Shown piece by piece: positions 1 through 64,000 of a stretch of 64,000 bases of DNA; the first letter of the stretch is position 1, and the number at the start of each line of letters is the position of its first letter. The translations under genes were made by a program, and so were the position numbers. Source of the DNA: an uncultured virus (IMG/VR IMGVR_UViG_3300027608_000026) (lineage: Duplodnaviria > Heunggongvirae > Uroviricota > Caudoviricetes); IMG/VR virus record IMGVR_UViG_3300027608_000026. One strand, written 5' to 3'. Under the pieces are notes generated by a model. The model saw only the letters and a list, made by a program, of their open reading frames with translations. It searched no databases and was not told the DNA's origin.

Positions 1-613
1 AAGGTGGTTGGTTAAATTGTCGACCTAGCCACCCTGGCACAACTCGAGAACTCCATTCGATATCATCCTCTTGTCCAAACAGAAGATTTTCATTCATTGG
101 TGTTCCTATCATAACTGATCTACGTGCTACCCAAAAAGATCCTTGTATAGCCATGTAAGGAATAAAACAGTCTATATCCCAGGGAATTGTCATGCAATAA
201 GGTATTTCTGGATATCCAGGAATAGGGCCTGCCCGCCACCCGTTGCATCTTACCGAACCATGCTCTGGTAAGGAAAATGTTTGCTGTACACAAATATCCC
301 AGTCGGTTCCGAATTGTACAAATTCATAATACCAATCTGGATCAAATATATAATAGTCGTGTGTAATTACAACAATTTCATATCGGCTAGTTTTTACTCC
401 TAAGTTCTTTTTTTTGGTTAACCAAGCTGACGGCTTCTGAGTTTCGTCAAACGGAACATGGATTGTATTTTTTCGGTTGACAGTGGTTGTTAATCCACCT
501 ACAATAATAATTTCGTACTGAGGTATTTTGTTACGTTCGATGCTGTCTATTACCTGTAACAGGCTTGCATCGTCTGTGCCTGCGGTGGTAATTATAAAAG
601 AAATGCCGGTCAT
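1..613 (-). CDS. GT2-like glycosyltransferase (runs off window edge)
   Basis: Manual translation MTGISFIITTAG..YEIIIVGG..WLTKKKNLG..VITHDY..GQEDDIEWS; GT-A-like pattern. Confidence 0.6.
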   Translation of the reverse strand, partial: MTGISFIITTAGTDDASLLQVIDSIERNKIPQYEIIIVGGLTTTVNRKNTIHVPFDETQKPSAWLTKKKNLGVKTSRYEIVVITHDYYIFDPDWYYEFVQFGTDWDICVQQTFSLPEHGSVRCNGWRAGPIPGYPEIPYCMTIPWDIDCFIPYMAIQGSFWVARRSVMIGTPMNENLLFGQEDDIEWSSRVVPGWLGRQFNQPP

Positions 614-663
614 TGAGTGGTCCTATAAATAGTTATCTTGGTATTTAATGAATAATTTTACAC

Positions 664-1779
664 ATGGAAATAATTAAACGCAACCAGTGTTTGATCACTG
701 GAACAACTGATATTGAACATATCTACACCTTTAATCAATTCCCAATTTATATGGGATGCACAGATGACCTAGATTCTAGCTCAGACTTGTTTGCTGATAT
801 GAAATGGGGATGTTCTCAAACTTCGGGCAACGTACAATTGATGGAATTGATAAAGCCAGATGTACTGTATAGTCAACATCACAACTCGGGCACCATTGGA
901 GAAATATGGCGACAGCATCATAGAAAGTTTTACGAGTTCATTCGCAAGCATAGATGTTCAAACGCATTAGAAGTGGGCGGGGCCACAGGATCGTTAGCAA
1001 CCTTGTTCTTAGAAAACCATCAAGATATTAAATGGACAGTAATAGAACCATCGTTAAAACTGGCCATCGATGATCCAAGGATTACCTGTATACAAGGGTT
1101 CTTTGAAGATTACAATTTTAATAATACGTTCGATGCAGTAGTACACTCACACTTGTTTGAACACGTATACGATCCTGTTAAGTTCTTGTTAAAGGTAAGA
1201 AGTTTATTAAAAGTAGGTGATAGTCAATTTATAGCGTTACCAAATATGCAATACTGGCTAGCAGAAGGATACAACAGCACACTGACATTTGAACATACTT
1301 ACTATGTAGACGAAGTAGTACTCGAAGCGTTGTTAACGACTGCGGGGTTTATTATAGCAGATAAGGTAGTTGAACCGCATTCTATCTTTATTAAATGTAT
1401 CAAGGTAGGTGGTGGTACTATACCTATTCCTAAACTTGATTATGTCAAAGGTGCATTTTTAAACTATACTGATAAAATGGAAAAAGATGTTGCTAATATA
1501 AACGCACACATTAAAAATAAAAAAATATATTTGTTCGGCGCTCACATATTTTCTCAAACATTACTTAATCTTGGTATCGATGAAAAACAGGTATTGAACA
1601 TATTAGACAACGATACTAAAAAACAGAATAAGAGATTGTATGGTACAAATCTTATTGTAAAACCCCCCAGTTGCCTAGAAGGACTAGACCACCCAGTTGT
1701 TGTTATTAGGAGTGGCATCTATACAGATGAAATTAAAGAAGGCATCTTAAAAATTAATCCAACTGCAATTTTTTATTAA
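664..1779 (+). CDS. SAM-dependent methyltransferase, NDP-sugar C-methyltransferase-like
   Basis: LEVGGATG motif I, SHLFEHV, EHTYY, C-terminal YLFGAH..ILDND..KQNKRLYGT. Confidence 0.75.
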   Translation: MEIIKRNQCLITGTTDIEHIYTFNQFPIYMGCTDDLDSSSDLFADMKWGCSQTSGNVQLMELIKPDVLYSQHHNSGTIGEIWRQHHRKFYEFIRKHRCSNALEVGGATGSLATLFLENHQDIKWTVIEPSLKLAIDDPRITCIQGFFEDYNFNNTFDAVVHSHLFEHVYDPVKFLLKVRSLLKVGDSQFIALPNMQYWLAEGYNSTLTFEHTYYVDEVVLEALLTTAGFIIADKVVEPHSIFIKCIKVGGGTIPIPKLDYVKGAFLNYTDKMEKDVANINAHIKNKKIYLFGAHIFSQTLLNLGIDEKQVLNILDNDTKKQNKRLYGTNLIVKPPSCLEGLDHPVVVIRSGIYTDEIKEGILKINPTAIFY

Positions 1780-2501
1780 TGACTAAAATAAATGTAATCA
1801 TCCCAATGGCCGGAGTCGGCAGTAGGTTTCCAAAAGATCAATACTTGCCCAAGCCACTAATTGATGTTAATGGCAAACCTATGATTGTTAGGGCTATAGA
1901 AAGCCTTGGCATAAGAAATGCCCAATGGCATTTTATTATTCGTAAAGACCACTTTACGGATGCTGTTAAAGATATTATATCTAAGGTTGTTACCGATCCT
2001 AGATTTGTTGAAGTGGAAAAAACTACAGAAGGTCCAGCATGTTCTGCGTTGTTGTTTAAAGATTATATCAACAATGACCAAGAGTTAGTCATTGCCAACT
2101 GCGATCAAATTATGGAATGGAACAGTAATTTATTTTTTCATAATGTGAGATTGTATGATGGTGCAGTTGTTACATATCATAGCGATACTGAAAAAAACAG
2201 TTATGTAAAACTTGACCGAGAGGGTAATGCTGTACAGTTTGCAGAAAAGGAAGTTATCAGTAACGTCAGCCTGAATGGTATCCATTATTGGCATCGAGGC
2301 AGTTACTTTGTTAATAGTGCCGAAGAAATGATCAAAGCAGACGATCGTGCGCCAAACGGAGAATTCTATGTTGCTACTACATATAACTACATGATTAAAG
2401 CAAACAAGTCAGTGGGCATATATCATATACCTAACGAGCAACACCATGCGGTGGGAGTGCCGGTAGACCTAGAAAGATTTTTAAAATATGAAAAAACATA
2501 A
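1779..2501 (+). CDS. Sugar-phosphate nucleotidyltransferase
   Basis: IIPMAGVGSRF..PKPLIDVNGKPMI, ANCDQ, FAEK, NGEFYV. Confidence 0.85.
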   Translation: MTKINVIIPMAGVGSRFPKDQYLPKPLIDVNGKPMIVRAIESLGIRNAQWHFIIRKDHFTDAVKDIISKVVTDPRFVEVEKTTEGPACSALLFKDYINNDQELVIANCDQIMEWNSNLFFHNVRLYDGAVVTYHSDTEKNSYVKLDREGNAVQFAEKEVISNVSLNGIHYWHRGSYFVNSAEEMIKADDRAPNGEFYVATTYNYMIKANKSVGIYHIPNEQHHAVGVPVDLERFLKYEKT

Positions 2502-2811
2502 ACTTAGAGACTTTCATAGAGGGTGGTTCATTGGCAACTTTGATCCTGCCGTATTAAAAACAGAAAATATAGAAGTTGGGGTACTAACACATCTTAAAGG
2601 TGAGCAGTGGCCAAAGCATTATCATGCCATTGCTACCGAATACAATGTATTAGTAAAAGGCCTAATGAGGGTCAACGGAGAAACATTAGTCGAAGGTGAC
2701 GTGTTTATATTTGAACCAGGCGAACCAGCCGATCCGGAATTTTTAGAAGACTGTATTGTTGTGTGCGTCAAATCACCCAGTCTACCAGGAGACAAATATG
2801 AAGTTCTTTAG
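2488..2811 (+). CDS. Cupin-fold protein
   Basis: GWFIGNF, HYH...EYNVLVKG cupin motif. Confidence 0.7.
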   Translation: MKKHKLRDFHRGWFIGNFDPAVLKTENIEVGVLTHLKGEQWPKHYHAIATEYNVLVKGLMRVNGETLVEGDVFIFEPGEPADPEFLEDCIVVCVKSPSLPGDKYEVL

Positions 2812-3991
2812 AACAAGAAATGAAATAGATTTAAACAAATATTATATAGCAACTTTTGAAATGAAGTCTGCTTCTACACTTAAAGATGCCGCATGGAACC
2901 TAGCTATTGGACAAAGTGTAGGTAATCCCAATGTACGTAACGAATGGGAAACCGACGAGCTGTTTGAAAACCATAGTTGTATTATTGTAGGTGACGAAGA
3001 TTGGTTAGAAAATAATGTAGTGGGAAATGTTGAAATTGCATTCCCTGTAGCTAATACAGACTGGGATACTGATGGTATCAGTCACATGCTTTGCCAATTA
3101 ATGGGCGGACACGTCGACATTGATATTATTACTAAATGTCGTTTGATAAAATTAGAGTTGCCCAAAACAGTAACTGACCATTTCCTTGGACCTAAGTTTG
3201 GTTTAAGCGGGTTCCGTGAGTTTACAGGACAATATAATAAGCCGTTGCTCGGTAGTATTGTTAAGCCTAAAATTGGCATTACTCCTGAAGTATTGCTAGA
3301 GATGGTTAAACAAATGGTAGACGGTGGGGTTGATTTTATCAAAGAAGATGAAATTATGAGTAACCCTGCGTGTGCCCCATTAGATCGCAGAGTAGACATC
3401 ATTGCCAACTACCTTGCTAAACAAAGTCGTAAGGTTGTGTTCTGTCATACCATTAATGCAGACCCGCATGTTATTGTAGATCGTGTAAATCGTGTACACG
3501 AACTAGGAGGCAACGGTGTACATATTAATGTGTTCAGCGGACTTGGTGTTTATAACAGTATTCGTAAAATGAATCTACCTTTGTTCCTGCATTTTCAAAA
3601 ATCTGGTGATAAAGTGTTCACAGATAAAAATCATAGGTTTAGCATAGCTTGGACTGTGATTTGTCAATTAGCAACAATGATGGGTGTAGACACCATACAA
3701 ACTGGAATGATGGGCGGATATAGTAACGACGACCCTGAAGAAATTAAACAATGCCTTGAAATACTACGGGCAGGAAATACCACTCCTGCATTGAGTTGCG
3801 GATTTCATCCTGGACTTGTAGAAAAAATTAATTCACTTGCGGGTACGGACTATCTTGCTAACGCAGGAGGGGCTGTACACGGTCACCCTGGCGGAACTAT
3901 TGCAGGTGCGGGTGCAATGCGACAAGCCATAAATAGAGAATATAGCGTTGAATATCATCAGGCTATCTCTAAATGGGGTCTTATTACATAA
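2798..3991 (+). CDS. RuBisCO-like protein (form IV, large-subunit family)
   Basis: GPKFG, PLLGSIVKPKIG, GGVDFIKEDE, GGAVHGHPGG..AGAGAMRQA; SD GGAG. Confidence 0.9.
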   Translation: MKFFRTRNEIDLNKYYIATFEMKSASTLKDAAWNLAIGQSVGNPNVRNEWETDELFENHSCIIVGDEDWLENNVVGNVEIAFPVANTDWDTDGISHMLCQLMGGHVDIDIITKCRLIKLELPKTVTDHFLGPKFGLSGFREFTGQYNKPLLGSIVKPKIGITPEVLLEMVKQMVDGGVDFIKEDEIMSNPACAPLDRRVDIIANYLAKQSRKVVFCHTINADPHVIVDRVNRVHELGGNGVHINVFSGLGVYNSIRKMNLPLFLHFQKSGDKVFTDKNHRFSIAWTVICQLATMMGVDTIQTGMMGGYSNDDPEEIKQCLEILRAGNTTPALSCGFHPGLVEKINSLAGTDYLANAGGAVHGHPGGTIAGAGAMRQAINREYSVEYHQAISKWGLIT

Positions 3992-4692
3992 TGAAAATTG
4001 CAATCGTGATGACTGGGCATGTAAAGGGTTGGAAGAAAACTTATGAAGGTTTACAAAACTGTGTTCTAGGTCATCATGATGTTGACCTGTATATAAGCAC
4101 ATGGGACGTAGATAATGCCGGACGAAACGGCGATAAAGATAAGTTTCCCGCAGTTGAAATTGATCCTGTTATAGAACTATACAAACCTAAAAAATATTGT
4201 ATAGAAAATCATACCAAATACCACGAAAATAGATTTCCTACAATAAGTTTTGAAGATAGAGATGATGATGTGTTCAAAGTTGACGGACATGCAAAAGGCC
4301 ACGGCTCATATTGGGTTGAAAGAATGCGTGACATGTGGTACATTATTAAACAAGGGTATCTATTAATAGACAACCCGGAAGAATACGATCTAATTATGAG
4401 ACTGAGATTTGACATAGTGTTTACCAATATTGTTTTTCAATCAACAGATGTTCCGATTTTTTTATGGGTTAACCCAGAAAAAAAACACGTTTTTGATTTA
4501 TTTGGTTACGGTCCGCCAGATGCCATGAAAATATATTTCCATGTATTTGATCACATAGAGTCTATGTACAGAAATGACAATGTAAATATTGCACACTCAG
4601 ATGAAATGCTGGGCAAGTACCTAATGACCTATAATAATATCATGCCTAAACACGATCAATCTATTACACATATCGGAGCGTGGTCTAATTGA
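3991..4692 (+). CDS. Putative glycosyltransferase-like protein
   Basis: MKIAIVMTGH..ISTWD..YDLIMRLRFD pattern typical of polysaccharide loci. Confidence 0.5.
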   Translation: MKIAIVMTGHVKGWKKTYEGLQNCVLGHHDVDLYISTWDVDNAGRNGDKDKFPAVEIDPVIELYKPKKYCIENHTKYHENRFPTISFEDRDDDVFKVDGHAKGHGSYWVERMRDMWYIIKQGYLLIDNPEEYDLIMRLRFDIVFTNIVFQSTDVPIFLWVNPEKKHVFDLFGYGPPDAMKIYFHVFDHIESMYRNDNVNIAHSDEMLGKYLMTYNNIMPKHDQSITHIGAWSN

Positions 4693-5144
4693 AATTAATT
4701 GCCCATCGAGGACTTGTTAACGGTCCAAACAAAACTTTAGAAAACCAACCTCATAACATACGATCTACATTAGATCAAGGGTACGACTGTGAAATTGACC
4801 TTTGGGTGTTCGGTGATCGATTGTATCTAGGACACGACGGTCCACAATACAATGTTACAAACGAATTCATAGCCAATCCTAAGTTATGGATACACGCTAA
4901 GAATCTTGAAGCCTTCTATTGGCTTACTGACACACAGTTAACATATTTCTGGCATGAAAACGATAAGTTTACGCTTACCAGTAATGGATACATTTGGTCG
5001 TACCCTGAGCAGGGTCTTACAAACAAAAGTATACGACTAATGCCCGAATGGGCAGATCCGGAGTTGACAACAGTAAAAGAGAGTGTATGCTATGGAGTGT
5101 GTAGTGATTACATTCTAAAAATAAATCAGCTACTTAGTGGCTAA
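4689..5144 (+). CDS. Glycerophosphodiester phosphodiesterase-like protein
   Basis: LIAHRG, EN, CEIDLW, LGHD, WIHAKN, GVCSDY. Confidence 0.75.
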   Translation: MKLIAHRGLVNGPNKTLENQPHNIRSTLDQGYDCEIDLWVFGDRLYLGHDGPQYNVTNEFIANPKLWIHAKNLEAFYWLTDTQLTYFWHENDKFTLTSNGYIWSYPEQGLTNKSIRLMPEWADPELTTVKESVCYGVCSDYILKINQLLSG

Positions 5145-5256
5145 TTTACAACACCACTGGGGTTGACAGAGATAAATAAACACTATATAATAAATACTTA
5201 GACGGTTAGGAAAGTAAGTTGTTAAAAACTATTTTGTTCAAAAGAGCAAATAGGGG

Positions 5257-5285
5257 TTGACAACAGAACTAAATAACTGTATAAT
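5257..5285 (+). promoter_or_regulatory. sigma70-type promoter for leader/tRNA array
   Basis: TTGACA-N17-TATAAT; a second TTGACA..TATAAT at 5164-5191. Confidence 0.85.
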
Positions 5286-5340
5286 TAACACATAGACAGC
5301 AATAATGCTGTTTGTGAATTTAAGGAAATTGGAAACAAAA

Positions 5341-5487
5341 ATGCAATCATTTGTAAGTCATCAGCAATTTAATACGATGCCCAAACTGGCAGGTGTAATA
5401 GCCTGTTCTTGGTTATCGATTAATGGCGGAAGTCTATCATATGATCGTACACCAGAGATTCGCAGGGTCCGGAGGACTGTCGTGTAA
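5341..5487 (+). CDS. Putative attenuator leader peptide (48 aa)
   Basis: MQSFVSHQQFNTMPKLAGVIACSWLSINGGSLSYDRTPEIRRVRRTVV; stop lies within hairpin 5464-5521. Confidence 0.65.
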   Translation: MQSFVSHQQFNTMPKLAGVIACSWLSINGGSLSYDRTPEIRRVRRTVV

Positions 5488-5515
5488 CACACAAGTTAAC
5501 ACAACAAACTTCAAG

Positions 5516-5546
5516 GACCCTAGGATTAAAAACCCTGGGGTTTTTT
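5516..5546 (+). terminator. Intrinsic terminator (attenuator)
   Basis: GACCCTAGG/CCTGGGGTT stem followed by T-run. Confidence 0.8.
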
Positions 5547-5563
5547 GTTTTCCGCAAGGAAAG

Positions 5564-5734
5564 ATGACAGAAATAGACATACGAAAACGTATTAAAGAAG
5601 CAGAGTTTACTAGACAGCATACTATTAGTCCAGAACAATTTAAAAAATTGATCGAAGACAAAATGGCTCGTGCTAAACAGTACAGCAATGCAAGGTGCAA
5701 CAAAGTGGAAACGAGGTCCACGCAACACACCTAA
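5564..5734 (+). CDS. Hypothetical protein (56 aa)
   Basis: SD AAGGA; MTEIDIRKRIKEAEF.. Confidence 0.5.
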   Translation: MTEIDIRKRIKEAEFTRQHTISPEQFKKLIEDKMARAKQYSNARCNKVETRSTQHT

Positions 5735-5928
5735 ACTAGTTGCAAACGGGCGGCGTACCGGATGGCTTATCCTTATGTGGATAAAAAAATGGTTACGTAT
5801 TAAAGCATTCTCTATCCTCCACAAGAGGTGACAAGTGGGTTCATCCATGTAGAGTGCTTTAATACACACATTCTATTTCACCTTTTGACGGTGTCAAAAC
5901 GCATAGCGGAGAGTGTGTAACAATTTTG

Positions 5929-6016
5929 GGAGCCTGTTCCCCTCAGCGGACTGTAAATCCGTTGCCTTTAATTGGGGGGTGGCTGGCGGATGGTTCGATT
6001 CCTTCAGGCTCCACCA
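5929..6016 (+). tRNA. tRNA-Tyr(GTA), reduced D-arm
   Basis: GGAGCCT/AGGCTCC-ACCA, loop CTGTAAA, TTCGATT. Confidence 0.75.
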
Positions 6017-6022
6017 AGTTAT

Positions 6023-6097
6023 GCCGTTGTAGTCCTCTGGGAGGGCACTGGATTGTCTATCCAATTAAGGCGGGTTCGATTCCCGTCGACGGCGCCA
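6023..6097 (+). tRNA. tRNA-Asp(GTC)
   Basis: loop TTGTCTA, GTTCGATTC, GCCA. Confidence 0.8.
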
Positions 6098-6104
6098 ATT
6101 TTAT

Positions 6105-6180
6105 TCCCCAGTAGCACAGCGGTAGTTGCACTTGACTGTTAATCAAGGTGTCGGTAGTTCGATCCTACCCTGGGGAGCCA
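6105..6180 (+). tRNA. tRNA-Asn(GTT)
   Basis: loop CTGTTAA, cloverleaf, GCCA. Confidence 0.9.
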
Positions 6181-6260
6181 ATTAATAAACATATTAGACG
6201 TCTGGCTAGTCCTTGGAGGCTAGTGGAATGTAGTTCTCCGGGCTAGTATGTTTTTTAATT

Positions 6261-6336
6261 GGGCTGGTAGTGATACTGGGGTACACGGGGCACTTGCAAT
6301 GCTCAGATTGGAGTTCGATCCTCCACCGGTCCACCA
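6261..6336 (+). tRNA. tRNA-Ala(TGC)
   Basis: loop CTTGCAA, G3:U70, ACCA. Confidence 0.9.
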
Positions 6337-6343
6337 AGTTAAT

Positions 6344-6429
6344 GGATAGTTGTGCGCTGGGCGCAAGCTGGTTTGCTAAACCGGTCTATTGTGAAAACGG
6401 TAACAGTTCGATTCTGTATCTATCCACCA
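6344..6429 (+). tRNA. tRNA-Ser(GCT), atypical
   Basis: loop TTGCTAA, long V-arm, short D-arm, ACCA. Confidence 0.7.
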
Positions 6430-6435
6430 GTTTGT

Positions 6436-6511
6436 TGCGGGTAAGGTCTGGTCACTACTCCGGTCTCATAAGCCAGGAGCATCGTTGGTTCGAATCCAAC
6501 ACCCGCTACCA
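6436..6511 (+). tRNA. tRNA-Met(CAT), initiator-like
   Basis: loop CTCATAA, 1:72 mismatch. Confidence 0.7.
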
Positions 6512-6516
6512 ATTTT

Positions 6517-6579
6517 AGGATCAGTTCAGCAAACTTAAAAACTTTTTTATTATTCAAAAAAACCAAAGTTGATCCTGTT
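6517..6579 (+). ncRNA. CAGCAA-scaffold RNA copy 1
   Basis: AGGATC/GATCCT-GTT closing helix, GTTCAGCAA. Confidence 0.6.
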
Positions 6580-6585
6580 GTATTT

Positions 6586-6659
6586 CCTCTTGTAGTTAAA
6601 TGGTATAACAGTCGGCTGATAACCGGCCATTACAAGTTCGATTCTTGTCGAGAGGACCA
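6586..6659 (+). tRNA. tRNA-Ile(GAT)
   Basis: loop CTGATAA. Confidence 0.9.
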
Positions 6660-6667
6660 ATTTTTAT

Positions 6668-6745
6668 GTAGGTGTGGCGGAGTGGCCCAACGCAACGGTC
6701 TGCAAAATCGTAAAACCGTCAGTTCAAATCTGACCACCTACTCCA
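6668..6745 (+). tRNA. tRNA-Cys(GCA)
   Basis: loop CTGCAAA, U73 discriminator. Confidence 0.9.
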
Positions 6746-6752
6746 AGTTAAT

Positions 6753-6829
6753 GCTCCGGTAGTGTAGCGGTTTATCACGCAACCCTGTCACGGTTGAGGT
6801 CACGGGTTCGATTCCCGTCCGGGGCGCCA
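6753..6829 (+). tRNA. tRNA-Asp(GTC)
   Basis: loop CTGTCAC. Confidence 0.92.
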
Positions 6830-6834
6830 GTTTT

Positions 6835-6897
6835 AGGATCAGTTCAGCAAACTTAAGCAACTTTCTTTTATCCAGAAACTAAAAAGTTGATCCTGTT
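6835..6897 (+). ncRNA. CAGCAA-scaffold RNA copy 2
   Basis: Ends near-identical to 6517-6579, different internal hairpin. Confidence 0.6.
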
Positions 6898-6904
6898 GTA
6901 TTTT

Positions 6905-6979
6905 ACTCACGTCGTCTAGTGGCTAGGACGCTACCCTTTCAAGGTGGAGAAGCGGGATCGATACCCGTCGTGAGTACCA
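6905..6979 (+). tRNA. tRNA-Glu(TTC)
   Basis: loop CTTTCAA; T-loop ATCGATA. Confidence 0.85.
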
Positions 6980-6985
6980 ATTTTT

Positions 6986-7059
6986 GCCCTTTTAGTTAAA
7001 TGGTATAACAACTGTTTTGTAATCAGTAATTGGCAGTTCGATTCTGTCATGGGGCACCA
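6986..7059 (+). tRNA. tRNA-Thr(TGT)
   Basis: loop TTTGTAA. Confidence 0.9.
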
Positions 7060-7065
7060 ATTTAT

Positions 7066-7140
7066 GTATCCTTAGTGTTAACGGCAGCACGACAGTCTCC
7101 AAAACTGCTAGTGGGAGTTCAAATCTCTCAGGGTACGCCA
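7066..7140 (+). tRNA. tRNA-Trp(CCA)
   Basis: loop CTCCAAA. Confidence 0.9.
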
Positions 7141-7145
7141 TTTTT

Positions 7146-7203
7146 AGGTTGCGTTCAGCAAATTCAAAAATTCAACTTTTAATTGAAAAATAAGCAACCT
7201 GTT
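7146..7203 (+). ncRNA. CAGCAA-scaffold RNA copy 3 with Lys(TTT)-like anticodon stem-loop
   Basis: AGGTTGC/GCAACCT-GTT; TTCAA-CTTTTAA-TTGAA at 7171-7187. Confidence 0.65.
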
Positions 7204-7210
7204 ATTTTGT

Positions 7211-7284
7211 TGGGGCATTGTGTAATGGTAGCACAACAGACTTTGACTCTGTTAGTTTAGGTTCGATCCCTAATGCCCCTGCCA
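7211..7284 (+). tRNA. tRNA-Gln(TTG)
   Basis: loop CTTTGAC. Confidence 0.9.
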
Positions 7285-7291
7285 GTTTTAT

Positions 7292-7367
7292 CTCTCTTTC
7301 GGTTAGCGGCTATGCCACCTGGTTTGGGGCCAGGATTTCGTGGGTTCGAGTCCCACAGGAGAGACCA
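7292..7367 (+). tRNA. tRNA-Pro(TGG)
   Basis: CCTGG-TTTGGGG-CCAGG. Confidence 0.85.
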
Positions 7368-7375
7368 AGTTCTAT

Positions 7376-7451
7376 GGTGTTAGTAGTGTAGTGGTCTGCA
7401 CATTGCTCTGTGAAAGCGATAGTATGGGATCGTTCCCCATCTAACACCCCA
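7376..7451 (+). tRNA. tRNA-His(GTG)
   Basis: G-1:C73, loop CTGTGAA. Confidence 0.85.
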
Positions 7452-7462
7452 ATAAGTTTTAT

Positions 7463-7538
7463 GCCAAGATAGCTCATCAGGTAGAGCACCAGTTTGAAGC
7501 ATTGGGTGTGGTTGGTTCGAGTCCAACTCTTGGTACCA
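7463..7538 (+). tRNA. tRNA-Phe(GAA)
   Basis: loop TTGAAGC. Confidence 0.85.
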
Positions 7539-7543
7539 GTTTT

Positions 7544-7657
7544 AGGATAGGTTCAGCAAATAACTTAACTACTTCTCTTGAAAAGAAAAGGAACGGTTCG
7601 ACTCCGTAGCCGCAAGGTTTGGTGTAACGGTAGCACTATGTTAAAAACTATCCTGTT
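7544..7657 (+). ncRNA. CAGCAA-scaffold RNA carrying a circularly permuted tRNA mimic (YrlA-like order)
   Basis: Anticodon arm(TGA), T-arm, GCAA-capped stem, D-arm inside AGGATAG/CTATCCT. Confidence 0.7.
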
Positions 7658-7675
7658 ATTTTAAAAGGAAATCAA

Positions 7676-7804
7676 ATGGCAAATGTCAAAAAAGGTAACC
7701 TAACAGCGCCTCCACAATGGTGGAAGCATTTGAAAGATTGGAAACGAGTGTTCTGGAAATCAGAACGCCAAGCACAGAAACGTAACATTAAACAAGGAGA
7801 ATGA
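7676..7804 (+). CDS. Small basic Trp-rich protein (42 aa)
   Basis: SD AAGGA; MANVKKGNLTAPPQWWKHLKDWKRVFWKSERQAQKRNIKQGE. Confidence 0.6.
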   Translation: MANVKKGNLTAPPQWWKHLKDWKRVFWKSERQAQKRNIKQGE

Positions 7805-7891
7805 CATGAAACGTTCAGGTAAACGATAGTGTCATCCTAGACCCCCGTATGGTCCTGGATGGCACGTGAAAGACAATTCTTTACGATCCAT

Positions 7892-7967
7892 CCACAGCTG
7901 GCGTTAACGGTAGCGTACTCGGCTCTTAACCGATGAGGTGTCAGTTCAAATCTGACGCTGTGGACCA
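7892..7967 (+). tRNA. tRNA-Lys(CTT)
   Basis: loop CTCTTAA. Confidence 0.85.
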
Positions 7968-7970
7968 TAT

Positions 7971-8044
7971 GGGGGTAAAACTTTAAGGTGAAGTACCGGA
8001 CTTTTAATCCGGCTAACTCGGATCGTTACCGAGTACCCCTACCA
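7971..8044 (+). tRNA. tRNA-Lys(TTT)
   Basis: loop CTTTTAA; T-loop ATCGTTA. Confidence 0.85.
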
Positions 8045-8200
8045 TATAAAAACACACTGGTCTACCGCCACCGAGAGGTAGTTAAAGACAATGACAAGCA
8101 ACAGCCAGTGTGTTTCTATATGGTGACTATATAAAAACACGCTCGCGGCTCCCGGGGCTGGGGGTACGTTGTACGACTACCCTAGAGTGTGTTTCTATAT

Positions 8201-8276
8201 GGTAACGTAGCATAGTGGCTAATGCACCACCTTCATACGGTGTTTATCGTGAGTTCGAGTCTCACCGTTACTACCA
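8201..8276 (+). tRNA. tRNA-Met or Ile2(CAT)
   Basis: loop TTCATAC. Confidence 0.85.
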
Positions 8277-8281
8277 ATTTT

Positions 8282-8356
8282 GCCCCTTTCGTATAATGGA
8301 TAATACACTAGGCTACGAACCTGGGAATGGTGGTTCGATTCCATCAGGGGGCACCA
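8282..8356 (+). tRNA. tRNA-Arg(ACG)
   Basis: loop CTACGAA. Confidence 0.9.
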
Positions 8357-8360
8357 AGTT

Positions 8361-8580
8361 TTGTAAGTGTCAGCAAGTGAAGTCACGCTGTCTAGGTTTC
8401 TTCGAAGGACCAAAGCAGTAAAAGGCAAATGGGTTCAACTCCCACCCGCGGGGAACTGCGGAGGTCCGTAACGGGGACTACGCTGGATGGATCCCAAGTG
8501 ATATCCATCGTGCTCGAGGTCAGGCTAGGCGGCCGGTAAGTCCTGAATAAATCTACGATAAATGCGGCGTAGGCTTACAA
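8361..8580 (+). ncRNA. Long CAGCAA-scaffold RNA with permuted tRNA-like domain
   Basis: TTGTAAGT/GCTTACAA ends; GGTTT-CTTCGAA-GGACC; TGGG-TTCAACT-CCCA; CCGCGG-GGAA-CTGCGG; GTCC-GTAACGG-GGAC. Confidence 0.65.
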
Positions 8581-8589
8581 ATTCAATAT

Positions 8590-8665
8590 GTCCCTATCGT
8601 CTAGTGGCCTAGGACACCAGCCTTTCACGTTGGGTACACGAGTTCGAATCTCGTTAGGGACGCCA
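8590..8665 (+). tRNA. tRNA-Glu(TTC)
   Basis: loop CTTTCAC. Confidence 0.92.
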
Positions 8666-8681
8666 TATATAGGAGTAGATC

Positions 8682-8855
8682 ATGAAAACATTATTTTTTG
8701 AAAATGTCTTTAACAAAGAAAAATTCTATTGTAAAGACACCAAAGACATCCGTGTAATAGACGGCATAGAATATCTACGAGTTTTTAAAGATGGCACACA
8801 ACGAGATTGTCTAGTAAAGAAAGATAGTCTTAGAAAAGTACAAGAAAAGAAATAA
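8682..8855 (+). CDS. Hypothetical protein (57 aa)
   Basis: SD AGGAG; MKTLFFENVFNKEKFYC.. Confidence 0.65.
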   Translation: MKTLFFENVFNKEKFYCKDTKDIRVIDGIEYLRVFKDGTQRDCLVKKDSLRKVQEKK

Positions 8856-8856
8856 T

Positions 8857-8930
8857 GCTTCGGTAGTTTAATGGCAGAACAATGCCGTGACATGGCGTAG
8901 ATGGGAGTTCAATTCTCCAACGAAGTACCA
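8857..8930 (+). tRNA. tRNA-Val(GAC)
   Basis: loop GTGACAT (unusual G32). Confidence 0.75.
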
Positions 8931-8935
8931 ATTAT

Positions 8936-9011
8936 GCGGGTAAGGTGTTTATGGATACACATCAGTCTTCCAAACTGAAGTAGACCGGTTCGATACCGGC
9001 TACCCGCTCCA
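8936..9011 (+). tRNA. tRNA-Gly(TCC)
   Basis: loop CTTCCAA, U73. Confidence 0.9.
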
Positions 9012-9012
9012 T

Positions 9013-9101
9013 GGGGGGTTATCGGGGCTGGGCCCTGCGCTGTCTTGAAAACAGATGGACTTTTAACGAGGTTGGAGTTCGATTCTACCATCCCCCCGCC
9101 A
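9013..9101 (+). tRNA. tRNA-Ser(TGA)
   Basis: loop CTTGAAA, long V-arm, G73. Confidence 0.8.
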
Positions 9102-9108
9102 AATTATT

Positions 9109-9200
9109 GCCAGCGAGACTTGGAAGTCAGAGAGGTCTTATAAGCCTTTTAGCGCCAGATTAGCGTTCTTGAGAGGGTTCGATCCCCTCCGCTGGTACCA
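9109..9200 (+). tRNA. tRNA with TAT anticodon (Ile) and long variable arm
   Basis: GAGGT-CTTATAA-GCCTT; V-arm AGCGC-CAGATTA-GCGTT. Confidence 0.75.
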
Positions 9201-9209
9201 GTTTTATTT

Positions 9210-9284
9210 CCGGCTTTCGTATAATGGAAAATACAATAGGCTTCTACCCTGTGAATAGGAGTTCGATTCTTCTAGGCCGGACCA
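9210..9284 (+). tRNA. tRNA-Arg(TCT)
   Basis: loop CTTCTAC. Confidence 0.88.
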
Positions 9285-9293
9285 AGTTTTTAT

Positions 9294-9370
9294 GCCCCGT
9301 TACGCTAATTGGTAGTGCGGATTCTCTCAAAAGGAGTTGGCTGTCTGTTCGAATCAGACACGGGGTACCA
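9294..9370 (+). tRNA. tRNA-Leu(CAA), short V-loop
   Basis: loop CTCAAAA. Confidence 0.85.
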
Positions 9371-9529
9371 GTTTAGGGATAGACGACACAATGAGTCCCA
9401 GATAGTCTAGCATGGCTTTGGTTGGCCATGTGACACCGCAGACGACTATAAGGTAGTATAAACTCTTGTGTTCGAGACAATCCGATGAGGCTTGCTAACA
9501 ACAAGATAGTCGGGCTCCCGCCTTATAAT

Positions 9530-9606
9530 GCCTTCGTACGCTAATTGGTAGTGCGGCTTGCCTTAGAAGCAGGTGGTTGGGGGTTCGAATCCGCCCGAAG
9601 GTACCA
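9530..9606 (+). tRNA. tRNA-Leu(TAG), short V-loop
   Basis: loop CTTAGAA. Confidence 0.85.
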
Positions 9607-9676
9607 AACCAGGATAGTGTGAAAGAGAACTATCGACAGTCCGTCTAGGGCCAATTGGGTGAGAAGCCCATTCAAT

Positions 9677-9753
9677 GCCCCTGTACGCTAATTGGTAGTG
9701 CGGATAGACTTAAAATCTGTTGGTTGGCGGTTCGAATCTGCCCAGGGGTACCA
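9677..9753 (+). tRNA. tRNA-Leu(TAA), short V-loop
   Basis: loop CTTAAAA. Confidence 0.85.
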
Positions 9754-9810
9754 TTACTTGTCCTGGCCAAGATAATAGAAATAAATAGAATGTTACCAAT
9801 AAGGCTTAAC

Positions 9811-10743
9811 ATGAAAAAGAAACTCTGCTTAGTATATCAACTGTTTACAAAGTGCAATATAGGTTGCAAGTATTGTTATAATTATTTTGATCAAGATGTA
9901 CGTCCTTTCAATTATTATACATCTAAAGTTGGTAAACTCTTAGAATTATACCATGATGAAACTTGTTTTGTTTTAAATGGTGGTGAGCCCTTGTTGCTTA
10001 AAGGATTTCAACATCTAGTAAATCAAGCGACTGAGAAGGCAAAAACATATACCTATACTAACGGTACTCTAAGCACATGGCACTATAAGAGATTTATTGA
10101 TAGTCTTGAGCACAAAGACAAGTTTTACATGACAATCAGTTTACACTTTATGGAAGTGCTAAGAGATAACAAGTTACCGGACAAATACTTTAAAAATATT
10201 GAACTTTTTGCTAAGAATATTCCCAACTTAAAAATCAACCTAGTAGTTGATGAAGAGTTTCAAGGTGAATACTTGCAAGTGATTAGACAAACTATGAGAG
10301 AAATTAAACAAAGAACTTCTCTTAAGAATGTTAATATTTTGATTGCAGATCACATGTATGAAGATGAATTTAAACTATTACGTGTGTTAAATCAAGATTT
10401 TATTGACTTTGTTGAAGAAATTGACAGTAATTTTGCTTATAAAAATTGCATGTGGGACAATACCAGACAATCATTAACAGAAATGATTAAAGACATAAAA
10501 GAAAATATTGTGCTAAAGTTAGCCGGAAAGGATTTTAAGATTCCGTATGAATATGAATTTGGACAAATATTTTTTCTAGAAAGTCCCGAAGGAATGATTG
10601 TTCAGGAATTTTTCGGTGAAGGACGTCAAGAACATAAAATACCGTTTGATCAATTTGACGCATTTGTTGAAGATATCAAACCAAAAGTACAAAGCAAGCC
10701 TCTTAGAAAAATTACAACATTATCCTCTGTTGGAATAATCTAA
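9811..10743 (+). CDS. Radical SAM protein
   Basis: CNIGCKYC (CxxxCxxC), GGEP, YTNGT; the longer ORF-track start overlaps tRNA-Leu. Confidence 0.85.
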   Translation: MKKKLCLVYQLFTKCNIGCKYCYNYFDQDVRPFNYYTSKVGKLLELYHDETCFVLNGGEPLLLKGFQHLVNQATEKAKTYTYTNGTLSTWHYKRFIDSLEHKDKFYMTISLHFMEVLRDNKLPDKYFKNIELFAKNIPNLKINLVVDEEFQGEYLQVIRQTMREIKQRTSLKNVNILIADHMYEDEFKLLRVLNQDFIDFVEEIDSNFAYKNCMWDNTRQSLTEMIKDIKENIVLKLAGKDFKIPYEYEFGQIFFLESPEGMIVQEFFGEGRQEHKIPFDQFDAFVEDIKPKVQSKPLRKITTLSSVGII

Positions 10744-10905
10744 TCACAAATTATTGATAAAGCGAAGTGCTTTGTTGACGTTGGTAAAATATCGCACAGT
10801 TAGTTCTATATCGTAGATATCTCGAACCATAACGATGCAGACACCCTCATGTAATGATAGATGAAAGTGTAATCCTCCGGGGGTAACGCTTTCGTATGTC
10901 TTCAT
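10744..10905 (-). CDS. Hypothetical protein (53 aa)
   Basis: MKTYESVTPGG..; TAAATA motif upstream on - strand. Confidence 0.45.
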   Translation of the reverse strand: MKTYESVTPGGLHFHLSLHEGVCIVMVRDIYDIELTVRYFTNVNKALRFINNL

Positions 10906-10946
10906 ACAAATATTTACCGCTTTCGTACCTAGGGGTACCAATCATT

Positions 10947-11020
10947 GCTCTTATAGTTTAATGGAAGAACACTGTCTTGGTATGACAGGAATCGTAGTTC
11001 GATTCTACGTTAGAGCACCA
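10947..11020 (+). tRNA. tRNA-Thr(GGT)
   Basis: loop TTGGTAT. Confidence 0.88.
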
Positions 11021-11078
11021 AAAGGTATTGACAATAAATTAGATTTACTGTATAATCAATACATAAAGGAATTAAACA

Positions 11079-11318
11079 ATGGCACGTATTACAAGTCAGT
11101 TAGCAGTTGAACAAATTGGTAATAGATACGATCTAGTATTAGTTGCATCTATTCGTGCCCGGGAATTAACACGGGGACACATGCCTTTGGTAAGTAAGAA
11201 AGGTGGGCCAATTGTTACAGCCCTACGAGAAATTGAAGAAGGAAAAATCGGAAAAGATTATTTGTTAAAACTCAAAAAAGACGCAAGTAAAAATTATCGC
11301 GGGTTAGAGAAACGGTAA
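11079..11318 (+). CDS. rpoZ: RNA polymerase omega subunit homolog
   Basis: MARIT..IGNRYDLVLVASIRAREL..PIVTALREIEEG; own TTGACA..TATAAT promoter. Confidence 0.9.
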   Translation: MARITSQLAVEQIGNRYDLVLVASIRARELTRGHMPLVSKKGGPIVTALREIEEGKIGKDYLLKLKKDASKNYRGLEKR

Positions 11319-11371
11319 CTCACGAGTCTCATAAGCTCGAGATCCTGGTTCGATTCCGGGACCCGCAACCA
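11298..11371 (+). tRNA. tRNA-fMet(CAT)
   Basis: C1xA72 mismatch, loop CTCATAA; overlaps rpoZ 3' end. Confidence 0.85.
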
Positions 11372-11375
11372 GTTT

Positions 11376-11437
11376 AGGTTAATTACAGCGATTTAAAAAT
11401 GGCGACTGCTAGGTCATTAAACTAGTATTAACCTGTT
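11376..11437 (+). ncRNA. CAGCAA-scaffold RNA variant
   Basis: AGGTTAAT/ATTAACCT-GTT, TACAGCGA. Confidence 0.5.
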
Positions 11438-11443
11438 GAATTT

Positions 11444-11528
11444 TGCCCCGGTGGTGTAATGGTAGCCACGCTGGTCTTAGAAGCCAGTGTCGAAAGGCGT
11501 GTCGGTTCGAGTCCGACCTGGGGCACCA
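11444..11528 (+). tRNA. tRNA-Leu(TAG), canonical long V-arm
   Basis: loop CTTAGAA. Confidence 0.92.
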
Positions 11529-11693
11529 ATAATTGATAGCTCTCGGCAGGTATCGTATATGGACGCATATACTACACGACATCCACTGGCATGGTGCGAA
11601 GTCTAATATAACTGCTGTTAGATGCTTTGGAACTGTTAGCGCAGGACTCCTAAATAGACACGTTGTCATAGACGGCGAGTGCTATCAATTATT

Positions 11694-11783
11694 GGTGTGG
11701 TCCTATAATGGTATTAGAGCAGATTGCTAATCTGTCGGTCGGCGTAATCCGGCTTCTGAGTTCGAGTCTCAGTCACACCGCCA
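11694..11783 (+). tRNA. tRNA-Ser(GCT)
   Basis: loop TTGCTAA, long V-arm, G73. Confidence 0.88.
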
Positions 11784-11802
11784 ATTTTTTTAAGAGGTAA
11801 TA

Positions 11803-11988
11803 ATGTATATTAAACCAGGTCCTAGTTACAAAATGAGTTCACAAGCAAAGCGATTTGCGGCACAAATCCTTGATCCACATAAGCGTGGAGAGTTTTTACG
11901 TAGTACAGTTCAAGCAGAACTTGCATCGTTGATTAAACCCGTCAGGGAGAAAAAGACTCGTACTGAGTCGGATGTAGGAAGTGATTGA
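11803..11988 (+). CDS. Hypothetical protein
   Basis: SD GAGG, ORF track. Confidence 0.6.
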   Translation: MYIKPGPSYKMSSQAKRFAAQILDPHKRGEFLRSTVQAELASLIKPVREKKTRTESDVGSD

Positions 11989-12221
11989 TGTCTAAAGGAA
12001 GTAGACCTCGTCCATATAGTGTTAGCCAAGAAAAGTTTGGCAATAACTATGATGCAATTTTTGGAAAGAGAAATATGTCACCAAGTGTAGAAGAAATGAA
12101 AAAAGGTACATGCGGTTGCGGCCGCAGTCCAACTGGTAATTGTTGCGGTTGGCACGGCTTGACAGAAGAACAATATCAAGCTAGACTAGCAGAATATATT
12201 GCAGAAAAAACTGACGAATAA
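11988..12221 (+). CDS. Small protein with CDGSH-like Fe-S motif
   Basis: CGCGRSPTGNCCGWH resembles CxCxxS...CDGSH. Confidence 0.55.
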   Translation: MSKGSRPRPYSVSQEKFGNNYDAIFGKRNMSPSVEEMKKGTCGCGRSPTGNCCGWHGLTEEQYQARLAEYIAEKTDE

Positions 12222-12227
12222 GATATT

Positions 12228-12302
12228 GCCTGGTTAGCTCAGGGGTAGAGCAACGCCTTTACACGGCGAAGGTCCGCGGTTCGAAACCGTGACCAGGTAC
12301 CA
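12228..12302 (+). tRNA. tRNA-Val(TAC)
   Basis: loop TTTACAC. Confidence 0.92.
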
Positions 12303-12307
12303 GTAGT

Positions 12308-12556
12308 ATGATAGATTACATTACAACATTTTTTGCAATTTTTTTACTTGACGTTGTGTATACTTACTATCTGCGATGTGTAGCAAATGACAATGTGCTG
12401 GGAGCAAGTTTTTGGTCAGTAGCATGTTATATATTAGGAAGCATAGCAGTTATAAATTATACAACTAACCATTGGTTGATGATTCCGGCAATGGCAGGTG
12501 CGTTTTGCGGAACTTATGTTGGAATGAAAATTAGAAAGAAGAATAACGGTGTGTAG
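12308..12556 (+). CDS. Small membrane protein
   Basis: Three hydrophobic segments. Confidence 0.6.
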   Translation: MIDYITTFFAIFLLDVVYTYYLRCVANDNVLGASFWSVACYILGSIAVINYTTNHWLMIPAMAGAFCGTYVGMKIRKKNNGV

Positions 12557-12623
12557 CTCAGCTTGGTAGAGCTCTGCGTTTGGGACGCAGTGGTCGCATG
12601 TTCGAATCGTGTCACACCGACCA
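12547..12623 (+). tRNA. tRNA-Pro(TGG)
   Basis: CTGCG-TTTGGGA-CGCAG. Confidence 0.9.
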
Positions 12624-12642
12624 TATTAATAAAGGAAATAAA

Positions 12643-12915
12643 ATGAGTCAAGTTAGAGCAAGTCATATTTTAGTGCCCACATTGGCAGAGGCAGTAGATT
12701 TAAAAGAGAAAATCTCTGCTGGGGAAGATTTTGCGGCAGTGGCCCGTAGTTTTAGTAAGTGCCCAAGCGGACAGAACGGTGGCGATCTAGGACAGTTTAG
12801 TACAGGTATGATGGTTAAGCCTTTTGAAGATGCAACCTTTAGCCTGCCAATCGGGCATATTAGCGGACCTGTACAAACACAATTTGGATATCACATCATT
12901 CACCGTACTGGTTAA
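12643..12915 (+). CDS. ppiC: Parvulin-type peptidyl-prolyl isomerase
   Basis: RASHILV, SKCPSG..GGDLG, MVKPFE, GPVQTQFGYHII. Confidence 0.93.
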   Translation: MSQVRASHILVPTLAEAVDLKEKISAGEDFAAVARSFSKCPSGQNGGDLGQFSTGMMVKPFEDATFSLPIGHISGPVQTQFGYHIIHRTG

Positions 12916-13452
12916 ATGAAACCTGTATTAATGATACATGAAGTCGGAGAGGCTTTATTTGATCTTCCCTTAGAAGATTATATATTAACCTTTGACGACG
13001 GATTGTATAGCCAATATTATTATTGGCCGCAGATTAAAAACATTAATACAGACAAGTATTTTTTTGTTAGTTCAAATATATATTGCAGAGATAGCAGGCA
13101 GAATTTGAATTTTCCCACTTGTGAAGAAGCACATGCTAAAGCAAGGGCAGGGAACTTTGAAGACTATATGACCGTTGAGCAGTTAAAAGAACTAACACTC
13201 GATCCTAATGTAACTGTTGGTGGCCACGGTCATAATCATATTGATCTGGGCATCATACAGGGATTACAAAAGAAAATTGATGTTATAATTAGTGATACAG
13301 AGGCAATGATGTATTGGTTTAAGTTAAATCTTGGATACTATCCACATGCCTTTTGTTTTCCATATAACAATGATGCAGATAAAGTATACACTTCTATTCT
13401 TAAGAAAAGAGGGTTTACAGAGTTGTTTGGCGGGGAAAGAAATAACCCGTGA
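12916..13452 (+). CDS. Polysaccharide deacetylase (NodB-like)
   Basis: LTFDDG, GGHGHNH, FCFPY. Confidence 0.8.
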   Translation: MKPVLMIHEVGEALFDLPLEDYILTFDDGLYSQYYYWPQIKNINTDKYFFVSSNIYCRDSRQNLNFPTCEEAHAKARAGNFEDYMTVEQLKELTLDPNVTVGGHGHNHIDLGIIQGLQKKIDVIISDTEAMMYWFKLNLGYYPHAFCFPYNNDADKVYTSILKKRGFTELFGGERNNP

Positions 13453-13905
13453 TCCCGTACACGTAATAAACGGGGGTAGGGCAGTTACCATAGAGAGTGC
13501 TAGGTGTTCAGTGCATTGACCATCCGAGCTCATGATAGAGTCACCGGGAACGCATTGGGTGAGGCATAACACCTTTCCAAAAGAAGAAATGTTATGGACA
13601 GAGTAACCGCTCAGTCTAGGGCTCATGTGGTGTGAGTAGCTAGACACTTTATTAAAATATACTTTCGTCTACGTTGCCCAAACCCGGGGGAGCCTCGCAA
13701 AGGAAATGTGCATAGCACACGGTACAACAAGCATAAGACACTTGTTGGAAGTATATTTTAATAAAGTTATTTTATAAATGCTTTCTGTAGTAGCTACAAT
13801 GGAACACCGAAATACTTGTCAATGTCGACCATGTACAAGGACCGGCCATGAAGAGCAGGGCTACCGTGGATTCAAGCGCCGCAGAGAGCACCTATAAAGT
13901 GAATT

Positions 13906-14400
13906 ATGGAAATACAAAAACCTAACTTGGCCAAGGGTCGAAACAGCTATGATTCGACCAGCACGGGATCTATAATTCCTTTTTTCAATAGGAATGTTAC
14001 TCCCTATGCCACCGAAGCGGGCGGACCAAAGTTTGAAATGGTCCCTGTTGAAAAACAAAAAGACCTAATGATTAATCATGCTAGGATGTATGCCCAGCAA
14101 GAATACGATCGCATTATGGAATTAGTTGCTGTTCTAGAAAAACAGGCACTCCAAATCAAACGTAGATTAGAAATTACCGATGCTGTACACGGAGCGGTAT
14201 ATGCTTTTCAACCGGTAATGGGTAACGCATATTGGATAGTTTGGGATGAAAGAAAGCAACATACTTTGCTTACACAGAACGGACCTCTAGATTGGTCATC
14301 TAGTCCTCCTGTCGATTATAAGTATATGGCGCATGTAAAATACATGGGCGACCATACTTGGTTAGAAATAGACGAAAACGGAAATCCAACAAATGACTAA
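13906..14400 (+). CDS. DUF2452-like protein
   Basis: AQQEYDRI..L..QA..I..R, FQPVMG..Y, GDHTW. Confidence 0.6.
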   Translation: MEIQKPNLAKGRNSYDSTSTGSIIPFFNRNVTPYATEAGGPKFEMVPVEKQKDLMINHARMYAQQEYDRIMELVAVLEKQALQIKRRLEITDAVHGAVYAFQPVMGNAYWIVWDERKQHTLLTQNGPLDWSSSPPVDYKYMAHVKYMGDHTWLEIDENGNPTND

Positions 14401-15187
14401 ACGAATTTTAATTATGGGCCTGCCGGGCGCAGGCAAAACTTATCTAGCACAACATATTGTAGAACATCTACAAGCAGAAAAGAAACGTGTAGGTTGGCTT
14501 AACGCTGACGATGTACGCAAAAAGTACGATGACTGGGATTTTAGTGAAGCTGGACGTATTCGTCAAAGTAAACGTATGCGTGATCTAGCAGATGCTATAA
14601 CAGACATTGACTATGTTATCTGTGACTTTGTTGCACCCTTAGTTGAGATGCGTAATAATTTTAAAGCAGATTGGACTGTATGGGTTGACACTATCCGTGA
14701 AGGTCGCTATGCAGATACAAATGCCATGTTTGTAGAACCTGAAGTTTATGACTTCCGTATTACAGAACAAAAAGCAGAAAAGTGGGGTGAGTTTATTGCC
14801 GCACATATTATAGATAATCGTAAGCGACCCGTATTCGATTGGAAGAAAGAAACAGTACAGATGCTAGGTCGTTGGCAACCGTGGCATGATGGACATCGTG
14901 CCTTGTTTGAACGATTGCTTGCTAAGACTGGTCAAGTTATTATTCAAGTACGTGATGTGCAAGGATGGCAAGGCAGTAATCCTTTTGAAGTAGCTAGAGT
15001 TAAAAGTTTTATCAAACGTGACCTAGATCCCTTATACCAAGGACAGTATGAAATACAAGTTGTTCCTAACATTGTACACATTGGTTGGGGCCGTGGTGTA
15101 GGGTATACTGCCGGCGAAGAGTCATTTGACGAAACAATAACTGATATTAGTGCTACTAAGATTCGAAAAGAATTAGGACTAAAATGA
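14393..15187 (+). CDS. APS-kinase-like P-loop domain fused to HxGH nucleotidyltransferase
   Basis: GLPGAGKT, NADDVR, DFSEAGR; GRWQPWHDGH; ISATKIR. Confidence 0.8.
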   Translation: MTKRILIMGLPGAGKTYLAQHIVEHLQAEKKRVGWLNADDVRKKYDDWDFSEAGRIRQSKRMRDLADAITDIDYVICDFVAPLVEMRNNFKADWTVWVDTIREGRYADTNAMFVEPEVYDFRITEQKAEKWGEFIAAHIIDNRKRPVFDWKKETVQMLGRWQPWHDGHRALFERLLAKTGQVIIQVRDVQGWQGSNPFEVARVKSFIKRDLDPLYQGQYEIQVVPNIVHIGWGRGVGYTAGEESFDETITDISATKIRKELGLK

Positions 15188-15633
15188 AGCAGAAATTAGT
15201 CAATGCTTATATGCAGACTGCAAAAACGTTTGCAGAACTTAGTCATGCTCGTAGATTACATGTTGGGGCTATTGTGGTCAAGGATGATAGAATTATTAGT
15301 ATTGGCTATAACGGTATGCCGGCTGGTTGGGATAACAATTGTGAAGATGAAGTTGTTGTTGGTTTAGTCGATGGAGTGCCCCAGCGAGAAATAAAAGAAC
15401 TTAAAACTAGACCAGAGGTATTACATGCAGAAACTAATGCGATTGCTAAATTGGCTAAGTCAAACGAATCTGGCCTTGGCAGTGATATGTTTATTACTCA
15501 TAGTCCTTGTTTGGATTGTGCCAAATTAATTTATCAAAGCGGAATAAAACGTGTATGGTACGGGGAAGCATACAGAAATACAGACGGTGTAGAATTTTTA
15601 ACCAAGAGTGGTATAGAAGTAAATAAAGTGTAA
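15184..15633 (+). CDS. dCMP deaminase
   Basis: IGYNG, HAETNA, PCLDC. Confidence 0.92.
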   Translation: MKQKLVNAYMQTAKTFAELSHARRLHVGAIVVKDDRIISIGYNGMPAGWDNNCEDEVVVGLVDGVPQREIKELKTRPEVLHAETNAIAKLAKSNESGLGSDMFITHSPCLDCAKLIYQSGIKRVWYGEAYRNTDGVEFLTKSGIEVNKV

Positions 15634-15634
15634 T

Positions 15635-15708
15635 GCGGGATTGGTGAAGTGGTATCTCGAAACCTTGCCAAGGTTTAGTGACGAGTTCGATTCTCGTATC
15701 CCGCTCCA
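15635..15708 (+). tRNA. tRNA-Gly(GCC)
   Basis: loop TTGCCAA. Confidence 0.9.
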
Positions 15709-15722
15709 ACTTTAAAGGTTAT

Positions 15723-16142
15723 ATGGAAAAAATTAAAAAGGCTTTTTGGTTTACACTGGGCATGATTTGCCTAGGTATTGCCTACATTGGAGTAGTAACA
15801 CCTGGTATACCCTGGAGTACACCTACTGTGGGTGCCGCGTTTTGTTTTGCTAAAAGCAGTGACCGCTGGCATAACTGGATTATGAATCACAAATTGTTTG
15901 GACCATTTCTTCGTAATTGGTCTGAAAAACGTGTGTTCCCTACGTATGGCAAATGGGCCATGGTAATCACTATGGACATCAGTTTAATTATTCTTTGGTT
16001 TACTACAGGGAACTGGAAACTGGTTGCAGGAGTTGGCCTAGGTATGTTATTATGTGCTGTATGGGCGTTACGGTATCCTAGCAGTCCGGAAGAATATGAG
16101 CGCCGTAAACAAGCTGGAGAAAAAATAGGATGGTTCAAGTAA
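15723..16142 (+). CDS. YbaN/DUF454 membrane protein
   Basis: IGVVTPGIP..CFAKSS.RWHNWI..HKLFGP. Confidence 0.8.
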   Translation: MEKIKKAFWFTLGMICLGIAYIGVVTPGIPWSTPTVGAAFCFAKSSDRWHNWIMNHKLFGPFLRNWSEKRVFPTYGKWAMVITMDISLIILWFTTGNWKLVAGVGLGMLLCAVWALRYPSSPEEYERRKQAGEKIGWFK

Positions 16143-16323
16143 CATTACCCAAAGACGGAAGCAGATGGTCTGGAAACGATAGTAAGATCTTTTTTGTAAT
16201 TCGAACTATCGATCTTCCCGATGGACACACATGGGTCCATTACAGAGAAAAAAGCAATACTGAGCCAAGAGAATACAGTTGCTATGTAGAAAGCTTCCTC
16301 CAACGTTTTAGAGAGTTACCAGA

Positions 16324-16680
16324 ATGAGATTAGAAGGTTTTGTTAAAAAGGGTTGGGGTTCTGAATTAATTTGGGCCACCAATGACAAGTACTGCGGAAA
16401 ATTGATGCGATTTAATACTGGTGCAAAGTTTAGTCTGCACTTTCACAAAGATAAAGAAGAAACGTGGTATGTATTAGATGGCTTATTTTTTGTCAAGTGG
16501 ATCGATACTACTACCGCTGAAGAATACACAACATATCTCAAACCGGGAGATACATGGCATAATGAACCATGCAAGCCTCATCAATTAATTTGCCAAGAAG
16601 AAGGTACAATAATTGAAGTTAGTACTCCGGATTCGGTTGAAGACAACTATCGTGTGGGTAAAGGCGATAGTCAAAAATGA
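16324..16680 (+). CDS. Cupin (mannose-6-P isomerase-like)
   Basis: KGWGSE, SLHFH..KEETWYV, EVST. Confidence 0.8.
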   Translation: MRLEGFVKKGWGSELIWATNDKYCGKLMRFNTGAKFSLHFHKDKEETWYVLDGLFFVKWIDTTTAEEYTTYLKPGDTWHNEPCKPHQLICQEEGTIIEVSTPDSVEDNYRVGKGDSQK

Positions 16681-17096
16681 CCACGGTGATGGTGAATGGT
16701 ACATTTGATGTACTTCACCCGGGGCATATTGCGTTGTTAAACACCGCACATAGTTATGGTGACTATCTTATTGTTGCCATTGACACAGATCGTCGTGTTC
16801 GAGAACTTAAGGGCAATAGTCGACCTATCAATAATCAAAACGATCGCAGGATCATGCTATCTGCTCTTAAAGCAGTAGACATTGTTGAATTATTTGATAG
16901 CACTGAAGATTTGATTGGTTTGATGAAACGTTACCAGCCAGACGTATATGTCAAAGGCAGCGACTGGAAACAGGATAAAAAATCTACAGCACACGAATAT
17001 TGTAACAAAGTAGTATATTTTGACAGGATTGAAGAATATTCTTCTACAGATATCATAGCCCGCTGTAGTTCAATGGATAGAACGGGGTCCTCCTAA
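16677..17096 (+). CDS. RfaE/HldE-type adenylyl/cytidylyltransferase
   Basis: NGTFDVLHPGH, LKG..RP, PDVYVKGSDW, SSTDII. Confidence 0.88.
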   Translation: MTTVMVNGTFDVLHPGHIALLNTAHSYGDYLIVAIDTDRRVRELKGNSRPINNQNDRRIMLSALKAVDIVELFDSTEDLIGLMKRYQPDVYVKGSDWKQDKKSTAHEYCNKVVYFDRIEEYSSTDIIARCSSMDRTGSS

Positions 17097-17133
17097 GACT
17101 CAAATCCAGGTTCGATTCCTGGTGGTGGGACCA
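17059..17133 (+). tRNA. tRNA-Arg(CCT)
   Basis: loop CTCCTAA; overlaps upstream CDS end. Confidence 0.88.
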
Positions 17134-17221
17134 TATATGGCCAAACTCACTGTGGCGTAGACCATACAGTTTGGTTTTCTTTTAGGTTGACTTATGGTAA
17201 AACCAGCGTTATAATAGTGGT

Positions 17222-17449
17222 ATGTATAAAATAATAGGAAAAGAAGAAACACTCAAAGTTCTTACACTTGCCGAAGCAATGAACGTTGCTAAGTGCATGA
17301 ACGAATTTGTAAGAATCGTTGGAACAGATTTTGAAATCGTTGGGATGTTTGGTGTGGACGCTGTGAAGAACGGACTATGCCCAGACGGTGTTGCCTACGA
17401 TTGGAATAAGGCATCACGTATTGGTCGTGTTAAAAAGGAACGAGTGTAA
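17222..17449 (+). CDS. Hypothetical protein, possibly leaderless
   Basis: TTGACT-N17-TATAAT ends 6 nt before ATG. Confidence 0.6.
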   Translation: MYKIIGKEETLKVLTLAEAMNVAKCMNEFVRIVGTDFEIVGMFGVDAVKNGLCPDGVAYDWNKASRIGRVKKERV

Positions 17450-17655
17450 TGGCAATATCAAGAGCAGAACAAAGTGTTACTAAGTATAATCTAGAACAAT
17501 ATCGGTTGGATCAGGCTCGTTTGGGGAAACAAAGAACCGATGATTACAGCAAAAAGATTGAAGAGCGTAGGCTTGATCAAATCATAGCAGAACGAGTAGC
17601 AAGAAATATTCGTTTAGATTTAGACAAAGGTCGACACATTGACATTGAATGTTAA
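17449..17655 (+). CDS. Hypothetical protein
   Basis: Translationally coupled ORF. Confidence 0.55.
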   Translation: MAISRAEQSVTKYNLEQYRLDQARLGKQRTDDYSKKIEERRLDQIIAERVARNIRLDLDKGRHIDIEC

Positions 17656-17665
17656 GGAGGCAATT

Positions 17666-18223
17666 ATGCCATGGATTCAAAACGTTGCACTAAGCGACAT
17701 CAAAAAAGGGTTTCATTTTGACCCCGGAGTTAATGCCATGCTGATTCAGATTGTGGATCCGCCTGGTGATTTTCCTGTACCAAAATATACGTTCAAAGAA
17801 GTTCATCAGTTTGAATTTTTAGACATTGAAGAAAAGGATTTTGCACTTGAAGAATCTATGCGTTGCAGTCACGAGCAGGCCGCCGAGCTTGTTCGATTAT
17901 TGCAACATGCATTAGAGAATAGGATGAACGTCATTGTGCATTGTGTAGCAGGTGTATGTCGTAGCGGTGCAGTTTGCGAGCTTGGTGTCATGATGGGGTT
18001 TGATGATACTGAAGTTTTTCGTAGTCCCAACCTGTTAGTCAAGCATCGCATGATGAAACACCTAGGATGGACCTATGATGAAAATGAGCCGCACTCTATT
18101 AATGGGGTGACACTCGAGTCAGGTTTGATCATTCCTAAGAAAGCAATAGACTGGACCAATGACAATGAGAAAGTTTTTACATTAGCGGCTGAGAGACGAG
18201 AACGTAGAAAATTAATACCTTGA
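17666..18223 (+). CDS. Cys-based (PTP/dual-specificity-like) phosphatase
   Basis: HCVAGVCRS (CX5R). Confidence 0.8.
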   Translation: MPWIQNVALSDIKKGFHFDPGVNAMLIQIVDPPGDFPVPKYTFKEVHQFEFLDIEEKDFALEESMRCSHEQAAELVRLLQHALENRMNVIVHCVAGVCRSGAVCELGVMMGFDDTEVFRSPNLLVKHRMMKHLGWTYDENEPHSINGVTLESGLIIPKKAIDWTNDNEKVFTLAAERRERRKLIP

Positions 18224-18275
18224 CAGACTCTGTGTCTGATGTTATAATATTACATTAAACAGTGAAAGGCATATA

Positions 18276-18446
18276 ATGGCTGGCAAAGCAAAATCAGTTT
18301 ATCTCACAGTAACTACCTTGGATCACAAAACAGTTTTCCATCGTATGTTTTTTGATGCAAAGCACTATAACGATTACGTCAAGACTGAAGAGTTTAAAGC
18401 AAAGTATCCGACAACAGAATTTAAAATTGTAAAAGAGACATATTAA
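18276..18446 (+). CDS. Hypothetical protein (56 aa)
   Basis: Promoter TTGACA..TATAAT upstream; MAGKAKSVYLTV.. Confidence 0.65.
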   Translation: MAGKAKSVYLTVTTLDHKTVFHRMFFDAKHYNDYVKTEEFKAKYPTTEFKIVKETY

Positions 18447-18461
18447 AGAAAGGAGGGCAAG

Positions 18462-19067
18462 ATGCCTAGTGTATTTTTAGTTAGCGACACGCATTTCGGA
18501 CATACCGGCGTCTGCCGCTTCACTCGTAACGATGGTGTTACAAAATTACGTCCATGGGACTCTGCTGAGGAAATGGACGAAGCAATGGTCAAGGCGTGGA
18601 ACGAAAGGGTAAAACCCACTGACAAGGTCTACCATTTAGGTGACGTAGTTATTAACCGTAAGGCTTTAAGTACCTTAGCCCGTTTAAACGGCGACAAGGT
18701 TTTGATTCGCGGCAACCACGACATCTTCCGCGATGACGAGTACAGGATATACTTTAGAGAATTACGTGCATATCATGTTATGGACGGAATGATCTTAAGC
18801 CATATTCCGTTACACTCAGATTCAATGGGGCGATTTGGCACTAACATTCACGGACATACTCATGCAAATCGTGTGAAGAAGGCTCGTGGTGTTGATGCTA
18901 GAACTGGAGAGGTTTTATACAGCGATGAGAACGATGTACGGTATCATTGCGTTTGCGTAGAACAAACTCCGGACTTTGCGCCTATCTTGTTTGAAGATGT
19001 TAAAGGGCGTATTAAGGAAGAAGGCGGTAGTATTGACTTTAGGAACGGAAACGGTCCTACAATGTAA
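18462..19067 (+). CDS. Calcineurin-like metallophosphoesterase
   Basis: SDTHFGH, HLGD, GNHD, HGHTH. Confidence 0.9.
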   Translation: MPSVFLVSDTHFGHTGVCRFTRNDGVTKLRPWDSAEEMDEAMVKAWNERVKPTDKVYHLGDVVINRKALSTLARLNGDKVLIRGNHDIFRDDEYRIYFRELRAYHVMDGMILSHIPLHSDSMGRFGTNIHGHTHANRVKKARGVDARTGEVLYSDENDVRYHCVCVEQTPDFAPILFEDVKGRIKEEGGSIDFRNGNGPTM

Positions 19068-19697
19068 TTAGGCTATTTCTACTATAGGATGTAGTTTAAT
19101 GGTTGGATGGTCTAGTAGTGGTGTATAATCATAACTGACCATCCAACCCCAACTTTCATCTTTACGTAATTTGCTAGAATCAGCTTTTGGTCTAACAGCC
19201 CAGGGTAAGGCTCCATTCATCATATGGAATCGTGCTACTGGGTCTTTTTTATTGAATATGTATTCTTGTACTTCTTCAATACCGGGATTCTTTTTAAAGT
19301 TTTTACGAAGACTAGGTATTGGGCTTAATGTAATAAACTTTGAAATTCCTACATATCTTTTTTGTAGGTCTGCGGCGGCCTCAAATATTAATTCTTTTAC
19401 AGACCCCTTGGCATTGTCTGCACCGGGTAACCGGAATACGGAATAAAACACAGCATAGTTAAAATCTACATCTTCCCGTTTATTCCAAAGTTCATTTGCA
19501 GTAGTGGGGCATTTATTTTTGAGCGCCACCTGAAGCATGGCACAAGGTTTGCCGTCCATGATAAGAGTATAAATGAGTCTATCATTTCCCAATCTTCTCA
19601 TTAAATTCTTTTTTTCGTCCGTTGGATGTACCGGATCTAATTTGATTAAATCAATCCAGTTTGAATCAAACTCAGGTTGAAGATTGCACATGACCAT
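19068..19697 (-). CDS. Malonyl-CoA decarboxylase-like protein (catalytic domain only)
   Basis: DPVHP, AVFYSV, FITLSPIP, DPVARFHMMNGA, MVSYDY. Confidence 0.75.
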   Translation of the reverse strand: MVMCNLQPEFDSNWIDLIKLDPVHPTDEKKNLMRRLGNDRLIYTLIMDGKPCAMLQVALKNKCPTTANELWNKREDVDFNYAVFYSVFRLPGADNAKGSVKELIFEAAADLQKRYVGISKFITLSPIPSLRKNFKKNPGIEEVQEYIFNKKDPVARFHMMNGALPWAVRPKADSSKLRKDESWGWMVSYDYTPLLDHPTIKLHPIVEIA

Positions 19698-19786
19698 GTT
19701 ATTACTCTCTCATAACGCTATTTATAACGGTAGTTAATTTACTCACAATTACTTGACTTAAATACAATAACATGTTAAAGTTAACT

Positions 19787-19894
19787 GTGGCTGTAAGCGA
19801 AATTGGCATAGCTCCGAAAAACCCGCCAAAGGTTTCAGGGATAGGTTTGAAGCCTAGCTTCACCTTGTAGGTTCAAGTCCTACCAGCCACACCA
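19787..19894 (+). tRNA. Aberrant tRNA-like RNA with extended anticodon arm
   Basis: GTGGCTG/CAGCCAC-ACCA, GTAGG-TTCAAGT-CCTAC, Leu-like D-arm; no standard anticodon loop. Confidence 0.6.
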
Positions 19895-19901
19895 TTTTTA
19901 A

Positions 19902-19976
19902 GGGTCCTTAGTTCAACGGATAGAATGCCATGCTTCGAACTTGGCGATGTGGGTTCGATTCCTGCAGGGCCCGCCA
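19902..19976 (+). tRNA. tRNA-Arg(TCG)
   Basis: loop CTTCGAA. Confidence 0.88.
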
Positions 19977-20038
19977 TATTATATACAAATATAATGGAAA
20001 GTTTTTTTAGGATAATTACTGATATATAGGGTAAGATC

Positions 20039-20767
20039 ATGAAAAAAGACGCCGCTTTTGACTGGTTCCAATTGGATAGAAAAACTCTTTTTGATATTTT
20101 ATATCAAACTCATGACAAAATAGTCAATCAACAACTTACGCCCGAGCAAATCCAGCGTAAGTTTAAAAATCAAATTAACCAATATATTCCTATTAGGTTT
20201 AGAAAACTTTATTCAACTAAAGTAGATCCGGGAAAAGTTTGGATCGGTGGTGCATACTATAGTGACTTTGATGCAGAATATAAAAAATGCATTGAAATTA
20301 ATTTCAATTATCATAATAAAACAAAACCTGTAAAATTAAGTCCTAGAATGTTCTCTAGAATATGTTCAACATTTGCCGATACTGTGCTACATGAAATTAT
20401 ACACATGAGACAACACCGCCGTAGGAACTGGAAAACAACACCAGAGTTTCCTAGTACGGCCAGTAGAACTAAGCAAAGAGAAGAGCAGGGTTACCTAGGA
20501 TGTAGAGACGAGATTGATGCGTATGCATTTAATACTGCCTGTGAATTACATGAAATGTTTAACGGCAAAAAAACAAAGATTATAAACTACATAAATCAAA
20601 ATCACAAAGGTAGATATACAAAAAATTGTTATATCATGTATCTAAAAGCATTTGGACACGATCACGGTCATCCTATAATAAAACATTTTAAGAAAAAAAT
20701 AGTCAGTTATCTACCGCAAGCAGAAGTTGGGAAACCATATAAAAATAGCGAGTGGATTAATCATTAA
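20039..20767 (+). CDS. HExxH zincin-like protein
   Basis: LHEIIHMRQ..Y....DEIDAYA. Confidence 0.6.
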   Translation: MKKDAAFDWFQLDRKTLFDILYQTHDKIVNQQLTPEQIQRKFKNQINQYIPIRFRKLYSTKVDPGKVWIGGAYYSDFDAEYKKCIEINFNYHNKTKPVKLSPRMFSRICSTFADTVLHEIIHMRQHRRRNWKTTPEFPSTASRTKQREEQGYLGCRDEIDAYAFNTACELHEMFNGKKTKIINYINQNHKGRYTKNCYIMYLKAFGHDHGHPIIKHFKKKIVSYLPQAEVGKPYKNSEWINH

Positions 20768-20924
20768 TCTGACAGGGGCATTTCTGCATAGCAGATAGCA
20801 GTAGGTGAGAGGCCTATCAATCTAGTCGGAGGAACCACACGCCCTGCGGAGTCCGACAAGGTTGACAACATTCCTTAATTGTTGTATAGTATAAGTTATT
20901 GCTGTATGAAGCAGAAGGAAAGTT

Positions 20925-21026
20925 ATGTTAGGTTTATGTTTATTTTTAGCATTTTGGGTAGTATTTGGTATAGGTTATCTAACTAGAGATAAATCCAAAG
21001 ACGAAGAAAAAACTTCGATCTTTTGA
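20925..21026 (+). CDS. Small membrane peptide (33 aa)
   Basis: SD AAGGA; MLGLCLFLAFWVVFGIGYLTRDKSKDEEKTSIF. Confidence 0.5.
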   Translation: MLGLCLFLAFWVVFGIGYLTRDKSKDEEKTSIF

Positions 21027-21032
21027 CCACTG

Positions 21033-21386
21033 ATGTCAGACTATCAGTTGGTCTGTTCTTTGATTAAAACTCAAGAACAAGTTGTTTACGATTACACCAA
21101 AAATAAATGCAGTCTTATATTCACTGTATCCGTAATTAAAAACAAAGTTCGGTCTAAAAAAATCTCCACAGCAGTTTTCAAGTATGATAGAGATAACAAA
21201 TGGTATCCGCATCACATTGAAGTATATTCCGGTTACAAACGAACGGGTGTTGCCACGGTGATGTACGACATTGTGCAAAGTGAGATTGACGGAGTACTAG
21301 TTCCAAGCGATGAACAAAGCGATGCGGCCCGAGAGTTTTGGCGTAACAGGTTATTGACAACTCCTCTGAATAAATATATACTGTAG
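21033..21386 (+). CDS. GNAT-like acetyltransferase
   Basis: IEV..GYKRTGVATVMY, QSDAAREFW. Confidence 0.55.
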   Translation: MSDYQLVCSLIKTQEQVVYDYTKNKCSLIFTVSVIKNKVRSKKISTAVFKYDRDNKWYPHHIEVYSGYKRTGVATVMYDIVQSEIDGVLVPSDEQSDAAREFWRNRLLTTPLNKYIL

Positions 21387-21702
21387 GTTATTGCTGTATG
21401 AAGCAAAGAGAAAAGTGTTCTGGACGGGGGTGCGAATCCCCCCATCTCCACCATAAGCATACTAGGTCGTTGAGTTAAAAAGTCGCATGTGATGCGCTCA
21501 GACTAAAATAGTATGCTTTTGATGGGGATGCATAGTTTCGACAGGGCAACAAGTAAATGAGTGGACAGCTCGGGAAAGCAGAACCCGTAGGATTGGGGTA
21601 ACTCGGTCGTAGAAGCACAACACGTAAACGCAAACGACGAACAGTTCGCATTGGCCGCCTAACAGCCGCCTAGGGTAGGAAATACCTCGTAACAGAAACC
21701 AC
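21387..21702 (+). ncRNA. ssrA: Circularly permuted (two-piece) tmRNA, tag ANDEQFALAA
   Basis: Acceptor piece with CATCTCC-A-CCA ends 21453; coding piece starts GGGGATG 21524 (G3:U70); tag 21630-21662. Confidence 0.92.
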
Positions 21703-21703
21703 C

Positions 21704-21729
21704 AAGCCCACTTCGGTGGGCTTTTTTTT
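21704..21729 (+). terminator. Intrinsic terminator
   Basis: AGCCCAC-TTCG-GTGGGCT followed by T-run. Confidence 0.9.
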
Positions 21730-21761
21730 GACTAAATAGCAGATAACAAGGATAAAATATC

Positions 21762-22490
21762 ATGGGAAGACCACTAAAAAAACGACTATTTGGCAACACC
21801 AACTTTGGGCTAGCGAGTACCACCACTGACGACGGACTAGGGGGCGGCAGAATTGCCAGTATAACAACTCAGGTCAAAGGCAGCCCCAACGTGACTGGCA
21901 CACTCACTGTGACCATACCTGCACCCACAGAACCAGGTGGTGTGACTGCAACTGCTACAGCCACAGTCACAAGTGGCAATGTTACCTTTGTAATAACCAA
22001 TCCAGGATCGGGCTACAGATCCGTCGTATTGCCCACAGTTACCAGCACCAGCGGACAAGACGTTGGCGATGACGAGGGTGGGTTGGGCTACCGTTTTAAC
22101 GCAGTGGTAACTGGTGGTGTGGAACACATTAGAATCACAGCCAACATACTGGGGCTGACTAATAACACAGCTGACATTGTGAGACAGATGAGCAGCCGTA
22201 AATTCCTAGTTAAAAACGCCAATGGTGTGGCAGCGGCTCGACTGCATCCCGCAGGCATATACTACCATAGCAACTTGCCCGCAGGCTTCATGATCTTTTA
22301 TGCAACAGACAATGCGTCAGCTAGATATGTGGTATCAAAGATCACAGCACATAGAGTGACCATAGTACGAGATCCCACAAGTAGCGGATGGTTGTTTGCG
22401 TCAGGTACCAGTGTGCGGTGGCGCAGAAACAGTGGAGCAGACGGCGCTAGAACCAACGCTGATGTCTATCTAGACACACTATTGAACTAA
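21762..22490 (+). CDS. Probable virion structural protein
   Basis: Thr/Gly-rich, ITNPGSGY motif, TAAATA upstream. Confidence 0.5.
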   Translation: MGRPLKKRLFGNTNFGLASTTTDDGLGGGRIASITTQVKGSPNVTGTLTVTIPAPTEPGGVTATATATVTSGNVTFVITNPGSGYRSVVLPTVTSTSGQDVGDDEGGLGYRFNAVVTGGVEHIRITANILGLTNNTADIVRQMSSRKFLVKNANGVAAARLHPAGIYYHSNLPAGFMIFYATDNASARYVVSKITAHRVTIVRDPTSSGWLFASGTSVRWRRNSGADGARTNADVYLDTLLN

Positions 22491-22567
22491 TTTTAGTCAA
22501 ATAGACTTTAGTTCAAATATAATACAGACTGTAACACTAGTGTAATCGATTTTGCGTTAAATAGTTA

Positions 22568-23452
22568 ATGCAAAAAACTTACCGTAGTATTTTTGTGAGT
22601 GATGTCCACTTGGGTACAAAAGACTGCAAGGCGGAACAACTCAATAATTTTCTCAAGCATAATTCATGCGATACTCTCTACCTCGTTGGTGATATCATCG
22701 ATGCGTGGAAGATACAACAAAACAAATGGCGATGGAAACAAAGCCATACCAATGTAGTACGCAGAGTACTGGGACACGCCAAGCGTGGCACTAGAGTTGT
22801 ATTCATAGCAGGCAATCATGATGAATTTTTAAGACCTATGATACCATATGGTTTTAGTTTTGGTCTGATTGAGATAAAAAATCAAACAGAACACATAGGC
22901 GCAGATGGTAAGCACTATCTGGTCACACACGGTGACTTATTTGACGGCATAACTCGTCTGGCACCCTGGATAGCTTTCTTAGGAGATAAAGCATATGACA
23001 TTGTTCTTACAGTCAACAATAAGTTTAATTGGATTCGTCGCCGCATGGGTTTTGGGTACTTTAGCCTTAGCAAGTATCTTAAGTACAAGGTTAAAAAAGC
23101 AGTAGACTTCGTGTTCAAGTTTGAAGAGAACTTGGCCAACTACTGTAAGAAGCGCGGCTTTGATGGAGTCATATGTGGACACATACATCACGCTGAGATA
23201 AAAGAAATCAACGGTGTGATGTACATGAATGACGGCGACTGGGTCGAAAGTTGTACAGCACTTGTGGAGCATCACGATGGCCGTTGGGAGATAATTATAT
23301 GGACCAAGGAGAAGGACGATGTGGATAATGTTATTGTTAGCGATACATTCAAACAATCCAAACGACATTCCCGGAAGGATAAGTCTGTTGTTTCCGGACC
23401 AGAAATCGTGCGAATTGACTCTGAAGACAATGTCATATCAACTAAAGTTTGA
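22568..23452 (+). CDS. PlcP/LpxH2-like metallophosphoesterase (phospholipase C)
   Basis: YRSIFVSDVHLG, LVGDIID.W, GNHD, HGD.FD, CGHIH, NDGDWVESCTALVE. Confidence 0.85.
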   Translation: MQKTYRSIFVSDVHLGTKDCKAEQLNNFLKHNSCDTLYLVGDIIDAWKIQQNKWRWKQSHTNVVRRVLGHAKRGTRVVFIAGNHDEFLRPMIPYGFSFGLIEIKNQTEHIGADGKHYLVTHGDLFDGITRLAPWIAFLGDKAYDIVLTVNNKFNWIRRRMGFGYFSLSKYLKYKVKKAVDFVFKFEENLANYCKKRGFDGVICGHIHHAEIKEINGVMYMNDGDWVESCTALVEHHDGRWEIIIWTKEKDDVDNVIVSDTFKQSKRHSRKDKSVVSGPEIVRIDSEDNVISTKV

Positions 23453-23492
23453 AAGTTTTAAGGTAGTAGGCGAATGCAAAAAACAATCCTAA
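23319..23492 (+). CDS. Small overlapping protein (57 aa)
   Basis: SD AAGGAG; MWIMLLLAIHSNNPNDIPGRISLLFPDQKSCE..GECKKQS. Confidence 0.5.
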   Translation: MWIMLLLAIHSNNPNDIPGRISLLFPDQKSCELTLKTMSYQLKFESFKVVGECKKQS

Positions 23493-24490
23493 TTGTTACA
23501 GATAATTTACCGGAGCAGATCAATGGTGTGGTTACAACCTACAAAAATATTGAGGCGTGTGCGGTTCGGGACAACTATCGTGTTGTATATCTTGATCCCA
23601 GGAGGTTCCGCTATGTTGATTGCCCTGGCTACAACGAAGTCAAGATTGCCTTTCCCTGGAAAATGGGCCAGATATTTGAGGAGATCAATCCGGATCATAT
23701 CCACATCGCCACAGAGGGTCCTATGGGTTTGTGTGCTAGACAATATCTTGACAAACACGGTTATCGCTACAACACTGCTTATCATACTAAGTTTCCAGAA
23801 GGAATTAGAAAGCTGTTTGGCGTACCTGAGGCCCTTACTTGGCCTTTAGTACGTTGGTTCCACAAACACAGTGGTAAAGTATTAACCACTACAGATTCTA
23901 TGGTAGCAGAACTTAAAGAACACGGGTTTGACGGAGAATTAATTTCATGGACTCGCGGAGTCGATCGTGATATATTCAATCCAAGTCAGCGTACAGGCAC
24001 AGTAGTAAATGGCCCTATACTAGTATGTGTTAGCCGTGTGAGCAAAGAAAAGAATCTAGAAGCGTTCTTTGAAATGCCCTATGCGGGTGTTAAGTTCATG
24101 GTAGGTGATGGTCCTATGTTGGAAGAGTACAGAACGCAGTATCCCGATGTAAAGTTTGTGGGTGCCAAGCGTGGTCAAGAACTAGCCAAATACTTTGCCA
24201 TGGCAGATGTATTTGTATTTCCCAGCCGTTGGGAAACATTTGGTATTGTTATGATTGAAGCAATGGCTTGCGGAACTCCTGTTGCCGCATATCCCGTACA
24301 AGGACCCTTGGATGTTATCGAACAGGGAGTAACTGGATTTATGGAAGAAGATTTAGCCACTGCTGTATATCGTTGTATGGGACTTAATAGAGACACAGTA
24401 TTAGCAGGTAGCCAGAAATGGTCATGGCAGAGAGCTTGGGAGATATTCCGAGATAATTTAGTAGAAAAAGAAAAATTGGCTGCAAATTAA
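23474..24490 (+). CDS. GT4 glycosyltransferase, Agt-like
   Basis: IVTD..QINGVVTT, HIATEGP, YHTKFPE, RGVD, ETFGIVMIEAMACGTPV. Confidence 0.88.
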   Translation: MQKTILIVTDNLPEQINGVVTTYKNIEACAVRDNYRVVYLDPRRFRYVDCPGYNEVKIAFPWKMGQIFEEINPDHIHIATEGPMGLCARQYLDKHGYRYNTAYHTKFPEGIRKLFGVPEALTWPLVRWFHKHSGKVLTTTDSMVAELKEHGFDGELISWTRGVDRDIFNPSQRTGTVVNGPILVCVSRVSKEKNLEAFFEMPYAGVKFMVGDGPMLEEYRTQYPDVKFVGAKRGQELAKYFAMADVFVFPSRWETFGIVMIEAMACGTPVAAYPVQGPLDVIEQGVTGFMEEDLATAVYRCMGLNRDTVLAGSQKWSWQRAWEIFRDNLVEKEKLAAN

Positions 24491-24582
24491 GCAATAATAA
24501 ACCAATATCTGTTGACATTGTAGTTAACGCGGATATATAATAGAGAATGATTTTATAAATCATCTTTTAAAAGGAAATATTA

Positions 24583-25140
24583 ATGAAGAAGTTTATCGTA
24601 ATGGCCGCATTGTTGGCCGCAGGTACTGCCTTTGCAGGTGGGTTTGGCGCTGTTGAATACAGTAGCCGTGATGGTGTAGACAGTACCGCAGACGCTCGTG
24701 CTACTAAAGTAACAATGGGCACAGACCTAAATCAGACATTCAAAGCTGATTTTAGCCTGCGTCAAAAGACTGATACTAGTAGCAACCTTAGCGACACCCG
24801 ATTTGAAGGTGGCTTAACCGGCACAGTTCCAACTGCGGTAAAAGGCCTAAGCGTTTATGGCCGCGGTGCTGTTGGTGAGAAGTTCAAAACTGCAACTAAC
24901 TATACCTACTACTCAGTAGAGCCGGGCGTCAAGTATGCCGTGACTCAAGACTTGAGTGTTAAGGCAGGGTACCGTTATCGTGCCGCAACTGACAGCGTTA
25001 ATGCTGACACTACTCGCGCATATCGTTTAGGTGCTGAGTATGCACTGACCAAGAACTACTTTGTTGGTCTAGGCTACGATCAAGTTCGCGGTGACAGCCA
25101 GTACAATGCTACTAACGTCAGCGTTGGCTTTAAGTTCTAA
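24583..25140 (+). CDS. Outer-membrane beta-barrel protein
   Basis: Signal peptide, amphipathic strands, C-terminal VGFKF. Confidence 0.75.
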   Translation: MKKFIVMAALLAAGTAFAGGFGAVEYSSRDGVDSTADARATKVTMGTDLNQTFKADFSLRQKTDTSSNLSDTRFEGGLTGTVPTAVKGLSVYGRGAVGEKFKTATNYTYYSVEPGVKYAVTQDLSVKAGYRYRAATDSVNADTTRAYRLGAEYALTKNYFVGLGYDQVRGDSQYNATNVSVGFKF

Positions 25141-25187
25141 TTAAATCGTCCGCAAAGATTGAGCGGTGCCGGAACTCGTAACCGGCA

Positions 25188-25217
25188 GAAAAAAGATCTT
25201 CGGATCTTTTTTTTTTG
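25188..25217 (+). terminator. Intrinsic terminator
   Basis: AAAGATC-TTCG-GATCTTT with long T-run. Confidence 0.85.
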
Positions 25218-25334
25218 ACTGTAAGTAGTAACACTAAGTCAAAACAATGATTTTCACTATATGATTTAGACTATTTTTACTGTATCATAAGGATACATAC
25301 TACTGTAGTATGCTAACTTAAAAGGAGAATTATT

Positions 25335-25409
25335 ATGAAATGGACAACACCACAAGCAAGCGACATGCGTTTCGGTTTTGAAATCACAATGTATATTGCT
25401 AACCGTTAA
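25335..25409 (+). CDS. pqqA: PQQ precursor peptide
   Basis: MKWTTPQASDMRFGFEITMYIANR with ExxxY; SD AAGGAG. Confidence 0.93.
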   Translation: MKWTTPQASDMRFGFEITMYIANR

Positions 25410-25421
25410 TCATACACACAG

Positions 25422-25447
25422 AAAAAAAAGGCCTACGGGCCTTTTTT
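25422..25447 (+). terminator. Intrinsic terminator after pqqA
   Basis: AAAGGCC-TACG-GGCCTTTTTT. Confidence 0.85.
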
Positions 25448-25522
25448 ATTTGGCTATTATATCTGTTGACATTGACCGGTATTTCTCATATACTAGTGCT
25501 ATGAATAACAAATGGACTAATC

Positions 25523-25936
25523 GTGCTTGATTGCTTAATTTTAGGAGATAGTATTGCTGTAGGTACACACCAGTTTAAACCGGAATGTACTATAGTAGCC
25601 AAAGGTGGGATTAATTCTCAGCAATGGAATAACAATTATTCAAAAGATTTAAGGTTGAAGCCAGCAAAGACTGTTATTATTAGTTTGGGCTCAAATGACC
25701 ACAGTGGTGTGAATACATTCAAAGAACTGCTAACAATGCGTCAACGAGTTGATGCTAAACATGTTTTTTGGATCATGCCAGCAATTAAACCAAACGTACA
25801 AGATGTAGTTCAGATCATTGCTAAAAACTTTGGCGATACTGTATTGCCAATAACACGATTACAACCAGACAAGATCCATCCTAGTTGGGCTGGATACAAA
25901 CAATTAGCAGAGAGTACAAAAAATGAAACTAAATGA
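25523..25936 (+). CDS. SGNH/GDSL hydrolase-like protein
   Basis: GDSIA, LGSND, DKIHP..GY. Confidence 0.8.
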   Translation: MLDCLILGDSIAVGTHQFKPECTIVAKGGINSQQWNNNYSKDLRLKPAKTVIISLGSNDHSGVNTFKELLTMRQRVDAKHVFWIMPAIKPNVQDVVQIIAKNFGDTVLPITRLQPDKIHPSWAGYKQLAESTKNETK

Positions 25937-26576
25937 TGTTATTACAGCCGCAGGTGCAAGAGTGAGCGGCGGCGATCCATATATGTGGAAATGCTATGGC
26001 GACAATGCTAACTTTATTGAATTTCGAGATACTGATGGGCAGTCGTATGCTCATGCTATATACGATACAGAAAACTATACTGTATATGAAGTTCATGTAG
26101 AAGTTCCCGGACAGGAGCAGGCATTTCGTTGGCTGAATCCAGATTTTAAACAAGCATACTACACAGAAGCTGCCACCATGGGAGTTGATCCAAATGCGGC
26201 ATGGGATGATGTAGGTTATACACATGTAGACACAGAAGAACTAATGTTAGAATATCTTAAAGATATTGGAGAAACTTACTACGACAATCTACCGATTATC
26301 AAAAGTAAAAGTGAATCATTCACTATGCCTATGCCCGGCACACTAGGCGGTGCCACAATTACATTTAAAGAAAACGATATGAACACTTACATGGTAAACC
26401 TCGATGTCCGTCACCTCCTTGAAGTTAAAGCATCTTCAATGGATGAGGCAATTGAAAAAGCAACTCACTTCCAAGAAACTATGCCCAAGGGATGGGGCGA
26501 CCACGACAATTTTGATGTCTGTTGGGTTGATACTTACATTGTTAAAGAATCAGCTGAACGCGATATCAATATTTAA
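25923..26576 (+). CDS. Hypothetical protein
   Basis: ORF track, coupled start. Confidence 0.6.
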   Translation: MKLNDVITAAGARVSGGDPYMWKCYGDNANFIEFRDTDGQSYAHAIYDTENYTVYEVHVEVPGQEQAFRWLNPDFKQAYYTEAATMGVDPNAAWDDVGYTHVDTEELMLEYLKDIGETYYDNLPIIKSKSESFTMPMPGTLGGATITFKENDMNTYMVNLDVRHLLEVKASSMDEAIEKATHFQETMPKGWGDHDNFDVCWVDTYIVKESAERDINI

Positions 26577-26626
26577 TTATCCTGGTACTTAATAAAGATA
26601 ACTATAAAAAACCAACAAGGATCATA

Positions 26627-27439
26627 ATGAACAAAGGTAAACTTAACATCCCAACTAAGCAAACTATTCCGGACCGCAGGCCCGTACCGCAAGGCGCCCC
26701 AATGGGAGCCCCACAGACACCCCTGTCAAACTTTAACCCGTTCCCTAAGGGTCAACCTCCTGCACCAACCCCTAACAATCAAAATAATCCGTTTGTTCCT
26801 AATCCAGGTAAACAACCCAGTATTATGATTGCTGTTCCAGCAATGGAAATGGTTAATGCAGAATTTGCACAACACCTAGCCATGGCGGCAGCTAATATGG
26901 TTGCCAATGGTATTAAAATCAACTGTGCATTTAACATTGGATCAGTAATCACTATTGCTCGAAGAAATCTTGCAGATATCTTTATGAAGAGTGATTTTGA
27001 TTACATCTGGTGGGTAGACAGTGATATGAAATTCCCGATCGATGCTCCTATTCGATTGTTAAATCGTAAGGTGCCAATTGTAGGTGTCAACTATCGCCGA
27101 CGACGATTCCCCAATCCTAACTTTACAGGTATGATGGGTGCGGCAGGACAATATACCGAATTCCACACAACAGATCAAAGCCCTTCGATGGAATTGATTG
27201 ATGTGTTACCACATGGATGTGTACTTGTACATCGTTCAGTGTATGAAAAAATTCAGGGACCATTCTACTTACAAGAATATATTCCTGAATTGAATCTAGA
27301 GATTGGAGAAGATATATTCTTCTGTCAACAGGTTCAAAAGGCTGGCTACCAGATTTGGTGTGACCAGGATTTAAGCCGTGAAACTGCTCACATTGGTATT
27401 TTCCACTTTAATTACAATTTGAGCGTTCCACAACAATAA
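26627..27439 (+). CDS. GT-A fold glycosyltransferase-like protein with Pro-rich N-terminus
   Basis: ARRNL, WVDSDM, GEDIFFC, HIG. Confidence 0.7.
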   Translation: MNKGKLNIPTKQTIPDRRPVPQGAPMGAPQTPLSNFNPFPKGQPPAPTPNNQNNPFVPNPGKQPSIMIAVPAMEMVNAEFAQHLAMAAANMVANGIKINCAFNIGSVITIARRNLADIFMKSDFDYIWWVDSDMKFPIDAPIRLLNRKVPIVGVNYRRRRFPNPNFTGMMGAAGQYTEFHTTDQSPSMELIDVLPHGCVLVHRSVYEKIQGPFYLQEYIPELNLEIGEDIFFCQQVQKAGYQIWCDQDLSRETAHIGIFHFNYNLSVPQQ

Positions 27440-27448
27440 GGGACTAGT

Positions 27449-27616
27449 ATGTTTGAATCGATAGAAATCCGTAAGGTACAAAATGGTGTTATCGTCACTT
27501 TACGAAGTGATGATAATGACGATCAGGAATATGTATATGATACTGACCGTAAGGCCGTTAAGTTTGTAAAAGATTTGCTGGATTCTAAATCGAAAGAAAA
27601 AGTACCTGCCGAATAA
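27449..27616 (+). CDS. Hypothetical protein (55 aa)
   Basis: MFESIEIRKVQNGVIV..; SD GGGA. Confidence 0.6.
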   Translation: MFESIEIRKVQNGVIVTLRSDDNDDQEYVYDTDRKAVKFVKDLLDSKSKEKVPAE

Positions 27617-27709
27617 GATGATGGCAATGAAACAGTTTGCCATTATCTTTTTTGTTAAAAATTACAATAGATTATTGTTAAGCACAGTTAGTTAACGGAA
27701 CTAAATAAA

Positions 27710-28075
27710 ATGGAATCAGTATTTTTACTTTTAATCCTCCTACAAATAAAACATTGGTATATTGACTTTGTTAATCAATCAATAAAGGAAGTGCATAGTA
27801 AAGCAATATATGGTAATTATCACGGTATTAACCATAGCGCAAAACAAGGTATTGGCACAATGTTTGCCATTGTATGTGTAACTGGATTCCCCTACATTGC
27901 CTTTGCGGCAATACTAGGATTATTAGATTCTTTAATTCATTACCATATTGATTGGGCCAAAATGAACTACGGAAACCGCGATATTCAAAATCCTGTATTC
28001 TGGAATCATCTAGGACTGGATCAAATGGCCCACCAAATAACTTACATAGGTATTGCATACCTAACAATAACATGA
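27710..28075 (+). CDS. DUF3307-like membrane protein
   Basis: KHWYIDF..Q, HS, HYHID, GLDQMAH. Confidence 0.75.
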   Translation: MESVFLLLILLQIKHWYIDFVNQSIKEVHSKAIYGNYHGINHSAKQGIGTMFAIVCVTGFPYIAFAAILGLLDSLIHYHIDWAKMNYGNRDIQNPVFWNHLGLDQMAHQITYIGIAYLTIT

Positions 28076-31000
28076 AAACAGAATATAATATTAAGGATCA
28101 AGTTTGGATCCATATGGGCGAACAAAGCCTAGTACAAGGTAGAGTTGTAGAAATTATTACACTTGACCACTTAAACGAAAATCATAAAGAAGGTCACGAG
28201 TTGTATGTGCTTGAAATTAAAACAGGCATCGACGATATATATGAAGTACGTGAGTTTGATCAAATTAGCCCAGATGCTAAAGGACCAATCATGTGCTATC
28301 GTAATATGGATATGAAACTAGCAGGCCGTTATCTAAAGAAAGTTGGAATTAAAATTCCTGTAAATGCTCATGTAAGTAGCACAGATAATCCAATTGATTT
28401 TCCAACAGAAGACGAACCTACTTCGGAACAAATTCATGCCGCAATAGAGCGAGCAGAACATGCAAAAAATCAACCTTTCAATGTACGACCTGCCGGTAAA
28501 CGACCTGCAAAGAAAAGAACGTTTACCAAACGAAAGAAAGCAGATGTCGGTAACACTTGAACAGGCTCTTGATAAGTTAGATCATGTAATAAAGGGTTGG
28601 GTAAATATGATTGAAGATCCAACTATTAGACCTGTTTTAAATAAAAAACATAAAGCATGGACATTGTATCTAGAAGAAGTGTGGCCTCCCGAAATAATTA
28701 ATAAAAGTTCTAGTAGTCACGCATTAGACACTAGGGTTGATTGGGTAGTAAATGAGTTGTCCAAATGGAACGGAGTTCGACGAACAGCATGGGATACCTG
28801 GGCATTCGACGACAAAAAAGATGGTGAGAAGTTTTTAACGTTGTATCACTTGATATGGACAAAGTGAGATGTCGTGAATATGACAAAGACGGCTATCGTT
28901 GTGTAGAAGAAATACACAAAGTAGTTGTACATAAATTCAGTATGGGTGATGTTGAAGATCCGGACTTATATGCCGCACAACCACTCTGGGAATGGCAAGA
29001 AAGCGAAGCAGGCAAGTTTGTTATGGAACATGCTATTGAAACTCCAATTTGGCACAGGCGGGCCGATCCATACAATTATGGACATCAATATGTAATTGTT
29101 GCAGAATTGGAAAAGAAAAAGTTGTCAGAATTTTATTTAAGATTTGACAAAGTTAAGATTTGACTGTATAATTACTATATTAAGAAAGAAACATCATGCG
29201 AGCACACTACTGGACTTGTTCAAAATTCGCCGATTGGCTTCGAGGCACCGCCAAACTTAAGGCAGGTACTTCTGAAGAATGGGACGACTGGACTAATACT
29301 GCAAAAATGAAACATAACTTTCGTTATTGGTTGGCGGAAGACGGCCTGGACTATATTCAAAAGTTTGTTTACTACATACCGGACCGGCTAAATGACATAC
29401 GCTATTATATTAACAATCGCTGGGTTTCTCACAGCCATGCTCTTACAGCCCATGCTCGCGACATACAACCGGGTTCTTGGTGCGATGTTGGCAATCGTTT
29501 TCTTCCTTGTATGTTCAATGAGCTTGTGGACTTTGTGGAAATAGAACAAGCATGGCATCACTGCATATGGAGTGATGAGGCTAAGACTGAATTTGAAGTG
29601 CCTTGGTACCGTAAGGGTTGGTTACGACTACGTACATGGCGCAGTCCAGAAGCCGGTATGGCTTACTTAACTTGGGCAAGTGGACTTACTGTTGACGAAA
29701 ACATGGGTGCTGAACCAGGAAGCAAAGGATTCGGTGAACCTACATATCAGGCCAAATCTGCTAAGGAAATTATCGAGCTTTACACTTGGTGGACCGTTAC
29801 CTATCGCAATCGTCCAGATCCGTATGAAGCAAGTGGTTGGTCAGCTCACTGCGATGCTATGCGTGTTAAGTACCCAGGTAGCTTTTTCTCAAGCCTAAAT
29901 AGCAAAGACGCAGAAGATAAGAAATCTAGCGATAAAGCTCATAAACTTCTTACCAAGATTGAAAAGGCTTATGAAGCAGAAGATGAAGCTATGATGATTC
30001 GCCTTATTAAAATTCGTGAAAGCCTATGGACTTAACTAGTACACTTTGCTGTCAAGCACCAAAAAACTATTCGGAAGAGCATGACTGTTACTATTGTCAG
30101 CCTTGTAACATCTGGGTAGAAGACAAGTGCGATGATCCAACTTGTGAATATTGCATCAATAGACCTAACACTCCAAATAAAAATGACTGAACAAAAACGT
30201 ACAATTACATTTGCGCCCGGATGCTTTGATAGCTTCGAGGGTACACAAGAAGAACTTAACGAACTTCAAGCAGAAATCACGCGGTTAGTTGAATCTGGCG
30301 AATTTGAAGGAAAATCTCGCCCGGTTGACATTGATGAATTGCTTGAGGAAGATCCTGAGTACGCAGAAAAAGTACTTAAAAGTTTGTCTGACGATAATCA
30401 AAGAACATTACAATGAAAGCACAAACTCCTGCTGAAGGTATTCTATTACATAAAGATTTCGGCGATGCTAAGTCTTATACAGTACCTTGTGACTGTGGTG
30501 ACACCAATCATACCCATAACGTCTGGATTGAATCAGACGAGTGCGGAGTCACTGTTACCACATATACCACACAAAAAACAAAATGGTGGGAACTTAACCG
30601 ATGGCAAGTTATTTGGACATTACTTACCAAAGGCTATGTTGAATATGAAGCTTCGCTCATAATGTCTAAACAGCAGGCTTTTAATTATGCAGAAACCTTA
30701 AAGAAAGCATCTAATGATGTTGAAATCTTCCGTACACAAAGAAAGTCCGTTTCAACAGTGGCTTAGAGCAAAATGGTTTGAGCATCTAGAAGAATTAGAT
30801 GCTTGGAACATGCCTAGGCCGCAATATGGTCCCGATAAATATTTTCAAACGTATAAATGGTGGTTAAAACGTGAGTACCGATTCCAAAATAAACAGCAGT
30901 CCTGAACGCAATACCTTTCAATTGGAATGTGCAAGAGAACGGGCTAAAGAAGATGGCAAGGAAGTTCCGGAGTATTATGAAAACTTTTGGAAGTCGGCCA

Positions 31001-31678
31001 AACAGCAAGATGAAGAAAATCTTGTAGATCCAAAATGGCAAAAAGATAATATGGAGTATGATCTCCGTAGTACCAAATGGATTTGTGACAAGGTCAAGGC
31101 AAATGACAATTATGCTCAAAACTTGTACGCGGCCATGTGCAATATGCAGTTTATCAAATTGGATATTATACCTATACTAAAGGACCAACGCTGGAGTGCC
31201 AGTTGGCGTCATAGTGGAGGAATAGTTGCCGACATGCGTGAACAGGGTGACTATATTGATTGGTACTGTAGTGGTATTGGCAATAAAGAAGCTGGATTTG
31301 GACTAGATGGTTTTACCCCCACACCCGATCCGGACGGACGTGACTATGTGCCAGAAAGTGTAGTTACCGAAGAAATTCGAGAAGATTTAAAAAAACTAGG
31401 CTGGGTTGCAGTCGAATGGGATGATGAGGATTAATATGGATATGGATCGAGCGGCAGTATTTTTAGCAGGAAGTATTTTAACAATGATGGGGTTTATAGT
31501 TATAGTTATTGGGCTTGTTGTTGCTAACAATATCATTAACAAATATTGGAAACCTGTACGTATTTTTACATTGGACAGCTGGAATATGAATCCGACCGGA
31601 CGATTTATACAAGAACACGATCCCCAAATGACTAGAGAAGAACCAAAAGTAGAAGAAATTGGTAAAACCAAGTCTTGA
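28072..31678 (+). other. Run of coupled hypothetical phage ORFs (28072-28560, 28547-28867, 28855-29163, 29196-30035, 30183-30416, 30413-30766, 30871-31434, 31436-31678)
   Basis: Dense, overlapping start/stop ORFs; no motif recognised. Confidence 0.6.
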
Positions 31679-31725
31679 CACAGAGCCAAAATGGTGCTAT
31701 ACTATAAGTATAGTTTAAACAAAAA

Positions 31726-31799
31726 GCGGGATTAGTTTAATGGTAAAACGAGATCCTTCCAAGTTCAAGTCAGCGGTTCGATTCCGCTATCCCGCTCCA
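31726..31799 (+). tRNA. tRNA-Gly(TCC)
   Basis: loop CTTCCAA; promoter TTGACA..TATACT upstream. Confidence 0.9.
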
Positions 31800-31815
31800 C
31801 ACTAAAGGCACCAAA

Positions 31816-32997
31816 ATGGTTACTAAACTCAAAACAGCATCAATTGCACTTCGTCAAAACGCAAAACGCGACCACAGTCCAAAGTGGGACGATATTGAAG
31901 GGCTCACAGCAGAGCAATTTACACGGAGGTTCCGCCAGGCAATGGATTGGTACCGTTTGGAAAGTTCCGGCAAAGAACTAAAGCCAAAGGTTATTGACTG
32001 GATGGGTCGTAACGGATACGACAAGGTCACAATCCAAAGTTTCAAGAAAACAAAAGACAATCGTTGTAGTCCTACTGTAGGTGCTATTGCCGCCTGCTTG
32101 ATTAAAGGCATGCCTGAAAAACGTTCTGGGTTTAATCAAGATCGTAATGTTGCAGAATGGTTACGAAATGAAATTACCAATATCATTGTTGAAGGCAAGA
32201 ACGATAAAGACGACAGCGAAGCTGTTGTAGATACAAAGCCTGTAATTGCACCGCCGAGTATTCAAGACCGGTTGCGTGAAACCGCAGGAGACATGGGCGA
32301 AGAACTTGACTACGCTATTGACAGTTGGATCACTGATCCAGAAGCATTTGATCCAAAAGCATTCAAAGTTGTAAACTTACTTAAAGGTAAGGGTGCCAAG
32401 GCCGCTCATGCTCGAATAATCAAACAATACTTCCAACGTGGATTGGATGAGCTTCATGAACTTGCCAGCGGTAATGCAGATGAACAGTTGAGAGAAGCAT
32501 ACAAACATGTTAGTCGCAAGAATGTTAAAAAACTAATAGACTTCTACGAAAGTATTGGTGCCGCGTGTGAGCAGATTGCCGCAGAGCAAAAAGTTCTTAA
32601 GAAGCCACGTGCTACAAAAGTTAAGCCGGCAGAAGAATTGGTTAAGAAAATGAAGTTTATGCTAAGTGATCCTAAACTTGGTATTACTTCAGTGCCACTG
32701 GCAGGTCTAATTGGCGCTCAACTAGCAATTGTTTACAATACTAAGACTCGTAAAATTGGTGTCTATGTTCCTAAAACAAGTGCAGGCCTGGGTGTCAAAG
32801 GTACTAGCATTACGGAGTTTACTGACAAGAGCTTTCAAAAGACTTTGCGTAAGCCAGTAGAACAACTTAAAGAGTTTAAAGAACAAAATACACAGAAGCG
32901 TGTTGAGGCTTGGTTTGTTAAAAATGTTAAGACTACAGAAACATTACTTAACGGACGTATGAGTGAAGATATTGTATTGTTGAAAGTGTACAAATGA
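31816..32997 (+). CDS. Hypothetical phage protein (393 aa)
   Basis: ORF track; C-terminal YNTKTRK..VKGTSI..KTLRKP..NGR. Confidence 0.7.
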   Translation: MVTKLKTASIALRQNAKRDHSPKWDDIEGLTAEQFTRRFRQAMDWYRLESSGKELKPKVIDWMGRNGYDKVTIQSFKKTKDNRCSPTVGAIAACLIKGMPEKRSGFNQDRNVAEWLRNEITNIIVEGKNDKDDSEAVVDTKPVIAPPSIQDRLRETAGDMGEELDYAIDSWITDPEAFDPKAFKVVNLLKGKGAKAAHARIIKQYFQRGLDELHELASGNADEQLREAYKHVSRKNVKKLIDFYESIGAACEQIAAEQKVLKKPRATKVKPAEELVKKMKFMLSDPKLGITSVPLAGLIGAQLAIVYNTKTRKIGVYVPKTSAGLGVKGTSITEFTDKSFQKTLRKPVEQLKEFKEQNTQKRVEAWFVKNVKTTETLLNGRMSEDIVLLKVYK

Positions 32998-33464
32998 CAA
33001 AAAAGATTTATTACGAAAAGGTTGGACGTAGTTATAAACCCGTGTCTGAATATGACAGCAAGTACTTGGACAGTTTTCCAAAAGGTGATCATTTAGTAAG
33101 CGTGTATCCGGGAGGTAGCAGTCGTAGGTTCAAGATTACTCCGGCGTATGCTCCTATGATTGCCGCGGCTCGAATTGCCGAAGATGCTATCAGCAAAAGC
33201 ATTATGGATGCCAGTGCTTTGCGTGTTCCCAAACGTGATGAGCCATTGACTCCTGCTCAGTTGAAAGCATGGAAGGCTTTGGCCAAAGCATTTGGCAAGG
33301 ATCAGTATGCCCTTGAATGGTGTAGCTATAGAGAAGCCGCGGAAGCAGGTGCCAAAGCCATGCAAGTGGAAGCAGACAAGCTCTTGGCTCACGAATCTGT
33401 ACGCAAAGCGTATGATCATTTTTTATTGTTGTGTGAACTTACAAAGGAGAACTCCTATGATTAG
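32994..33464 (+). CDS. Hypothetical protein
   Basis: Coupled ORF. Confidence 0.6.
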   Translation: MTKKIYYEKVGRSYKPVSEYDSKYLDSFPKGDHLVSVYPGGSSRRFKITPAYAPMIAAARIAEDAISKSIMDASALRVPKRDEPLTPAQLKAWKALAKAFGKDQYALEWCSYREAAEAGAKAMQVEADKLLAHESVRKAYDHFLLLCELTKENSYD

Positions 33465-33641
33465 ACTTTGGTTAGCTTTTGCTATACTTGCAATTCTTAT
33501 TCACTTTGGCATTACTGCCTGGAGAAATCTCAACGGTAGGGAACGTTGGACGTTGACAAAATCTATCGCATATAGTATAATTGTTTCATTATTAGCTATT
33601 CTAGTAATGACCGTGATCGTAATTTTATTTTAAGGAAAACC

Positions 33642-34442
33642 ATGAAACGTATTTTGACTTTATCCGTTCTTGCCGCGGCTGTGCTGGCAACAGGGTGTAC
33701 TCGTATTGAAACTGGAGAAGTTGGTCTCCGTGTGGGCTTTGACAAACAGGTTAGCACCGGTGAACTGCTACCTGGCTCGTTTAATCAGACTATCATTGGG
33801 AACGTTATTACATTCCCAATCAAAGAGATTAGTGTCAAAGTTGAAGACATGACTCCATTGGCCAAAGACAACAGCACAATGAAAGACTTTGACACATTGG
33901 TTACCTACAACATCAATCAAGCACAGGTGGCTGAGATTTACAATGCCAAGAACCGTAGCTTTCACGCTGTTCACGATGGCGATGTCTATTTGATGTACAA
34001 TTACATCTTCAATGCCGCACGTAACGCTATCTATAAGGCCGCACGTAAGTATGAAGCATTGGAAATGGGCGATGCTCGTCAGGCGATGGAAACTGAAATC
34101 AAAGAACAGATTGTACGCACCTTGGCTGAAGAAAAGTTGGACGGTACTATCGTTATTGGTCAAGTATTGATTCGTAACATTATTCCAGCAGACTCTGTTG
34201 TAGCCAGTGCTAACGAATTAGTCAAAGCCAAGAACGAATATAAGACTGAAGAAGTCAAAGTAGCCACCGCTAAAAAGCGTAACGAAAGTATGCAAGCCAA
34301 CCCAATGGCAATTCCTTTGCTCAAAGCCGAAGCCGAAGCCGAAGCCATGCGTCAACTGCCAGTTGCAATTGCCAACTTCAAAGGTCAGACCTTGGTCATC
34401 AATGGTGTTGTAACTCCAACAGTACAAACCAACGGAAAATAA
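33642..34442 (+). CDS. SPFH/band-7 family lipoprotein
   Basis: Lipobox LATGC, RIETGEVG. Confidence 0.8.
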   Translation: MKRILTLSVLAAAVLATGCTRIETGEVGLRVGFDKQVSTGELLPGSFNQTIIGNVITFPIKEISVKVEDMTPLAKDNSTMKDFDTLVTYNINQAQVAEIYNAKNRSFHAVHDGDVYLMYNYIFNAARNAIYKAARKYEALEMGDARQAMETEIKEQIVRTLAEEKLDGTIVIGQVLIRNIIPADSVVASANELVKAKNEYKTEEVKVATAKKRNESMQANPMAIPLLKAEAEAEAMRQLPVAIANFKGQTLVINGVVTPTVQTNGK

Positions 34443-34563
34443 GATGGGCTTACTAGAAGTCGTAGTCTACGGTTTCTTTACTGCCTTTGGGTGGTGGGGT
34501 GCCAATCATTATGTGATTGAACCCTACTTTCCTCCACCTATTGAACGTAAGGAAGAAAAGAAA

Positions 34564-35931
34564 AATGAAAAATGAATTTATTCAAGATGAGTATGGTAAT
34601 AAACCAGTAGAACCCATGGTGGTTAATCTTACTCGAGCTCATATTAAACAGATGGCAGAAATGGCAGAACACTTTAGCGAGATAGGTGATTTTGAATTAC
34701 ATATCGAAGGAGATCAAAAAACTCTTAGATTTGTTCTGGCATTAGATAACGAGTCCAAAGGAAAAATAAAATGACATTGCCTGATGAACGATATCGTGCA
34801 GTAGTGCAAACTATACGATTCCTAACAGACTTGCAGTCCTCGACGGTATATCCTAGGGTGCCTAAACAAGTTAGGAAAGATGCTCTTAGTTTGTTGAGAC
34901 ATTATCCCAGTGCTTGGGATATGAAAGCGGCTAGTGAACTAGCACCGCATGTATTCCAAGAACGGATGGAGCCGTTGTATAGAATGGTTAAACAATACGA
35001 TATGGAAAAGAAAGAACAAAATGAAAATCGGTCTTAGTTACAGTCGGTGTATTAAAGACATTGTTGACGGCAAGGTTGATATCGATGATGTCCTAATACT
35101 AATTACTCGTACAGATTTTGATCCGCACAACGATGACCAGTGGACTGGTATTTGGGAAGGTTACGGTGGTGGGCAGACATTTGGAAGCCCGTTTAGTAAT
35201 CCGGAATGGATTGATCATCCTGTTGAAGATGAGAGTAAGTTCCGCGAAGTCAGTATTAAACTATATGATTCTGGAAAGATGCATCAGCCTCGCCAGTTTG
35301 GAGCTCGTCCGCAACGCCGTCCTGAGATTTGGCTAGAAACAGTTCTGCCAAGTAGTGAGCTGATTACAAATCCAGCCGCTAAGAAAGCGTGGGACACTTT
35401 CCAAATAGTTGCAGGTCTTACAAATACAAGACTTGATAAGGAATATAAATGAAACAAGAACTAGATTCTTTGTTGTGCGAGAAGTATCCAAAGATGATGG
35501 TTAACCGCAACAAGGACATGATGGAAACTTGTATGTGTTGGGGTTTTGAATGTGGCGATGGCTGGTTCAATATCTTAGATCAGCTTATGGGAAATATCCA
35601 ACATCACATTGACTGGAAGGAAAAACAGCGTGGCTGGGCAATTACTTTTAATAGTACAGCTTCGCTAGAAGACATGCGGCCAGTTCCGGATGCTATTCCG
35701 CAGGTAACGCTAGACCAAGTTAAAGAAAAATTCGGTACACTACGTTTCTACTATACAGGTGGAGATGACTATATCAGCGGACTAGTTGCAATGGCCGAAG
35801 CTATGAGTGGTGTTACTTGTGAATCATGTGGTAACCCCGGTAAGAGTACAGGTGGTGGGTGGATCAAAACTATCTGCGAGCCATGTGAGGAAGCACGGCT
35901 ACATGGAAAATTAATAAATGAAATTCTTTGA
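34564..35931 (+). other. Four coupled hypothetical ORFs (34564-34774, 34771-35037, 35021-35452, 35449-35931)
   Basis: Last ORF has GDGW..QVKEKFGTLRFY..CESC..CEPC. Confidence 0.6.
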
Positions 35932-36325
35932 GCCATTACGTGATGACCTAATGGTACAGCAACAGATAGCCAATAGTTGGGAACATATGGTGGGTGTTAT
36001 CATGTTGAACCAAACTGGTCGCAAACCTGTGAAACTGACCTTACCGGAATTCCTCTACTGGTTTCCCACACCACACGCATTGATTGCGGCAGATGAAGAA
36101 TTTGTTAAAAGCATTATCAAACCCCTGGGTATGAACAATATTAGATATAAGCGATTGGTAGGTATGAGTTGCGACTACCTAACATGGGATGGAAATAATG
36201 CTACCGATCTATACGGAATTGGTAAGTATGGTAGTGATAGTTATGAGATTTTCTTTAAGCAGAACTATTCAGTAACTCCAACAGATAAAGAATTAATAAG
36301 ATATTTAAAAAAGGAAATAGTATGA
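35918..36325 (+). CDS. HhH-GPD DNA glycosylase, MBD4-like
   Basis: [26 protein letters not shown]. Confidence 0.8.
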
Positions 36326-36912
36326 ATTTAATCCCAATGGTCATTGAAAAGACCAGTACAGGCGAACGTGCCTTTGATATTTACAGTCGGTTACTTAATG
36401 AGCGTATTATCTTCTTAAATGGCCCAGTAGGCGATGAGAGTGCGGCTACTATTGTTGCACAATTTTTGCATTTAGAGAGTGCCGATTGCGACAAAGATAT
36501 TCACTTTTATATCAATAGCCCGGGTGGTGTAGTAACATCTGGCATGGCAATCTACGATGTAATGCAGTTTGTTAAACCCAATGTATGTACCTATGTTATG
36601 GGACAAGCCTGTAGCATGGGAAGTTTACTTGCCACTTCTGGTGCTCCTGGTAAACGCTATATGCTACCAAACGCTCGTCATATGATTCACCAACCTAGTG
36701 GCGGTGCCGGTGGACAGGCTACTGACATGGAAATTCAAGTTGCTGAAATTGTAAAGATGAAAAAGACCCTCACTCAGATCTATGTGGATCATAACAGCAA
36801 GGGCAAGACATATGATCAGTTAATTATGGACATGGAAAGGGATAAATTCATGAGCGCCTCGGAGGCCCTTGAATATGGACTTATTGATCAAATTGTTAAA
36901 AAACGCAATTAA
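36322..36912 (+). CDS. clpP: Clp protease proteolytic subunit
   Basis: DIYSRLL.ERIIFL, YINSPGG, ACSMG, MIHQP. Confidence 0.96.
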
Positions 36913-37732
36913 TGCTCTACTTATTGTAGCGGTGTTATCCACATCTGCGTTTGCAAAACAAAACAAAAAATCAACAATACGTCCCCAGAACGGAATCTTA
37001 GCAACAAATTATATTGTTAAAGATCTCGATACTGGGGAAGTTTTTAAAGAAAAAAACAGTCAAGAAATAAGAAGCATTGCTTCTATTACTAAACTAATGA
37101 CTGTGGTAGTGGTTTTAAATGCCCATCAAAAGCTAGATGAAGTTTTAACCATCAACAAAACTAAGGGAATTCATTCTAGACTTCCCAATGGCACAAAAAT
37201 AACTAGATCTGATTTATTATTGTTGTCCTTGATGAGCAGTGACAATGTTGCCGCAAAAGTCCTGGCTCAAAATTATCCTGGGGGAGAAGAATCGGCCTTG
37301 GCCGCGATGAATGCTACTGCTGACTCATTGGGTATGCACAATACAAGATTTGTCGATCCTACAGGACTGTTTGAAGAGAATGTTAGCACAGTTATTGATC
37401 TGGCTAAGTTAATAGACTATGCTTACGCATTTGACATTATTAGGAATTTTTCAACAAAAACCAGCAAAAGAATACAAGTTCCCGGCCGAAAGAAATCGTA
37501 TTTTGTTGATTTCCGTACAACAAATTCCCTGGTTGTTAAAGACACTAGTATAGGCCTTAGTAAGACAGGCTGGATACAAAAATCTGGTGGTTGCTTGGTT
37601 ATGATTATAAAGGACCGAGGACGTAGGCTTGCCGTAATCCTGCTAAATAGTAGGAACACCCATACTCGGATACGAGACGGTGCATTACTTACGGAATACG
37701 ACAATGTCAGAAATAACAGGAATTTTAGATAA
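36875..37732 (+). CDS. Peptidase S11, PBP7-like D-Ala-D-Ala endopeptidase
   Basis: SITK, SDN, SKTG motifs; signal peptide. Confidence 0.85.
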
Positions 37733-38627
37733 CACCACTCAACAAGTACTCGTTTTAAATGATGATCACGTTATTCTTCGTGGAAACGTTAAAATACACG
37801 GAGTGCTTGACGTAGGACTTGTACGCACAACTGAAATCATATCAGATTCTAGATATGAAAAGAAGTTTCTTGTTTTTGCGGCACCTGAAGGTACACAACT
37901 TGCCGGTACAGGGTTGTTATGGCAAGATAAAATACAAAACAAGCAACTTGTTTATAGAACAAACCCTGATTGTTTCTTCCTTTCAGAGCATGTCGACTTA
38001 CCCAATGAAAAAGCATATCTAATTGGTGGGCAACCTGTTATAACTGCTACCGAATTAGGTGCATCTATTACCAAGAGTAATCTAAGAAATATAGGAACAC
38101 TCGATAAACTAAATGTAGCAGGTAATGTTAACTTCGGAGATTTTGTATTTTCCACAAGACAAAGATTTAGTATCGGAAGAGAAGACGGCGATGCTGTGTT
38201 TTCAGTATTCGACGAACCTAATAATGTTCAAATTATTTTAGAAGGCAATGAAGACGGACGAGCTAAAATTGGAACATTCAATAACAAAGGTGTTGATATT
38301 GTTGTTGGCAATCAAACTCGATTAACTGTAGGTACTAACGGAAATATTGTTCTTGGTCGTGAATCAAATTCAAATACATTGATTAATCTTTATGGCAAAG
38401 TAGGTGTTAATGTTAAAAACCCAAGTGAAGAATTTGAAGTATCAGGAAATATTAAATTCCAAAATAAACTATTTGCTGTAGGAGATCGAGCACCAACTGT
38501 TGGATCATATCAAGTAGGTGATATTGTTTGGAACAGCGGTCCTATGATTAGTAACTACATTGGTTGGGTTTGCACCATGGGCGGCTCGCCAGGTACTTGG
38601 GCACCCTTTGGTCAGATCGTAGGATAA
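37704..38627 (+). CDS. Tail fibre/spike-like protein
   Basis: beta-rich; C-terminal GDIVWN..GWVC..PGTW. Confidence 0.55.
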   Translation: MSEITGILDNTTQQVLVLNDDHVILRGNVKIHGVLDVGLVRTTEIISDSRYEKKFLVFAAPEGTQLAGTGLLWQDKIQNKQLVYRTNPDCFFLSEHVDLPNEKAYLIGGQPVITATELGASITKSNLRNIGTLDKLNVAGNVNFGDFVFSTRQRFSIGREDGDAVFSVFDEPNNVQIILEGNEDGRAKIGTFNNKGVDIVVGNQTRLTVGTNGNIVLGRESNSNTLINLYGKVGVNVKNPSEEFEVSGNIKFQNKLFAVGDRAPTVGSYQVGDIVWNSGPMISNYIGWVCTMGGSPGTWAPFGQIVG

Positions 38628-38686
38628 ACTACTAACAAAAATTCGTAAGTGTTCAGAGTAAATATATTTACTCAGGGGGAAACATT

Positions 38687-39016
38687 ATGGAAAATCAAAC
38701 TCAAATTCAAACTCAAATTCAAACTTTAAGGCAATTCGAAAAGCAACGTAAATTATGGATGGCTCTTAGCGCAATAGTACTGGTATCAGTATTAGGCATC
38801 ATTTTTGATTGGGCAACAATATATCAATATAAACTAGAATGGTTAGTAGGAGCAGGTGGCTTGCTGTTAACTATAGTATGGTGGTATTGGACTATGCGAA
38901 TCACTAAAGAACTGATTACTATCAAAATTAACGATAGAGAAATCTTACAAGATATCATTGAAGATATAAAGCATATAAGAAAAGAAATACTAAGAACTTT
39001 ACCCAATAGGGATTGA
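38687..39016 (+). CDS. Two-TM membrane protein
   Basis: Two hydrophobic helices. Confidence 0.6.
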   Translation: MENQTQIQTQIQTLRQFEKQRKLWMALSAIVLVSVLGIIFDWATIYQYKLEWLVGAGGLLLTIVWWYWTMRITKELITIKINDREILQDIIEDIKHIRKEILRTLPNRD

Positions 39017-39130
39017 CAAGTTAAATAGTAGTCTATATAATAAGTCATCAGCGGACTTTTCACGTCATTCATCCCGCTTTATAAACTCTGCATGTCGTCA
39101 AACTTGCTACCTTAATAAAGGAGACTAGAG

Positions 39131-39580
39131 ATGGCAAAATATTTCTCAACAAAACATTACGGACACAACATTGGTCTGTCGGCGGTATTTCGTCAACCTA
39201 ATGCAGATCACAGTCATTGTCACCTGCTACACGGTTACAGTCTAGCGTTCACATTCACATTTGGGTGTGACTCATTAGACAATAAAAACTGGGCGGTGGA
39301 TTTTGGCGGACTCAAACCGCTGAAAGCATGGCTAGAAGATAACTTTGATCACAAGATGGCCTTAGACAAGACAGATCCCCATCTGGCCAAGTTTCGAGAA
39401 CTAGAAGCATTAGACCTAGCAGAGATCCGTATCTTTGACGGAGTTGGTGTAGAGAAGTTTGCTGAACATGCTTTTAACTTTGCTGACCAATTGATACGTG
39501 AAAAGAGTGGTGGTCGTTGTCATTGTGTACGAGTTGAGTGTGCTGAACACGGCGCCAATTCGGCAACTTACGAAGCTTAA
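39131..39580 (+). CDS. queD: QueD/PTPS family T-fold enzyme
   Basis: [26 protein letters not shown]. Confidence 0.8.
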
Positions 39581-39801
39581 TGAATAGAGATATGTACATG
39601 AAATTCAAATTAGGCGATTTAGTTAAAAAAATATCCGGGTCGCAATGGCACGGAACTGTTGTCGGTACATACTCAACGGAATTAACTCCAGAAGGTTATG
39701 CTGTTGAGAGCTCTACCGAAAAGGGATCTGTGCAGATCTATCCTGCAAAGGCTCTTGAGCTATGGAACGCTAATGAAACAACTTTGGCGGCTTTGGGCTA
39801 A
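39580..39801 (+). CDS. dfrB: Type II (R67/DfrB-family) dihydrofolate reductase homolog
   Basis: [23 protein letters not shown]...[10 protein letters not shown]. Confidence 0.9.
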
Positions 39802-40066
39802 AGCATTGGGTGAAAAATCAGGCAGTACGGATGTAGAAGCGGACAGAATCGCTTTTATTCGTACTGCTATTGTGTTATGCTATATAATAACAAACTGCTT
39901 TATTATAGCAAGTGTAATCAGGCATTGGAATTAAAATGATAGATAAAGATTGGTTAGAAAGAGTAATCACAGCATACAAAGCGTACCCGTATCCAAACGT
40001 AGAAATTGAACATTTTTTAAATTGGTTATATTCTCAGTACGGCATTGTCCCACCAAAAGGAAAAGA

Positions 40067-40999
40067 ATGAAAAAAGTTTTAGTAACCGGCGGTGCCGGGT
40101 TTCTCGGTAGTCACTTATGTGATAGATTGGTAACCGAAGGACATCATGTTCTTTGCGTAGATAATTATTTTACAGGTGCAAAGAAAAACATCGAACATTT
40201 ACTCGAATATAAAAACTTTGAAGTAATTCGTCAAGATATTTGTTTTCCGTTATATGTAGAAGTAGACGAGATCTATAACCTAGCATGTCCTGCTAGTCCT
40301 CAGGCATATCAGTGGGACCCTATTCATACGATGAAAACAAATGTTTTAGGCGCCTATAATTTATTAGGCCTTGCTAAAAGAACAGGTGCTAGAATCTTAC
40401 AGGCTAGCACCAGCGAAGTTTACGGTGATCCCAAAGTACATCCACAGCCCGAAGAGTACTGGGGGAATGTAAATCCAATTGGTATACGTAGTTGCTACGA
40501 TGAAGGCAAACGTGCCGCCGAAACATTATTTTACGACTATTATAGAGTACATAACGTAAATGCAAAGATTGTTCGTATCTTTAATACATACGGGCCCCGT
40601 ATGGCTACTGATGATGGTCGTGTAGTAAGTAACTTTATTGTACAAGCATTGCGAGGAAAAAACATAACAGTATACGGAAGTGGTCAACAAACCCGTAGTT
40701 TCTGTTATGTAGACGATCTTATTGACGGAATGATGGCTATGATGAATACGGATGACGAAATGATTGGTCCGTTGAATTTAGGAAATCCTGGAGAGTTTAC
40801 AATGTTTGATTTGGCCGAGATGGTTATTAAACTTACAGGAACAGAGAGCCAAATACTGCAAATGCCGTTGCCGCAAGATGATCCAAAACAACGACAGCCA
40901 AATATAAACAAAACAAAAAAAGTTTTACAATGGGAACCAAAAATTGATTTAGAAACTGGATTACAAAAAACGATTGACTATTTCCGAAAAATAGTGTAA
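40067..40999 (+). CDS. UDP-glucuronate decarboxylase (UDP-xylose synthase)
   Basis: [37 protein letters not shown]. Confidence 0.92.
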
Positions 41000-41008
41000 A
41001 ATAATACT

Positions 41009-41491
41009 ATGGAACATAATTATACACCTCCTTTGTTAGATTTTGCCGATAGCGACTTGCCCGTTGATGCTCGTTATCAAATGATTAAATCTATGCTTGC
41101 AGAACACGAATGTATTGTAGACTTTAAAAAAGTAAATGGTGAAGTTCGAACATTACCATGCACATTACGAGAAGATTTACTGCCTGCGGCAAGCCGTGTG
41201 ATAAGTGAAGATATTATAGACGTTCCACCCAATGATGGTCTGATCACAGTATGGGCAACCGATGTGCAGGCATGGCGGGCTATGCGTACTATGAATGTTA
41301 TTTCTGTTAAACTGCCTCCAATAAAATATCTACTTACTGTAGAAGAAGATCCAGAGACTGGAGAATTAATCCTTCCGTTTACTCCCGAGATGCTAGCCCA
41401 AATGGGATGGAAAGAAGGTGACACCCTGAGCTGGGATGACAACGGCGACGGTTCTTTTATGCTTTCAAAGAAAGACAAATCTAGTGACTAA
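41009..41491 (+). CDS. SH3/WYL-like domain fused to AbrB-like domain
   Basis: FKKVNGEVR..CTL..WRA; LILPF...MGWKEGD.L.W. Confidence 0.6.
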   Translation: MEHNYTPPLLDFADSDLPVDARYQMIKSMLAEHECIVDFKKVNGEVRTLPCTLREDLLPAASRVISEDIIDVPPNDGLITVWATDVQAWRAMRTMNVISVKLPPIKYLLTVEEDPETGELILPFTPEMLAQMGWKEGDTLSWDDNGDGSFMLSKKDKSSD

Positions 41492-42512
41492 ACGAATTGG
41501 TTTTGCCTGCAAGTGGATTGATCACGCAGGACAAGTTAATGGTATCGACGCTAAGGACGATGCTAAGAAATATAATACTGGCTCCACTACTGTTGCATGG
41601 TTAAATAGACAGAGCAAAGAAGTCGCAGAGCAAAGACTTTGGGACTTAATGGTAGGTAACATTGAGTCTACTCGGTTGCTCGTCGAACGTGTAGGAGCAC
41701 TAGATGAAAATCTTAGAATGGTACGACTCTCAAGCGATATACTGCCTGTATATACTCAGCGTGATTGGGCTGGGTTTTGGCGGACTAGCAACGTTAGAAC
41801 ATATCTCGAAAGAGAATTTAGAACCGTGGGAGATGCGGCTCGCAAGAACGGTGTTCGGTTGTCTATGCATCCTGGCCAGTTTACTGTGCTGGCAAGCGAT
41901 AACCCAGGTATTGTTGAAAGATCAATAGAGGAGTTTGAATATCATGCAGATATGGCCAGGTACATGGGTTACGGTAAATCATTTCAGGACTTTAAAATCA
42001 ACGTCCACATCTCGGGTAAACAAGGTCCCGAAGGTATTCGATCTGCCTACAAAAGACTTACCCCCGAAGCAAGAAATTGTATCACAATTGAAAACGAAGA
42101 AAACTCCTGGGGCTTAGATGACTGCCTTACTATTAGCGATATCGTTCCTATTGTGCTTGACATTCACCATCACTGGATACGTGAGGGGGAATATATCAGT
42201 AACCAAGATAGTCGTGTTATTCGTGTCCTGGACAGTTGGCGTAGTATGCGCCCTACTTGTCATTATTCAGTATCTCGGGAAGATTATCTCGTGGATCATG
42301 ACACTAACATAATGCCCCATCATCACACGTTACTAACTGCCGGATACAAAAAACAAAAGCTCAGAGCACATTCTGATTTCTACTGGAATACAGCAGTTAA
42401 CGAATGGGCTTTGAGCTTTCTCAATACGCACGATATTATGTGCGAATCAAAAGGCAAAAATATTGCCTCGTTTGCCTTGCACGATAAGGCTAAAGAATTA
42501 CGCCTTCTTTAA
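41484..42512 (+). CDS. uvsE: UV damage endonuclease
   Basis: RIGFAC, RLSSD, RLSMHPGQF, IENEE, DIHHH, HSD. Confidence 0.9.
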   Translation: MTKRIGFACKWIDHAGQVNGIDAKDDAKKYNTGSTTVAWLNRQSKEVAEQRLWDLMVGNIESTRLLVERVGALDENLRMVRLSSDILPVYTQRDWAGFWRTSNVRTYLEREFRTVGDAARKNGVRLSMHPGQFTVLASDNPGIVERSIEEFEYHADMARYMGYGKSFQDFKINVHISGKQGPEGIRSAYKRLTPEARNCITIENEENSWGLDDCLTISDIVPIVLDIHHHWIREGEYISNQDSRVIRVLDSWRSMRPTCHYSVSREDYLVDHDTNIMPHHHTLLTAGYKKQKLRAHSDFYWNTAVNEWALSFLNTHDIMCESKGKNIASFALHDKAKELRLL

Positions 42513-42770
42513 AGTAGTAGGTTTCTTAACTACAGCTTTTTTAGCGGCTGGCTTCTTAGTGGCCGGCTTCTTAGCAGCCGAGGTAGCAGGAGTAGCACGT
42601 GGTTTACGTACTTTCTTTACTACTTCTTCAACTACTGCTTCAACCGCCTTAACTTCTTCAACTACAGCTTTTTCTACAGCTTTAACTTCCTCGATTACCT
42701 CGATCTGTTTTCTGTTAAGAAAAAAGAACGCTACTAAGGCAATAAAAATAACACCAATGATATATTCCAT
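42498..42770 (-). CDS. Membrane-anchored Lys/Ala/Glu-rich protein
   Basis: N-terminal TM, EEVKAV repeats, AKKP tail. Confidence 0.6.
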   Translation of the reverse strand: MEYIIGVIFIALVAFFFLNRKQIEVIEEVKAVEKAVVEEVKAVEAVVEEVVKKVRKPRATPATSAAKKPATKKPAAKKAVVKKPTTLKKA

Positions 42771-42923
42771 TTTAAGATTTCCTTATAAAAATGTATGTGT
42801 TTATTTACCCGCGAATAAATACTTCATCAAGAAATTGATTAGCACATAAAGGAGGACCGGCGATCGATCATAGTATGATCATAATTTTTGACAAGAGAGT
42901 TTGAAACCTTTATAATAAAAACA

Positions 42924-43655
42924 ATGCTAACAATAAAAAACGTGTCTGCGGTAGTTGATACTAAAGACCTACTAAAAAATATATCAATAAACATCAAACA
43001 GGGCGAGATTCATGCAATCTTGGGCCCTAAACATTCTGGCAAAAGCAGTCTTGCTCATTTAATTGCCGGGCATCCTTCAATAATTCAAACTGAGGGATCG
43101 ATTACTTTTAAACATAAAAACATAACTAGATTAGATTGTGAGGATAGGGCAAAGTTAGGTATACACACAACTTTTCAAAATCCTCCAGAAATCTACGGGC
43201 TTAGAAACATAGACCTAATTAAAGCTATGATGAAAGCCAAGAAAGATACTCGTTCCGAAAACGAATTAGAAAAAGATTATAAGGTATTGTGTACTATGCT
43301 CGAATTACCATCAGGGCATGGGGATGCGATGATGGATTACGATTTTATGAATCTATCAGAATTTAAGAAAAACGAAATTCTTCAGATGTTGATGTTAGAT
43401 CCAGATTTTGTCATTATAGATGAAATAGATTCTAATTTAGAGGAAGAAGACCTACAGATATTAGGCGCCGTTTTAAACAGCTATGTAGATGGTAAAAAAT
43501 CAATGGCCGTAATTACAAATAATCAACAATTTTTAGACATGATTGTTCCTACCCATGTGCATGTTATTGTAGACGGGGAAATTAAAGAACATGGTGGTCC
43601 AGAATTATATAAAAGGATAATAGAAGATGGCTATTCACAGTTTTCTCAAAGCTGA
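42924..43655 (+). CDS. sufC: SufC-like ABC ATPase (divergent)
   Basis: GEIHAILGP..SGKS, AGHP, FQ.PPEI.G, KKNEILQ, DEIDS.L, P.HVHV. Confidence 0.75.
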   Translation: MLTIKNVSAVVDTKDLLKNISINIKQGEIHAILGPKHSGKSSLAHLIAGHPSIIQTEGSITFKHKNITRLDCEDRAKLGIHTTFQNPPEIYGLRNIDLIKAMMKAKKDTRSENELEKDYKVLCTMLELPSGHGDAMMDYDFMNLSEFKKNEILQMLMLDPDFVIIDEIDSNLEEEDLQILGAVLNSYVDGKKSMAVITNNQQFLDMIVPTHVHVIVDGEIKEHGGPELYKRIIEDGYSQFSQS

Positions 43656-44451
43656 AAAAGGCGACCCAGATTGGCAATATTCCCCAGAAAAATATTTTGG
43701 TAAAGAGTTTAAAGTTGTTGAGGCTAGCACCGTTGAGCTTGCAGAAGGTCACAGCAATACTATGGTACTGCGGCAAAATCCTACAGAAAAGGAATTGTTA
43801 GCAAAACATATTAAGATTCAAGTTAAGCCCGAGGGTAAGTTGGATTTAATTGTAATTAACGAAGCAGATCATAAACTACAACAGGTATTTTTGTACGATA
43901 TTCATGTAGCGGAAGGCGCTGGAATCAATTTTGGAATGTTTGTTAAAAACGGAAAATTCAACAAACACATTATCCAAGTATATTTAGAAGAAGGTGCTGA
44001 ATTTAATTCGTATGGTCTTATGATGAATACCGTGGGCGGCGACACTGAAATTATTACAAAGATTATTCATCAACATATTGATTCTAGTAGTAATCAGATT
44101 ATTCTTGGAGTTGCCGGAAAGGACAGTCAAACAGTATTTCAAGGGATGACTGTTCTCGATAAAGGGTCAGAGGGTAGTGAAGCACACATTGAAAGCGGAA
44201 ACTTTATAATAGGAGAAAACGGTAGATGCCGCAGTAGGCCTGACATTTACACCGATTGCAACGAGGTTGTATCTTCCTTAGGTTCCACAACAGATCACTT
44301 AAATCTCGATAAACTTTACTATCTGCAAAGTAAAGGACTTGATATATTAACTGCTACTAAAACTATTTTAGATAGCTTCCAAAATCAAGCAATTAACATT
44401 GTACCGTACGATGATGTTCGAGAAGAAGTAAAAGAATTGTTTGCTATTTGA
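43627..44451 (+). CDS. sufD: SufD-like beta-helix protein (divergent)
   Basis: VFQG, RPDI, LYYLQSKGL..A. Confidence 0.7.
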   Translation: MAIHSFLKAEKGDPDWQYSPEKYFGKEFKVVEASTVELAEGHSNTMVLRQNPTEKELLAKHIKIQVKPEGKLDLIVINEADHKLQQVFLYDIHVAEGAGINFGMFVKNGKFNKHIIQVYLEEGAEFNSYGLMMNTVGGDTEIITKIIHQHIDSSSNQIILGVAGKDSQTVFQGMTVLDKGSEGSEAHIESGNFIIGENGRCRSRPDIYTDCNEVVSSLGSTTDHLNLDKLYYLQSKGLDILTATKTILDSFQNQAINIVPYDDVREEVKELFAI

Positions 44452-44526
44452 TCCTATTTAAAGGTTTACTATTTTAGGTAAATACCTTTATGATTTCAAA
44501 ATGTAGATATTTTTGGTGGGTGAAAT

Positions 44527-47500
44527 ATGTCGTTTAATCCCTCTCATTCATTTTCAGGTAACGGCGTACCTGGTCAATTAACTGTTACATATACAACAGG
44601 GTCAACATCCTGGAATATTGTTACACAAAGTTTACCAGGGCTTGCTACTTACGGCACCTTTCCTAATACACTAAACGCCAATACTATACAAACCCAAGGA
44701 TTTAACTATGCTTGGCCGTATAGAGGTGGTAAAAATCTGCCAACGTCCGGAACAAACTCTAAGGTACCATATGGTATATTAGGTGTTAGTACTATAGGTG
44801 TTGTATTTTTTAGCCCAAACGCAGGAATTAGCACTGGGGGAAGCAATGGCACAACCTGGACCGTAAACTTTGTTGACGCAGAAATATTTGGCGAAGACTC
44901 TAGCAGTGGAAGCCCAAATATCTCAGGCATATACCATTATGTCGATACAAGATTTATCAATGACGATTCTTGGGGTGCTATTTCTAATAGAACTTCCGGA
45001 TATGTCGAATCAGATGGTCATAGCAAAATATTAGGTTGGGCGTTAGACGGATACCCTATCTACGGTCCATACGGATATTCTAATCCAGTAAGTGCTTCTA
45101 GTACAGCAACACTAATGGTTTCGGGTTACAGGACTACATCTAAAGTTAATCGGCCTGCCGCAAGAACACTAGTTGTTAACGGAACAGTAACTTCGGCTAC
45201 ATCATTCTTAGTTTATAGTGTATCAGGTATAGTGCCGGGAATGTCCATAACCGGCAATTCTATCACAACTGCCACTAAGGTTACAAAAATTATTGGTGCC
45301 AATATATATACTAACACTCCCGTGTCAATTGGTACAGGTGAAGTTATTAATGCATCGTTTGATTTAGGAACATTAGTCGAAGATTGGGATTATTTAACAA
45401 GCAACACCGTTACCCTAGATCTATACAATGGAAGATATTGTGTAACTCCGGACTATCCTTTAGGCACCTATGCATATTTTGCCACACAAGATTCTAACGG
45501 TACTCCAACCTTTCCATATTTGGTTGGTCCTTATTTTTATGGGGCGTTAACTGCGGATAGCAATAACTCATCTCTATCATCGCTAACTGCAAGTGCTGGG
45601 ACGTTTTCCCCTACTTTTAATTCAACTATAACAAATTATCTATTAACGGTAGGTAATCTTACTACTAGTTTAACATTTACTCCTGTTTCGGCAAGTATAT
45701 ATTCTACTATCCTGTTTAATACATCAACAACAGTAACATCCGGATCTGCAACACCAGTTGTACAATTACCCGTTGGATACACTACTAGTACCATTAGGGT
45801 AACTTCTCAATACAGAACAACTAGTACATATACTATAAGTATCAACCGAGTAAAAAGTCCCGACAATGCTTTACAAAGTTTATCATTTAATGCAGGCACA
45901 TTATTTCCTGCATTTAGAAGCACAGTAACTACCTATTCATTAACTGTTGATACAGCAGTTAGCAAATTAGGAATAACTCCAATAATATCAAACCAATTTG
46001 CTTCAATTGCCATTAACGGAAATACTGCAACTTCTGGTCTTGTCTATCTTGAAGATCTAGTTTATGGAAGAAATGTTGAAACTATTGTTGTTACTGCACA
46101 GGATTTAACTACTCGAACTTATACTATTAACGTTTCTAGATTAAGTAATATTTCATTATTATCAGCTCTTTCGATTAGTGTAGGATCGTTTACTGCAAGT
46201 TTCAATAGTAACACATTTTTCTATACAGCATATCTTGCCAATACCATAACCACTGTTAGAGCTAATGCAACTTCGATTGATACCGCTGGAACTATATACA
46301 TCAACGGAATATTGGCACAGTCAGGAATATTATCACAACCTATTAATTTAAAATTAGGTGTTAATGCAATTGATGTTAGAATTATTTCTTCAGACCAATC
46401 AACCACGCACTTTTATAGAATAACTATTAATAGAGGATTTAGCAGTACAGCAACATTAAGTTTTCTGTTACTTTCATCAGGTACACTTGCTCCGGCGTTT
46501 AGTTCAACTATAACAAACTATATTGCTACTGTAACTAACTTCATATCAACTATAAACGTAACTCCTACAGCTTCTCAGGAATATTCGTATGTGGTAGTTA
46601 ATGATCGAAATGTACCTCCGGGGCGCACGTCAGAACCTATTAATCTACTAGTTGGTAATAACAATATAGTTATTGCGGTTACCGCACCAGATAATGTTAC
46701 ACAAAATATTTACAATGTGGTTGTTAGAAGGTTGGGCAGTTCTAACTCTCGTCTTTCTAATTTTGTAACAAATGCAATATTAACTCCGCAGTTCCAGTCA
46801 TTGGTCACAAGTTATTCTGCAAATGTTGGTTATACAATATCATCGTTAAAAATTACTCCCACAGTAGAAGAAAGTAACGCCACTGTCACTGTTAATAATA
46901 TATCTGTACTGTCCGGCCAATCAACTGGTTCAATTCCTTTATCTATAGGAACTAACACTATACGAACTGTAGTACTTGCTCAAGATAGTATAACTACTTC
47001 TACATATAGATTAACTGTTAATCGTTCTGCTAACTACGATAATTCATTATCTGTTGTTGATATAACCTCGGGTATATTGTATCAGAGTCCTACTCTCCAA
47101 GAAGGATTTGTTCAAGATATAAACACGTATACCAGCTATGCCTCGCACTTTACCACATCAACAGATATATTTGTTGTGGCAAATGACGTAGGAGCTACAT
47201 TAAAAATTAACGGATCAACAGTACTTTCAGGTGCAACTACTACTGTGCCACTTATAGGTTATAACTACGTTAACTCTCTCACAAATAAAATTGAATGGGT
47301 TGGTAATAACACTATCAGTATTGTCTGTACTGCGGCTGACCCGTCCTATGTTAATACAACAACATTATATATTACCAGGGTTGGTAGCAATATTTCAACT
47401 CTTACTAATTTAATATTAAATGTAGGTACATTAGACCCTGCATTTAGTTTTAATATTAATGATTATTTTATTGGCCTTCCATATAATTTCACAACTCCAT

Positions 47501-50358
47501 TCCAATTTAAACCTTTTGTAACAGATCCAACTTCAACCGTGTCAGTTAACAATGTTGGAGTAGCGTCCGGTACTTTCTCTGATCCTATTACAATACCTGT
47601 AGGTCTTACTCGTATACCAATTGTTGTTAGAGCAAACTCGGGAGATAGTGTTACTACCTATAATGTGTTTATTGGGCGGGCGGCCGAAGGGTTCAGCACT
47701 TCTACCAATCTAACTAGTATAGAACTAAGCACCGGATCTTATTACCCTGCATTTAATTCAACGGTAACTGTTTACAATTCTAATTTTACATACGATGTTT
47801 CTTCTATAAAGATTAAACCGTTCAAATCGTCTACACGGGCAACTATCAAAGTTAATGGTGTGAGCGTTACATCGGGCGAATTTTCACAAGATATTCCTGT
47901 AGTAGTGGGCAATTCAACTGCTACTATTACAATAACCGCAGAAGATTTAATTACTAAACAAAGTTATTATATAAATCTTTCAAAGACAGGTAGCGCAAAT
48001 TCGTATCTAAAAAACATCCATGTAAATTCAGGATTTTTAGAACCGTCATTTAACAAAGATATAACACAATATGTTGTAAACATTCCGAGCTCAGTAAGTA
48101 CTGTTGCTATTAAATCGTTTGTTGATAATATTCAGGCTCAAGTTAGCATCGATACATTAGGTATAGTTCCGGAAAATTGGTCATTTCCTATCACTGTTCA
48201 AACAGGAAGCAATATTGTAAAAGTAGTTGTGCTTGCAGGTGACCTAATTTCAAGAACAATTTATCAAATTAACTTTATTAAAGGTAGTGAACAATTTACT
48301 GCACCGATTGTTGCTCCACAACAACCACTTCCAACTCCTGTATGGACCACACCTCCTGGGTTTATCTATACTGCCACTGAATTAGTTTATTCTAGCAGAA
48401 CTATTAATGCATCAGGAGATAATATAGCTTACCGACTAATTTCTGGATCATTACCTAGTGGTATGTCATTGACTACGTCGTCGGGAAACATTGCCGGAAT
48501 TCCAACATCTGTATATCAAACTACAAATTCAACATTTGTTATTCGAGCACAAAATACCCATGGTGTAGCTGACCGAAAATTCTATATCGACGTTAATGGC
48601 CCAACAGCGCCAGTTATAACAACACCGGGACCAAAACCTACAATTGGGCCGAGTGGGGAACGCTTTCTAATCAATGGACAGTTTGTTAATTTCCAATTTA
48701 CAGCAACATACGATGTATTGGCTCCAAATAAACCAATTGTGTTTTATATTGAAGACGGTGAAGGACAATTACCGCCTGGACTAACTCTTAGTCAAACAGG
48801 ACACTTATACGGACAAGTTCAAGATTCTCTTACTTTATTTTATAGGGCCGGTTCCAACGGAACCTATGATGCCGAAGGGTATGATATTAATCCTTACGAA
48901 CACGAAAGTCAACAGGCATTTGGTGTAAGTGGACGTTATGTTAATAAAGTATATCAATTCTCCTTAACTGCGGCCAACGGATCTGCTAAGGTTAAAGCAC
49001 AATATGCCATAGATGTTAATGATCCAACAACACTAATACCTAACGGAACTTATCCCGTGCCGCCGCAATGGATGACTCCGGCTAATTTGGGATCAGTACG
49101 ATCAGGAACATATCAAGTTATACAATTAGAAACATACGACTGCGATCCTGGTGCAGGAACAATTACCTATGATTGGAATATTGTTAATCAAAATAACTCC
49201 AGTATATTACCGCCCGGATTAGAATTAAATCCAACAACCGGCGGCATAAGCGGTCGCATACAATATTCTCCTACGTATAGTACAACATACACATTTAAAG
49301 TTAGAGTTTCTAAATATAATATTCTTAAGAACCAAACACAATTTAGAGATAGAACATTTAGTCTAACAATTTTAGGAGCTGTACTGAGCAAAATGACATG
49401 GGTCACTAATGACATTGTCGGTGCAGTATATCCAGGCGAACAATCAGAATTAAGCATAAAATCAGTCCATGAAGATACCTACTTAAAAATCACATACGCA
49501 TTACAATCAGGAACATTACCTCCGGGATTAACATTTACTACAGATGGTGCTATTCAGGGTAAAGTAGTTTACGGAACTTCGGCAGGAACATATACGATTA
49601 CAGTTAGAGCAACTGACAGTAATTCATCGAGCCAACTGGTTAAAACATTTAAGATTAATGTTTTGGCATACACTGGATCTCGATATACACAAATATTATT
49701 TCAACCATTGTTGTCTAGTGCAGTTCGAGACCAATTTAATACATTTATCACTGACCAATATATATTCGATCCTAATTTATTATATAGACCGTACGATCCA
49801 GAATTTGGCGCACAATCTAAAATAGAGTTTGTGTTTGAATACGGAATAGAGCAACTTAATCTAGGTGATTATGTAGCGGCTATGCAAAATTATTTTTCTA
49901 GAAGAAAACTTTATTTTGGTAAATTAACATCGGCGTTTGCTCTAGATAATACCGGAAATAAAATATACGAAGTTGTGTACGTTAAATTAACCGATAACAT
50001 GATTAGCGATTCTGGACAAACTGTTAGCGAATCGGTAGAATATGACAATACTACTTTATATCCAAATAGTATAGATAACATGCGGGGTGCTTTAGAATCA
50101 ATTGCAGATGTAGACGAATATCTATTGCCAAAATTCATGAGAACTGTACAAGATTCTTCGGGCATCCCGTTAGGAAGAATATTATGCATGCCGTTGTGTT
50201 ATTGTTTGCCCGGAAATAGCCAGACAATAATTAGAAGAATTGAAGCATATGGCATCGATTTTAAAACAATTAACTTCGATATTGATAGGTTAATTGTATT
50301 AAACACCCTGGACAATTCTGTTGCTAAATATTTGCTATTCCCCAATAGAGAGGTATAA
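44527..50358 (+). CDS. Giant virion protein: YHYH domain, cadherin-like beta-sandwich repeats, Ig repeats
   Basis: IYHY, HSKILGWALDGYPIYGPYG; repeated LS.L....G.L.P.F....Y; LPPGL repeats. Confidence 0.8.
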   Translation: MSFNPSHSFSGNGVPGQLTVTYTTGSTSWNIVTQSLPGLATYGTFPNTLNANTIQTQGFNYAWPYRGGKNLPTSGTNSKVPYGILGVSTIGVVFFSPNAGISTGGSNGTTWTVNFVDAEIFGEDSSSGSPNISGIYHYVDTRFINDDSWGAISNRTSGYVESDGHSKILGWALDGYPIYGPYGYSNPVSASSTATLMVSGYRTTSKVNRPAARTLVVNGTVTSATSFLVYSVSGIVPGMSITGNSITTATKVTKIIGANIYTNTPVSIGTGEVINASFDLGTLVEDWDYLTSNTVTLDLYNGRYCVTPDYPLGTYAYFATQDSNGTPTFPYLVGPYFYGALTADSNNSSLSSLTASAGTFSPTFNSTITNYLLTVGNLTTSLTFTPVSASIYSTILFNTSTTVTSGSATPVVQLPVGYTTSTIRVTSQYRTTSTYTISINRVKSPDNALQSLSFNAGTLFPAFRSTVTTYSLTVDTAVSKLGITPIISNQFASIAINGNTATSGLVYLEDLVYGRNVETIVVTAQDLTTRTYTINVSRLSNISLLSALSISVGSFTASFNSNTFFYTAYLANTITTVRANATSIDTAGTIYINGILAQSGILSQPINLKLGVNAIDVRIISSDQSTTHFYRITINRGFSSTATLSFLLLSSGTLAPAFSSTITNYIATVTNFISTINVTPTASQEYSYVVVNDRNVPPGRTSEPINLLVGNNNIVIAVTAPDNVTQNIYNVVVRRLGSSNSRLSNFVTNAILTPQFQSLVTSYSANVGYTISSLKITPTVEESNATVTVNNISVLSGQSTGSIPLSIGTNTIRTVVLAQDSITTSTYRLTVNRSANYDNSLSVVDITSGILYQSPTLQEGFVQDINTYTSYASHFTTSTDIFVVANDVGATLKINGSTVLSGATTTVPLIGYNYVNSLTNKIEWVGNNTISIVCTAADPSYVNTTTLYITRVGSNISTLTNLILNVGTLDPAFSFNINDYFIGLPYNFTTPFQFKPFVTDPTSTVSVNNVGVASGTFSDPITIPVGLTRIPIVVRANSGDSVTTYNVFIGRAAEGFSTSTNLTSIELSTGSYYPAFNSTVTVYNSNFTYDVSSIKIKPFKSSTRATIKVNGVSVTSGEFSQDIPVVVGNSTATITITAEDLITKQSYYINLSKTGSANSYLKNIHVNSGFLEPSFNKDITQYVVNIPSSVSTVAIKSFVDNIQAQVSIDTLGIVPENWSFPITVQTGSNIVKVVVLAGDLISRTIYQINFIKGSEQFTAPIVAPQQPLPTPVWTTPPGFIYTATELVYSSRTINASGDNIAYRLISGSLPSGMSLTTSSGNIAGIPTSVYQTTNSTFVIRAQNTHGVADRKFYIDVNGPTAPVITTPGPKPTIGPSGERFLINGQFVNFQFTATYDVLAPNKPIVFYIEDGEGQLPPGLTLSQTGHLYGQVQDSLTLFYRAGSNGTYDAEGYDINPYEHESQQAFGVSGRYVNKVYQFSLTAANGSAKVKAQYAIDVNDPTTLIPNGTYPVPPQWMTPANLGSVRSGTYQVIQLETYDCDPGAGTITYDWNIVNQNNSSILPPGLELNPTTGGISGRIQYSPTYSTTYTFKVRVSKYNILKNQTQFRDRTFSLTILGAVLSKMTWVTNDIVGAVYPGEQSELSIKSVHEDTYLKITYALQSGTLPPGLTFTTDGAIQGKVVYGTSAGTYTITVRATDSNSSSQLVKTFKINVLAYTGSRYTQILFQPLLSSAVRDQFNTFITDQYIFDPNLLYRPYDPEFGAQSKIEFVFEYGIEQLNLGDYVAAMQNYFSRRKLYFGKLTSAFALDNTGNKIYEVVYVKLTDNMISDSGQTVSESVEYDNTTLYPNSIDNMRGALESIADVDEYLLPKFMRTVQDSSGIPLGRILCMPLCYCLPGNSQTIIRRIEAYGIDFKTINFDIDRLIVLNTLDNSVAKYLLFPNREV

Positions 50359-50363
50359 TAACA

Positions 50364-51230
50364 ATGACCAGCCAAATCGACCCTAGTAAAATTGACACCA
50401 CTTATCCAATCCCAGGAAGAGACAACGATAGTCAAGGATTTAGAACTAATTTTAGCTCAATTAAGCAGGGACTAACTCAGGCAGCAAGTGAAATTAGTAT
50501 ACTGCAAGCACAAAAGGCAGACCTGCGTGAACCTAGCATTTTTGAAAATCAGACTCAAGCATATTCAACACTAACCGGTGCGTTGGTAACTTGGGGTGGT
50601 GTTGGTATCGGACAAGACTTGTTTGTTGGTGGCAATGTATATGTTTCCGGAAGAATGGTTTCTAGTGGGACTGCTGTTTTGACTACTGGAACTATTGCTC
50701 CTACAGCGATAACAACTACATCGGACATAACATTTAGTGGAACATACGGACAGCCTAACTTCACCCTTACGGCTCTTATCCCAGGTCATAAAACTTTTAG
50801 GAATTCTCTTTCGGTTGGCGTAACAAATCGACAAACAGGAACATCGTTAGTATACATAGGAACAACTGTAACTAATCAAACAGGAATCTATATAAGAGCA
50901 AACGGTGTTAATAACGGAACTGCATTAATATTAGATACAGCAAGTGATACAGGCGCCGGCCTCGGTAGCCCTGATTTTTCTTATATCAAATTCAACAAAA
51001 GTCCCTCAGGAGTAACTGCAACGATAGCAACCATTATATTAGATGATGCTACTTCTTCAGTAAAAACAACTGGCAATTGGATTTTCTCAGGCAATCTTAG
51101 GGTTGCCGGTGACATTCCGGCCAGTGCAACCGCTACTGGCAGTATTGGTACTATTACCGCCGACTCTAGATATTTCTATATATGCACAGGCACAAACATG
51201 TGGAGTCGAATTTCATTAGGCGCATGGTAA
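50364..51230 (+). CDS. Tail-associated structural protein
   Basis: YPIPGRDNDSQGFRTNF..EI..LQ; C-terminal Y.YIC..WSRI. Confidence 0.6.
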   Translation: MTSQIDPSKIDTTYPIPGRDNDSQGFRTNFSSIKQGLTQAASEISILQAQKADLREPSIFENQTQAYSTLTGALVTWGGVGIGQDLFVGGNVYVSGRMVSSGTAVLTTGTIAPTAITTTSDITFSGTYGQPNFTLTALIPGHKTFRNSLSVGVTNRQTGTSLVYIGTTVTNQTGIYIRANGVNNGTALILDTASDTGAGLGSPDFSYIKFNKSPSGVTATIATIILDDATSSVKTTGNWIFSGNLRVAGDIPASATATGSIGTITADSRYFYICTGTNMWSRISLGAW

Positions 51231-51231
51231 T

Positions 51232-51474
51232 ATGTATCATCCGTTATTAGCTGATCCGTCAACTTTAAAAGATTCCGAATTAGAAAATAAAATAATCGAT
51301 CTTTCTCAAAAGTATCATACGGCGGCTCGATTTGGTCAAGGTATTATGTGTGATCAAATTGTTGTTATCTTAGATTCACTTAGACAAGAACAACTAAAAA
51401 GAAGTCATGCTCTTCTTACAAAAACCAGAAACAATCAAAATAAAGATCTCGGCGATCTAATCAAAGTTAATTGA
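51232..51474 (+). CDS. Hypothetical protein
   Basis: ORF track. Confidence 0.6.
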   Translation: MYHPLLADPSTLKDSELENKIIDLSQKYHTAARFGQGIMCDQIVVILDSLRQEQLKRSHALLTKTRNNQNKDLGDLIKVN

Positions 51475-51505
51475 CCTTGCTCAAATAACCTGTTATACTG
51501 TCAGT

Positions 51506-52027
51506 ATGGATATTGACAAATACGGTAATGTAATTTTAGACAGCAAAGAAGCATTTGAGTCTTTGTATTCCGGACGACTACAAGATTTTGAAAATATCTT
51601 TTTACAAAATACATCCGATGTAGTGCAGTTCAATTCGTCTGTGAGTACTAATGCAGATCATATTCCAAAAATCCATCAATATACTGAGCCTAATTATACC
51701 ATGGAGTTTGCTGATAGTCTTAGACAGGATATCTGGTATATGCCCGAAAACTATAAAATATTTGATATTAAAAATTGGGTTTTAGAGCAGGCTCCGGATA
51801 TTGTTGCACAGATTAGGGTAAAAGAAGAACTAGACCTATTTGCCCAACATAATATGATCACGTTGTTAAAGTACCTTAAATACTTAGTTGACACAATGCG
51901 TGAAAACAAAATAGTATGGGGCGTAGGGCGAGGCAGTAGTGTAGCCAGTTACGTGCTATACCTAATAGGTGTTCATAAAATAAACAGTATCAAATACGAG
52001 CTAGATATTAAAGAATTCCTAAAATAA
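51506..52027 (+). CDS. Stand-alone DnaE (Pol III alpha) fragment-like protein
   Basis: RV.EEL, WGVGRGSSVASYVLYLIGV..I..IKYEL...F. Confidence 0.8.
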   Translation: MDIDKYGNVILDSKEAFESLYSGRLQDFENIFLQNTSDVVQFNSSVSTNADHIPKIHQYTEPNYTMEFADSLRQDIWYMPENYKIFDIKNWVLEQAPDIVAQIRVKEELDLFAQHNMITLLKYLKYLVDTMRENKIVWGVGRGSSVASYVLYLIGVHKINSIKYELDIKEFLK

Positions 52028-52036
52028 GGAGAAATT

Positions 52037-52333
52037 ATGAAACGAATTTATAAAACAATGCAGGGTAAAGAAATTGACATGGAAGCATTAATGGCCAAAC
52101 ACGAGACCATGCCCGCAGTAGGTAATGTACGTGTTAATGCTCGAGGCGATGAACTAGGCCCAGATGGTAAAATTATTAAAACTAGAGAATCTGTTTTGGC
52201 AGAATATTATGACAATGATCCTAGGACAGTATCCGACGAAGAACTGTCATTAAGTCAAGTAAAAATTAATACCCCTAAACGTCCAACTATAGAACCTGCA
52301 CAACCTAAAAGTAAAATTAAGGAAACAAAATGA
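52037..52333 (+). CDS. Hypothetical protein
   Basis: SD AGGAG; AVGN..VNARGDELG. Confidence 0.65.
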   Translation: MKRIYKTMQGKEIDMEALMAKHETMPAVGNVRVNARGDELGPDGKIIKTRESVLAEYYDNDPRTVSDEELSLSQVKINTPKRPTIEPAQPKSKIKETK

Positions 52334-52707
52334 CTGTAAAAGGAACTATCAGGCCGTTAGGAAATAAGGTACTTATTTCTGATATGAATTTCGGCATGGA
52401 TAAAACAAAAAGCGGTATTTTGTTACAGAGCGATGATGGTAAAAGTTCAGGTATTCATCCTCGCTGGGGGAAAGTGTTTGCTATTGGACCAGATCAAACA
52501 GATGTTGAAGTGGGCCAATGGATTCTTATGGAACACGGTCGTTGGAGTAGAGGACACAAGTACGAGGCCGAAAACGGCGAAATTATAGATATACGATTAG
52601 CCGATAATAATGCTATACTGTGTGTAAGCGATGAAGCGCCTGACGATGCAATGCGTGTTAAAATTGGCGCCCTTAACTTGAATGTATCCGATGCACAACC
52701 AAATTGA
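52330..52707 (+). CDS. groES: GroES-like co-chaperonin
   Basis: IRPLGNKVL, TKSGILL, GKV.AIGP, VEVG. Confidence 0.8.
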   Translation: MTVKGTIRPLGNKVLISDMNFGMDKTKSGILLQSDDGKSSGIHPRWGKVFAIGPDQTDVEVGQWILMEHGRWSRGHKYEAENGEIIDIRLADNNAILCVSDEAPDDAMRVKIGALNLNVSDAQPN

Positions 52708-53128
52708 TTTAAACAAATACAAAGATTTTGTAGAAGCCGTTACCAGCAAAGAAAGCAACGACCTTACCACATTCATGAACCGTATGGATGAAGTGGATGG
52801 GAATTATATTGGCGAAGGAGAACACGGTCCCGATACTAATGTTCCGTTGTTAATTACTGCATGTCTCGGGCTTGCGGCCGAAGCAGGGGAATTTATTGAA
52901 ATTCCTAAAAAGATACTGTTTCAAGGAAAACCATTTACTGAAGAAAATCTCTTTCATATGAAAAGAGAGTTAGGTGATGTAATGTGGTATTGGATCAATG
53001 CATGCCGTGCTTTAAATCTAGATCCCAATGATGTTATTGCAGAAAATGTTAACAAACTTAAAGCTCGATATCCGGGTGGAGAGTTTGATGCCTTTTATTC
53101 AGAAAATCGCAAAGACGGAGATCTATAA
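52691..53128 (+). CDS. MazG-like NTP pyrophosphohydrolase
   Basis: GLAAEAGE, ELGDVMWY, N..KL..RY. Confidence 0.88.
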   Translation: MHNQIDLNKYKDFVEAVTSKESNDLTTFMNRMDEVDGNYIGEGEHGPDTNVPLLITACLGLAAEAGEFIEIPKKILFQGKPFTEENLFHMKRELGDVMWYWINACRALNLDPNDVIAENVNKLKARYPGGEFDAFYSENRKDGDL

Positions 53129-53592
53129 TGCCAACTGCTTATATATTAGTTGGCATCCCTGGTAGCGGAAAAACTACGTGGGTTGGACATAGAAAAACTG
53201 ATTGGGATACAACAGTCTTTGTAAGTACTGATAAGTTTGTTGACCAAGAAGCATCTAACCAAAATAAAACCTATTCAGAAGTGTTTAACGACTCAATGCA
53301 GGCCGCATTAACTAAAATGATTAATGATGTTATTGATGCTAGAAGCGCCGGCAAAGATATTATTTGGGATCAAACTAGTACTACCATTCAAAGTCGTAAA
53401 CGCAAATTCAATATGTTGCCCGACTATAAAATGATTGCTGTAGTATTTCGTACTCCAGAACAAGAAGAATTACAGCGCCGATTGAACAGCAGACCTGGAA
53501 AAGTTATACCAGATGATGTTGTGCAGTCTATGATTAACAATTTCGAAGAACCTACTAAAGAAGAAGGATTTGACGAAATCATTTATGTGTAG
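53128..53592 (+). CDS. P-loop kinase (polynucleotide-kinase-like)
   Basis: GIPGSGKTT, STD, WDQT, EPT.EEGF. Confidence 0.8.
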   Translation: MPTAYILVGIPGSGKTTWVGHRKTDWDTTVFVSTDKFVDQEASNQNKTYSEVFNDSMQAALTKMINDVIDARSAGKDIIWDQTSTTIQSRKRKFNMLPDYKMIAVVFRTPEQEELQRRLNSRPGKVIPDDVVQSMINNFEEPTKEEGFDEIIYV

Positions 53593-54194
53593 TATATGGG
53601 ACACAAATATAAAATTGACATAAACTCGATCGCCGGCCAGATCAATTCAGCCGCATACGAATCGTGCAGTCCTTATAACGACGGTTTTGTAGGTTGGGGA
53701 TATAAACAAGACCTATATAGACTAAAATGGATTTTAGAAGATGCATTAAATCGTTGTTCAAAGTATGCTCCAGAAGAAGAATGGCTTCGAGAACACGATA
53801 AAAAGAAAGTTATAAAATATCTATCCAAAAAGGACTAACATGAAAGACTTAACAAAATTACCAGACCCAACAAAACACCTATACATTAGCCTAATAAAAA
53901 GCGTTATCCGGATTAGCGCAGGGGGTTGTTTAATGATTGGCAACATATTCTTTGCAGGCTTTTTATTAATTTTTGCCGAAGCATTGGGCATTCTCGAGGA
54001 ATTGGTATGATTGATAAAAACGCAGTGGCAAGGCGTATGGAAGAACTAATGGCTCCTGTAGAACAACAAATTATGATGTGTGACACCAGAGAAGAGTTAC
54101 TAATGATGGCATGTGCCATGATGCAACGCACACATGAAATATTTGTACATGAACTAGGCAAAGCTGGTTCCAAACAAATGTACAAGGATTACGT

Positions 54195-54659
54195 ATGATT
54201 TTTAATAAAATAAAAGAATTAAAAGAGTCAGGTAAAAAAGTAGGCATTACATTTTCAACATTTGATTTATTCCATGCTGGGCATGTTGCTATGCTTAGTG
54301 AAGCAAAGAACCACTGCGATTACTTAATTGCCGCATTGCAAACTGACCCAACTATTGACCGCCCAGGTAATAAAAATCCTCCAATCCAAAGTATTGTAGA
54401 AAGACAAATTCAACTAAGCACAAATCGTAATGTGGACGAAGTTGTTGTTTATCAAACTGAAAAAGACCTAGAAGACCTATTGCTTATTCTACCTGTAGAT
54501 GTTAGAATATTAGGTGTAGAATACGCAGACAAAGAGTTTACAGGTAAACAAATCTGTATTAGTCGAGGAATTGAAATTGTTTATAATGGACGAGATCATT
54601 CTTTTAGTAGTTCAAGTTTGCGTAAACGTGTAGCAGAAGCAGAAGGAAAAAAGAAATGA
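54195..54659 (+). CDS. Glycerol-3-phosphate cytidylyltransferase-like protein
   Basis: FDLFHAGH, QTDPT.DR..K, RDHSFSSS.LR. Confidence 0.85.
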   Translation: MIFNKIKELKESGKKVGITFSTFDLFHAGHVAMLSEAKNHCDYLIAALQTDPTIDRPGNKNPPIQSIVERQIQLSTNRNVDEVVVYQTEKDLEDLLLILPVDVRILGVEYADKEFTGKQICISRGIEIVYNGRDHSFSSSSLRKRVAEAEGKKK

Positions 54660-55262
54660 GTCAATACGGACAAGTACACGCAACCGCTAAAATGTCAAGT
54701 TCAAGGAACGTAGCACGATTGGAAAAAAAACTTATGAGGAAAAGAACATTAAAACAAAGATTTAAAGAATGGTTATTTGATGATGGATCTGATTCTTCCC
54801 CTAACGAAATTCGTATAGACGAAGACAGCGTTCAACTGTCTAGGGAAACTAGTGTTCGCTTTGAAATACATCAAGCCGCAGGTGGACGAGTTGTACAAAC
54901 TCGTCGATACGACCAACGCAAAGATCGTCACATGGAAGGACTGTATATTATTACACCCGACCAAGACTTTGGCAGAGAAATTGATAAAATTATTACAATG
55001 GAAGCGTTGAAAGCATGAATGAAAATGTAAAAGCACTAGTAGATACGGTAGGAACAGACATCAGTGGAAAATGGATTAGTGCCGAAAAACTTGAAACATT
55101 TGCAAAAGATGTTATAGTAGAATGTCTAAAACAAATAGAAATAGCAAATTCACAACATTGTGCGTATACTACTTTTGATTTAGGCATAGTTAATTGTGCA
55201 AAAGAAAAAATTACCGATCATATTAAAGAACATTTTAACGTAACAAGCATTGAGGTATTTTA

Positions 55263-56192
55263 ATGATAGAATTATGGGTAGAAAAATATCGGCCGAAAAC
55301 AACAAACGAATATGTATTTCGAGATGAAAATCAAAGAAAACAAATTACCACGTGGATTAAAGACAAAAGTATTCCGCATCTGTTGTTAAGCGGCAGTCCG
55401 GGTATTGGTAAAACTACCCTTGCTAAAATGTTGATTGGTGAAATTGGCATTGAAGAATATGATGTTCTTGAAATGAACGCAAGTCGAGAACGTGGTATTA
55501 AAGAAGTACAAGAACGTATTACTAACTTTGTCAGTATGATTCCGTTTGGTCCATTTAAGGTTGTACTGTTAGATGAGGCAGATTATCTAACACCAGAAGC
55601 ACAGGCGGCCCTGCGTGGCGTTATGGAAGAGTTTTCAGGTACTAGTAGATTCATACTAACCTGCAATCATCCTAATAAGATTATTCCAGCAATTCATAGT
55701 CGATGCCAAAGTATGCATTTTACCAGCATTGACCAAACAGAGTTTACTGCTCGTGTTGCTACAATTTTAGTAGAAGAAAATGTAGAGTTTGATTTAGACA
55801 CGCTCGACACTTATGTTAAAACAACATATCCCGATCTACGTAAATGTATTAATTTTGTACAACAAAATGTACAAGACGGATCTTTGATTGGGGCCAATAG
55901 CAGTGATGCAGGACAAGCAGACTATAAAATTGCTATGGTTGAATTGTTTAAGAAACAAAAGCTACAAGAAGCTCGTAAATTGATATGTTCGAGTGCAAGA
56001 CCTGAAGAGCTCGGCGGCGTGTTCCGCTGGATGTACGATAATATAGATTTGTTTGGCGCAGATGAAGAAACAAAAGATAGTGCTCTATTAATCATCAAAC
56101 AAGGATTAGTTGATCACGGATTAATTGCAGATCCAGAAATTAACTTATCTGCTACACTGGTAAAACTGGGAAGATTAGTTCGAGGACAATAA
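55263..56192 (+). CDS. Clamp-loader (RFC small subunit-like) ATPase
   Basis: WVEKYRP, GSPGIGKT, NAS.ERG, LDEAD, SRC. Confidence 0.93.
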   Translation: MIELWVEKYRPKTTNEYVFRDENQRKQITTWIKDKSIPHLLLSGSPGIGKTTLAKMLIGEIGIEEYDVLEMNASRERGIKEVQERITNFVSMIPFGPFKVVLLDEADYLTPEAQAALRGVMEEFSGTSRFILTCNHPNKIIPAIHSRCQSMHFTSIDQTEFTARVATILVEENVEFDLDTLDTYVKTTYPDLRKCINFVQQNVQDGSLIGANSSDAGQADYKIAMVELFKKQKLQEARKLICSSARPEELGGVFRWMYDNIDLFGADEETKDSALLIIKQGLVDHGLIADPEINLSATLVKLGRLVRGQ

Positions 56193-56195
56193 CAA

Positions 56196-56240
56196 AACCG
56201 CGTAACAATTTCTGATGCAGGTCGGATTGTTACGCGGTTT
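56196..56240. terminator. Hairpin between convergent genes
   Basis: AACCGCGTAACAAT/ATTGTTACGCGGTT. Confidence 0.7.
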
Positions 56241-56268
56241 CTCTCGAGTTTAGTTAGGTATTATGTTG

Positions 56269-57003
56269 TTATTCGGACTCCTTGTAGATCGATAAAACTT
56301 CCTTAACAACTGGGTGACGCTCAACGTCTCTTGTTTCAAACCTTGCCATGGCAATCATACGATACTCACCTCCTTGTCCGTATAAATTGCAAAATTCTAG
56401 CAATCCGTTTTCCCTAGGTCGGTCTGCTTGATTCAAGTCTCCAGTAACTACCATACGACTATTGTTGCCTAGTCTGGTTAATAACATCTTCATCTGTGAG
56501 GGTGTGGCGTTTTGCATTTCGTCTGCAACAACAAATGCATTTTTAAAAGTGCGGCCACGCATATAAGCAAGAGGCGATATTTCTATCACATTATCTTCTA
56601 GCATTGCGGCAATTTCTTTTGGATGATAGTATTCTTCAAATACATCCATAATAGGTCTTGTCCACGGCTCCATTTTTTGATTTAATGTACCGGGTAAAAA
56701 CCCGTGCTCTTCATCTACACTTACAGCCGGCCTTGTGATAATAATTTTGCTAATCACTCCCTCCTGGTAAAGTTTAATGGCCATCTGTACACCCAGCATA
56801 GTTTTACCCGTGCCAGCTGGCCCGATTGCAAAAACTATGTATTTTCTGGGATTTTTCAACAGTTCGAGATAGGTTTCTTGTGCAAGATTCCTTGGAACTA
56901 TTTGGACTTGCGGCTTCTTTCTTTGAAATTGTTTAATTTCAATTAAGTTTTCGCCACGTTGATCAATACGTTGATCACGTTCTTTTCTACGTACTCTAGA
57001 CAA
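56269..57003 (-). CDS. phoH: PhoH-family ATPase
   Basis: GPAGTGKT, TRPAV, GFLPG, YMRGRTF, DEMQN, GD..QAD, RHP; TTG start inferred. Confidence 0.93.
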   Translation of the reverse strand: MSRVRRKERDQRIDQRGENLIEIKQFQRKKPQVQIVPRNLAQETYLELLKNPRKYIVFAIGPAGTGKTMLGVQMAIKLYQEGVISKIIITRPAVSVDEEHGFLPGTLNQKMEPWTRPIMDVFEEYYHPKEIAAMLEDNVIEISPLAYMRGRTFKNAFVVADEMQNATPSQMKMLLTRLGNNSRMVVTGDLNQADRPRENGLLEFCNLYGQGGEYRMIAMARFETRDVERHPVVKEVLSIYKESE

Positions 57004-57126
57004 ATTATGCCCCTTTTTTAAGAACGACCTGCAACAATATTTACATCCAATTTGAAAAAAGGCTTTCAAATAGGGAGTTTTTGTATCAGCGAATCAAAAC
57101 ATAAATAATGCATTAAGAGACTATTC

Positions 57127-57672
57127 ATGCACGATATAATCGACGTTATTAAAAATCTAGAAACACTAACTGTTAACGACAGCGCCTTTAAAGTATTAAA
57201 AGACTTTGAAAGAGTTCTCGATGAATTGGATATCTATGTTTTTCCTAATTGGGAAGAAGGCGAATTAGTGACCGGCCCAGAAATGAGCAGATATACAGTT
57301 GCTTGTAAATTCATGTGGCCCTATGAAAATATGCCAGATCCTATGGGCGGCGCCAGGTTAACTGATTATGGTTGTAAAGTAGGCTATGCAAAAGATCATG
57401 TGCTAATTCCGCGTAAGATACACGACCCCAGCGACTTCCGTCCTGGCACAAAGAAAGGCAAGATAGATGCACATCCAGTTTGGATCGTTACAGTTACTAT
57501 GCCAACAAAATTAATGCAAGATATCTTCCAAGGTTATCTTGACAAAGAGAACGCAGCCAATTCAGACTTAATGAGATACAAAGGCATAGACGATCAAATG
57601 ACCGATGCAGAACCTCAACAGGAGATCCCAGCAGATGATACCGCAACACAAGAACCAGCACAGCAAGCCTAA
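57127..57672 (+). CDS. Hypothetical phage protein
   Basis: TAAATA upstream; ORF track. Confidence 0.7.
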   Translation: MHDIIDVIKNLETLTVNDSAFKVLKDFERVLDELDIYVFPNWEEGELVTGPEMSRYTVACKFMWPYENMPDPMGGARLTDYGCKVGYAKDHVLIPRKIHDPSDFRPGTKKGKIDAHPVWIVTVTMPTKLMQDIFQGYLDKENAANSDLMRYKGIDDQMTDAEPQQEIPADDTATQEPAQQA

Positions 57673-58408
57673 ATTGTTTGAAGGTCTAAGGTCTGGAGAT
57701 CTCGTTGATATGGTTTCTCCTACGTTTAGTCTTGATCAATTTAAAAGTAAAATGGGCAAAGACAAAGATGTAGTTGTCATGTCTTTTAAAGTTAAAGAAA
57801 AATTACCTGCAACCGACCTAATGGAATTTATTGAAAAAGGTTATCAGTTTGCATTAGATGCTGATATGAGTACAGGCGAAGAACGCGACGGACAGTATAG
57901 CGTGTTTGTTGAACTTGAAAGAACTCAAGATGTACCTAGACAGATTATGGAAATACTTAACGGAGTAGGATTATTGTGTGATTGTAAAGAGTGGAATTTT
58001 AGATATTTCAAAGATATGAATTTATACGATGCCACCGAACATGCTCTTTCAGAACAACTACCATTAACTGAAGTTGACTACTCTAATAAAATGTTAACTT
58101 TAAAACAGGAAAAAGTTACCGAGTTTTTTAATCAAGGTGCTATTGATAGCGCAGATATAGATGAAGCAAATAACTTAGCAATTCACAAACCGTATGCAGA
58201 AACTTTAAATCTTAAACTACTAGCACTAGGTGAATATAATACAATTAAAGAAAGTATACAGGGCGGTATACAATTAGATGATAACAGTAGAAATCAAACT
58301 GTCTATCTTGAAAAATATTTAGGAAATTACGAAATCCATAAACTAGATAATAAGTTTCTAATTAAGAACGGAGATAATGCAATCATAGTGCAAAAGGAAG
58401 GTTGGTAA
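57635..58408 (+). CDS. Hypothetical phage protein
   Basis: ORF track; start uncertain. Confidence 0.65.
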   Translation: MIPQHKNQHSKPKLFEGLRSGDLVDMVSPTFSLDQFKSKMGKDKDVVVMSFKVKEKLPATDLMEFIEKGYQFALDADMSTGEERDGQYSVFVELERTQDVPRQIMEILNGVGLLCDCKEWNFRYFKDMNLYDATEHALSEQLPLTEVDYSNKMLTLKQEKVTEFFNQGAIDSADIDEANNLAIHKPYAETLNLKLLALGEYNTIKESIQGGIQLDDNSRNQTVYLEKYLGNYEIHKLDNKFLIKNGDNAIIVQKEGW

Positions 58409-58409
58409 A

Positions 58410-58910
58410 ATGTGGATGTTGCATTTTATTCCAGATAGCTTGCTACTCTGGGTAATACATGGTATGCTGATTGCTGGGGTAGTGGGATTTCTACTATCCT
58501 TTTTTCTTTTGAATCGCTTATTGCGTTGGTTCCCACAACTTGCACCAATACATTTATTACTACAAATATTAAGCATAGTATTACTTGTCGGCGGGGTATA
58601 TTTTAAAGGTGGATACAGCACCGAAGCAGAATGGAGAGCTCGAGTTGCAGAAATGGAACAAAAGATCGCAGAAGCTGAAGCAAAGAGTCAACAAACTAAT
58701 ACAGTAATTAAAACTAAAATAGTTAACAAAATTAAAACAGTTAAAGAATATCAAATAGTATATCAAGATAGAATAAAAGAAGTTGAGAAAATAATTGATG
58801 CAGAATGCAAGGTTGCCCCCGAAGCAATTATAATACTTAATGATGCGGCAAGATTAAGAAAAGGCACAGTTATAGTAAGTCCAGTAACCTCAGTAGAGGT
58901 CAACAAATGA
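58410..58910 (+). CDS. i-spanin-like (Rz) protein
   Basis: N-terminal TMs, coiled coil, Cys; followed by a lipoprotein. Confidence 0.6.
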   Translation: MWMLHFIPDSLLLWVIHGMLIAGVVGFLLSFFLLNRLLRWFPQLAPIHLLLQILSIVLLVGGVYFKGGYSTEAEWRARVAEMEQKIAEAEAKSQQTNTVIKTKIVNKIKTVKEYQIVYQDRIKEVEKIIDAECKVAPEAIIILNDAARLRKGTVIVSPVTSVEVNK

Positions 58911-59191
58911 AATTAATTAAATTATTTGTCCTTGTAATTTTTATCATACTTGCATTTTTAATTACAGGATGTTCTTCAACAGCGCCTGTAAAAAGAAACT
59001 TTCCTAGCGTACCTGAAGAACTATTGGTATCCTGCCCAGAATTAAAAGAAGTACCCGAAACAGTTAAATTAAGCGAAGTAATTAGTGTAGTGGTTGATAA
59101 TTATGGACAGTATCATCAATGTGCAATTAAATCCGAAGGATGGATTGAATGGTACAAATCACAAAAAGAAATATTTGAAAGTGTAAAATGA
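58907..59191 (+). CDS. o-spanin-like (Rz1) lipoprotein
   Basis: Lipobox ITGC, Pro-rich, C..NY..Y..C. Confidence 0.65.
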   Translation: MKLIKLFVLVIFIILAFLITGCSSTAPVKRNFPSVPEELLVSCPELKEVPETVKLSEVISVVVDNYGQYHQCAIKSEGWIEWYKSQKEIFESVK

Positions 59192-59601
59192 AAAAATTAA
59201 TATTATTGTCATTGATAGTAACACTAACTGGATGTGCATCTTTTGCAGATTTAAAAGAAGCATACCTAATGAAATACGATAGTAACGAATATTATCAAAT
59301 ATCAGACATTAGAACTAGTGCTTACTATGCCAAACAGAATTGTAGCAACCATGACGAATCAAAACAGCAGGCGGGAATTATTTCTAAAAAGACATTAGCA
59401 TTTAAAAACTTTGTAGAACATTTACCTAATAATAGTAAAGTTATTACAGCGTCAGTTAATCTTGACGGTATTGCACAAGGGCTAAAAGATCAATATCAAA
59501 AAAATGATAAAGTAAGTGCTGTATTTTGTAAAATTAAGTTTGAATCTATAGAAACATCTGCAGAAACAATGCAAAGAACAATAGGAGCTAAACCCAAATG
59601 A
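59188..59601 (+). CDS. Lipoprotein
   Basis: Lipobox LTGC. Confidence 0.65.
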   Translation: MKKLILLSLIVTLTGCASFADLKEAYLMKYDSNEYYQISDIRTSAYYAKQNCSNHDESKQQAGIISKKTLAFKNFVEHLPNNSKVITASVNLDGIAQGLKDQYQKNDKVSAVFCKIKFESIETSAETMQRTIGAKPK

Positions 59602-59852
59602 GTATAGAGTATCATCAAAGTCTGTTATCAGGTATACAAAGCCACGATCCTGAGTTTATGCAGGCTGCACAATCTATAAATGAATTAACCGAAATGTGTA
59701 AAGAAGGAAATGTAAGTCCTCAAGAATATGCAGAGTTACTAAGAGACATCCAACGAAAGATTAATATTAAACAAAGTATGTCTGAATTAGAAAACTTATC
59801 AAAATTAAATACCGCTATAAATGGATTAATATCTATTGCCGGTGCTGTCTAA
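59598..59852 (+). CDS. Hypothetical protein
   Basis: Coupled ORF. Confidence 0.55.
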   Translation: MSIEYHQSLLSGIQSHDPEFMQAAQSINELTEMCKEGNVSPQEYAELLRDIQRKINIKQSMSELENLSKLNTAINGLISIAGAV

Positions 59853-59971
59853 GAAAAATTATGCATATTGAAGAATGTCCGCTATGCGGCGGCAAACACC
59901 CTAAGAAGTAAACTACCAACTTAATCTTAAAAAGTCATCCATTAAATACTAACAGAAACAGGAGGTTTTTA

Positions 59972-60595
59972 ATGTCTGACTTTATTCTATCTAAAGCTCA
60001 ATTAGCAGAAATCATCAAGGGAAATCCTTACATCGATCACTGGCATGGGGCTTTAGCACAAGCATTACCCGATTACGATATTAACACGCCAGAGAGAGTT
60101 GCGGCTTTTATGGCGCAAACTGCTCACGAGAGTGGCGAATACAGAGCAATTAAAGAAAACTTAAATTACAGGGCCGCAAGCCTACGTAAAGTTTTTCCTA
60201 AATATTTCCCAACAGACGAGCTAGCTGCCGCATACGCACAAAAGCCAGAAAAGATTGCTAACAGAGTCTATGCCAACAGAATGGGAAATGGTCCAGAGGA
60301 GTCCGGTGACGGTTATCGTTACTGCGGAAGAGGATTAATACAACTAACTGGAAAAAACAACTATCAAGCATTTGCAGATAGCATTGAAATTACTCCAGAA
60401 GAAGTTTCAGAATTCTTAGCAACATTCGAAGGTGCTGTACAAAGCGCCTGCTGGTTCTGGGAAGCAAACAATCTTAACCAATGGGCAGACAAAGGTGATA
60501 TCGTAACATTGACCAAGCGTATCAACGGCGGTACCATTGGCCTTGAAGATCGTATTAAACATTATAATCATGTATTACATGTATTAGGAGTATAA
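59972..60595 (+). CDS. GH19 family endolysin
   Basis: AAFMAQTAHES, ENLNY, GRGLIQLTG..NY, WFW, INGG..GL.DR. Confidence 0.92.
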   Translation: MSDFILSKAQLAEIIKGNPYIDHWHGALAQALPDYDINTPERVAAFMAQTAHESGEYRAIKENLNYRAASLRKVFPKYFPTDELAAAYAQKPEKIANRVYANRMGNGPEESGDGYRYCGRGLIQLTGKNNYQAFADSIEITPEEVSEFLATFEGAVQSACWFWEANNLNQWADKGDIVTLTKRINGGTIGLEDRIKHYNHVLHVLGV

Positions 60596-60597
60596 AC

Positions 60598-60741
60598 ATG
60601 TTAGAAACATTATTTTGGATTTTTGTTGGAGCATTTGTTGGATGGAATTTTCCTCAACCCGACTTTGCAAGGAACATACAAACCAAGTACTTACAAAAGT
60701 ACATTGACAAGTTAAAAGTTATTTTATTTTTCTGGAAGTAA
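60598..60741 (+). CDS. Small membrane protein (47 aa)
   Basis: SD AGGAG; MLETLFWIFVGAFVGWNFPQP.. Confidence 0.6.
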   Translation: MLETLFWIFVGAFVGWNFPQPDFARNIQTKYLQKYIDKLKVILFFWK

Positions 60742-60751
60742 GGAGTAAACA

Positions 60752-61315
60752 ATGTCAATGATTGATTCAATATTAAACTTAGTTACAAAACAACCTAAAG
60801 ATGCAGATGCAGTCAAGCATCCAGTAGGTTCACGTTCAGAGCGTGAAGCCAAAATCAAAGACAAAGCAGGTATGGTTATCTCCATCTTTGCTTTGTTGTT
60901 GGCAGTGAATGCCTGGTACGGCGGCAAGTTAGGTAGCACAGTATTAAACAATACACTAGGTGCTAACAACACATGGGCACAGTATCAAGCCAAAGCAGGT
61001 CGAGGTGTTACCTACGAAATTGCGGCAAAGACCTCAACTGATCCAAAACTAAGAGCAGAATTCCAAGCTGAGAAAGAACGCATGGATGTAGACAAGAAAG
61101 AACTTGCTGTTAAAGCAAAAGAACTAGAAGCAGTTCGTGAAGAAGCCAAGAAGTCTAGCCCATGGATTGGTTATGCATCGACTGCTTATCAACTAGCAAT
61201 CGTTGTTCTATCAGCAAGTATTTTAGCAGTTAGCATGGCCATGTTCTGGGGAAGTTTTGTAGTAGCAGGATTTGGATTGTTATTGAGTCTTAACGGTCTG
61301 TACCTCTGGTTCTAA
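60752..61315 (+). CDS. DUF4337-like membrane protein
   Basis: WAQYQAK, QLAIVVLSASIL, TM segments. Confidence 0.65.
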   Translation: MSMIDSILNLVTKQPKDADAVKHPVGSRSEREAKIKDKAGMVISIFALLLAVNAWYGGKLGSTVLNNTLGANNTWAQYQAKAGRGVTYEIAAKTSTDPKLRAEFQAEKERMDVDKKELAVKAKELEAVREEAKKSSPWIGYASTAYQLAIVVLSASILAVSMAMFWGSFVVAGFGLLLSLNGLYLWF

Positions 61316-61328
61316 AGGAGCTAGCGGT

Positions 61329-61943
61329 GTGGACCCAATTACAATAGGACTTGCATTTACGGCCGCACAATCTGCTGTAAGTTATATTAAACAAGCCGTT
61401 GCACTGGGCAAAGACATCAATAGTCTTGCAGGACAATTTAGTAAGTTTTTTGAAAGTTCAGATGCTATTCATCGTGAGCGATCAAAGGTAAAAGCCAAGG
61501 CGCAACGTCTTGGTAAAACTGATGCCGAGCTAGGGCATGAAGCTCTGCAGATTGCCATGCACAGTGATGCTCTAAGACAAGCAGAGCGTGATCTTAAAGA
61601 TATGATTCTCTGGCAGTTAGGCAAGCCACAGATTTGGGAACAGATGATTGCCGAGCGTACCAGACTATTTAAAGAACGTGCAGAAGCGGAGCGTGAAGAA
61701 GCGGAACGCCAACTAGCGCATAAGAAGAAAATGGCAGACATGTTTATTTTTGGTATGTATTTTATTGCAGGTGCAGTTATTTTATTTGCAGTTGCTATGG
61801 GTGGTGTTGGCGTATACGGAGCCATGGAAGAAAAAAGAATATATGAACAAAAGGTAGCAACTCGCAACGCACTTATCCGGCAGCAACAAAAAGAACGCGA
61901 AGCTCGTGAAAAGAAAGAACGAGAAGACTACGCTAAAAATTAA
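61329..61943 (+). CDS. Membrane coiled-coil protein, paralog of 62226-63008
   Basis: MDPITI..AV; ALQ; single TM. Confidence 0.6.
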   Translation: MDPITIGLAFTAAQSAVSYIKQAVALGKDINSLAGQFSKFFESSDAIHRERSKVKAKAQRLGKTDAELGHEALQIAMHSDALRQAERDLKDMILWQLGKPQIWEQMIAERTRLFKERAEAEREEAERQLAHKKKMADMFIFGMYFIAGAVILFAVAMGGVGVYGAMEEKRIYEQKVATRNALIRQQQKEREAREKKEREDYAKN

Positions 61944-62225
61944 AGGATAAGTCATGTACTTCAACATAATCATCACCACAAATGACCTAATATTCTTTTT
62001 ATCTATGATACCTTTATTAATGGTGTTTGGAGTCATGTTTAAAGATTGGTACAATGACAAGGACAGATATTAACACACTATGTTTGAATGGATCTTAATA
62101 TTTGCACTAGCCAAAGAACCAGATGTTAAAAAATGGCCCGAGTGGGAGTGTGTGCGATGGACATGGACCGGGGACGTTTATAATCGCACAGTGATATGTT
62201 TAGAATGGCGTAAGAGGACAAACAG

Positions 62226-63008
62226 ATGGATCCCTTAACACTCTTTGCGTTAGCTAACGGAGCAGTCTCCGCAGTTAAGGCTGGGTGTAAACTCTATAAA
62301 GATATCAAGGGTGCAGCCGGTGATGTCAAAGATGTATTAAAAGACATCGATGCACAGTTCCAAAAACTTCACCCTCCTGAAAAACCAGCCACAGTAGAGC
62401 AACGTAATCAATACATTCGTACAAAAAACGAAGTTGTCGAGTTAAACAAAAAGGCTAACTCGGGCGAGCATACCGGTGTTTACACAGAGATTGGTAATCA
62501 TCTTGGCGCATATTACGATAACTTAAACAAATGCATGGCAATTTTTGCTGAAGAAGAACGCCGTAGTAAAACACAATTATATACAGGAGATGATAGTCTA
62601 GGTAAACGTGCGCTACAACGTGTTCTAATGCGTAAGCAATTAGAACAAATGGGTACTGAATTACGTGAGATAATGGTGTATCAAAGCCCTAAAGAATTGG
62701 GTGCGCTTTATACAGAAGTAGAAGAAATGATGCGTGAAATGGGTAAAGAACAAAAAGTTCTCATCATCAAACAAATGAAAATTCAAGAGGTACAGGATCG
62801 TAGACGTGCGGCCCGTATGAAACAGCTGAGAGAAGAGTTGATCATCGGTGTAGCGATTATAATAATAATATTTGTTATGGGCGGAGTGTTCATGTGGGTA
62901 GCATACGATAGACAACAAAAATACCCACAATACGGTGACGGATTATTCCCTAAAAGCGAAGAAAAACGCCGAGCTGAAGCTGAACCCAAGATATATGTTG
63001 GACGATAA
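62226..63008 (+). CDS. Membrane coiled-coil protein, paralog of 61329-61943
   Basis: MDPLTL..AV; ALQ; single TM. Confidence 0.6.
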   Translation: MDPLTLFALANGAVSAVKAGCKLYKDIKGAAGDVKDVLKDIDAQFQKLHPPEKPATVEQRNQYIRTKNEVVELNKKANSGEHTGVYTEIGNHLGAYYDNLNKCMAIFAEEERRSKTQLYTGDDSLGKRALQRVLMRKQLEQMGTELREIMVYQSPKELGALYTEVEEMMREMGKEQKVLIIKQMKIQEVQDRRRAARMKQLREELIIGVAIIIIIFVMGGVFMWVAYDRQQKYPQYGDGLFPKSEEKRRAEAEPKIYVGR

Positions 63009-63035
63009 TAAATAATTGCACACTAGGAGCGAAAT

Positions 63036-63578
63036 ATGGCAGAAGAAGTTAAAAGCGAGAGCGAACAGAAAAAAGAAGATTGGATGAATTCAAAATGGCG
63101 TCCAATGATGGGCTGGATGTATATGTTGGTTTGTACTACGGATTTTGTAGTATTTCCTATATTATGGAGCCTGTTACAATCCATAAGTCATGGCGCAGTA
63201 AATGTACAATGGCAACCAATAACATTACAGGGAGCAGGATTATTCCATATTGCTATGGGTGCCGTTATTGGTATCAGTGCATACGGTCGAACTCAAGAAA
63301 AATTAAGTGGAGCAAACAATGGCGGACTTACCTTACCAACAGGCGGCACAACATATACTCCGCCAGCACCAATTGCAGGCGCCGGATTTGGCGGCGGCAC
63401 AACACCTCCGGCAAGTAGCGTTAGCGGAGGCAGCTTTGGAAGCTCATCTACAGCGCCAACAGGCTTTAATAGTGGTTCAGGATTTGGAGCACCAGCGCCT
63501 ACAACATCGACCCCCTCAGTAACAAGCGGATTTGGAGGCAAACCTGCTCCAGCTCCACAAGTAGATCCAGTACTATAA
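63036..63578 (+). CDS. Holin-like (3TM family) protein with Gly/Pro-rich tail
   Basis: WRP.MGW.Y, GR..EK. Confidence 0.65.
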   Translation: MAEEVKSESEQKKEDWMNSKWRPMMGWMYMLVCTTDFVVFPILWSLLQSISHGAVNVQWQPITLQGAGLFHIAMGAVIGISAYGRTQEKLSGANNGGLTLPTGGTTYTPPAPIAGAGFGGGTTPPASSVSGGSFGSSSTAPTGFNSGSGFGAPAPTTSTPSVTSGFGGKPAPAPQVDPVL

Positions 63579-63587
63579 GGAAAACAA

Positions 63588-63791
63588 ATGAAAAAATTAT
63601 TAGCATTATTACTTGTTGGATTTTTGACAACCAATGTGTATGCAGGTGGTGAAACCAAAGAAGTATGTCATGACAAATTAGATAAGGCCGGCAAGCCTGT
63701 CAAAAATAAAGACGGTTCCGTAAAACAGGACTGCAAGAAGATTAAAGTTCATAAAAAATTAGAAGGTACAAAAGTACCAGAAAAGAAATAA
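63588..63791 (+). CDS. Small exported protein
   Basis: Signal peptide, two Cys, Lys-rich. Confidence 0.6.
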   Translation: MKKLLALLLVGFLTTNVYAGGETKEVCHDKLDKAGKPVKNKDGSVKQDCKKIKVHKKLEGTKVPEKK

Positions 63792-63853
63792 AAACTTGAC
63801 TCCCAGGGGAAGGTATAGTATAATTAATTGTACTATACCTTTTTTCAATTATT

Positions 63854-64000
63854 ATGCTAACAGACCATTACTCAACACTAGGCGTCCAAAAAGACGCTTC
63901 ATACGAAGATATAAAAAAAGCCTATCGAAAGTTGGCTGGGCAACATCATCCCGATAAAGGTGGTGATGGCGAAATATTTAAAAATGTGCAAATTGCATAC
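63854..64000 (+). CDS. dnaJ: J-domain protein (partial)
   Basis: [25 protein letters not shown]. Confidence 0.85.

Follow-up and report, generated by a model that had tools for sequence, protein, structure and literature searches.

A putative transcription attenuator with a leader peptide of all 20 amino acids at the head of a phage tRNA array

Classical leader-peptide attenuators (trpL, hisL, pheL, leuL, thrL, and ilvL) contain codon runs specifying between one and three amino acids, which match the product of the operon, and they also carry a 1:2 structure, which is a pause or anti-antiterminator hairpin. A single codon per amino acid would mean low sensitivity in attenuators of this class, a point that counts against the attenuator reading proposed below. 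The T-box riboswitch recognises a single specific uncharged tRNA by direct binding, without any need for translation. The classical attenuators of amino-acid operons have been modelled (PMC1183508). The known system closest to the present one is the attenuator of the mycobacterial whiB7 uORF, in which efficient translation leads to a Rho-independent terminator, and stalling leads to an antiterminator and read-through (PMC10274678). According to the same source, the range of starvations to which it responds is set by the composition of the uORF, and a response requires no more than one Trp codon. A full-text search of open-access papers and bioRxiv found no leader of such a kind ahead of phage tRNA genes.

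The window (the whole stretch of DNA analysed here, 64,000 nucleotides) comes from a large uncultivated phage and contains 37 tRNA genes and a tmRNA, as detected by ARAGORN. The initial annotation had described a promoter, a 48-codon ORF (5341-5487), the arms of a hairpin, and a terminator, and all of them were found at those coordinates (Table 1). The two perfect promoters (5163-5191 and 5257-5285) are 94 nt apart, are each preceded by GGGG, and are both directed at the leader. The ribosome-binding region of the leader ORF (5322-5336) is purine-rich and weak. The 5' arm of the terminator overlaps the 3' arm of the antiterminator hairpin, with a GGACCCY segment common to both helices, and the terminator pairing 5516-5524/5534-5542 can be read directly from the sequence. 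The minimum-free-energy fold of the leader contains the long hairpin (-82.7 kcal/mol, z = -4.75), and none of 200 shuffles was as good. In the window, the antiterminator conformer has an energy of -32.7 kcal/mol versus -30.6 kcal/mol for the terminator-forced conformer, with a pair probability of 0.96 for the antiterminator. When the bases through 5497 were blocked, mimicking a ribosome at the stop codon, the terminator fold was obtained. The close energies of the conformers and the appearance of the terminator upon blocking of the 5' arm show that the predicted antiterminator and terminator compete, in line with the earlier proposal that the two structures are mutually exclusive.

Table 1. 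Predicted features of the leader and of the genes downstream (positions in the window)
Feature	Position	Strand	Remarks
Upstream tandem sigma-70-type promoter	5163..5191	+	TTGACA-17-TATAAT; 12/12 consensus matches
Leader promoter	5257..5285	+	TTGACA-17-TATAAT; 12/12 consensus matches
5'-terminal stem-loop of leader transcript	5291..5316	+	Fold -14.1 kcal/mol
Leader ORF	5341..5487	+	48 codons; 20/20 amino acids; 38 distinct codons; stop codon 5485-5487
Antiterminator hairpin	5464..5521	+	Outer helix AGGGUCC 5464-5470/GGACCCU 5515-5521; inner helices contain stop codon 5485-5487
Intrinsic terminator	5513..5551	+	12-bp stem 5513-5524/5534-5545; T-run 5541-5551
Small ORF, putatively the first gated gene	5564..5734	+	56 aa; strong ribosome-binding site 5557-5562
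tRNA array	5928..12623	+	Class II tRNA candidate (GUA), then 33 ARAGORN tRNAs 6023-12623

Homologs of the element were collected in three ways. An exact match to the 26-base terminator stretch was present in 45 viral contigs, the flanks of which are 45-80% identical to the window; the leader peptide yielded 43 homologous clusters (60-92% identity); and a protein-anchored search added 80 loci with variant terminators. The combined set of 123 leader extracts was reduced to 75 distinct sequences, all from uncultivated freshwater phages. The attenuator anatomy that had been claimed for the window, i.e. a leader ORF, an antiterminator and a terminator sharing GGACCCY, and a stop codon within the hairpin, is kept in all 75 distinct homologs. 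Their leader ORFs comprise 42-55 codons, with the ATG at one common column in 75/75. The ORF invariably ends 17-32 nt ahead of GGACCC (75/75), and the stop codon, at a depth of 21-34 nt within the hairpin, falls in the 5' arm in 75/75. A promoter with at least 11/12 consensus matches occupies the equivalent place in 70/75 homologs, and 97% of the 74 leaders with a placeable promoter (74/75) possess a hairpin of -6 kcal/mol or lower in the first 36 nt, the stem sequences of which differ. The two most diverged leaders, L069 and L074, have only 6-10 nt from the -10 box to the ATG and are nearly leaderless; they are also the two representatives lacking Phe.

The element occupies a consistent genomic position. 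For 42 of the 45 loci identified by the terminator match, a same-strand tRNA array starts 158-553 nt downstream; the sequence of the remaining three stops after 151-495 nt, and a tRNA upstream of the element was seen in only one of the 45. Among the distinct leaders, 71/75 have a same-strand downstream tRNA in the available sequence, at a median gap of 413 nt. The proposal that the element gates the tRNA array is borne out insofar as the element always heads a same-strand array, but the array is not directly adjacent, as it is separated from the element by the small ORF (5564-5734) and a further 190 nt or so. A homolog of the 56-aa ORF (48-58 aa) is found immediately 3' of the terminator in 49/75 loci, and this charged family has a common core, ...HTL(S/T)xE(Q/D)FxKLI..K..RA..Y. 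No family could be assigned to the small ORF by searches of PHROGs, Pfam, and the protein atlas; its best Pfam match, the anticodon-binding domain of class I Glu/Gln tRNA synthetases, has an E value of 0.029 and is below the cut-off. The spacer between the small ORF and the first tRNA (5735-5930) can form a long stem from an inverted repeat at approximately 5797-5865 (-55.7 kcal/mol, z = -2.59). A promoter-like site with 11/12 matches on the minus strand (5870-5897) faces back to the small ORF and the leader and could yield an antisense RNA.

The interval from the terminator to the first tRNA contains no promoter-like site of at least 10/12 matches in 56/71 loci. A site of at least 11/12 matches is present there in the other 15/71 and could bypass the gate, which speaks against the attenuator reading. 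The gene upstream of the leader (4689-5144) has 64 relatives on viral contigs, none of which is followed by the leader (tblastn, best E = 0.48), and no tRNA was present downstream, within 4 kb or less, in 63 of the 64, the one exception being distant. Since the relatives of the upstream gene are followed neither by the leader nor, with this one exception, by tRNAs, the leader and the array appear to constitute a separate module. In cultured phages (50,697 phage records, blastn and tblastn), only chance-level matches were obtained (E of 0.9 or worse). An Rfam scan of the leader likewise gave no match at the gathering score and only chance matches up to E = 10, and the leader peptide had no match in PHROGs and Pfam and no usable match in the protein atlas. 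The nearest record, G001, stops at window position 5750, and the leader is absent from it.

The array begins with a probable class II tRNA with the anticodon GUA (Tyr) at 5928-6013, which has an encoded CCA and was not called by ARAGORN; it scores 29.3 bits against the Rfam tRNA-Sec model (E = 0.0015). A tRNA-Tyr is the first tRNA of the array in 25/71 related loci. A radical SAM-domain protein gene (9655-10743) is lodged among the tRNAs of the array, and a third perfect consensus promoter (11028-11056) lies within the tRNA region, followed by a 79-aa ORF (region 11028-11318) that matches the RNA polymerase subunit Rpb6/omega (PF01192, E = 3.6e-16). Additional tRNAs and the tmRNA are located downstream of 12623. 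The tmRNA (21340-21753) is of the betaproteobacterial type (RF01850, 117.9 bits), with the tag peptide ANDEQFALAA, and the leader is present on a single contig of 6.2 kb in the bin of a Polynucleobacter MAG. The tmRNA type and this contig hint at a betaproteobacterial host. Synechococcus phage S-SKS1 encodes a protein that shares 46% identity with one of the neighbouring proteins. This phage, a distant relative, was considered as a counterpart and rejected; ahead of its array of 10 tRNAs are a 71-aa ORF and a promoter-like site, but no comparable leader.

RNA data were also inspected. Parts of the stretch are contained in 23 RNA runs. Contigs of four lake metatranscriptomes cover the leader, and the summed depth over 5278-5547 is far above that on either side, although contig depth sums relatives and cannot reveal RNA 3' ends, and the peak may thus be one of summed relatives. 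The RNA contigs start at 5286 in three of the four metatranscriptomes. The contig starts and the depth peak give a weak hint of expression from the leader promoter. The RNA contig breaks at 5522-5538 were dismissed as termination evidence, since they lie in the segment common to the relatives.

The predicted RNA structures were evaluated on the alignment of the 75 leaders. The antiterminator helices, as we had specified them, pair in 84.4% of the alignment cells, compared with 28-51% for slid partners. Changes on both sides were observed in 12 of the 18 antiterminator pairs, and the covariation score was 0.270, compared with 0.167 +/- 0.008 in shuffles, none of 500 of which reached 0.270. At the outermost position of the helix, 51 rows carry A-U, 15 carry G-C, and 7 carry G-U, and A-C never occurs; the 3' base of this pair also switches U.G to C-G within the terminator. 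Direct reading revealed a lineage in which GGGTCC/GGACCC is replaced by GGGTTC/GAACCC and a different lineage with an altered inner terminator stem. The terminator pairs in 99.5% of the cells over 73 distinct rows, and the formal count gave both-sided changes in none of its 12 pairs. Hence, of the covariation anticipated for both helices, that of the antiterminator was found and that of the terminator was not; judging from the alignment, the predicted terminator is backed by conservation and canonical form, not by covariation. The shared GGACCC segment is invariant, with flanks that are 45-80% identical.

The mean energies over the 75 leaders were -24.1 kcal/mol for the antiterminator alone and -16.1 kcal/mol for the terminator alone. 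The joint minimum-free-energy fold without a ribosome contains the antiterminator in 50/75 leaders and the terminator in 25/75, the latter being unfavourable to the attenuator reading. RNAalifold applied to the codon-aligned ORFs of the 75 leaders predicted no conserved structure in the ORF body, and no conserved pair that could serve as a pause or anti-antiterminator (1:2) hairpin was found there.

The most distinctive property of the leader ORF is the completeness of its amino-acid composition. Our recount for the window gave the same 38 distinct codons and 20 amino acids as had been claimed, and both are above chance: background windows of 48 codons (n = 10,767, from 47 long ORFs of the window) contain 28.8 +/- 2.7 distinct codons, only 0.07% of them reach 38, and 1.7% encode all 20 amino acids. 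Across the homologs, 69/75 leaders encode all 20 amino acids and the other six encode 19. Among 17 representatives sharing less than 70% identity, with identities to the window as low as 17%, 15 hold all 20 and the other two lack only Phe. Within-column shuffles of the residues gave 3.3 +/- 1.5 complete sequences out of the 17 (maximum 9 in 5000). A tree-aware simulation that started from the peptide of the window, used residue frequencies specific to each site, and left the sites uncoupled gave 26.7 +/- 6.0 complete tips out of 75 (maximum 47 in 400) at a mean identity of 0.67 (observed, 0.64). Even at a mean identity of 0.87, 69 complete tips were reached in just 1.25% of the runs. The simulation expects 21.7 tips without Cys; two were observed.

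The rare residues move to other columns and are seldom dropped altogether. Cys is single-copy in 65/75 leaders and is spread over 12 different columns, and the single Tyr, His, and Lys occur in 4, 6, and 5 columns, respectively. Leaders in which SYDR has lost its Tyr usually have one ahead of Trp instead (TAT at column 23; 14 cases with a non-Tyr column 36). ATG and ATA swap between two sites, as do CCC and GCC. The relocation of Cys, Tyr, His, and Lys instead of their loss indicates that completeness is maintained. A second sample was drawn from 50%-identity cluster representatives of 1.84 billion proteins; of its 39 matches, three long proteins and two aberrant reads were excluded. The remaining 34 leader-like matches comprise 26 with 20 amino acids and eight with 19, though this sample overlaps the same phage population and so lacks full independence. 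The small ORF family next to the leader, which is of similar length, served as an internal control: its members contain 14-19 distinct amino acids, and 0/49 reach 20. These comparative patterns led us to conclude that selection keeps all 20 amino acids in the leader. In 61/75 leaders, the codons that complete the set of 20 all lie 9 nt or more ahead of the hairpin.

Completeness at the codon level was also considered. By the phage's own anticodons, the codons fall into 31 decoding families, of which the window leader covers 28 (background, 21.3 +/- 2.2, with 0.17% reaching 28). Coverage across the homologs is 24-30 of 31, and Lys-CTT and Leu-CAA are present in only 11% and 24% of the leaders, respectively. 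Completeness is therefore assigned to the amino-acid level, not to the codon or isoacceptor level. The idea that a stall at almost any codon would be sensed is backed for the 20 amino acids, for which selection is apparent, and not for individual codons. More distinct codons than the peptide predicts were found with P < 0.05 in five of 11 leaders, and P was 0.65-0.73 in three, the codon usage of the window being applied to all. The rare codons that the initial annotation had singled out (ATA, CTA, AGG, CGG, TCG, and ACG) proved to come mostly from the G+C-rich hairpin; no enrichment of rare codons was found in codons 2-40 (0.708 vs 0.733 +/- 0.063). A candidate explanation in which the composition of the leader mirrors the tRNA set of the array was rejected, because leaders without Cys or Val precede arrays encoding tRNA-Cys or tRNA-Val (2/2 informative cases; two more fragments were too incomplete to judge).

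The anatomy kept in 75/75 homologs, the position before the arrays, and the selection for 20 amino acids lend partial support to an attenuator with broad sensing. We propose that the element is probably a ribosome-mediated transcription attenuator heading the tRNA array, whose all-20 leader would report a shortage of any charged tRNA; the complete amino-acid set points to such a broad sensing of the charged-tRNA supply. The consensus promoter would start a transcript carrying the 5' stem-loop and the ORF of 42-55 codons. As long as the hairpin is free of the ribosome, the long hairpin would form first, hold GGACCCY, and block the terminator, and RNA polymerase would continue into the small gene and the tRNAs. 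Upon fast translation of the leader to the stop codon, the ribosome would keep the 5' arm of the hairpin unwound, and GGACCCY would then pair with the downstream CCUGGGG, ending transcription at the T-run. A ribosome stalled at any codon ahead of the hairpin, a stretch that encodes all 20 amino acids, would leave the antiterminator intact. The circuit would thus be a negative feedback, in which any scarce tRNA leads to more transcription of the array and plentiful tRNA leads to termination. Points that weigh against this reading include the small energy difference of the two conformers, a terminator free of covariation, the lack of a conserved 1:2 hairpin in the ORF body, the gaps in isoacceptor coverage, and the leaders that omit Cys or Val ahead of arrays encoding the corresponding tRNA.

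A more specific role for this putative attenuator, in inducible counter-defence, seems rather doubtful to us. According to PMC12409363, bacterial immunity commonly targets tRNAs, and the tRNAs of phages are an answer to this. The leader might then act as an alarm for all tRNAs: when a tRNA-cleaving immune nuclease of the host, or another insult, removes one tRNA species, the hungry codon would stall the ribosome in the leader and flip the switch, the whole replacement set of tRNAs would be transcribed, and expression would be shut off once translation of the leader recovers.

The same anatomy would also be compatible with a sensor of general coupling, which would read the closeness of the ribosome to RNA polymerase (availability, host shut-off, or elongation rate) and for which codon identity would be irrelevant. 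The ribosome-binding site is weak across the leaders (-3.5 kcal/mol on average, with 25% of the leaders reaching -4 or lower), which is a further point against the attenuator reading, and such a site would make the initiation rate the variable in a coupling sensor. The incomplete isoacceptor coverage is also in keeping with it. We nevertheless consider a coupling sensor unlikely, because it leaves unexplained the maintenance of a complete amino-acid set and the relocation of single residues.

The leader peptide itself is conserved to a greater extent than had been predicted. Poor amino-acid conservation had been expected, but 17 columns are invariant in 44 sequences, including W24, D35, R36, P38, and E39. 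At two columns, Ser is encoded by either TCA or AGT in the manner of a swap (60 vs 4), and the Leu codons vary among CTA, TTA, and CTG. From these codon switches, we conclude that the leader ORF is under selection at the amino-acid level. Over GGGTCC, the leaders use two different frames for the C-terminal tail (RVR... or GS...), which indicates that the tail is constrained as RNA. The codons GAT CGY ACA CCA GAG ATT (DRTPEI; 5443-5460 in the window) are nearly invariant, synonymous sites included, across otherwise diverged leaders, and may possibly represent a pause, arrest, or spacing element. With W and DRTPE fixed, the conservation exceeds what composition alone would need, and this counts against the attenuator reading. 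It raises the alternative that the nascent peptide is the sensor: the motif W...S-x-D-R-T-P-E would stall the ribosome on a particular signal, as in TnaC and SecM, and the full set of amino acids would be secondary. The invariant residues and the scarcity of synonymous variation in DRTPE fit this alternative, as does the length of the conserved block, which is approximately that of one exit tunnel and ends 6-10 nt ahead of the hairpin. An arrest peptide nevertheless seems quite unlikely, since it does not account for the relocation of Cys, Tyr, His, and Lys and the 20/20 completeness, the leader peptide matches no known family, and the diverged leaders L069, L074, and L075 lack DRTPE yet retain the same anatomy.

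Least probable of all is a conventional gene for a small protein that has a terminator of its own, in which case the peptide would act in trans, the hairpin would stabilise or process the RNA, the helix overlap would have no regulatory use, and the tRNA array would be expressed through leak-through or its own promoters: the amino-acid-level selection on a conserved peptide, the strong promoter-like site after the terminator in 15/71 loci, and the terminator without covariation agree with such a gene, but a stop codon inside the hairpin in 75/75, a shared segment that is invariant between flanks of 45-80% identity, a tail constrained as RNA, a single Cys wandering over 12 columns in a manner unlike the evolution of functional proteins, and the 56/71 loci without a promoter-like site of at least 10/12 after the terminator do not.

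If the proposed attenuator is real, it would be the first regulator to be described for the tRNA array of a phage, as well as the first attenuator with a complete 20-amino-acid test sequence visibly maintained by evolution. It bears on the reason for the near-complete tRNA sets of large phages and on the control of these sets. The idea that phage tRNAs compensate for shortage would become a testable circuit, with the prediction that deletion of one codon should abolish one response. At about 260 nt, the element is compact and could be ported to a reporter as a general sensor of the charged-tRNA supply. Single residues that relocate without vanishing would also constitute a new kind of functional evidence for small ORFs.

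The relationship of the element to known systems can now be specified. It resembles the trpL-type attenuators in its short ORF, its strand-sharing antiterminator and terminator, a stop codon at which a terminating ribosome would occlude the antiterminator, and the location of an intrinsic terminator ahead of the genes. It differs from them in that many amino acids are single-copy in the leader and codon runs are absent, in that no 1:2 structure is conserved, and in that the regulated genes would be tRNAs. Among the attenuator features, the element thus possesses a leader ORF (predicted to be translated), an intrinsic terminator, a base-sharing antiterminator, and the appropriate stop placement, and lacks a cognate codon run and a 1:2 structure. 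As in the T-box riboswitch, the charged-tRNA supply would govern a choice between terminator and antiterminator before translation-related genes; the phage leader, however, contains an ORF under amino-acid-level selection and has no T-box or other Rfam match. Its conserved peptide with fixed Trp, Asp, and Pro, in an ORF that would control downstream expression, is reminiscent of the arrest-peptide leaders TnaC and SecM (for TnaC, PMC8429421). The phage leader matches them neither in sequence nor in spacing; TnaC acts via Rho and a stall at its own stop codon, and TnaC and SecM are not known for the complete composition seen in the phage leader.

The comparison with whiB7 is the closest. No sequence relationship between the phage leader and the whiB7 uORF was seen in the family and protein-atlas searches. 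The whiB7 system belongs to a cellular host (Actinobacteria) and controls a transcription factor (PMC10274678), whereas the genes downstream of the phage element are a small ORF and a tRNA array, and neither the Ala enrichment nor the WhiB7 control applies to the phage leader. The diverse uORF composition is shared, with 20/20 amino acids in 69/75 leaders, and sensing by the phage leader is suggested by analogy with what is described for whiB7 in PMC10274678. According to that description, the whiB7 uORF varies greatly and contains 25-40% Ala, and the M. tuberculosis version lacks several amino acids. In the phage leader, by contrast, Ala accounts for only 1-4 residues, and the full set of 20 amino acids is maintained.
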